DNA of 32,000 nucleotides from Alkanindiges illinoisensis DSM 15370 (GCF_000619845.1 NZ_KK211037.1:292979-324978), one strand, 5' to 3'; shown: positions 1 to 32,000, counted from the first letter of the stretch. Notes: generated from the letters alone by a model not told the origin. A program made the numbers and translations.

Positions 1-161
1 AAGGCCAAACAATTATTATGCATCCCTGTGATGGTAGTAATCGTAGCTGTATTTATGTAGCGTGGGGTAAAACAACCATTGCTAGTGATGACGTCTCCAG
101 TTGTATGAGTTCAGGGACTTATGTACCTGATGCCCAATGTATTGTTATGGAGGCATTTTAA
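1..161 (+). CDS. 3' end of an upstream ORF, probably minor pilin PilV (5' part outside window)
   Basis: Frame 3 is open from the window edge to TAA at 159-161 (...CDGSNRSCIYVAWGKTTIASDDVSSCMSSGTYVPDAQCIVMEAF*). The stop sits 1 nt before the pilW ATG (TAAAATG). It is called PilV only from its position directly upstream of pilW-pilX-pilY1, the fimU-pilVWXY1E order known from Pseudomonas/Acinetobacter. No N-terminal pilin motif is visible in the window. Confidence 0.4.
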   Translation, partial: GQTIIMHPCDGSNRSCIYVAWGKTTIASDDVSSCMSSGTYVPDAQCIVMEAF

Positions 162-162
162 A

Positions 163-1128
163 ATGAAACTGCCTTTACAGCATGGTTTTACATTAGTTGA
201 ACTAATGATTTCTATTGTTCTGGGACTGATGGTGACCGCAGCAGCAACTCAGTTATTTATTACAGGACAACGTAGTATGGCTTTACAGCAGGGTGCTGCC
301 AGTTTGCAAAACAGTGGTAGTTTTGGTCTGGAATACATTTTAAGAGATGTACGGCTAGCAAATCTAGGCGCGGCTACACCAGTTATTGACCCTGCAGTGC
401 TTCATGGCGGATTGGTTTTAAGTCATTCAAATTTAAGCAGTGTGCCAGTAGCAGATTTTACAATTAATGGATCAGAAAGTACTAATTCACTCATGACAGT
501 AGGGGAAGTAGGTCTATCTAACTTAAAAGATCAAAAAAGTGATCAATTAGTAATTCAATATAAAAACACAGTAGGTAATCAGTATGATTGTGAAGGACAC
601 ACTATTGCAGCGAATGCTTATGTAGTTCAGCGCTATTTTATAAGAAAAGATAGTAATACTAATAATGATCCTAATGAACCCTTAGCATTGGCTTGTAAAG
701 CCACTTCTTATACAGGTGATGCTAATACAGCTTTAACTGATTTAGGTGGAAATGGGGAAATTATTATTCCGCGTGTTGACCATATGCATATTTTACTAGG
801 TGTGGCACAAGATACATTAGATGAAAGTGTATTACCAAGTAAAGCCGGACAAGATGGTGTGTTGGATCGTTTTGGCTATATCAACATTAATGATTATCTT
901 GATCTTGCTAGTAAGCCACAAATCGTTTCCATTAAGCTTGGTTTATTGGTGCGTTCATCTGATACAGTAGGTAACCATGGTTTAACCAAAGCGGATAAAC
1001 AATATAAGATTTATGATATTGATCAGCCGCTAATAGACGATGCAAAAAATAATTTATATGTTAGAGAAGTGGTAACTCAAACAATTGCTTTGCGTAATGG
1101 ATTTGGACTGAAGGAGGAAGGAAAATGA
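163..1128 (+). CDS. pilW: Type IV pilus minor pilin PilW
   Basis: Lies in ORF 121..1128. I place the start at ATG 163 because GGAGG (149-153) is 9 nt upstream. This start gives the leader MKLPLQHG followed by FTLVELMISIVLGLMVTAAATQLF, the prepilin-peptidase motif G|FTLxE plus hydrophobic helix. Size (~320 aa) and position before pilX/pilY1 fit PilW. Confidence 0.85.
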   Translation: MKLPLQHGFTLVELMISIVLGLMVTAAATQLFITGQRSMALQQGAASLQNSGSFGLEYILRDVRLANLGAATPVIDPAVLHGGLVLSHSNLSSVPVADFTINGSESTNSLMTVGEVGLSNLKDQKSDQLVIQYKNTVGNQYDCEGHTIAANAYVVQRYFIRKDSNTNNDPNEPLALACKATSYTGDANTALTDLGGNGEIIIPRVDHMHILLGVAQDTLDESVLPSKAGQDGVLDRFGYININDYLDLASKPQIVSIKLGLLVRSSDTVGNHGLTKADKQYKIYDIDQPLIDDAKNNLYVREVVTQTIALRNGFGLKEEGK

Positions 1129-1877
1129 ATCAATCTATTCCTTCCAATGCCCAAAAAGGTGCAACTCTCATTGTAGTACTTGTTCTTTTGGTGGTTATTA
1201 CTATTGTAGGAACATGGGCTATACGTGGCAGTATGACATCATTAAATATTGCCACTAATGCCCAAGCACAAGCTTTATTACAGCAGGCTTCTGACGCGGT
1301 ATTTTTTAGCCTTGAAAATCAAACATCCAACGATTTGACCTTAACCCAGATGCAAATTGGTGATGGTATGCTGGCTTATGTTTTGCGTCCGGAAAATAAA
1401 GGCAAAGAGCTGGTGTTTTGTATTCGCGGTAATGAAGCAAATAGTTTAGAAGGTAGTCGTAACGCCAGTGTAGTGTATTGGGATGGCACAGCAATTAAAA
1501 ACACTGAGCAGGGCACCACTGGGTTTTGTAAATTAAGTCGCACAGCAGATTTTATTAGTAAACGTGCAGCAGTAGTGACTCGCGTGGCGATACGTCCTGC
1601 AAATGCAGGGAAAGATTGGGAGCATATGCTTGAGGGCGATGATCCATTAATGTCAAAAACAAATCAGATTCAAAAGGTAATTGTAAGCGTTACTTCACTG
1701 ATACCCAATTTAAGCAGTTCATCAACTGCAGATATTAATACATGTCTGACGAATTACACTAGTTTTGTTGATCCTGTTGCAGGCAATAAAACAGTAACAG
1801 ACTGTTTGGCAGAAGAGAATGTGCCATATAGTTCTCAGGAAATGGAATATACCTTGAAACCTGTAAGTGCATCATAA
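1125..1877 (+). CDS. pilX: Type IV pilus minor pilin PilX
   Basis: ATGA overlap with the pilW stop (1125-1128). The N-terminus QKGATLIVVLVLLVVITIVGTWAIRGS resembles the QRGxxLxVxL hydrophobic N-terminal segment of PilX proteins. Position between pilW and pilY1 also fits. Confidence 0.8.
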   Translation: MNQSIPSNAQKGATLIVVLVLLVVITIVGTWAIRGSMTSLNIATNAQAQALLQQASDAVFFSLENQTSNDLTLTQMQIGDGMLAYVLRPENKGKELVFCIRGNEANSLEGSRNASVVYWDGTAIKNTEQGTTGFCKLSRTADFISKRAAVVTRVAIRPANAGKDWEHMLEGDDPLMSKTNQIQKVIVSVTSLIPNLSSSSTADINTCLTNYTSFVDPVAGNKTVTDCLAEENVPYSSQEMEYTLKPVSAS

Positions 1878-1887
1878 AGGAGAGTCA

Positions 1888-4800
1888 ATGATGAAAAAAT
1901 TAAGACTGAATTTTAAAGATGCACTGGATTATAAGGAGCACATGATGCGTGCCAAGCAAAAATTTAAAGCAGCGAGTATTGGTTTTGCTGTAACAGCTAT
2001 AATTTGCGCAGGTATACCAACAACTTATGCCAGCGATATTGAAATTTATAAAGTACCCGAGGATGCTGTTGGCAATACGACGTTAATGATGATGCTAGAC
2101 TTGTCAGGAAGTATGGGCTGGGGAGAGGGCTATACAATATGGAATAATAATCAAAATAAGTATGTGCCATATACTTCTATGAGTGTTCAAGAGGATTATG
2201 GTGTTTGTTCAGGAACAAATACAGGAATACTACCAGATACCGCGACTACAAGTTATTACACACGATATTATTGTCCTGTAACAGCAGTGGTAGCAGCAAG
2301 CAATTCAAAAGTTACAGATACTAAAACTGGTTGTGAGAAGCAAACTGACAATTCTTATCGTTGTTATGATCGTTTAACTCGCTTAAAGGACGGTTTACGA
2401 CAGACATTATTAGGAACACAAACTGTCCCTAAAATTGATGATAAAATTATTGTAGGACTATCCACTTTTGCAGGAAATAATGGTTATGTTCGAGTGCCAG
2501 CCAGAGCCTTAGGTACAGTTTTAAACTCAACCACAATTCAAGAACCCTATACAGAAACTGAAACATATACAGAGCAAGAGCCCTACACAGAAACTGAAAC
2601 ATATACAGAGCAAGAACCATATGTAGTTCAAGAAGCATGTGTTGTAAATCAAGAGCAGACCTTTAATAAACCCCGTTGGAGAATGATACAAACAAGGAGT
2701 TTTTTTAGTTCATCTACAAAATATCAAACGTGTAATGGCGGATGGACTGCTGATTATGTATGTAAAGGATGGAGTGGCGAATCAACTTCTAAACCTACAG
2801 GTTTTCCTGGAACAACTCTCAGTAATGAATATGAGGGATGTGGATTCTTGTGGTCAACTTGTAAAACAGAATATTATGAAGTTATAAAAGAACCAAGACC
2901 TGTTAATACAACGTGTCCTGTTACAAAATATCGTGACGTAACGAGAACTCGGCAAGTAACCAAATATAGAGAGGTTACAAAAACTCGAATAGTAACAAAA
3001 TATCGGGATAAAGTTATTAATACGACTCAAAGAGATTTATTATTAACCACTTTAAAAGACCTCAATGCAAATGGGGGTACACCAACACCTTATGCTTATG
3101 CAGAAGCAGCAGCATATTTAATGGGAACGAATACTAATGTTAGTGATTATAATATTAGGTATTATCAAAGTTTAGGAAATAGACAGACGAATGGAACAAG
3201 CAATTATCCTTGCAAGTCTCCCTTAAACCCAACTAATAGCTATAGAACATATAAAAAACCGGATGGTTCGCCAATAATAATACGCTGGTGTGAAGACAGC
3301 AATAAAAGTTGGACACCACCAGCGGGCTCTACAAGCTTGGTTTATGATTTTACAAATAATGCCAATAGAGAACTATTTTATGCTGCTAATGATCCTAGAT
3401 CGTCTACAGCATCAGATGGCGCTACTTATTCAGGCTGGACAAGTTCACAACAAATTGATAATGGCACAAACTCAATTACTGGCTCAACAAATTATGTTGC
3501 ACCAACTTCTATTGCTGGTCAAAAGGATAATGCTGCACAACGTGAGTGTAGTGGACAGGGCATTTATTTCTTAACAGATGGTCAACCTGAGCCTAATGGC
3601 TGGGCTGTAGGTGATGATGGTACGAGTGGAACAGCTTATGCTCTTATGAGACAATCATTAGGAGACAAGAGTAGTCTATTTACTTGTAATAGTAGCCCCT
3701 TAGGTAGCCGTACAGGATATTCAAATCTGAATAATAGCTGGGCATGTATTGGGAAGTATGCGCAGGCATTACTTGCTCCAGCTAAAAATCCAGCAGGTGT
3801 AAAAGTTAAGACAGCCGTTGTGGGGTTTGGTAGTAGTTTTGGTGGAGGAACTACAGCCAGTGATGACGTAGAAGATGCAAAAACATGGGGTACAATTGGA
3901 GAAGGAGGGTGGATTGCTGGCTCAAAACCCGAAGATGTATCAAATAGCATTAATAAATTTGTTGGTGATCTAATTAAAGATATACCTAGTATGAGTACTG
4001 GTTCATCAACCATTCCTGTAGATGCCTTAAATCCTGCAGCAGTACAGCCGTATTCTTATTTTCCACAGTTTGAACCAAAAGTTAATCCTGCAGATAAACA
4101 GCAAATCTGGTTTGGTAACTTGAAAAAATACTATGTTCTAAATAGCAGTGTTTATGCAGGTGAAACAGCTAGTGACAACAATCTTGTCGTTAAAAAAAGT
4201 AAATTGCAGGATCTGGCAGATATCTGGGCGAAAGGAGGCATTGATTATCCAGCAAGTACGCCTATTTTTAAGAAAGGCGGTGCATTAAGTCGGTTACCAT
4301 TAGGCACAGGAACAAATGCAGAAGGCCAAACTACCACTGCTAGAAACCTGCTTACTGATTATAGTTATGACGGTACAAAGGCTGAAAGCGAGCGAGTAAC
4401 TCGTGATTTTGATTTGGTAAAAATAAATTATACCTATACTTCAAATGATAAGACCAAAACAGATACCACCTATGCCAGCGCATTAATGAGCTTGCTGGGT
4501 TACAATATTTCCAGTGATACCAATACTAATGGTTTGGATTTAAGCACGCAAACTGCAGAAGTGCGGCAAATGGGCAGTATCATGCACTCTAATCCTGTGC
4601 TACTAACGCAGGAAGGTAAGGCAACTGCAACAAAAGATAGCACGACAGGTAAGATCAGTGTAGGTAGTACAGGTCGTGAAGATTATGTGCTGTTTGGAAC
4701 AACCCAAGGTTTAGTACAAGTAGTTGATGCCACTACAGGGGTAGAGAAATTTGCCTTTGTGCCTAAAGAAATTATTGAGCGTCAATCAGAAACTTTTAAA

Positions 4801-6396
4801 AACGGTGGTGGTAACCTCGCTGGTGGTAAAGAAGCACTTTATTACGGCATTGATGGTGAATGGACTGCACATACTGTTTATGTGACCAAAGCTAATGGTA
4901 CATTAACAGTTAAAGGTACTGCTAGGGATGCTGATAGCGAAGAAAAGGAAAACCTAAGTGGTAAACAATGGGTTTATGGAGGCATGCGCATGGGTGGACG
5001 TAGTTATTATGCGCTTGACCTAACCGATATTAATAACCCTAAAATCAAATTTCATATTGATCCTTCAACCAGTAAGGTTTACAACAAGGATAATCCTTCA
5101 GGAACTACCTTTACTGCACTTGCTAAAATGGGTCAAAGCTGGTCTAAACCTACTCTGGGGTATGTCAACTGGAAAGGTAAGCGTAAACTAGTGATGTTTG
5201 TTGGTGGTGGTTATGATGCTGGTGGAGTTCATGGTGATGGGCTTTATGCTGAGGGCATTCGCACTGGTTACGCTGGTTATGAAACCTATAATTATAATCA
5301 AGATAATAAAATTGGCGCTGGCGTATACATGTTTGATGCTGATAGCGGAGACTTACTCTGGAATGCCGACTCAGATAGCAATAGCGAGTTAAAATATAGT
5401 GTAGCCAGTCAAATTCGGGCTATAGACCGAAATAATGATGGTATGATTGATCATGTGTATTTTGGTGATCTTGCTGGACAGGCGTTTCGTGTTGATTTTA
5501 AAAATGATGGAAGCAAAACGGCCTTTACAACACAGACTACTAGAATTTTAAACTTACATCAAACAGATGGTACCAGTCCACGTTTTTATACTTTACCTGT
5601 GTTTACAGCACATTATAGCGCTGGTAGTGAAAAAATTTATGGCGGAAATATTGTCTTGGTAACATTTGTTTCTGGTAACAAAAGCTCACCTTTACTAGCA
5701 ACTAGCGATTCACCTCAAAAGAAAGATCCAAGTGGCCTACAGTATGATGGAGCTTATGCGATATATGATTATGATGTATATCCAAGCACCAGTGAAGGAC
5801 GTTATCCAAGTAGTAATATGGCAGCCAGAACACTAGCTGCAACAACTGCTACTGATCCTTCAGCAACTCAATTGAGATATATTAATGATGCAACGACAAC
5901 CACTACTATTGATAAAACTAGTGGTTGGGGAGGTTGGTATTATCTCTTTAATAAAAAATTCGATGATAGTAATGGAAGCGCAAGTATTATTAAGGCGTTA
6001 ACCAATCCTATTGCATTAGAAGGCAGTTTGTATGTTACTCAGTTTGATGCTTCAAACAATGGTACTACTTCGAGCTGCGGTGCTGGCGTAAAAGGACATA
6101 GCTTTGCCCAACGCTTATGTTTGCCAACAGGTGTTTGTAAAGAAGATGCCAACTATAGATATAATTTAGGTTCTGGCATTGTGACCCTTAATGTAGGGGG
6201 CGGTACAGACAACGATGTTTATAAGCGAAGTTTAGTGGTTCCAGATCCTAATGATATTTGTACAGGGCCAAATTGTAAGCCTTGTAAGGGTAATGATTGT
6301 GTTACTGGTAAAAACTTTCTGAATACGGGTGGTGCATTGAAGCTTATTCCTAATCGATGGTACGAAAAATATGCAAGACAGGAGCCTAGCTCATGA
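1888..6396 (+). CDS. pilY1: PilY1/PilC/ComC-type pilus tip adhesin with N-terminal vWA domain (about 1480-1500 aa)
   Basis: vWA MIDAS motif DLSGS at 2098-2112, plus later vWA elements (IVGLSTF, GGTPTPYAYAEAAAY, IYFLTDGQPE, VVGFG). The C-terminal PilY1-type region carries a Ca-binding-type loop DRNNDGMID (5425-5451) followed by YFGDLAGQAFRVD. Signal peptide AASIGFAVTAIICAGIPTTYA|SD. The start is uncertain: ATG 1888 follows AAGGAG at 1877-1882, while ATG 1942/1945 follows a second AAGGAG at 1933-1938 and gives a normal-length signal peptide. The GTG at 1867 used by the ORF track overlaps the pilX stop and is less likely. Confidence 0.9.
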   Translation: MMKKLRLNFKDALDYKEHMMRAKQKFKAASIGFAVTAIICAGIPTTYASDIEIYKVPEDAVGNTTLMMMLDLSGSMGWGEGYTIWNNNQNKYVPYTSMSVQEDYGVCSGTNTGILPDTATTSYYTRYYCPVTAVVAASNSKVTDTKTGCEKQTDNSYRCYDRLTRLKDGLRQTLLGTQTVPKIDDKIIVGLSTFAGNNGYVRVPARALGTVLNSTTIQEPYTETETYTEQEPYTETETYTEQEPYVVQEACVVNQEQTFNKPRWRMIQTRSFFSSSTKYQTCNGGWTADYVCKGWSGESTSKPTGFPGTTLSNEYEGCGFLWSTCKTEYYEVIKEPRPVNTTCPVTKYRDVTRTRQVTKYREVTKTRIVTKYRDKVINTTQRDLLLTTLKDLNANGGTPTPYAYAEAAAYLMGTNTNVSDYNIRYYQSLGNRQTNGTSNYPCKSPLNPTNSYRTYKKPDGSPIIIRWCEDSNKSWTPPAGSTSLVYDFTNNANRELFYAANDPRSSTASDGATYSGWTSSQQIDNGTNSITGSTNYVAPTSIAGQKDNAAQRECSGQGIYFLTDGQPEPNGWAVGDDGTSGTAYALMRQSLGDKSSLFTCNSSPLGSRTGYSNLNNSWACIGKYAQALLAPAKNPAGVKVKTAVVGFGSSFGGGTTASDDVEDAKTWGTIGEGGWIAGSKPEDVSNSINKFVGDLIKDIPSMSTGSSTIPVDALNPAAVQPYSYFPQFEPKVNPADKQQIWFGNLKKYYVLNSSVYAGETASDNNLVVKKSKLQDLADIWAKGGIDYPASTPIFKKGGALSRLPLGTGTNAEGQTTTARNLLTDYSYDGTKAESERVTRDFDLVKINYTYTSNDKTKTDTTYASALMSLLGYNISSDTNTNGLDLSTQTAEVRQMGSIMHSNPVLLTQEGKATATKDSTTGKISVGSTGREDYVLFGTTQGLVQVVDATTGVEKFAFVPKEIIERQSETFKNGGGNLAGGKEALYYGIDGEWTAHTVYVTKANGTLTVKGTARDADSEEKENLSGKQWVYGGMRMGGRSYYALDLTDINNPKIKFHIDPSTSKVYNKDNPSGTTFTALAKMGQSWSKPTLGYVNWKGKRKLVMFVGGGYDAGGVHGDGLYAEGIRTGYAGYETYNYNQDNKIGAGVYMFDADSGDLLWNADSDSNSELKYSVASQIRAIDRNNDGMIDHVYFGDLAGQAFRVDFKNDGSKTAFTTQTTRILNLHQTDGTSPRFYTLPVFTAHYSAGSEKIYGGNIVLVTFVSGNKSSPLLATSDSPQKKDPSGLQYDGAYAIYDYDVYPSTSEGRYPSSNMAARTLAATTATDPSATQLRYINDATTTTTIDKTSGWGGWYYLFNKKFDDSNGSASIIKALTNPIALEGSLYVTQFDASNNGTTSSCGAGVKGHSFAQRLCLPTGVCKEDANYRYNLGSGIVTLNVGGGTDNDVYKRSLVVPDPNDICTGPNCKPCKGNDCVTGKNFLNTGGALKLIPNRWYEKYARQEPSS
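2542..2622 (+). repeat. In-frame 36-bp tandem repeat (2 full units + 9 bp) inside pilY1, encoding EPYTETETYTEQ
   Basis: Unit 1 (2542-2577) is gaaccctatacagaaactgaaacatatacagagcaa. Unit 2 (2578-2613) is gagccctacacagaaactgaaacatatacagagcaa, with 2 synonymous differences. A partial third unit gaaccatat occupies 2614-2622. Confidence 0.9.
2920..3015 (+). repeat. Degenerate 36-bp (12-aa) basic repeat inside pilY1: VTKYRDVTRTRQ / VTKYREVTKTRI / VTKYRDKV
   Basis: Read directly from the translation and the DNA. The units are conserved at protein level but use different codons (e.g. cgt/aga/cgg for the Arg after Tyr), so this is an old, protein-selected repeat rather than a recent duplication. Confidence 0.8.
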
Positions 6397-6926
6397 ATCG
6401 AATGAATAAAGGTTTTACGCTCATTGAGTTAATGATAGTTGTGATGATTGTTGCCATTTTGGCAGCAATCGCCATACCAACCTATGCAGAATATGGAAGA
6501 AGAGCCGCCAAGTCAGCTGCTCAACAAGAAATGCTTAAACTGGCTGAACAGCTGGAAAGACATAAAGGAAAAAATTTTAGCTATAAAGGTTTTGATCCAT
6601 CATATTTATACTCTTATATAGATGATAATGGCAGCCCGGCAAACTATTATGATGAATCCCATGGCACTTTAGAATTGCCGTTAGGGAGTACTACCAATAA
6701 GAAATACACCCTGACTTTAGTGGATTTGTTTAAAAAAAAGCCATTATCTTCATCAACTGACAATATTTTAGGGCAAAGCTGGGCAATTAAAGCTATACCT
6801 GAAGATTTAAAAAATGATGCCATGCTATTAACAAGCACCGGCATTAATTGTGAAATTAAAGCAACAGAGTCGTTAACCAAATTAAATGACTATGAAAGTT
6901 GCAAGGATGATAGTGATGATGAATAG
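6393..6926 (+). CDS. Type IV pilin-like protein (PilE/ComE-like minor pilin), copy 1
   Basis: ATGA overlap with the pilY1 stop. Leader MNRMNKG|[24 protein letters not shown] is a canonical prepilin motif. A C-terminal Cys pair ([19 protein letters not shown]) is typical of a pilin disulfide loop. Confidence 0.8.
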
Positions 6927-7365
6927 CCAGAGTGAACGAGGCTTTACGCTTATAGAGCTTATGATTGTGGTTGCGATTATTGGTATTCTGGCTGCTATTG
7001 CTTACCCATCTTATACCCAATATAAAATAAGAACTCAACGGACTGATGCGCAAAGCGAAATGCTTTATATTGCTCAGCGTATGCAAAGTTATCGTGCTGC
7101 AAACGGTAACTTTGCAGGTGCAACTGTATCTACAGTATATGGTGGTGGAGATACCACCCCTAAACAAGGGACAGCGTTATATAATTTGGCGTTTAGTCCA
7201 TCCCCAGCCACCGCCAATAGTTGGACATTGATTGCGACGCCTATAACAGGAACCCAGCAAGCAGGTGATGGAGTCATTTGTCTTAATAATCAGGGTCAAA
7301 AATTTTGGACTACAGCCGCCACAGCTTGTAGTTTATCTGCCACTTCAGACTGGTCAGGTCGCTAA
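6916..7365 (+). CDS. pilE: Type IV pilin-like protein PilE/ComF-like, copy 2
   Basis: Lies in ORF 6886..7365. The likely start is ATG 6916 or 6919 (AAGGA at 6903-6907), giving MMNSQSERG|[37 protein letters not shown], which closely resembles PilE N-termini. C-terminal Cys pair ([19 protein letters not shown]). It overlaps the previous gene by about 11 nt. Confidence 0.75.
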
Positions 7366-7499
7366 ATATTTTTCTCCCTTGATTAAAATTCTTTTAATTT
7401 GAAAATAGATCAAGTAAAATACCGCCCTCTTGAAAGGGGTCTAAAGCGTATCCGGTGGTCGGGTGCAGAGCAGATCCGTAAGAATCATAAAGGTGTATC

Positions 7500-7757
7500 A
7501 TGGTTGTAATTCGTTTAGCCCGTGGCGGTGCAAAAAAGCGTCCATTCTATCAAATCGTTGTAACTGATAGCCGCAATGCCCGTGATGGTCGTTTCATTGA
7601 GCGTATTGGTTTTTATAACCCGACTGCTCAAGGTAATGCTGAAAAAATTCGTTTGAATACTGAGCGTTATAATCACTGGGTTGGTACTGGTGCACAACCT
7701 TCTGACCGCGTTGCTGCAATTGCTGCTCAAAGCGCTAAAGCACAGCCTGCTGTTTAA
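7500..7757 (+). CDS. rpsP: 30S ribosomal protein S16
   Basis: [41 protein letters not shown] is the unmistakable S16 N-terminus. AAAGGTG lies 5 nt upstream of the ATG. Confidence 0.97.
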
Positions 7758-7778
7758 TTTTTAATAGACTTTTAAGCC

Positions 7779-8327
7779 ATGAATACTACCTTGCAGCCGC
7801 CTGCTGACCGCATTCAAATTGGTCAGTTGCGTGCCGCTTATGGTATTCAGGGCTGGCTATGGGTGTATTCTCATACGGATCCCATGGCCAATCTGTTTAA
7901 TTACCTGCCGTGGTGGATTGAAACCTCCACTGGCTGGAAAACGTTAGATGTCAAGCGCTGGCGTACTCAGGGTAAGGGACTGGTTGTTTCATTAAAGGAT
8001 GTTTCAGACCGCAATGCTGCTGAGCAGTTATCGGGTGTTAACATTTGGATATCCAAATCCCAACTACCCAAACCTGGCCTGGATGAGTTCTACTGGGCTG
8101 ATCTGGTAGGCCTGACTGTACTAGGTACTGATGACGCCGGTGAACCCGTGAATCTGGGCCAAATTGCCGAGCTGTTTGAAACCGGTGCCAATGATGTAAT
8201 GGTGGTACGCGCTACAGCTGAGAGTATTGATGGCGAAGAACGCATGATTCCGTGGCACGCAGATGTAGTGCAGAATGTGGATCTGGAAGCACGGCAGATG
8301 CGGGTAAACTGGGGCGCCGATTACTAA
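7779..8327 (+). CDS. rimM: 16S rRNA processing protein RimM
   Basis: IQIGQLRAAYGIQGWLWVYSHTDP followed by a PRC-barrel-like C-terminus. Canonical position between rpsP and trmD. Confidence 0.92.
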   Translation: MNTTLQPPADRIQIGQLRAAYGIQGWLWVYSHTDPMANLFNYLPWWIETSTGWKTLDVKRWRTQGKGLVVSLKDVSDRNAAEQLSGVNIWISKSQLPKPGLDEFYWADLVGLTVLGTDDAGEPVNLGQIAELFETGANDVMVVRATAESIDGEERMIPWHADVVQNVDLEARQMRVNWGADY

Positions 8328-8399
8328 CTCTCAGGCACGCACTGTTAATTCAATAGTGTTAAGCGAGATTCAGTTTAATCAGTAAGGGGTAATGTTGCG

Positions 8400-9170
8400 A
8401 TGTGGCTTGCAGTCATTACTTTATTTCCTGATATGTTTCATGCCATTACTGAATCTGGTATTACCGGGCGTGCCATTAAGCGAAATCAGGTTGAGTTTCG
8501 TTGTATCAATCCCCGGGATTTTACGACAGACAATTATCACCGGGTGGATGATCGTCCATTTGGTGGTGGGCCGGGCATGGTGATGCTGGCTGAGCCTTTG
8601 GAAAAAGCCATATTGCATGCCAAAGCATTGGCTTTAAGCGCAGGTTATTCTAGAGTTCCCGTGGTGTATATGTCGCCACAGGGCACCACGCTGAATGAAG
8701 CAGGGGTTAAGCAGCTAGTTGAACATGATGGCCTGATTGTATTGTGCGGCCGTTATGAAGGCATTGATGAGCGCATTATTGAGCAGTATGTTGATCAGGA
8801 ATGGTCAATTGGCGATTATGTACTCACTGGTGGCGAGCTGCCTGCCATGGTGATGCTGGATAGTATGATTCGCCGCTTGCCTGATGTGATGTCGGATAAT
8901 CAGTCGGCAGAGCAGGATTCGTTTGTGGATGGCTTGCTGGATTGTCCGCATTATACCAAGCCTGATATATTTAATGGTGTTGCTGTTCCGGCAGTGTTAA
9001 AAACTGGCCATCATTTAAATATTGAAAAATGGCGTTTTTTGCAGCGCTACCAGCGTACCAAAACACGTCGACCTGAATTGCTTGCCAGTGTTCAACTCAC
9101 ACGGCAGCAGAAGAAATGGCTCAAAGATGATGTGGACACTGCTTTATCTGATAGTGTTAAAAAGTCGTAG
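8400..9170 (+). CDS. trmD: tRNA (guanine37-N1)-methyltransferase TrmD
   Basis: [16 protein letters not shown]...[13 protein letters not shown]...[12 protein letters not shown]...[16 protein letters not shown] are TrmD signature segments. Confidence 0.96.
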
Positions 9171-9459
9171 ATTTTGTTCTTGTAACGAGATGAAGTCCTT
9201 GCGCAGCAATACTGCTCATACTTTATCGCTTTAGAAAAACCTGGTTTTTCTCTTGTGGCGCGGCATCGATTATTAATCGCTGCTGATCGCGCCTCATCCC
9301 CAGCCGAGGATTAATCGGTTATTTGTAAAGCGCCTTTGATCCATAGTGATATGGTTTAAAGGTAAACCATAACGGGAGATATGCGCTTTAGCCTCTGTCC
9401 CCAGTGCGTCAGACCTGCTTTTTTAATTCAGGTTGACCACATTGTTAGGAGTATCCACC

Positions 9460-9834
9460 ATGAGTGGCAAGCATCCTTTAGTTCAAGCTGTTGAAAATGC
9501 TCAGTTGAAACCCGATATCCCTGCTTTTGCGCCCGGCGACACTGTTGTTGTTCAGGTTAAGGTAAAAGAAGGTGACCGTGAGCGTTTACAGGCATTTGAA
9601 GGCGTAGTTATTGCGATTAAAAACCGCGGTTTAAACTCTGCATTCACTGTGCGTAAAATTTCTAGCGGTGTTGGTGTTGAGCGTGTGTTCCAGACTCACT
9701 CTCCGATTGTTGCCAACATTGAAGTGAAACGTCGTGGTGATGTACGCCGTGCCAAGCTGTACTACCTGCGTGACCGTTCAGGTAAATCTGCACGTATCCG
9801 TGAGAAGTTACCAGCGCGCAAAGCAACTGCTTAA
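9460..9834 (+). CDS. rplS: 50S ribosomal protein L19
   Basis: Lies in ORF 9433..9834, which opens with TTG. The real start is probably ATG 9460, preceded by [22 protein letters not shown]...[44 protein letters not shown] is classic L19. Confidence 0.96.
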
Positions 9835-9852
9835 TCCGCATTTGTTTCGCAT

Positions 9853-9886
9853 AAAAAACGCACCCATCTATTTGGTGCGTTTTTTT
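9853..9886. terminator. Bidirectional rho-independent terminator between convergent rplS and the lipase foldase gene
   Basis: aaaaaaCGCACC-catctattt-GGTGCGttttttt. A GC-rich stem is flanked by an A-run on one side and a T-run on the other, so it can terminate both strands. Confidence 0.8.
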
Positions 9887-9940
9887 ATGCCTTAAAAACT
9901 TTATTTATGGGTTTAACCCGTCTGCTGTTAATGGTTTGGT

Positions 9941-10999
9941 TTATTGCAATAGCTCGTTAATATTGGTGCCTTGATCCCTAAAATGCTCATAGGTCACGGC
10001 GCGCTGGCGCTCGGCGTCATCACTGAACTGGCGTTCACGCAGGGCAGTAATGGCTCGCTGTTTGTCTTCTGGGGCCTGGTTGCTGGCTAAAATAGTCTGG
10101 CGCTGATTTAAATAATCCTGTACCCGGCTTTGCCAGTTGGCACGTGATTGATCAAGCTGTTCCAGCCGTTCTGCTGCTTCATGCCCAACGAGTTGTTCAC
10201 GCATTTGCTGCAATTCAGCCTTGCTGCCATTTTTTTGCCTGATTTGCTGGGTTAATGCCCGTAAGTCTTGCAGCTTGCTCATGTCTTCCAGATTCTTTTG
10301 CAGCGTTGGTGGCAATTGTGCAAAACGCTGTTTGAGCTGCTGGGCTTTTTGTGCTGCGTTCAGTGATTTATTATCCAGAATGCTTAGACGGTCAATAGTG
10401 TACTGGTTGTAAGTCATCTCATCGCCAAACAGGGCATTGAGTTCTGCTGGATTAAAATATTTTTGACGCAGTTGAGTGAGTTGATCCAGTACCCGCTGTA
10501 AATGATCAGGGTCTGTATTGGCACCGCTGTTTTGCAGTTTACCTTCGGCCTCACGGTATTTAAGGTAGCGCTGCCACAGGTCAGTGGCTTGTGCTGCGGC
10601 GTTGGTCGGCAGATTGTGCTGAATGTACTGTTTGACCTGCTGATCAATGCTGCCAAGCGATTTTTCACCAATCTGGGTGAGGAAATATTCAAAGCAGCGG
10701 CGAATTTTGACATTCAGTACCAACTGGCCTGCCGGGGTTGCTTCTAGCGCACAGTCAATTTCCGTATCCTGTAATGAAGCAGATAAGCCTTCTGCGGGTT
10801 CAGTCGGATTACTGCTGGTATCATTCGCTGTCGGATCAGACACGGTTTTGTCCTCAAGCATGCTATTGGACAAATTTGTGGCAGAGTTAGCTGAAGTCAC
10901 AGTGGATGAATTGTCCGGTTTTAGCCACAGGATCAGGCAGATAACCGCAATTGCCAGCACAACCACCAGCAAAGAAGCAAGAAAGTATTTTTTTTTCAT
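9941..10999 (-). CDS. lifO: Lipase-specific foldase (Lif / lipase chaperone), membrane anchored
   Basis: N-terminal TM anchor (YFLASLLVVVLAIAVICLILWL). The helical body carries Lif-type segments (RRCFEYFLTQIGEKSL...DLWQRYLKYREA...LRQKYFNPAELNALFGDE...YTIDRLSIL). It lies immediately downstream of a family I lipase gene. Confidence 0.85.
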   Translation of the reverse strand: MKKKYFLASLLVVVLAIAVICLILWLKPDNSSTVTSANSATNLSNSMLEDKTVSDPTANDTSSNPTEPAEGLSASLQDTEIDCALEATPAGQLVLNVKIRRCFEYFLTQIGEKSLGSIDQQVKQYIQHNLPTNAAAQATDLWQRYLKYREAEGKLQNSGANTDPDHLQRVLDQLTQLRQKYFNPAELNALFGDEMTYNQYTIDRLSILDNKSLNAAQKAQQLKQRFAQLPPTLQKNLEDMSKLQDLRALTQQIRQKNGSKAELQQMREQLVGHEAAERLEQLDQSRANWQSRVQDYLNQRQTILASNQAPEDKQRAITALRERQFSDDAERQRAVTYEHFRDQGTNINELLQ

Positions 11000-11114
11000 T
11001 TGCAGATTTTAATAAACAGGAAATTTAATCAGTAAACCTGATGCAGGTTTGCAAATCCAGTAAGGCCAGACGAACAGACCATGAGCCAACCGGATAGGTA
11101 ATAAATGAAACACG

Positions 11115-11154
11115 CCATGACATGCTGAAACAACAAAATGAAAGCATGTCATGG
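11115..11154 (-). promoter_or_regulatory. Intercistronic stem-loop between lipase and foldase genes
   Basis: Perfect 12-bp inverted repeat ccatgacatgct (11115-11126) / agcatgtcatgg (11143-11154) with a 16-nt loop. On the - strand it is followed by CGTGTTTCATTTATTA, which is only moderately U-rich. Confidence 0.5.
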
Positions 11155-11166
11155 GTGGAGGGCAGG

Positions 11167-12129
11167 TTATAGGCCTGCCAGTTTTAGACGGTTGGCGTGC
11201 TGGCGATACAGTTCAACCGGATCAGGACTGAACAGGCCACGTAAACCGAGAATCTGGTTTACTTCATCCAGATGATTGTGTGCATAGTCATCACGGATGA
11301 CCTTGCCAAAGTGCGCACTACAGGTGCCAACCAGGCCATCGTTATCCGTAAAGCCAAAAGCCAGTCCTGCAAGGCCAACCACGATGGTATCCGGGTCCAG
11401 CACATTGGTCACGGTCTTGTTACCTGTCCACGAATAGTTATAAATGCCATTGGTGACTGCTGTGCCCTGACCACATTCGGTGGTGGGAATGCCATTTGGG
11501 AAGCGCTTGTTAAAGGCCAGTGAACCTTCAGTGCTCAGGCTTTTTAGGGACGCATTCATGTTGCTGGGCAGGTTTGGCTTTCCTTGTGCCCAGTTCATGA
11601 CTGGCACCAGTGTGGCTTCAACAAAGGCCGAAACCACTTGTGCGCCAACGCCTGTTGATAGCAGTAAATCAGCAACCTTGGAGCCTTTATTCACCCCGGC
11701 AACGGTGGTCACTGAAGCAATCTTGGACGGCATAACCCCTGCTGCATAACGGGTGGTTGGGCCGCCGTGACTATGGCCAATCAGGTTGACTTTTTTGGCA
11801 CCGGTAATCGCCAGTACTTCTTCAACCTGCTTGACCAGTTGTTCGCCACGGACTTCAGTGCTGTTGAGGGGAGAAACCTGCGTGGCATAGACTGTCGCAC
11901 CGTTACTGGCCAGATCAGGCAGTACCTGATAAAAATAATCCAGTCCAAACTCAGGCACGCCCAGACGGGTAAAGCCAAACATACCGTGGTTAAATACAAT
12001 GGGATATTTGGTTTTGGCGTAGGTGGCCTTGGAGTTGGTAGGCGTGGTCTGTAAGGCGGCAAAGGCAGAGCTGCTACCCAGCAGTGTTAGGCCGACCAGA
12101 CCGGTGATTAGTTTACTTTTCAGCATCAT
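11167..12129 (-). CDS. lipA: Secreted triacylglycerol lipase, bacterial family I (Lif-dependent type)
   Basis: Signal peptide MMLKSKLITGLVGLTLLGSSSAFA. Oxyanion region YPIVFNHGMFGF. Nucleophile elbow GHSHGG. Cys pair (ECGQG...VGTCSAHFG). Asp/His region DGLVG...HNHLDEVNQ. GAGGAA RBS upstream of the ATG. Confidence 0.9.
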   Translation of the reverse strand: MMLKSKLITGLVGLTLLGSSSAFAALQTTPTNSKATYAKTKYPIVFNHGMFGFTRLGVPEFGLDYFYQVLPDLASNGATVYATQVSPLNSTEVRGEQLVKQVEEVLAITGAKKVNLIGHSHGGPTTRYAAGVMPSKIASVTTVAGVNKGSKVADLLLSTGVGAQVVSAFVEATLVPVMNWAQGKPNLPSNMNASLKSLSTEGSLAFNKRFPNGIPTTECGQGTAVTNGIYNYSWTGNKTVTNVLDPDTIVVGLAGLAFGFTDNDGLVGTCSAHFGKVIRDDYAHNHLDEVNQILGLRGLFSPDPVELYRQHANRLKLAGL

Positions 12130-12302
12130 TGCCGTTCCTCATTATTAAAATTGTCCTGAGAACCTTATTAGTTTTACTTAAGGTCGGTTAAATAATATGC
12201 TTTTTAAAAAAGAGGACGAACTGTGGAGGATGACTGGCACGACATAATGGGAACGTTGTCGCATTTTTAATCTATTTGTTTAATTATTGGGCAGTATAAA
12301 AT

Positions 12303-12668
12303 TTAATCTTCTGTTTCACGCGGACGTTGCCATGGGAGCGGGCGATCAATGGCTTCGGGCACATCACCACTTTGCGAGCGTAAATTCAGGTGAATGGCTG
12401 CCTGTGCCATCAGGTTGGCAGAAACTGGTGCTGTCATAAAAGCCAACAGGCTAATGAGAATTTCAGCCATACCAAAACGGCCAAAGCTGATGGACAGCAG
12501 GATGGAAGCAACGAGTACACCACCCAGTCCCAATGTAGAGGATTTGGTCGGTGCATGCAGGCGCATAAACAGGTCGGGCAGGCGAAACAGGCCAATAGCA
12601 CCAATCACCAGAAATAGTGAGGCGGTCAATACACAAATAATGGCAAGAATTTCCAGTAGGCTATTCAT
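12303..12668 (-). CDS. mrpG: Mrp/Pha cation:H+ antiporter subunit G
   Basis: LFLVIGAIGLFRLPDLFMRLHAPTKSSTLGLGGVLVAS is the MnhG/PhaG signature. AGGAG lies before the ATG. It is the last gene of the cluster. Confidence 0.85.
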   Translation of the reverse strand: MNSLLEILAIICVLTASLFLVIGAIGLFRLPDLFMRLHAPTKSSTLGLGGVLVASILLSISFGRFGMAEILISLLAFMTAPVSANLMAQAAIHLNLRSQSGDVPEAIDRPLPWQRPRETED

Positions 12669-12737
12669 GTATCACTCCTGATCAGTGCAGTTTTAATCAA
12701 TGGCAGGCTACGCACTAAAAAGCCAGGCCTTAAAAAG

Positions 12738-13019
12738 CTAATCAATAATATGGCCAGTGGTAAAATAACGCGCCAGTGCCGCAGTGGAAACAAAGCCCAG
12801 CATGGCGACCAGCAGGGCTGCCTCAAAATAAATAAAGCTGTGCCAGTACATGCCCAGAATCACAATCAGTGCCGTGGCATTTAAAAACAGGGTATCCAGT
12901 GCCAGCAGGCGATCTATCACCGAAGGACCAACCAGCAGGCGCCAGGTACACAGGGCAATGGCAAAGCTCACTGCACCAATACTGATTTGCAGGGCAAGAT
13001 TGAGCCAGTCAATCATCAT
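12738..13019 (-). CDS. mrpF: Mrp/Pha antiporter subunit F
   Basis: Lies in ORF 12738..13103. The likely start is ATG 13019 (MMIDWLNLALQISIGAVSFAIALCTWRLLVGPSVIDRLLALDTL...), giving a ~93-aa, three-helix protein typical of MrpF. It overlaps the mrpE stop (13009) by 11 nt. Confidence 0.8.
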   Translation of the reverse strand: MMIDWLNLALQISIGAVSFAIALCTWRLLVGPSVIDRLLALDTLFLNATALIVILGMYWHSFIYFEAALLVAMLGFVSTAALARYFTTGHIID

Positions 13020-13611
13020 GCGCGGTGTCCTTGCTTTGGAGTTGATTGGGTTGTGGTCTTGGCTCACTGTTGAAAGGATCAGGCCATTCACTGGGCTGGG
13101 CATAAAACAGCTTGATCAGGGGCTGCTCGTAACGCTGCTTGATTTCTTCAATGACTGCATTGGGGTCATCGGTGCTCAAAGCATGCACCAGAATGTTATT
13201 TTCCCCGTCTTCCAGTCCCGCTGATACAGTTCCCGGCGTGGTGGTAATAATGAGTGCCAATAAGGTGTTGACCTTGGGGTGAGTGGTATCAAGCGGCACC
13301 CGAATCCATTTGGGGTGCAGCTTGTGCAAAGGCCCTAGCACCTGTCTGGCCACCCGGATATTGGCCACCAGAATATCCCACAGCACCACAAAAAATAGCC
13401 GGATAGCGGTAGGCCAGTGTACGGGCTGCGCGGGCTGGATAAAGTACTGGCTAAGCTTGGGGAAAATGATAGCCACCAGCACAGCCAGCAACACATGCGC
13501 TGCTTCCACACTATGCATGAGCATTAGCCAGCTTGCGCCCAGAATCAAGGATAAAAACGGATGCGGAAACAGGCGCTGGAAGCGGTCAATCCAGATGGAC
13601 TTAGGGCGCAT
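13009..13611 (-). CDS. mrpE: Mrp/Pha antiporter subunit E
   Basis: Lies in ORF 13009..13758. The likely start is ATG 13611 (MRPKSIWIDRFQRLFPHPFLSLILGASWLML...), which overlaps the mrpD stop by 11 nt. Segments VANIRVARQVLGP...ITTTPGTVS resemble MnhE. Confidence 0.75.
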   Translation of the reverse strand: MRPKSIWIDRFQRLFPHPFLSLILGASWLMLMHSVEAAHVLLAVLVAIIFPKLSQYFIQPAQPVHWPTAIRLFFVVLWDILVANIRVARQVLGPLHKLHPKWIRVPLDTTHPKVNTLLALIITTTPGTVSAGLEDGENNILVHALSTDDPNAVIEEIKQRYEQPLIKLFYAQPSEWPDPFNSEPRPQPNQLQSKDTAHDD

Positions 13612-15478
13612 TTGAAGACCTCGCTGGTTTGAGTTCAGCGCTAACCTGCTTGGGAAGTTCAGGTACGGTAGACGGCGTTGCTGGCTCAGCCCCGGCAGTT
13701 GGTACAGCAGGCAATGGCGCAGCCGGATTGTCCGCAATAGTACGAGGCGGATTTTCAATCACTTTAGCCTGATCCACAAGCGCCGGGTCTTCAATGACGT
13801 CTTCCTGTTCCAGATTATCAGTCACTGCCGTGGACTGGGTATTTTTAATATAGGGCAGGTAGGATGAATCAAAGGGACGGCGGCTAATGGGCTGGTTACT
13901 GGCATCATATTGCAGCACTGCCTTTTGGTAGGCAGGCGCATTCTGGAGCTGTGCGGCGGTGGCGCTGGTGTACTGGCGCACAGGTGAAGCAAACACCATT
14001 AGCAATAACAACAGGGCCAGCAGGCTAAAAAAAGCCAGTGGCAGGCGATGCGGTATCACCCGTTCGGGTTGCAGGTATTGTGACTGGATCAGTTCATTGG
14101 GGGGTTCAACCCGCCAGAAAACAGTAATGCCCATGCGAACCAGCGTTATCAAACTGATAAAACTGACCAGCAGTACTGTTAAAAATATCCAGAACGTGCC
14201 GGGTAACTCGGTTGCACTGCGCAGTAGCATGACCTTGCCCAAAAAACCGCTAAAAGGCGGCAGGCCGGCAATCATCATCATGATCACCATGCTGGAAATG
14301 CCCAGCAAGACCGGTTGCTGTATGGCAATGGCCGGATGCAGGGTATCTTCTACCGCACTGCGCTGGTAGCTGATCCATTCCACCAATAGATAAAAAGCAG
14401 CTACCACCAGCGTGCTGTGAATTAAATAAAACAGGGCGGCTGACCATGCGGCAATACTGGGCAGGGCAATGCCAATCAGGATGGTGCCTACCGAGGATAG
14501 CAGCATATAGCTCACCAGCCGGCGCATGCTATGGGCAGCCAGTGCACCAATGATACCAATCAGGCTGGACAGCAGGGCAATCGGCAAAAGCCAGCTCATG
14601 AATTGCTGATTGGCATTGACTGTAGCTGCCGCAAAGATGGTGCCATTGACGCGCAGGATGCTATACACCCCAACCTTGGTCATAATGGCAAACAGTGCCA
14701 TAACCGGTGGCGAAGCAGCGGCATAAGTATTAGGTAACCAGAATGATAGCGGCACAATGGCGGCCTTGATGGCAAACACCACCAGTAAAATCATGCCAGC
14801 AGCTTGCGCCATGGCAAACTGGTCACTTTCCAGTGTGGGAAGCAAACGTGCCACATCGGCCATGTTCAGGCTACCCACATTGCCATACACCATGGCAAGG
14901 CCAATCAGGAAAATGGCAGAAGCAGTCAGGTTAAGCACCACATAATGCACGCCCATGCGAAAACGGATGCGGCCCTGTCCATGCAGCAGCAACACATAGG
15001 ATGCCAACAGCAGAATTTCAAAAAATACAAACAGGTTGAACAGATCACCCGTTAAAAAGGCACCACACAGACCCATGAGCTGAAACTGGAACATGGCATG
15101 AAAGTAGCGGCCTTTCTGATCCCAGCCTCCAGTGGCATACCACAACACTGGCAAGGCCAGGGCATAGGTCAGCATAATCATCAGGGCAGACAGGCGATCC
15201 AGCACCAGTGCAATGCCAAAAGGGGCAGCCCATTCGCCCAGATAATAGCTTCTAATGACACCCTGATCGGCCTGCACCAGCAGGTTAATAGCCAGTATAA
15301 AACCCAGCAGGGTTGCCGCTAGACCAATAATGCGGCTGGTGCGCAGGCGATGTTTGTGCTTGTTGGAATCAAGGCTGGGATAGCCCACCAGAATCAGGCT
15401 AAATGCTGCAAATGCCGGCAGTAAAATGGAAAAAATCGGCGTATGCAACTGCCAGAAATCCAGTAGGGCCGCAAACAT
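13601..15478 (-). CDS. mrpD: Mrp/Pha antiporter subunit D (NuoM/N-like) with long hydrophilic C-terminal tail
   Basis: Polytopic membrane protein with the ND2/4-type pattern (FNLFVFFEILLLASYVLLLHG..., ...AAASPPVMALFAIMTKVGVYSILR...). Its start overlaps the mrpC stop (TGATG at 15476-15480). The last ~124 aa are Pro/Ala/Gln-rich and non-membrane. Confidence 0.88.
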   Translation of the reverse strand: MFAALLDFWQLHTPIFSILLPAFAAFSLILVGYPSLDSNKHKHRLRTSRIIGLAATLLGFILAINLLVQADQGVIRSYYLGEWAAPFGIALVLDRLSALMIMLTYALALPVLWYATGGWDQKGRYFHAMFQFQLMGLCGAFLTGDLFNLFVFFEILLLASYVLLLHGQGRIRFRMGVHYVVLNLTASAIFLIGLAMVYGNVGSLNMADVARLLPTLESDQFAMAQAAGMILLVVFAIKAAIVPLSFWLPNTYAAASPPVMALFAIMTKVGVYSILRVNGTIFAAATVNANQQFMSWLLPIALLSSLIGIIGALAAHSMRRLVSYMLLSSVGTILIGIALPSIAAWSAALFYLIHSTLVVAAFYLLVEWISYQRSAVEDTLHPAIAIQQPVLLGISSMVIMMMIAGLPPFSGFLGKVMLLRSATELPGTFWIFLTVLLVSFISLITLVRMGITVFWRVEPPNELIQSQYLQPERVIPHRLPLAFFSLLALLLLLMVFASPVRQYTSATAAQLQNAPAYQKAVLQYDASNQPISRRPFDSSYLPYIKNTQSTAVTDNLEQEDVIEDPALVDQAKVIENPPRTIADNPAAPLPAVPTAGAEPATPSTVPELPKQVSAELKPARSSNAP

Positions 15479-15855
15479 CAGGACGCATCCTTCACTTGGC
15501 GTTGAATGGTATGCGGTGCCTGTTCCGGAATGGCAGCATCTACATGGTCACTGCCACTTTCATGGCGACTGCGCAAGGCCAGTTGCACCACAAAGGCGGT
15601 GGTGGCAAACCCAATCACAATGGCTGTGAGCACCAGTGCCTGAGGCAATGGATCGGTACTTTGCGTGGTATTCACCAGAATAGGTGCGGCGTTGGTCTTA
15701 AGGCGGCCCATGCTAAAAATAAACACGTTTACCGCATAGCCCAGCAGCGACAGGCCCAGAATCACTGGAAAAGTGCGGCCACGCAATAACAGGTAAATGC
15801 CTGAGGCAGTAACCACCCCAATGCCGGTTGCCAGCAGGAATTCCAGACTAATCAT
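15478..15855 (-). CDS. mrpC: Mrp/Pha antiporter subunit C (NuoK-like)
   Basis: MISLEFLLATGIGVVTASGIYLLLRGRTFPVILGLSLLGYAVNVFIF is a typical MnhC/NuoK-like N-terminus. 125 aa. Confidence 0.88.
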   Translation of the reverse strand: MISLEFLLATGIGVVTASGIYLLLRGRTFPVILGLSLLGYAVNVFIFSMGRLKTNAAPILVNTTQSTDPLPQALVLTAIVIGFATTAFVVQLALRSRHESGSDHVDAAIPEQAPHTIQRQVKDAS

Positions 15856-15944
15856 GATGGTTTTTCCTCTGCCATAAGCTTTGCAGAATTGTTTTTTTTC
15901 AGACGTATTTTTCCAGGCGGATTTTCTAGTGGCGGATTTCTCAT
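15852..15944 (-). CDS. Candidate 30-codon sORF in the mrpA/B-mrpC gap (MRNPPLENPPGKIRLKKNNSAKLMAEEKPS)
   Basis: On the - strand the sequence reads TAAGGAGCAGCCATG. The mrpA/B stop TAA runs into AAGGAG, followed by a 5-nt spacer and an ATG at 15944. The ORF then runs to a TGA that overlaps the mrpC ATG (ATGA, 15852-15855). It is hydrophilic, with no family recognised, and could be a chance ORF. Confidence 0.25.
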   Translation of the reverse strand: MRNPPLENPPGKIRLKKNNSAKLMAEEKPS

Positions 15945-15953
15945 GGCTGCTCC

Positions 15954-18788
15954 TTATCGCTGTTTTTCGGGTAAAACAGGCCCTGACATGCTGGAGTGAC
16001 GTGAATCACCCAGCACCGAAATCAGCAGCAGGGTTGCACCAACCACGGTAAAAAATACGCCGATATCAAACAACATGGCCGAGGCTATCGGCAATTTGCC
16101 CAGAATGGGAACATCCATATAAAAATAGGCACTGGTTAAAAATGGTTTATTCCAAAACAAGGCACCCACACCGGTCAGGCCAGCCAGCGTCAGGCCGCCA
16201 CCAATCCAGCATTCATACAAACGGCCATCGCGCGCATGAATCAGTTTTTCGGCTTGTTCCTGCCCAATGGCAATGTACTGGATCACCAGTGCAATGGCAG
16301 TAATCAGGCCAGCAATAAAGCCACCACCCGGCAGGTTATGGCCACGCAGTAAAATATACAGACTGTAGACCAGTGCAATTGGCAGCACCCATGAAGCCGT
16401 CATACGCAGCATCAGTGGCGAGGGATTAAAACGCAAGGTTAAGCCGGGAGTGGCAATCGCACCATGCGCGCGCATGCCATCCATCATGACTAGCGCACCG
16501 ATTGCAGCAATGGCCAGTACACAAATTTCACCAAAGGTATCAAAGCCGCGAAAATCCACCAGAATCACATTCACCACATTGCTGCCGCCCCCTTTGGGCA
16601 AGGCTTCCTGCATAAAAAACCAGGAAATGGACTGATGATCACGGGTCATGATCAGCCACGCCAGCCATGCAATTCCAGCGCCACCCAGCAGGGATATCAC
16701 CACATCACGCCAGTGCCGGGTACGGCTCGATTCATACGGCGAGAGCTGTGGCAGCAGGGATAGCCCCATCAGTAGCAGCACAGTTGTGACCACATCCACT
16801 GACAGCTGGGTGAGCGCCAGATCAGGTGCTGATAAGACAATAAAGCAAACACTCACTACCAAGCCAACTGCGCCCACCAGCAGCACGGCCTTGATGCGTT
16901 CATGATGAAAATACAGCAGCATCAGGCAGGCAATAATTAGCAACACCCACAGGATAATGGCAGGCCATGAGGCATGATTCAGCAGGCGGCCACCCGTAGC
17001 CAGGTTCTGGCCCCATAAGGGCACCAGTGCCATTGCCATTGTTGCAATAATGACCAGCATCAGGTAACGCTGCAACGAGCCATTTTCCAGATAACTGGTA
17101 AAGCGGCGCGCCATCAGCACACTATTTTCCAGCAATTGATCCAGCAGGTTTTCTCCGGTAAAACGGCCAAACCACTGATCGGTGCTGATTTTCAGAATTT
17201 GCTGTTTTCGTGCCAGCAGCAAATACAGCCCAGTACCCCCAATCAGGGCAATCAGGCTCATAATCAGCGGCAAATTAACACCATGCCATAATTTCAGATG
17301 TACGGTCTGGCTGGGCACATAACCCAGTATGGCATTGCTGCCCAGTTGCACAATATTTTGCACCAGCAGGGCCGGCAAAATCCCGACCAGCACGCAAATA
17401 CAGCACAAGAGGATGATCGGCGCACGCATACCCAGCGGCGGTTCATGCGCCTGCTGGTTGGCAATTTTCTGGTTTAAGGCACCACCAAAAAAAGTATTGT
17501 GTACAAAGCGCACTGAATAGGCCACAGCAAACAGGCTGGCCAATGTTGCCAGCATGGGCACCAGTAACAGCCAGGTACTGCCAGTTAGAGCCACGGTTTC
17601 GGTCAGGAACATTTCCTTGGACAAAAAGCCATTGGTGAGTGGCACACCGGCCATCGCTGCCGCCGCAATCATTGACAAGGTGGCGGTAAAGGGCATCAAG
17701 GCCCACAGCCCGCCCAGCTTGCGCAAGTTGCGGGTGCCTGCTTCATGGTCAATCACCCCGGCAATCATAAACAGCGCCGCTTTAAACGAGGCATGATTGA
17801 GCACATGAAAAATAGCCGCCGCAATGGCCAGTGGTGAACCCAGACCCAGCAGGCAAATGATCAAACCCAAATGACTAATGGTGGAATAGGCCAGCAAGCC
17901 TTTTAAGTCATGCTGGAAAATAGCCAGAAATGCAGCAAAGCAAAATGTGACTAAGCCAACCGTGGTGACAATCCCGTGAAACCACAGCGATCCGGCAAAA
18001 ATGGGAAACAGCCGCATGAGCAGGAAAATACCCGCCTTGACCATGGTGGCAGAATGCAAATAACCCGACACGGGCGTTGGTGCAGCCATGGCATTGGGGA
18101 GCCAGCTATGAAAGGGAAACTGCGCACTTTTGGTAAAGGCACCCAGTAAAATCAGCAGCAAAGCAGGCATAAAATAGGGACTGGTCTGCAATTGCTGGCG
18201 CATGCCAAGCAGCGCATCCAGCTCATACGTGCCGCCAATATAACCCAGCAGCATAAACCCACCCAGAATGGCTAATCCGCCAAGTCCGGTAATGGTCAGC
18301 GCCATTTGTGCGCCTTTTTGTGCCACTTCATAGTTTTGCCAGTAACCCACCAGCAGAAACGATGAAATACTGGTAAGTTCCCAGAAAATTAGCAAAATCA
18401 GCAAATTATTGGATAGCACAATGCCCAGCATGGCAGCCATAAACAGCATGAGCAGGCTATATAGCTTGCCTAAAGAGTTTTTACGGTTGAGGTAATACCA
18501 GGCATAAATAAAAATCAGTGTACCAATACCGGAAATCAGCAGGCCAAAAATTAGCGCCAGCCCATCCAGCCGAAAGCTCAGGTTCAGCCCAATTTCCGGT
18601 AGCCATTGCCAGCGCTGCAATAGCGGTTGTTGTACTCCATGTGTCAAGGCAGTTGTGAGCAGGCTGATAAAACACAGCAAACTTATGCCACATGCGGCAA
18701 TGCAGCTATACAGTCTGTCAATGCGTGCCAGCCACCAGGTCAATGGGGTGCCCAAAACCAGTGGCAGCAGGACAATCAGTAGCAACAC
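15954..18788 (-). CDS. mrpA: Mrp/Pha antiporter fused subunit A/B (NuoL-like)
   Basis: 944-aa polytopic protein with ND5/NuoL-type segments (WELTSISSFLLVGYW, HSATMVKAGIFLL, IFHVLNHASFKAALFM) and an extra MrpB-like C-terminal portion. The length fits the A/B fusion of six-gene group-2 Mrp clusters. GTG start as in the ORF track. Confidence 0.9.
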   Translation of the reverse strand: MLLLIVLLPLVLGTPLTWWLARIDRLYSCIAACGISLLCFISLLTTALTHGVQQPLLQRWQWLPEIGLNLSFRLDGLALIFGLLISGIGTLIFIYAWYYLNRKNSLGKLYSLLMLFMAAMLGIVLSNNLLILLIFWELTSISSFLLVGYWQNYEVAQKGAQMALTITGLGGLAILGGFMLLGYIGGTYELDALLGMRQQLQTSPYFMPALLLILLGAFTKSAQFPFHSWLPNAMAAPTPVSGYLHSATMVKAGIFLLMRLFPIFAGSLWFHGIVTTVGLVTFCFAAFLAIFQHDLKGLLAYSTISHLGLIICLLGLGSPLAIAAAIFHVLNHASFKAALFMIAGVIDHEAGTRNLRKLGGLWALMPFTATLSMIAAAAMAGVPLTNGFLSKEMFLTETVALTGSTWLLLVPMLATLASLFAVAYSVRFVHNTFFGGALNQKIANQQAHEPPLGMRAPIILLCCICVLVGILPALLVQNIVQLGSNAILGYVPSQTVHLKLWHGVNLPLIMSLIALIGGTGLYLLLARKQQILKISTDQWFGRFTGENLLDQLLENSVLMARRFTSYLENGSLQRYLMLVIIATMAMALVPLWGQNLATGGRLLNHASWPAIILWVLLIIACLMLLYFHHERIKAVLLVGAVGLVVSVCFIVLSAPDLALTQLSVDVVTTVLLLMGLSLLPQLSPYESSRTRHWRDVVISLLGGAGIAWLAWLIMTRDHQSISWFFMQEALPKGGGSNVVNVILVDFRGFDTFGEICVLAIAAIGALVMMDGMRAHGAIATPGLTLRFNPSPLMLRMTASWVLPIALVYSLYILLRGHNLPGGGFIAGLITAIALVIQYIAIGQEQAEKLIHARDGRLYECWIGGGLTLAGLTGVGALFWNKPFLTSAYFYMDVPILGKLPIASAMLFDIGVFFTVVGATLLLISVLGDSRHSSMSGPVLPEKQR

Positions 18789-19102
18789 ATCAAATTTCCA
18801 TTTTTAGCAAAAGTGAATATTCCTTAACAATACGGGTCAAGCAATGTCATCAACAAGGTCATCAAAACCGTAGCTTGCTGTATAAACCCATCTATAATCC
18901 GCGCGGATAGCAGGATTTTTAAATAAAGCTTTTATAATAAAAAGCTATCACTGCCGCTAATACAGATATAAGCAAGCCTGCTGATTGATAATTAAACAAA
19001 TTTAAAGATCAGTGATGAGACTGAACAATTTAAAGTATACGAAATAAAAGTTAATTCACACTTAAGCGTTACAGAGGCAGGACAAAAATAGTGAAAATTG
19101 CA

Positions 19103-20044
19103 TTATTTTTCTGTGAGTTGTTGCTCAAGTGCAGCACGCAGACCATTCAGTTCCCTGATCTTTTTAATGTCATTCCATAACAGCGCAGCTTCAGCATAGC
19201 CTTGGGTCAGCATGCCCAGCCATTGTTTATAGCGTCCCACCAGTCCCTGTTCGGTTTTGCTGGCAGCATCCAGAAAATCCAGTTGTAACTGTACCAGTTG
19301 AGGCCAGCTAAGTTGTCGGCTGTCGTCCCTATGGCGCACGCGGTTGACCAGATCTGGCCGGGTTACAGCACCGCGCCCCAGCATTAAATCCGCACAACCG
19401 GAAATCTCCAGACAGCGCTCGGCATGTTCCAGCGTCCAGATTTCACCATTGGCAATAACGGGTATTTTAATGGCCTGTTGAATGTCAGGTAATTTTTCCC
19501 AATAAGCAGGTGGCTTGTAGCCATCGGACTTGGTGCGGGCATGCACGGTCAGCCAGCTTGCCCCAGCACTTTCAATCGCCAGCGCATTGTCTAGCGTGTG
19601 GTTTTCATCCAGATAACCCAGCCGCATTTTGGCCGACACTGGAATATGGGCAGGTACGGCATCGCGCACGGCTTTCACCAGTGAATGAATGACCTCTGGC
19701 TCATCCAGCAGCACGGCACCACCGCGATGACGATTGACGGTTTTGGCGGGGCAACCAAAATTCAGGTCAATGGCAGGCGCACCGAGTTCAGCCACCCGCG
19801 CGGCATTTTGCGCCAGACGGTTGGCATCATTGCCCAGAAACTGCACATGCACCGGCGTGCCACTTTTGGTTTTGCCGCCGTTTTGTAGCTCTGGGCAAAA
19901 GTTATAAAACACATGCTCGGGCAACAGGCTGTCGGTGACGCGGATAAATTCGGTCACGCACCAGTCGTAATGACCCACCGAGGTGAGTAAGTCCCGCATC
20001 AACGGATCAGTTAAGCCTTCCATTGGCGCCAGAACCAGTTTCAT
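19103..20044 (-). CDS. dusC: tRNA-dihydrouridine(16) synthase DusC
   Basis: MKLVLAPMEGLTDPLMRDLLTSVGHYDWCVTEFIRV...FCPELQN...DLNFGCPAKTVN...VHARTKSDGYKPPAYW...IPVIANGEIW is colinear with E. coli DusC as I remember it. Confidence 0.92.
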   Translation of the reverse strand: MKLVLAPMEGLTDPLMRDLLTSVGHYDWCVTEFIRVTDSLLPEHVFYNFCPELQNGGKTKSGTPVHVQFLGNDANRLAQNAARVAELGAPAIDLNFGCPAKTVNRHRGGAVLLDEPEVIHSLVKAVRDAVPAHIPVSAKMRLGYLDENHTLDNALAIESAGASWLTVHARTKSDGYKPPAYWEKLPDIQQAIKIPVIANGEIWTLEHAERCLEISGCADLMLGRGAVTRPDLVNRVRHRDDSRQLSWPQLVQLQLDFLDAASKTEQGLVGRYKQWLGMLTQGYAEAALLWNDIKKIRELNGLRAALEQQLTEK

Positions 20045-20180
20045 AAATATGCTCGGATTTAGAGAAGGGAATAGGATAAAAGTCAGGCGCTTTATAGCGG
20101 ATTTTTGGGGTGTTGGCGAGGAAAATAGGTTTGGCGAATGTTAAAACACATCCGATATGAAATTAAATTTAATGTCTGGT

Positions 20181-20540
20181 TTACACATGAATATTCAGTT
20201 TTTCGGCCACATTAAATAAACGTTTATCACGTGTCCATAATTTTGTGTGCGCTGACAACAAAGTACTGGCTAGGAGATGAGCATCAATATAACCAATACC
20301 TAAGCCAAATAAATTATGTTGTTCAACCAATTGGGTTACTTCGCTGTTATGCGCAATGATGGCTTGGGGTAGCTGCTTTAATGCGGTTAGCACTTGAGTT
20401 CGCTGTTTAAGATTTCCAAGCGAAATTTCACCAATAACAAAAGGATGAGCTAGAACCTGTCCCCTTTGTAGCAGTTGAACCAGTGTGTTATCAGAAGCCC
20501 GTAAATGGTCAATCCAGACTGAAGTATCAACTAGAATCAT
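20181..20540 (-). CDS. vapC: Type II toxin VapC (PIN-domain ribonuclease)
   Basis: MILVDTSVWIDHLR...HPFVIGEISLG...IGYIDAHLLAS...LWTRDKRL gives the PIN acidic residues in canonical spacing. It sits 14 nt downstream of a small antitoxin gene. Confidence 0.88.
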   Translation of the reverse strand: MILVDTSVWIDHLRASDNTLVQLLQRGQVLAHPFVIGEISLGNLKQRTQVLTALKQLPQAIIAHNSEVTQLVEQHNLFGLGIGYIDAHLLASTLLSAHTKLWTRDKRLFNVAEKLNIHV

Positions 20541-20554
20541 AGAATTCTTAATAC

Positions 20555-20746
20555 TTAACTGGATTGACGGCGTGGTATGACCATTAACTGCGGCTCAGTA
20601 CCGCCTAGGCTGGCCAGTCGCTTTGCACTTTCACGCTCAATTAATGCTTTTAGGGCTTCCCTAATCAGGGCAGACTTTTCTTGCAAACCGGTGTAAGACT
20701 GAGCTTGCATTAATAGGTCATCGTCAAGCGCCAATGTGGTACGCAT
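20555..20746 (-). CDS. vapB: Type II antitoxin VapB (DUF2191/VapB-like)
   Basis: MRTTLALDDDLLMQAQSYTGLQEKSALIREALKALIERESAKRLASLGG is a typical 'MRTTL.IDD.L...A' antitoxin N-terminus. 63 aa, immediately upstream of vapC. Confidence 0.8.
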   Translation of the reverse strand: MRTTLALDDDLLMQAQSYTGLQEKSALIREALKALIERESAKRLASLGGTEPQLMVIPRRQSS

Positions 20747-20790
20747 GATTATTACTCATCATATAAAGGAATGAGGCACACATTTTAACA

Positions 20791-20809
20791 TTAAATGATG
20801 CTGATTTAA
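20791..20809 (-). promoter_or_regulatory. Imperfect palindrome upstream of vapB, candidate VapB operator next to a TAAAAT -10
   Basis: ttaaatgatgctgatttaa pairs at 7 of 9 symmetric positions. On the - strand it is followed 4 nt later by TAAAAT (20787-20782), about 36 nt before the vapB ATG. Confidence 0.3.
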
Positions 20810-20816
20810 AAGCCAG

Positions 20817-22352
20817 TCAAAAAGCCACAATCTTCTGATCACTCGGTTTATTTTTATCTTCTCTAAGTTGTTCCTTACGTAGCGCATTTAGCAGCGGCAT
20901 TAAATAATGCACATTCAACCCTTTTTGCGCGCGGGTACAGGCCACATACAGCAAGCGTAACTCTTCCACACTCACTTGCGGCTCATCCTTGTGAATTTTA
21001 AAATTATAGTCATCTTCAATTTGCACATGATGCCATTCCAGCCCCTTGGCCTTGTGCGCTGTAGAAATCACATAATCCGCTTCGTTAATCGGACTAATCT
21101 TGGCCAGCGCGCGCTTTAACGGTTCGGTGCCATGTTCATCCACCAGCCGTACCAGCGGCTTGATATCGCTGCCATCATTGGTTTCGCAGTATTCATGCAC
21201 TTCATGCCACGAGCTAAACCATGACAGTTCCGGCACATCAAACACCTTACGGCCCTGCTTGAGTGCGCTGGCGGCATCAACAAAACGGGCAATGCGGTCA
21301 TGGTCAGCCTGTAACGCCACCTTATTACCTTGTACCAGTCCCGACAATAATAATTCCATAGCACGGGCATTGGTACGGCATAAAATGGCATCCCGCTTTT
21401 TGGGAAATGGCTGTGTGTCTACCACAGATTTCAAATCATCACGGCCATGCAGCGGCACGTCTTCGCCCAGTTTGCGCAAAAATACATTCGCCACTTCGGC
21501 AATCGATTCACCAAAACGAAAGGATTGCGTCAGGCGGGAAGACGGCAGCGGCAATTGCTGCATGGCATTCACCGCACCACGCCACGCATAAATCTGCTGG
21601 TGCGCATCGCCCACATAAATCACCTGTGCGTTTTGCTTGAGCAAAATACCCAGCATCAGCGGGTCGGCATCCTGTGCTTCATCAAACAAAATATAATCGC
21701 TATGAATCACCGGGCTGGATAGTGCCCAGCGTTTTAAATAAATATCGTGGCCAATCCCGGCATTGTGACGCGGATCAATCGACTCCAGCCAGCGCCGTTC
21801 CACAAACGGATATAGATGCTGTTGCAGGGCAGTGGCATCGTCCTCATGCATCCATTCCGGCATCATCACATGACGCGGTGCCGGATACTGGGCATTGGTG
21901 GAGCAAAACTGGCTAACGGCATTACTAATCAGGTTGGCTTGCCGACTGGCCGTTAAGGTAAAGTTTTCATAGCTGCCACTCAGCAGGCGGCGAATAGTGA
22001 CAGGTTCAAGCTGGTATTCACGCGCCAGAATGCTGGGGCTTAAACGTGGTAAGCGCAGTTTGTCGGTAATGCCACGATCCACATGGCGAAAGGCCAGCGA
22101 GTGAAAGGTACGACAATCCACACCGCGATGAAATTTTTGCCGCGCCTGATCGGCAATTCCTTTATTAAAGGCCAGATAAAGCCCGCGACGCTGCGGCATG
22201 GCATCGCTAATTAGTTTTAAAGTGGTGGTTTTACCTGTACCGGCATAGGCCATAATCTTGAAGGATTCCCCCAGACGGGCATGGTCAATAGCCGTACTTT
22301 GTTCACGCGTGGCAAGCACTTCCTGACCGGTGGGGTGTTGTGATTGGGTCAC
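20817..22352 (-). CDS. Compact superfamily 1 (UvrD/Rep-like) DNA helicase, ~511 aa
   Basis: Walker A AYAGTGKTTTL, motif Ia LAFNKGIADQ, motif II ILFDEAQDADP, motif III VGDAHQQIYAWRGA, motif IV SFRFG, motif V/VI AHKAKGLEWHHV and LLYVACTRAQ. The likely start is GTG 22352 (AAGGAA at 22362-22357). The 23 Cys-rich codons upstream of it in the ORF track look non-coding. Confidence 0.85.
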   Translation of the reverse strand: MTQSQHPTGQEVLATREQSTAIDHARLGESFKIMAYAGTGKTTTLKLISDAMPQRRGLYLAFNKGIADQARQKFHRGVDCRTFHSLAFRHVDRGITDKLRLPRLSPSILAREYQLEPVTIRRLLSGSYENFTLTASRQANLISNAVSQFCSTNAQYPAPRHVMMPEWMHEDDATALQQHLYPFVERRWLESIDPRHNAGIGHDIYLKRWALSSPVIHSDYILFDEAQDADPLMLGILLKQNAQVIYVGDAHQQIYAWRGAVNAMQQLPLPSSRLTQSFRFGESIAEVANVFLRKLGEDVPLHGRDDLKSVVDTQPFPKKRDAILCRTNARAMELLLSGLVQGNKVALQADHDRIARFVDAASALKQGRKVFDVPELSWFSSWHEVHEYCETNDGSDIKPLVRLVDEHGTEPLKRALAKISPINEADYVISTAHKAKGLEWHHVQIEDDYNFKIHKDEPQVSVEELRLLYVACTRAQKGLNVHYLMPLLNALRKEQLREDKNKPSDQKIVAF

Positions 22353-22832
22353 AGGATTCCTTAATTTAACAAGATTCAACAGCGAGACAGAAACATACTG
22401 ACAGGTGAGGCAATAGCACACATATACCAGCGTAATATAACGCCAGATGCCTGTCCTAAAGAAAAATGAATGATCCTTATGCTACCTGAAAATAGCTGTC
22501 ATGGCAAAAAAGTAGCCGTTCTGGCTTATGGGAAAAATACCTAAGGTGAGCGCATTGGCCGGGCTTTTCTTGACTTTCTCAATCAGGATTGTTTTACTTT
22601 TCTGGAGGTTGCATTGAGCAAACTGATTTAAGCATTTCAGATATTTGCACTAACTATTTTTTTATATTGTCTGGTGGTGCATTGCCTATGTTGTGCACCT
22701 CATTTTAATATGGCCGAAGTATCCTGTTAACATGATTGTAATGTTTGATAGCAGGCATTAAAGCAACCCTTAATGACGTATTACTAAAGTCAAATCCACC
22801 GAATAACAACATGAACTTGTCGAGAGATAGCT

Positions 22833-23309
22833 ATGGAAAATTTTGCCCAAACGCCACAGCTTAATATGCTGGAGCTGGATGCCAAAGCCCGTTACAGATA
22901 TTTTATCCAGAAAATTATTGCCAAGCGTGAGGTATGGGGGCTGTATCACGATGGATGGGCCATGTCGGGTACTGTGGGCGGTAAAATGGCCTTGCCCCTG
23001 TGGCCGGACGCCAAATATGCACGTCTATGCAATACCCGTAACTGGGCCAAGCACAAGGTACAGGCCATGAGCCTGAAAACCTTTGTAGAAGAATTAATTC
23101 CCTTGCTTATTGAAAAACAGTGTATGGCTTCGGTGTTTTTAACCCCGGACTGGAACAGTGTACTGGTAGAACCTGAGCGTTTGCTGGCAGATATTAAAAG
23201 TTATGTATATGCCTGCTTTCAGGAAGAAAAAAATCATTTGCCTGCGCCAGTTGGCGCAAGTCAGGCTAAACAGGATTTGCCTGCGATGGCCAGTACGTCC
23301 ATTCAGTAA
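22833..23309 (+). CDS. DUF2750-like protein of unknown function
   Basis: ARYRYFIQKIIAKREVWGLYHDGWAM......LPLWPDAKYARLC matches my recollection of the DUF2750 pattern (RY.YF..K......VWGL...GWA......P.WP...YA). 158 aa, weak RBS (GAGAGA). Confidence 0.55.
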   Translation: MENFAQTPQLNMLELDAKARYRYFIQKIIAKREVWGLYHDGWAMSGTVGGKMALPLWPDAKYARLCNTRNWAKHKVQAMSLKTFVEELIPLLIEKQCMASVFLTPDWNSVLVEPERLLADIKSYVYACFQEEKNHLPAPVGASQAKQDLPAMASTSIQ

Positions 23310-23336
23310 TTGTTAATGTAAAACCCTGTAAAAAAT

Positions 23337-23362
23337 AAAACCCTCCGCTTTGGGAGGGTTTT
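23337..23362. terminator. Bidirectional rho-independent terminator between convergent DUF2750 gene and phoX
   Basis: aaaaCCCTCC-gctttg-GGAGGGtttt. A perfect 6-bp GC-rich stem is extended by A/T pairs, with an A-run and a T-run flanking it. Confidence 0.75.
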
Positions 23363-23389
23363 ACCTAATCTTATGCTTGGTTCAGCATC

Positions 23390-25627
23390 TTAACCCACAA
23401 TTACCCCACCATCCTTACGGGTAACCACTACAGTAGCAGAGCGTGGGCGGCTGGTAGTATTGGCTGCATTGGTTTGTGTGGCTGGCCAGTGGCTGCCAAA
23501 GCTGGCCGGGTTACTATAATCCGGTTTGCTTTCCTCACCCGGATGCTGCACGTTCAGGAAAATGGCCTTGCAGTCCGGGGTCATGACAATCCCGGTAATT
23601 TCACATTCCTTGGGGCCAACCAGAAAACGCTTTAAGCTGTTTTCACTGGCATTTTTGCCTTTAATGGTGGTTTGCTCGCCAGATGCATTGCTCAGGGCTT
23701 GCGCCGTGGCGACGCCACCATCGCCCACCTGACCCGGCAATGCAGCCAGCATCATGCAGTTGGTCACATCGGTATACTGGCCATCATCGGTTTGAATCCA
23801 CAACACGCCACGGTTATCAAACCACATGCCATCAGGACTCGAGAAGTCATTGGCATCAGTCAGGCCAGACAGGTTAACGTTGCTGGCTGCATCCGCCTGC
23901 GCGCCAAACAGGTAAATATCCCAGCTAAAGGTAGTTCCATCATGGCGATTGTTGGCTTCTTTAAAGCGGATAATATGACCGTTATTGTTGCCAGTTGAAG
24001 TTTTACCATCTTTTGTATCGTTATACTGACGCGGGTTCATGGCATCAACTGGATACTTGCTACCACGGTCACTGTTATTGGTCAGCGTGACATACACTTC
24101 GCCATTTTTCGGGTTCACGGCACACCATTCCGGGCGATCCATTTTGGTAGCCCCTAGCACATCGCCGGCTAAACGGGCATGCGTTAGTACATCTGCCTGA
24201 CTGGCAAATGCATATACTGTATTACTGCTGGTCAGGCCATTTTTGCCATAACTTAGCTCAATCCATTGACCTTTACCATCGTCGCTAAACTTGGCAACAT
24301 ACAGCGTGCCTTCGTTCAGGTATTTGTCACCAGCGCTATAGCCGGCATTAATATCTACATTGCTCCACACGGCTTTGGATACAAACTTGTAAATGTATTC
24401 GCCGCGTGAGTCATCACCCATATAAAAGGTTAAGGGCTGGCCTTCAATGGCCGGGCCAACCTGACAGTCTTCATGGGCAAAACGACCCAGTGCGGTACGT
24501 TTGCGCGGTGCAGCGGTAGAAAACGGATCAATTTCCACAATCCAGCCAAACGTATTTGGGCCATTGCGGTAATCCTGCTCAGCACTGTCAGCCGTTACAG
24601 ACGCATTCCAGCGGTCAAATAAATCCTGCTGGCTGCTGCCAGTGACCGTTTCCCACTGATACCGTGAACCGGAACCTTGTTTTAAGCCGTAGCGATTGAG
24701 TGCCACAATTTCTTTAGCCGTGCGCTTGAGATCATCTGCTGCATTACGGGCAAAATAGCCAATGTAATTTTCTTCACAGGTTAAATAAGTGCCCCAAGGG
24801 GTATAACCATTACCACAGTTGTTATGGGTGCCGCGGGTTTTGCTGCCATTGCTGGAAAACCGGGTTTTAACCAGATCTGTGCCTTTTACCGGGCCGCCAA
24901 ATTCCATTTCAGTGGTGGCAGTAATACGGCGGTTAAATACCGAATCCTTAACAATACTCACCTGGCTGGTTTTTTCGTCTTTCTTGACTTCAACCACAGA
25001 CACACCATGCGCGTTGAATTCCTTGATGACTTCATCTTCAACCGTGCGTTTGCCGGCAACCACAGTAGCACCCGTGGCATGCAGATAGTTTGGGTTGATG
25101 TATTCATGGTTAAGCACCAGCAGGCCGCGTGCAGACTGGTCGGCTTGCCATTTGTTATTGCTGCCAACGCCAAAGAAATGCATGCCATCATGGCAGTCAC
25201 CGGAGCGCATGGTGTAAGACGCGCCACTTTCGCGGCTGCTGTCCTGCCAGGCGGCAATGCTGGAATGTAACGGATCACCCAGTGCATACAAAACGGTGGC
25301 TTCATAGCCTTCTGGCACGGTAATCAGGTCATTCTTGTTTTTATCAACTGCTTTAAAGCTTAATGTTTCCGGGCGTTGTGGTGTTTCTGGTTTCGGCGTC
25401 GTGCTTGGTGGCGTCGTAGCGCTATTATTATCGTTGTCATCGCTGCCACAGCCCACCAGTGAAGCCGCCATAAACACCGCAGCAGCGCCACTGGTAGTTT
25501 TTAAAACCTGACGGCGGCTCAGCTGATTATTCATTAAACGGCTGTTTAAAATACTTTCAAAATGAGGATTGTCCGATGTATTGCAATCAATTTCGCGTTC
25601 TTCGGTATAGGGGCTTAGCTGAGTCAT
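23390..25627 (-). CDS. phoX: PhoX-family (DUF839) alkaline phosphatase with Tat signal and lipobox
   Basis: The long conserved N-region (NPHFESILNSRL) is followed by the twin-arginine motif SRRQVLK, an h-region, and LVG|C. The body contains HNNCGNGYTPWGTYLTCEEN and other PhoX/DUF839-type segments. The start is placed at ATG 25627 (AGGA 7 nt upstream); the ORF-track start at 25654 is a TTG. Confidence 0.88.
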   Translation of the reverse strand: MTQLSPYTEEREIDCNTSDNPHFESILNSRLMNNQLSRRQVLKTTSGAAAVFMAASLVGCGSDDNDNNSATTPPSTTPKPETPQRPETLSFKAVDKNKNDLITVPEGYEATVLYALGDPLHSSIAAWQDSSRESGASYTMRSGDCHDGMHFFGVGSNNKWQADQSARGLLVLNHEYINPNYLHATGATVVAGKRTVEDEVIKEFNAHGVSVVEVKKDEKTSQVSIVKDSVFNRRITATTEMEFGGPVKGTDLVKTRFSSNGSKTRGTHNNCGNGYTPWGTYLTCEENYIGYFARNAADDLKRTAKEIVALNRYGLKQGSGSRYQWETVTGSSQQDLFDRWNASVTADSAEQDYRNGPNTFGWIVEIDPFSTAAPRKRTALGRFAHEDCQVGPAIEGQPLTFYMGDDSRGEYIYKFVSKAVWSNVDINAGYSAGDKYLNEGTLYVAKFSDDGKGQWIELSYGKNGLTSSNTVYAFASQADVLTHARLAGDVLGATKMDRPEWCAVNPKNGEVYVTLTNNSDRGSKYPVDAMNPRQYNDTKDGKTSTGNNNGHIIRFKEANNRHDGTTFSWDIYLFGAQADAASNVNLSGLTDANDFSSPDGMWFDNRGVLWIQTDDGQYTDVTNCMMLAALPGQVGDGGVATAQALSNASGEQTTIKGKNASENSLKRFLVGPKECEITGIVMTPDCKAIFLNVQHPGEESKPDYSNPASFGSHWPATQTNAANTTSRPRSATVVVTRKDGGVIVG

Positions 25628-25652
25628 TGTCAGTCCTGGCAAATCACAAGTC

Positions 25653-25682
25653 AAAAAAAAGGAACGCCTGCATATTGCAGGC
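25653..25682 (-). terminator. Hairpin + T8, probable tatABC terminator overlapping the phoX -10 region
   Basis: The - strand reads GCCTGCA-ATA-TGCAGGC (25682-25666), then GTTCC, then TTTTTTTT (25660-25653). The 5-nt gap between stem and U-tract makes it non-canonical. Confidence 0.5.
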
Positions 25683-25687
25683 TGTTG

Positions 25688-25727
25688 ATGACAGAAACTT
25701 GACAGGCAGTTGACCAGTTGATGACAG
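25688..25727 (-). promoter_or_regulatory. Two tandem Pho boxes (four 7-bp PhoB half sites, 11-bp phasing) upstream of phoX
   Basis: The - strand reads CTGTCAT caac TGGTCAA ctgc CTGTCAA gttt CTGTCAT, with half sites starting at 25727, 25716, 25705 and 25694. The E. coli consensus is CTGTCAT-A(A/T)A(A/T)-CTGTCA(C/T). Ten nt after the last half site lies CAATAT, a plausible -10 (25677-25672). Confidence 0.7.
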
Positions 25728-25805
25728 TTTAACTAAGTACCGCGAATGTCTAAAAACAATCACTTAAGCAAGGTTCATAAAGCACAAGGCCTGAACTGGC
25801 AAACT

Positions 25806-26588
25806 CTAGACAGGAGTGCGCTGCTTTTCCAGAAAACGGCCAAAGAACAGACCAGTTTCAAACAAAATCCACATGGGAATTGCCAGCATTGCCATACTTA
25901 AGGCATCGGGCGGTGTAATAAACATCGACACAAAAAAACAGCCCACAATAATATAGCGGCGCTTGGCCACCAGGGTTTCTACCGACACAATTCCCGCCAG
26001 AATCAACAGCAATGTGGCTACCGGCACTTCAAAGGTGAGGCCAAATACCAAAAACAGCTTGAGGCAAAAGCCTAGATAACTATTGATGTCAGTCATGGGT
26101 GCTACGGTTTCAGGTGCCGCATGAATAAAAAAGGTCAGCACCGCAGGCAGGGTAATAAAGTACGCAAAAGCAATTCCTACATAAAACAGCACAATACTGG
26201 ACAATAGCAGCGGAATGGCAATGCGTTTTTCCCGGCTATATAGCCCCGGTGCCACAAATTGCCAGATTTGGTGCAGGATATACGGCATGGCAATCATGAG
26301 CGCAATAAAGAAATTCAGCTTGAATGGCGCCATGAAAGTTGCCGTCACATCGGTGGCGATCATGGTGGCATTGGCAGGAAGCTGGGCACGCAAAGGCCGC
26401 GACAGGCCTTCATACAACTGATTGGCAAACGGCAGCATGACAAAAAATAGTACCAGAACAATACCCAGAATTCGCATGAGCCGGGTACGCAGTTCCATTA
26501 AATGCGAGGTTAATGGCATTTGCGCCAACTGTTCCTGTTCGGCTTGTTGTGATCCCACTGGCTCTGGGGGCGTGCTGAGTAAATTCAT
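25806..26588 (-). CDS. tatC: Twin-arginine translocase subunit TatC
   Basis: MPLTSHLMELRTRLMRILGIVLVLFFV... with six TM segments and the typical TatC N-terminal HL.ELR.RL motif. ATGA overlap with tatB. Confidence 0.95.
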   Translation of the reverse strand: MNLLSTPPEPVGSQQAEQEQLAQMPLTSHLMELRTRLMRILGIVLVLFFVMLPFANQLYEGLSRPLRAQLPANATMIATDVTATFMAPFKLNFFIALMIAMPYILHQIWQFVAPGLYSREKRIAIPLLLSSIVLFYVGIAFAYFITLPAVLTFFIHAAPETVAPMTDINSYLGFCLKLFLVFGLTFEVPVATLLLILAGIVSVETLVAKRRYIIVGCFFVSMFITPPDALSMAMLAIPMWILFETGLFFGRFLEKQRTPV

Positions 26589-27124
26589 AAGGCCGCCTCG
26601 GTATTATTTAATGCAGAACTGGGTAAATGATGAGACTCAGGCGCACCCGACTGGGTGTCAGCATGTTGAGGCACTTCTTGTGAATGAGTATTGGATTGGG
26701 AGTTGGCCGATAACTGATGCAGTTGCAGCAAAGTCAGCCTGAGTAAATGCCCAGTGGTATAAGGCACGCCCATTACTGTGGTGAGGGACAGCGTAATGGG
26801 CAAATAAACACTGGCTACTGCTGGCACAGAAGACGAGTGAGAAGTCTGGTTAAGCTCAGCCAGTTCATCTGACATCTGATCAAGCTGGGCCTGCATTTGT
26901 GCTTCAATACTTTTAATGCGGGCCAGTTCCTGCTGCATGTGTTCACGCAGCTCTGCCAGTTGCAGCTCTTTTTCAATATCCTGTTGCAGGTTGCTCACCA
27001 GATGGCGCAAGCGCGCATACCAGCGGCCGGCAGTACGTACAGCTGTGGGCAGTTTTTCCGGCCCTAAAATAACCAGCGCAATAATGCCAAACAGCAATAA
27101 TTCGCTAAAACCAATATTTAGCAT
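26585..27124 (-). CDS. tatB: Twin-arginine translocase subunit TatB
   Basis: MLNIGFSELLLFGIIALVILGPEKLPTAVRTAGRWYARLR is the canonical TatB N-terminus. Confidence 0.9.
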   Translation of the reverse strand: MLNIGFSELLLFGIIALVILGPEKLPTAVRTAGRWYARLRHLVSNLQQDIEKELQLAELREHMQQELARIKSIEAQMQAQLDQMSDELAELNQTSHSSSVPAVASVYLPITLSLTTVMGVPYTTGHLLRLTLLQLHQLSANSQSNTHSQEVPQHADTQSGAPESHHLPSSALNNTEAAL

Positions 27125-27184
27125 ACATTAGATTCAGTATAAGTCAGGTTGGTTGTATCCCGAGCATAAATGGCAGGGACTAAA

Positions 27185-27415
27185 CTAGCTTTTGTCCTGG
27201 GAAACAACGTGCTCAGAAGCTTTGCCATTTACAACGCGTTCATCATGTAGGCGGGCCGCTTCTGCTTTTCTGGCATCTTCATCCTTCACAGAATCCTTAA
27301 AGTCTTTTACTGCACCGCCTAAATCCTTACCCAGATTTTTAAGTTTGGACGTGCCAAACAGCAAAATTACGACGATGGCAAACAGCACAATATGCCAGAT
27401 TGATAAACCAGCCAT
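27185..27415 (-). CDS. tatA: Twin-arginine translocase subunit TatA
   Basis: [40 protein letters not shown] is canonical TatA. AAGGAG lies 6 nt upstream of the ATG. Confidence 0.93.
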
Positions 27416-27700
27416 GGCCAGCTCCTTGATATGTTATCGTTCATTGACTTATGACAAAATTAGCACGATTTAATGACAAGAATGTGAATATTTATTAAGG
27501 ATACACCCGCTTAAAACGCCCCTGTAGCGTTCTTTTATCTAAATTTTTCTGAGTGATCCATGTTACAGGGATAATGCATGTTTATAATCAATAGTCAGAA
27601 AATACGGCTAAAAAAGTAAGGCTAAAACAGGGTAAATTGAGTAGCCCTACAGTCTGCTAGAACAGCACTGCTTTAAAAAACAGGTCATGGCATATATTGA

Positions 27701-28498
27701 CTACGAAGAACTACGCGCTGCTTTTTCATCAAGGCCAGACAGTCCCATACGACGTGCCAGCTCATCCAGAACACGTTTTGGTGCCAGATCAAAATAGCCC
27801 AGCATCACAATGCTGTGAAACCACAAGTCAGCGGTTTCATAAATCAGCTCATCCTGATATTCCTGTGCATTCAGGTGAATGGCACAGTCCTTGGCGGCCA
27901 GAATGGTTTCTATACTTTCTTCGCCGACTTTTTCCAGAATCTTGTTTAACCCTTTCCCATACAGGCTTGCCACATACGATTTATCCTCGCTAGCTTGCTT
28001 GCGTTGCTGCATCACCCCTGCCAGATGCGCCAGCACATCCACACTTTCGCGCTGGATAAGTTGCTGTTCGGTGGCCATAGCATGGCTGTGTGATGAATCA
28101 TGCTGCGATTTACTGCCACCATAAATGGCTTGTGGGTCTTTTTGCACGGCATCCACCACCTGCCAGCCTTGCGGGGTGAGTACCCGGTAAAAACAGGATT
28201 CACGGCCGGTATGGCAGGCAATGCCACCATGCTGGGTGATCTGCAATATGATCACATCGCCATCACAATCCAGACGGATCTCATGCACTTCCTGATAATG
28301 TCCGGATTCTTCGCCCTTATGCCACAGCTTGTTGCGCGAACGGGAAAAATAAACACCACGATTGGTATCATGGGTGAGTTGTAGTGCTTTCCGGTTCATC
28401 CAGGCGACCATGAGAACACGACCCGTCTGATGGTCTTGAGCAATTGCCGGAATTAAACCGTTTTGGTCAAATTTTACATCATCTAGCCAGTTATTCAT
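27701..28498 (-). CDS. hisIE: Bifunctional histidine biosynthesis protein HisIE (PRA-CH + PRA-PH)
   Basis: The N-terminal half is HisI-like ([21 protein letters not shown]...[17 protein letters not shown]...[11 protein letters not shown]...[11 protein letters not shown]). The C-terminal half is HisE-like ([24 protein letters not shown]...[17 protein letters not shown]). They are joined by a ~30-aa Ser/His/Gln-rich linker. Confidence 0.92.
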
Positions 28499-28645
28499 GG
28501 AACACTCTTTATAAAATCAAACAGGTGGAGTAAGGATTATAGTGGAAATTGCACCGCTTGTACCTGCCCATGCAATAGGTTCTAAGCACACGTAAAATCG
28601 GTATAATTTATTCTAATGAATATACGAAAATATTATCCTAAAACG

Positions 28646-28681
28646 AAAAAACTGGCTGCTGAAAACAAATTCAGCAGCCAG
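28646..28681 (-). terminator. Strong rho-independent terminator after the OMP gene
   Basis: The - strand reads CTGGCTGCTGAA-tttgtt-TTCAGCAGCCAG followed by TTTTTT. It has a perfect 12-bp stem and starts 33 nt after the OMP stop codon. Confidence 0.85.
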
Positions 28682-28713
28682 CCTTAATATCAAATTATTG
28701 CAATAGTAAGCAA

Positions 28714-29829
28714 TTAAAAATTGGCAAAACGTACCCCAAAAGAAGCATAGCCATATTTACGGTCTAAGCGTGATGCAGTGACTGAGTTATACAGGAAGGG
28801 AATAGTGCCAACAAAGTTATTTTTAAATAGCTGACTGGCCACAAACAGACTGGTGTAATTGTTGAGCTTATAGGACAAGTCCAGCCCTAGTGTATGGTTG
28901 CTCTTAATGGCCGAATTACCATAAGTGCTTACCCGGTCATCAATATCCTGGCGCATCAGGTACTGAAACTGATAGCCCAGCAAGCTATTGAACTTTTTAT
29001 AGCTCCAGTTCCATGAGCCACCGATACTGAAAAAACCAGCGTCGTAGCTGAGGTCTTTGTCCATATCCAGCCCATAGTTGGAAGCTTGATCGGTAAAGCT
29101 GGCTTCTTCAAGGGTTGTACCATTATTGGTACAAGGTGCTATTAGTTGGCCATTGAGCTGGTTATTTGAGTTCACCTGAATATTAAAATTGCAGTTACCG
29201 CCAATATTAAGATTAGCATTCAAGCTATCAACGTCAACTTTGCTGTACCCAAGGCTGACAAACCCATTGAGCTTATTCTGGCGATCCAGACGACGGGCAA
29301 ACAGTAAATCCACTTGTGCCTGAATGTCATTTAGGTCATTGACTTTAAGTTTACTAAAACGCTGGTTATTAACAATTGTAGTAGATGTCTTGCTGAGTTC
29401 ATCAGCTTGGTTGCCCCATAAAGCCAAACGAATGGCAACTTCATCACCAGGTTTAAGTGTGAGTAAAGGCGTATATTGAACTGCAGCCAGCCAGCTATCA
29501 ATCTCATTACTGTCCTGCCCATACTCAATATTACGGTTCCAGTAAGCCACTTCTCCCACCCACTGTGGATTAAAGGCGTAGCTCAGCATGAGATGACCGC
29601 CATCATAATCACCTGCATTATCACCCACAGCGCCTTCACTTTCCCGGATATTAAAAATATCCACGGTGTCGTTTACAATATCAAAACTGGCTTCTACAGT
29701 TAGTGGCGATGCGACATTGGCAGGTAAGGGTTGTAAAAACACATCATTGGGCGCTGCATAGCTAAACCCTGAAATGCTGTAAGCGCAGCCTAACGCTAAA
29801 CTGGATAAGTAATGACGTTTGAGAAACAT
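28714..29829 (-). CDS. Outer-membrane beta-barrel protein, family not recognised (371 aa)
   Basis: Lies in ORF 28714..29895, which opens with TTG. I place the start at ATG 29829 (AAGGA 7 nt upstream). Signal peptide MFLKRHYLSSLALGCAYSISGFSYA|AP. Amphipathic alternating beta-strand pattern throughout. The C-terminus YGYASFGVRFANF has a terminal Phe, the OMP/BAM signature. Confidence 0.75.
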   Translation of the reverse strand: MFLKRHYLSSLALGCAYSISGFSYAAPNDVFLQPLPANVASPLTVEASFDIVNDTVDIFNIRESEGAVGDNAGDYDGGHLMLSYAFNPQWVGEVAYWNRNIEYGQDSNEIDSWLAAVQYTPLLTLKPGDEVAIRLALWGNQADELSKTSTTIVNNQRFSKLKVNDLNDIQAQVDLLFARRLDRQNKLNGFVSLGYSKVDVDSLNANLNIGGNCNFNIQVNSNNQLNGQLIAPCTNNGTTLEEASFTDQASNYGLDMDKDLSYDAGFFSIGGSWNWSYKKFNSLLGYQFQYLMRQDIDDRVSTYGNSAIKSNHTLGLDLSYKLNNYTSLFVASQLFKNNFVGTIPFLYNSVTASRLDRKYGYASFGVRFANF

Positions 29830-29894
29830 AAAAAATCCTTCATCAGTAAGAAGGTAAAGACAAAATTTTTGAGAAAATATGAACCCGTAAACCA

Positions 29895-29920
29895 ATAGAG
29901 TTACCCGAAGGTAACTCTAT
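29895..29920 (-). promoter_or_regulatory. Perfect 11-bp hairpin with cUUCGg tetraloop between the lipoprotein and OMP genes
   Basis: The - strand reads AUAGAGUUACC-UUCG-GGUAACUCUAU. It starts 34 nt after the lipoprotein stop and ends 65 nt before the OMP ATG. No U-tract follows it (UGGUUUACGGG). Confidence 0.6.
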
Positions 29921-29953
29921 AAGTTGTTAATACAAAGGAATTACCCTTAAGTA

Positions 29954-31708
29954 TTACTGCTGGATTTTCAGTACTGCACTAACGCCCTGACCTGCCAGTG
30001 TGTTGCTGGTGCTGGTGTTAATACCAATGCTGGTAGCGGCTTTGGCTGCATCACCAGTACCAGTACCTACGCGAACAGTAGTGCTGCTGGTTGCACCCAG
30101 AGCTACCTTGATGCTGACATTATTACCCGCTTTTGGACGGTAGCTTTCAACCTGACTGGTTGGAATGCCACTTGTACCTGCCAGTTTATTCAAGAAGGTA
30201 TCAATTGGTAGAGTAACTGCACCATTGGTTACAGTCAGGTTATCGGCCTGCAGATTATTTTTAGAATTACCGACCAGCGCTGGCGAACCAGTACCACGGA
30301 ACGCATAAGTGGCACCTACAGGAACAGACGCAGCAGTCAGCGTACCATTACTGTCAAAGCTCATGTTTACGCGATCAATGATCAGGTCAAGTGTATTGCC
30401 ACCGCTAATCGCATAGCTTAAGCCAACGCGAGCTTCTGAGAAGTTACCTTCAAATGGTGAGCCTACTTTGTTGAGTTTAACCTGTACGCTGTCCAATGGA
30501 CCAGTAGTACTAAGTTCATTTCCTGATACTACAGAACCTTCAATGGCAGCAATATTGTACGGTGTACCACCATTTAGGCCCAGACTAACTAGTTGCAGAT
30601 AGTTCTTGTACAGGTCAACCTGCTGTAGGTCATCAGCAATACTGTCAGGAATTTTGCTACCTGCTGGCAGTGATTCATTAACATCAGCTAAAGCATCTTT
30701 AATCTGGTTCAGATTACCAGCCGCAACAGCTGCGCCCAAAGCCTGCAGGTCAGCAGCACTTACAGTAGTGGACATAAGTGCAGCAGATAAAGCATTAATC
30801 AGATTGGCAGTAGCAGGAGATGTAGCGGTGGCTTTTACAGTTTCCAGCTTTTCACCCAGCGCATTTAAGGTCGCTTGAGGATTTGCACCAATCGTAATGT
30901 TGCTTAATGCAGTATTAACAGCAGCTACTTTTTCCTGAATTACGGCAGCGGTAAGCGCGGCGGTATTGGCAGCAATTTTCTCAATATTTGCCTGCATGCT
31001 TGCTGGTAAATCATTTTTAGCTTCTAGTACAGCACCTTGAACTGCAGCCTGAATGAAATCAATATTGGTCAGGTCCACTGTACCAGTTTGTGCTTCAAGA
31101 CGGGCAGCCAGCGCAGCAGAAGCTGCACGTGCTGCTTGCTCTGGGGTTAGGCTACCACCACCGCTAGTACTGAGCTGGATTAGGGCTTTTTGAATCTGAT
31201 CAACAAACTGTTGTACCACAACTGTTTGTTTTAATGCAGCAGCATCAGTCATTGGATCAAGTGTTAACAGGTTTTTCCCACTTAGGCCTAGTTTGGCTGC
31301 AACCGCTGCACTATCACCTGCACCACCAGCATAGGTGATTAAAGTTGTGAGAGGAGAAGCAATATTCAAATTGCCTGCGGTTGTTTTTGGCGCTTTTAGC
31401 GTACCGGAAAATGGCAAATCAGTACCAATATCTATACCACCAGTAACCGTCAGGGCTGTATCGCGGCAGTCATTTGGATAGTTAAAGCCACCGGTAGCAT
31501 CAGTAGTAGTGGTTTGATCATTACAATCTTCAAAAGTAACTGTAGCGCCAGCCAGATAAAAGTCAATGGCTTTACCTTTGGCTTGAGCTGCGGGAGGATT
31601 AGGATTTGATGGCGGTAAATCATCATGGTCACTACCACAGCCAGCAACGAGTGAAGCGGCAATTGCGATAGTTAATGAGGTAAAGGTAGTCTTGAGCTTC
31701 ATATTCAT
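29954..31708 (-). CDS. Large Ala-rich lipoprotein of unknown function (584 aa)
   Basis: Signal peptide plus lipobox MNMKLKTTFTSLTIAIAASLVAG|CGSD, then a Pro-rich tether (PPSNPNPPAAQ). An N-terminal beta module has two Cys (AIDFYLAGATVTFEDCNDQTTTTDATGGFNYPNDC...GGIDIGTDLPFSGTLKAP). This is followed by ~250 aa of Ala/Leu/Gln-rich predicted helix and a ~200-aa Gly/Ser/Thr/Val-rich beta-type C-terminal domain. Confidence 0.8.
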   Translation of the reverse strand: MNMKLKTTFTSLTIAIAASLVAGCGSDHDDLPPSNPNPPAAQAKGKAIDFYLAGATVTFEDCNDQTTTTDATGGFNYPNDCRDTALTVTGGIDIGTDLPFSGTLKAPKTTAGNLNIASPLTTLITYAGGAGDSAAVAAKLGLSGKNLLTLDPMTDAAALKQTVVVQQFVDQIQKALIQLSTSGGGSLTPEQAARAASAALAARLEAQTGTVDLTNIDFIQAAVQGAVLEAKNDLPASMQANIEKIAANTAALTAAVIQEKVAAVNTALSNITIGANPQATLNALGEKLETVKATATSPATANLINALSAALMSTTVSAADLQALGAAVAAGNLNQIKDALADVNESLPAGSKIPDSIADDLQQVDLYKNYLQLVSLGLNGGTPYNIAAIEGSVVSGNELSTTGPLDSVQVKLNKVGSPFEGNFSEARVGLSYAISGGNTLDLIIDRVNMSFDSNGTLTAASVPVGATYAFRGTGSPALVGNSKNNLQADNLTVTNGAVTLPIDTFLNKLAGTSGIPTSQVESYRPKAGNNVSIKVALGATSSTTVRVGTGTGDAAKAATSIGINTSTSNTLAGQGVSAVLKIQQ

Positions 31709-31928
31709 TGGTACTTCTTCCCTTGGCTGGATAAATGTCTGGTCAATAGTAGTGCTTAATATGTTATTGAAACCTAAATGGTAAGCACCTGTTCTTGTCA
31801 GAATAAATGTTTTTCTTATATCAAAAAACAGCTACACGGGCAATGAAAAAAGGATAGACCTCCTTTATTGGTTCAATATTTCTTGTAAATATTATTAAAT
31901 AAACTTAAAACTGCTTCACATTAGTTGA

Positions 31929-32000
31929 TCAAAATACAACCATTTTCTCGCTAATGTTGCCTTTTTGAATTAATTCCAGAAATTCATCTCCCAAGCGTTG
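31929..32000 (-). CDS. Possible 3' end of an unidentified gene entering from the right edge
   Basis: Only one - strand frame is open from the window edge: ...QRLGDEFLELIQKGNISEKMVVF*, with TGA at 31931-31929. It is too short to identify or to be sure it is coding. Confidence 0.25.
   Translation of the reverse strand, partial: QRLGDEFLELIQKGNISEKMVVF

Follow-up and report, generated by a model that had tools for sequence, protein, structure and literature searches.

A Tek-family lipoprotein gene and an outer-membrane barrel gene form a conserved pair in Alkanindiges and may encode a cargo and its export or release partner

The window analyzed here is the whole 32-kb stretch of DNA. Its minus strand, on which the patatin-like gene and the signals described below also lie, carries two genes, 31708->29954 and 29829->28714, separated by a gap of 124 nt. 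The cassette is best read as a two-gene operon, in which a gene for a Tek-family lipoprotein is followed by one for an outer-membrane beta-barrel. In the window the pair is flanked by hisIE-tatABC and by the 3' end of a patatin-like phospholipase gene (31929..32000, stop codon 31931-31929), which is truncated by the window edge. The C-terminus of the patatin-like protein, ...QRLGDEFLELIQKGNISEKMVVF, falls in ORF cluster 3, a member of which matched Pfam Patatin with E 6.8e-6 and 26.9 bits, slightly below the cut-off of 27.7. Relative to the pair, this gene is on the upstream side in Alkanindiges and on the downstream side in Acinetobacter. A common setting, ubiB/patatin-like...hisIE-tatABC, surrounds the pair in Alkanindiges and related Moraxellaceae, and the same locus position is found in Alkanindiges illinoisensis, A. 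hydrocarboniclasticus and two Moraxellaceae MAGs.

The lipoprotein gene is preceded by 220 nt of non-coding DNA with a GC content of 0.315, in agreement with a preliminary description of this DNA, which had noted about 220 bp of AT-rich sequence. An alignment of five taxa delimits a conserved block at 31871..31912, which contains the inverted repeat AATATTT-N5-AAATATT (31893->31875). This block is nearly invariant in taxa whose lipoproteins share just 38-56% identity and is a candidate operator or UP element; DNA identity is 83-89% in the upstream core compared with 64-66% in the lipoprotein coding sequence. Also conserved in the alignment is a small hairpin followed by a T-run (AAAGGAG-GTCT-ATCCTTTTTT, 31846..31866), which may terminate the upstream gene or belong to the regulatory region. 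A site at 31815..31843, TTGCCC-N17-TATAAG, resembles a promoter. It was not reported by a scan for consensus promoters, and it is the conservation of the site, with TATAAG invariant and the spacing maintained in 5/5 aligned taxa, that suggests this function.

The lipoprotein gene (29954..31708) encodes 584 aa and was identified from its ORF, its AlphaFold2 model and its homology to Tek. A signal peptide with a lipobox occupies residues 1-24 (LVAG-C24, with the Cys24 codon at 31639-31637) and is followed by a tether, GSDHDDLPPSNPNPP, at residues 25-43. In the AlphaFold2 model (pLDDT 86), residues 1-43 are disordered, residues 44-118 (31579-31355) form a beta-sandwich with two cysteines, C62 and C81, that are invariant, and residues 119-362 (31354-30623) are all-helical and Ala-rich, with Ala making up 22% of residues 119-365. 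A basic beta domain completes the protein (residues 366-584, 30613-29957; 370-584 in the model). Sequence and model thus agree with the preliminary description, which had read a lipobox, a tether, a two-Cys beta module, an Ala-rich helix and a C-terminal beta domain from this gene. The mature protein has a mass of 56.5 kDa; the C-terminal domain accounts for 22 kDa and has a pI of 8.9, while that of the remainder is about 4.3. All members of the family have C-G at +1/+2 and then a G/S linker, and conservation peaks at residues 41-200 and is lowest in the stretch 341-360; the beta-sandwich and a first helical segment are conserved, and the Ala-rich helical region is variable. The variable parts belong to one diverged family rather than to assorted cargo domains, and the signature of a conserved secretion domain plus varied cargo is therefore absent. 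A Foldseek comparison of the model with solved structures gave no significant match (best probability 0.2).

BLASTP matched the lipoprotein to two R. solanacearum genes in CP047137.1 annotated as "TEK signal peptide protein", with 37% identity over residues 42-582 and E 9e-78 for tek and E 1e-76 for tek2. Judged by sequence, the lipoprotein is a full-length homologue of the R. solanacearum Tek precursor. The preliminary description had been unable to place either protein in a named family; this holds for the curated families, where neither protein reaches threshold, but not for the lipoprotein, given its kinship with Tek. Tek is the most abundant secreted protein of this plant pathogen. PMC5601409, citing Denny 1996, describes it as an exported protein that is co-regulated with exopolysaccharide (EPS) and from which cleavage frees a C-terminal fragment of 28 kDa. 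These reports of export bear out the surface or export theme that had been proposed for the lipoprotein. The Tek precursor has an N-terminal export signal and a mass of about 58 kDa, comparable with that of the window protein, and the Ralstonia Tek proteins carry a lipobox too (LVACGGGG). The domain order, the basic C-terminal domain and the order of lipoprotein gene and then barrel gene are likewise the same, and in relatives (Ralstonia, Burkholderia, Cupriavidus and Aquirhabdus) there is linkage to EPS genes. The differences are the modest identity of just 37%; the release of a fragment of about 28 kDa, which is reported for Ralstonia alone; and the presence at the Ralstonia locus of xpsR and a second paralogue, whereas the window lacks EPS genes, any xpsR-like regulator and a further paralogue.

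Between the two genes lies a perfect hairpin, ATAGAGTTACC-TTCG-GGTAACTCTAT (29895..29920, read 29920->29895), with an 11-bp stem and a TTCG loop. The intergenic gap folds with -29.8 kcal/mol (z = -3.7 against shuffles). Among five Alkanindiges-like loci 98% of the cells in the stem alignment are paired and both sides have changed in 6/11 pairs, a degree of covariation equalled by 0/500 shuffles. Nearly all Moraxellaceae loci have a hairpin of unrelated sequence in the same gap, and in many Acinetobacter loci it resembles a classic A-stem-T terminator. The element is a candidate attenuator or mRNA-stabilizing structure, and its conservation by compensatory changes suggests that the lipoprotein is made far above the level of the barrel. 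A smaller stem, CCTTC...GAAGG (29837..29854), overlaps the Shine-Dalgarno sequence of the barrel gene and was found in a scan for terminator-like structures and in the minimum-free-energy fold; a part for it in translational control is speculative. The operon ends at a strong intrinsic terminator (28640..28685), with a stem of 16 pairs (7 G-C), a loop of 6 and a T-run (28685->28648). The layout given in the preliminary description, with two genes on one strand, the 124-nt gap with its hairpin and a closing terminator, was confirmed throughout.

The barrel gene (28714..29829, identified by its ORF and an AlphaFold2 model) encodes 371 aa from its ATG, although mechanically the ORF extends beyond this to a TTG at 29895. 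The protein has a signal peptide at about residues 1-25, a conserved mature N-terminus, AAPNDVFLQ, and the C-terminus RFANF. The model (pLDDT 84, pTM 0.80) is a beta-barrel, as had been proposed, with 13 long DSSP strands and a broken region at 214-248, and it predicts a family-specific barrel of about 14 strands without a periplasmic domain. The first strand begins at residue 43, about 17 residues past the signal peptide, and the model has no helical or TPR domain at the N-terminus, the absence of which had been remarked earlier. Searches of Pfam, NCBIfam and PDB sequences gave no match to the barrel at threshold, and with Foldseek only generic barrels were found (TM <=0.45). The family comprises 348 clusters at 50% identity, its full-length entries being mostly 340-400 aa, and 49 members were used for a Pfam scan and an alignment. 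Two known types of barrel were considered and rejected. A FadL/TodX channel, which has 14 strands and an N-terminal hatch, is contradicted by the lack of a Toluene_X Pfam match, by Foldseek TM values of 0.33-0.39 and by an N-terminal extension of just the 17 or so residues noted above. The active site of omptins is Asp/Asp/Asp/His; for an omptin there was no Pfam match, the Foldseek TM values were 0.25-0.30 and the 49-sequence alignment contains no invariant His.

The best Foldseek matches of the barrel include those of EstA (TMq 0.45, rmsd 8.9), AaaA and EspP, with TM values of 0.40-0.45, which invites comparison with type V secretion (autotransporters and two-partner systems), where the exported part is also cleaved off. 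One member of the barrel family is named [quoted passage not shown] by NCBI, and in a remote protein cadherin and Ig domains are fused to a segment of about 100 residues matching the C-terminal part of the barrel. An autotransporter beta-domain has 12 strands and a helix in the lumen of the barrel. In the window, cargo and barrel are separate polypeptides and the cargo is lipidated; the barrel has no POTRA domains and no PF03797 (Autotransporter) at threshold. None of the 49 members scanned matches PF03797, and one remote barrel reached E 0.0013 and 18.9 bits against a cut-off of 26.

The preliminary description had also suggested kinship with Slam (DUF560, type XI secretion), so that the barrel would be a minimal or divergent Slam and the lipoprotein a Slam-dependent surface lipoprotein. 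The genetic logic is the same, a tethered lipobox protein with a C-terminal beta domain encoded beside a barrel of about 14 strands, and the host family, the Moraxellaceae, is rich in Slams. As with the Slam cargoes TbpB, LbpB, fHbp and HpuA, the cargo evolves faster than the barrel, and one barrel serves more than one paralogous cargo. Yet none of the 49 family members, the window protein included, matches PF04575 even at E<=1, the barrel has neither a TPR nor any other periplasmic domain, and the Foldseek matches of neither protein include Slam or Slam-substrate structures. In Slam substrates the recognized element is the C-terminal barrel domain, which in the TbpB/fHbp type has 8 strands, whereas the conserved part of the present lipoprotein is N-terminal. 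Moreover the one studied homologue, Tek, is described as released after cleavage. The kinship with Slam is not supported by these comparisons, and we regard it as very improbable.

The two genes are strictly associated. A lipoprotein homologue on the same strand adjoins the barrel gene in 70/70 genome loci, upstream in 69 and downstream in one (L043). Among 72,556 plasmid records, the lipoprotein gene is present in 134 and the barrel gene in 134, and for both genes these divide into 132 from Ralstonia and 2 from Cupriavidus, an agreement of counts and genera rather than record by record. Even for remote barrels (29-32% identity, or E 2e-27), the preceding gene codes for a lipobox protein that shares this N-terminal motif of the family. 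The lipoprotein and barrel are obligate neighbours across the Moraxellaceae and Burkholderiales, and the earlier proposal of a genuine pair is upheld. Of the refuting findings named with that proposal none was obtained: the barrel matched no porin or enzyme family, and in none of the 70 genome loci did it occur without a Tek-like lipoprotein gene beside it. Second lipoprotein copies occur downstream of the barrel gene in Acinetobacter loci L026, L044, L045 and L047, and in Ralstonia the order is tek-barrel-tek2. In R. solanacearum tek is RSp1002, tek2 is RSp1000 and the hypothetical RSp1001 lies between them. Deletion of phcA lowers expression of tek 200-fold, xpsR 100-fold, RSp1001 21.6-fold and tek2 23.5-fold, so that the Ralstonia barrel gene is regulated by PhcA together with tek. 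None of the papers that we found discusses the barrel partner.

The composition of the cassette had been taken earlier as foreign, and we considered whether it is a recently acquired island in which the two genes are neighbours by accident. GC is indeed mildly lower in the cassette genes (0.43 and 0.46, with GC3 of 0.33-0.44) than in housekeeping neighbours (0.48-0.53), but the pilus genes of this window have even lower values (0.36-0.43). Also on the side of an island, comparison in 100-nt windows with an A. illinoisensis locus (L001) revealed a mosaic, hyper-divergent block with sharp boundaries at 29500..31800, which spans the 5' UTR, the entire lipoprotein gene, the hairpin and the first 110 or so barrel codons. 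Within the block DNA identity is 47-75%, except for one window of 89%; outside it, identity is 94-99% over the remainder of the barrel gene, 91-99% as far as the end of hisIE and 83-89% on the upstream side. The overall values are 66% for the lipoprotein coding sequence, 91% for the barrel and 95% for hisIE. Barrel codons 1-110 contain 31 synonymous and 34 non-synonymous differences, as against 24 and 3, respectively, in codons 111-371. That the block ends within the barrel gene points to an exchange of alleles at a locus already in place rather than to an insertion. In addition, the position is shared by the Alkanindiges species and Moraxellaceae MAGs named above, the promoter region is conserved and the genes are adjacent in every locus. 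The accidental island is thus largely refuted by conserved synteny, and we attach almost no probability to it; the comparison shows instead a hypervariable lipoprotein gene between conserved flanks.

In four lineages the pair is located in or beside polysaccharide clusters. It lies between GDP-mannose dehydratase/epimerase genes and Bac_transf, GT4, GT2 and Acyl_transf_3 in Burkholderia; it adjoins PS_pyruv_trans, GT4 and Bac_transf genes in Cupriavidus; in Aquirhabdus it is between DegT and Polysacc_synt_2 genes, while in A. lwoffii PGM/PMM comes after it; and in Ralstonia it adjoins the eps cluster and xpsR. A remote family member adjoins ManC and GT4 genes. These contexts would fit a stable outer-membrane complex in which the helical lipoprotein forms a scaffold or lid on the barrel and the two handle exopolysaccharide (by export, anchoring or modification), on the model of AlgK/AlgE, PelC/PelB or the composite OPX/barrel translocons, rather than acting as cargo and exporter. 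In AlgK/AlgE and PelC/PelB, too, a lipoprotein with a large helical region accompanies a barrel, and barrel-family members have weak matches to the PelB C-terminal barrel and to generic porin models. On the other hand, no Poly_export, TPR or known EPS-porin family was matched at threshold, the barrel falls short of the 16-18 strands of the EPS porins and the conserved intercistronic hairpin or terminator speaks against a 1:1 stoichiometry. The Alkanindiges pair and most of those in Acinetobacter are in a housekeeping context without EPS genes. According to PMC5601409, Ralstonia releases Tek into the medium, and loss of tek leaves EPS normal and has no virulence phenotype, although tek2 could mask an effect. 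We consider such a complex unlikely.

In Glaciimonas the pair is 46 nt upstream of a complete T2SS operon, gspG-H-I-J-K-L-M-N-D-E-F, on the same strand, which hints that the T2SS could be the exporter. The barrel would then be a surface receptor or anchor, or an outer-membrane protease that frees the C-terminal fragment. Some lipoproteins, among them PulA, SslE and Acinetobacter InvL, do leave the cell through T2SSs. Proteolytic processing is reported for Tek, and omptins are among the Foldseek matches of the barrel. Nevertheless, this adjacency is found in just 1 of about 80 contexts examined, and the low TM values, the absence of an omptin Pfam match and the absence of an invariant barrel His argue against a protease. 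PulA and SslE have Asp at +2, whereas the present lipoprotein has Gly, although the rule is one for E. coli and may not hold here. Export by the T2SS is in our judgement a doubtful reading.

As a whole, these results lead us to favor, with a probability of roughly 0.5, the view that the pair, which is often linked to EPS genes, consists of a cargo and an outer-membrane partner dedicated to its export or release, the mechanism itself being inferred. The lipoprotein would be exported by Sec, lipidated and delivered by Lol to the outer membrane; by the E. coli rule, Gly at +2 implies that there is no Lol-avoidance signal. The barrel, as dedicated partner, would then carry the polypeptide to the cell surface and allow the release of the basic C-terminal domain, the counterpart of the 28-kDa Tek fragment of Ralstonia, and the freed fragment may associate with acidic exopolysaccharide. 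The intercistronic hairpin would attenuate read-through and so provide cargo in large excess over barrel. This proposal is supported by the Tek homology, the strict pairing, the presence of two lipoprotein paralogues with one barrel, the co-regulation, a hairpin suited to non-equimolar expression and the C-G at +1/+2 found throughout the family. The rapid divergence of the lipoprotein coding sequence and the basic C-terminal domain are, further, a signature of exposure. Against it are the resemblance of the barrel to generic barrels alone, the lack of a varied-cargo signature, the absence of polysaccharide genes from the 32-kb window, the T2SS operon next to the Glaciimonas pair and the reported lack of an EPS or virulence phenotype in the Ralstonia tek mutant.

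More tentatively, the barrel may be the founder of an unrecognized, Slam-independent family of dedicated lipoprotein outer-membrane translocators or release factors. If so, the Tek/barrel module would be a secretion route of its own, widespread in the Moraxellaceae and Burkholderiales and often situated in EPS clusters, and it would account for the exit of the most abundant extracellular protein from R. solanacearum cells.

The cassette comprises two genes on the minus strand. From the ORF listing and the raw sequence, the lipoprotein gene lies at 31708->29954 (584 aa) and the barrel gene at 29829->28714, the latter encoding 371 aa when counted from an ATG with a GAAGGA Shine-Dalgarno (SD) sequence; mechanical calling carries this second reading frame upstream to a TTG at 29895, within the hairpin that separates the genes. 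The features attributed to both proteins in the preliminary description are all present. In the lipoprotein, a Pro-rich tether follows the lipobox (LVAG-C24), the cysteines at 62 and 81 (C62, C81) are invariant in the family alignment, Ala makes up 22% of residues 119-365 and the C-terminus is a beta domain. The barrel protein starts with a signal peptide, and its last residues are RFANF. The AlphaFold2 model of the lipoprotein (pLDDT 86) is disordered over residues 1-43 and continues with a beta-sandwich (44-118), an all-helical region (119-362) and the beta domain (370-584), which is basic (pI 8.9), the remainder being acidic. The barrel model (pLDDT 84, pTM 0.80) contains 13 long DSSP strands and a broken strand region at 214-248, which on grounds of topological parity suggests a barrel of about 14 strands.

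Conservation is unevenly distributed in both families. Residues 41-200 of the lipoprotein, comprising the two-Cys sandwich and the first helices, are the most conserved, and residues 341-360, the linker preceding the beta domain, the least. No part of the barrel is as conserved as its last long loop, also residues 341-360 (window ~28809-28750), with the motif IPFLYNxVTASRLDR. Strand 6 carries an invariant D-x-Q-x-Q-x-D ladder at residues 168-174 (window ~29328-29306), its alternate residues on one face, and the family alignment contains no invariant His. Taken together, the ladder and the loop suggest a specific lumenal or loop-in site.

It had been stated that neither protein could be assigned to a named family. 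Pfam and NCBIfam scans of the window proteins and of 49 barrel and 40 lipoprotein relatives gave no match at threshold, and the Ralstonia homologues likewise matched nothing; below threshold there were weak generic barrel models and weak bMG3 and CarboxypepD_reg matches on the N-terminal part of the lipoprotein (the N-domain). Searching PDB sequences with profiles of the barrel, lipoprotein and N-domain gave nothing or noise, and matches to "Pizza" propellers were rejected as sums of weak repeats, the single stretches each having E>100. Foldseek returned generic barrels alone for the barrel model, with TM ≤0.45 (the EstA, AaaA and EspP autotransporter domains, OmpG, FadL/TodX and FapF). For the lipoprotein model it returned no match at E≤0.001; matches to BoNT, Cry and GFP-like structures were set aside (probability ≤0.2). 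The statement holds for Pfam and NCBIfam. It does not hold for the lipoprotein. On annotated Ralstonia megaplasmids the barrel homologue is a "hypothetical protein" with "TEK signal peptide protein" genes on both sides, and the window lipoprotein aligns with both TEK proteins at 37% identity (E 9e-78 and 1e-76) over nearly the whole mature length. It is therefore a new, distant member of a named family, that of Tek, a secreted protein of Ralstonia solanacearum, and it passes the Tek-family sequence test.

An exhaustive HMM search for the barrel yielded 348 clusters at 50% identity. Because full-length members are mostly 340-400 aa long, the family is a discrete and uncurated one. In the remote barrel relatives that were scanned there is no known domain, apart from one cadherin/He_PIG fusion. 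This is P0284, a 757-aa metagenomic protein (774-3047 of a 3.2-kb contig) with N-terminal cadherin and He_PIG Ig domains; over its final ~100 residues the protein aligns with the C-terminal part of the barrel profile (E 8e-22), and it is an autotransporter-like fusion. A profile search with the N-domain for other types of cargo recovered 24 proteins, most of them short, and revealed no new architecture, and the lipoprotein variants of Acinetobacter and Glaciimonas, on inspection, form a single diverged family and not a diverse set of cargo.

A scan of one genome per species identified 70 barrel loci, in Alkanindiges, Acinetobacter, Aquirhabdus, Cupriavidus, Ralstonia and other Burkholderiaceae, the nearest barrels being those of Alkanindiges illinoisensis (90% identity) and A. 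hydrocarboniclasticus (88%). By tblastn, a lipoprotein homologue adjoins the barrel on the same strand in all 70, upstream in 69 and downstream in one (L043), so that the two genes are indeed co-conserved as neighbours. Even remote barrels are preceded by a lipobox protein with the family's N-terminal motif G-K/Q-A-V/I-D-G/F-Y. The barrel occurs in 134 of 72,556 plasmid records and the lipoprotein likewise in 134, each set consisting of 132 from Ralstonia and 2 from Cupriavidus (the two record lists were not cross-matched); within these records there are 268 lipoprotein and 151 barrel places. These data show that the pairing is obligate, and that it extends across two bacterial orders. Several loci have a second lipoprotein copy 3' of the barrel. 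Four Acinetobacter loci (L026, L044, L045 and L047) have the order lipoprotein-barrel-lipoprotein, with both copies only ~30-45% identical to the query, and L043 has the order barrel-lipoprotein only; the cargo gene is therefore fluid in both copy number and order around a single barrel.

The genetic logic of such a locus is most like that of a Slam/substrate pair or of a split autotransporter, and kinship to Slam had been raised at the outset. By the membership tests applied, the locus does not qualify as Slam, autotransporter, FadL or omptin, and no relation to Slam is detectable. That the barrel is a divergent Slam is accordingly most improbable.

The preliminary description had also considered the cassette to be compositionally foreign. 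Its two genes (GC 0.43 and 0.46) do lie weakly below their housekeeping neighbours (0.48-0.53), but the pilus genes of the same window are lower still. These form a type IV pilus minor-pilin cluster at 121-7365 (+), encoding PilW, PilX, a 1509-aa PilY1-like protein and two ComP/PilE-like pilins, with the lowest GC of the window (0.36-0.43; GC3 0.23-0.32), which shows that a low GC in this window is a mark of surface genes rather than of foreign origin. The pattern of divergence from A. illinoisensis, in 100-nt windows of DNA identity, bears on the same question. Identity is 91-99% in hisIE, 94-99% in the 3' two-thirds of the barrel gene and 83-89% in the promoter region, and it falls to 47-75%, with a single window at 89%, in a block from ~31800 to ~29500 that spans the 5' UTR, the entire lipoprotein gene, the hairpin and the initial ~110 barrel codons. 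Barrel codons 1-110 contain 31 synonymous and 34 non-synonymous differences, the majority of the latter within the signal peptide, and codons 111-371 contain 24 and 3. This is allelic replacement at a resident locus, and insertion of an island was rejected on this ground; the order ubiE-ubiJ-ubiB, patatin-like gene, pair, hisIE-tatABC is common to Alkanindiges, Acinetobacter and Moraxellaceae MAGs. Of the explanations considered, the least probable is an accidental or foreign island. A hypervariable gene between conserved flanks is a pattern of exposed surface or secreted proteins, and it suggests that diversifying pressure acts on the cargo as a matrix protein or one exposed at the surface.

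The signals around the two genes are also conserved. The AT-rich non-coding DNA noted upstream is 220 nt long (GC 0.315). Comparison of five taxa, whose lipoproteins are only 38-56% identical, revealed on the minus strand a conserved block with the inverted repeat AATATTT-N5-AAATATT (31912->31871), a small hairpin (31866->31846) and a promoter-like TTGCCC-N17-TATAAG (31843->31815). Since DNA identity in this leader core is 83-89%, versus 64-66% in the downstream lipoprotein coding sequence, the leader is neither junk nor foreign DNA. An Rfam scan of the region returned nothing above the gathering score. Between the genes, the reported hairpin, ATAGAGTTACC-TTCG-GGTAACTCTAT, is located at 29920->29895 (-) in a 124-nt gap with a folding energy of -29.8 kcal/mol (z = -3.7 versus shuffles). 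In an alignment of five Alkanindiges-like loci, pairing holds for 98% of cells and both sides have changed in 6 of 11 pairs, a degree of covariation reached by 0 of 500 shuffles or slid registers; the A. illinoisensis locus has 10 pairs, lacking the outermost, and the compensatory changes come from L002-L004. Nearly all Moraxellaceae loci have a hairpin of unrelated sequence in this gap, and many of those in Acinetobacter have the classic A-tract/stem/T-tract form of a terminator. The hairpin is thus conserved as a structure. We infer that it causes partial termination or differential mRNA stability, which would yield far more lipoprotein than barrel. A 5-bp stem, CCTTC/GAAGG, at 29837-29854 (-) overlaps the barrel SD and may add translational damping to the effect of the upstream hairpin. 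The pair is closed, as had been described, by a terminator, with a 16-pair stem and T-run at 28685->28648 (-).

In other genomes the pair is repeatedly found within or next to polysaccharide gene clusters. On one side of it in Burkholderia are GDP-mannose dehydratase/epimerase genes, and on the other a priming transferase accompanied by several glycosyltransferases. In Cupriavidus it adjoins PS_pyruv_trans, GT4 and Bac_transf genes, in Aquirhabdus it is bracketed by genes for DegT and Polysacc_synt_2, PGM/PMM follows it in A. lwoffii, and in Ralstonia the eps cluster is beside it. This linkage to exopolysaccharide (EPS) genes points in the same direction as the hypervariability, toward an exposed or matrix protein. 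It also raises the possibility that the two proteins form a stable EPS-handling complex. The excess of lipoprotein expected from the hairpin fits a relationship of cargo to device better than a 1:1 complex, and we regard a stable complex as unlikely. The 32-kb window itself contains no EPS genes; the neighbours of the pair are a patatin-like gene, hisIE and tatABC. The patatin-like phospholipase gene (31929-32000, -) is next to the pair in 27 Moraxellaceae loci, those of Alkanindiges having it upstream and those of Acinetobacter downstream, and this could reflect chance synteny or a functional link. Elsewhere in the window, at 9941-12129 (-), a lipase chaperone (Lipase_chap, E 5.5e-51) adjoins an alpha/beta-hydrolase lipase; this is a classic Lif/LipA pair, the lipase of which is exported by type II secretion in related bacteria.

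[quoted passage not shown] In Glaciimonas sp. PCH181 (L075, 11141-21095) a complete gspG-H-I-J-K-L-M-N-D-E-F operon follows the pair after 46 nt, in the same orientation. The +2 residue of the window lipoprotein is Gly, whereas the T2SS lipoproteins PulA and SslE have Asp at +2, and export by the T2SS seems to us about as doubtful as a stable complex.

Regulation in Ralstonia ties the two genes together. An xpsR-like homologue lies directly 5' of the lipoprotein gene in about two dozen Cupriavidus and Ralstonia loci (for example L076, 12042-12965), often with extra copies on both sides, and has no Pfam or NCBIfam model; from gene position and the tag RSp1003 we take the regulator adjoining tek to be xpsR. 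Where PMC5601409 cites Denny et al. 1996, Tek is described as the most abundant R. solanacearum protein made in culture and as co-regulated with EPS, its loss leaving virulence and EPS levels unchanged; its precursor, PreTek, is said to be exported and then cleaved, which frees a C-terminal piece of 28 kDa. It is also reported to be EPS I-associated and PhcA-regulated (PMC9266643). In a delta-phcA mutant of GMI1000, tek (RSp1002) was down 200-fold, xpsR 100-fold, the paralogue tek2 (RSp1000) 23.5-fold and RSp1001, a hypothetical gene between tek and tek2, 21.6-fold (supplement of PMC5615195). We equate RSp1001 with the barrel gene because the gene order in L076 is identical, and with this probable identity the data show that the barrel gene is co-regulated with tek. 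The tenfold difference in the PhcA effect is consistent with an excess of lipoprotein over barrel.

As a whole, these results are best explained if the lipoprotein is cargo and the barrel its dedicated exposure or release partner, a reading to which we give a probability of roughly one half. Lol would deliver the lipoprotein to the outer membrane, Gly at +2 implying, by the E. coli rule, that it lacks a Lol-avoidance signal. The barrel would then expose it and let the basic C-terminal domain be released, and this domain would be able to bind acidic EPS.

None of the papers we found on Tek names its export route, and none discusses the barrel; an obligate barrel partner, a conserved attenuator and mosaic evolution are likewise described in no paper found. 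Since 1996, Tek has been recognised as the protein that a major plant pathogen secretes in the largest amount. As its obligate and co-regulated neighbour, the barrel is a specific candidate for the missing outer-membrane step of Tek export, and the pairing makes the question of that export testable. By analogy, the barrel family may represent new lipoprotein export devices, similar in role to Slam with no detectable relation to it. The biology of the cargo bears on the biofilm matrix in Ralstonia, Burkholderia, Cupriavidus and environmental Acinetobacter.
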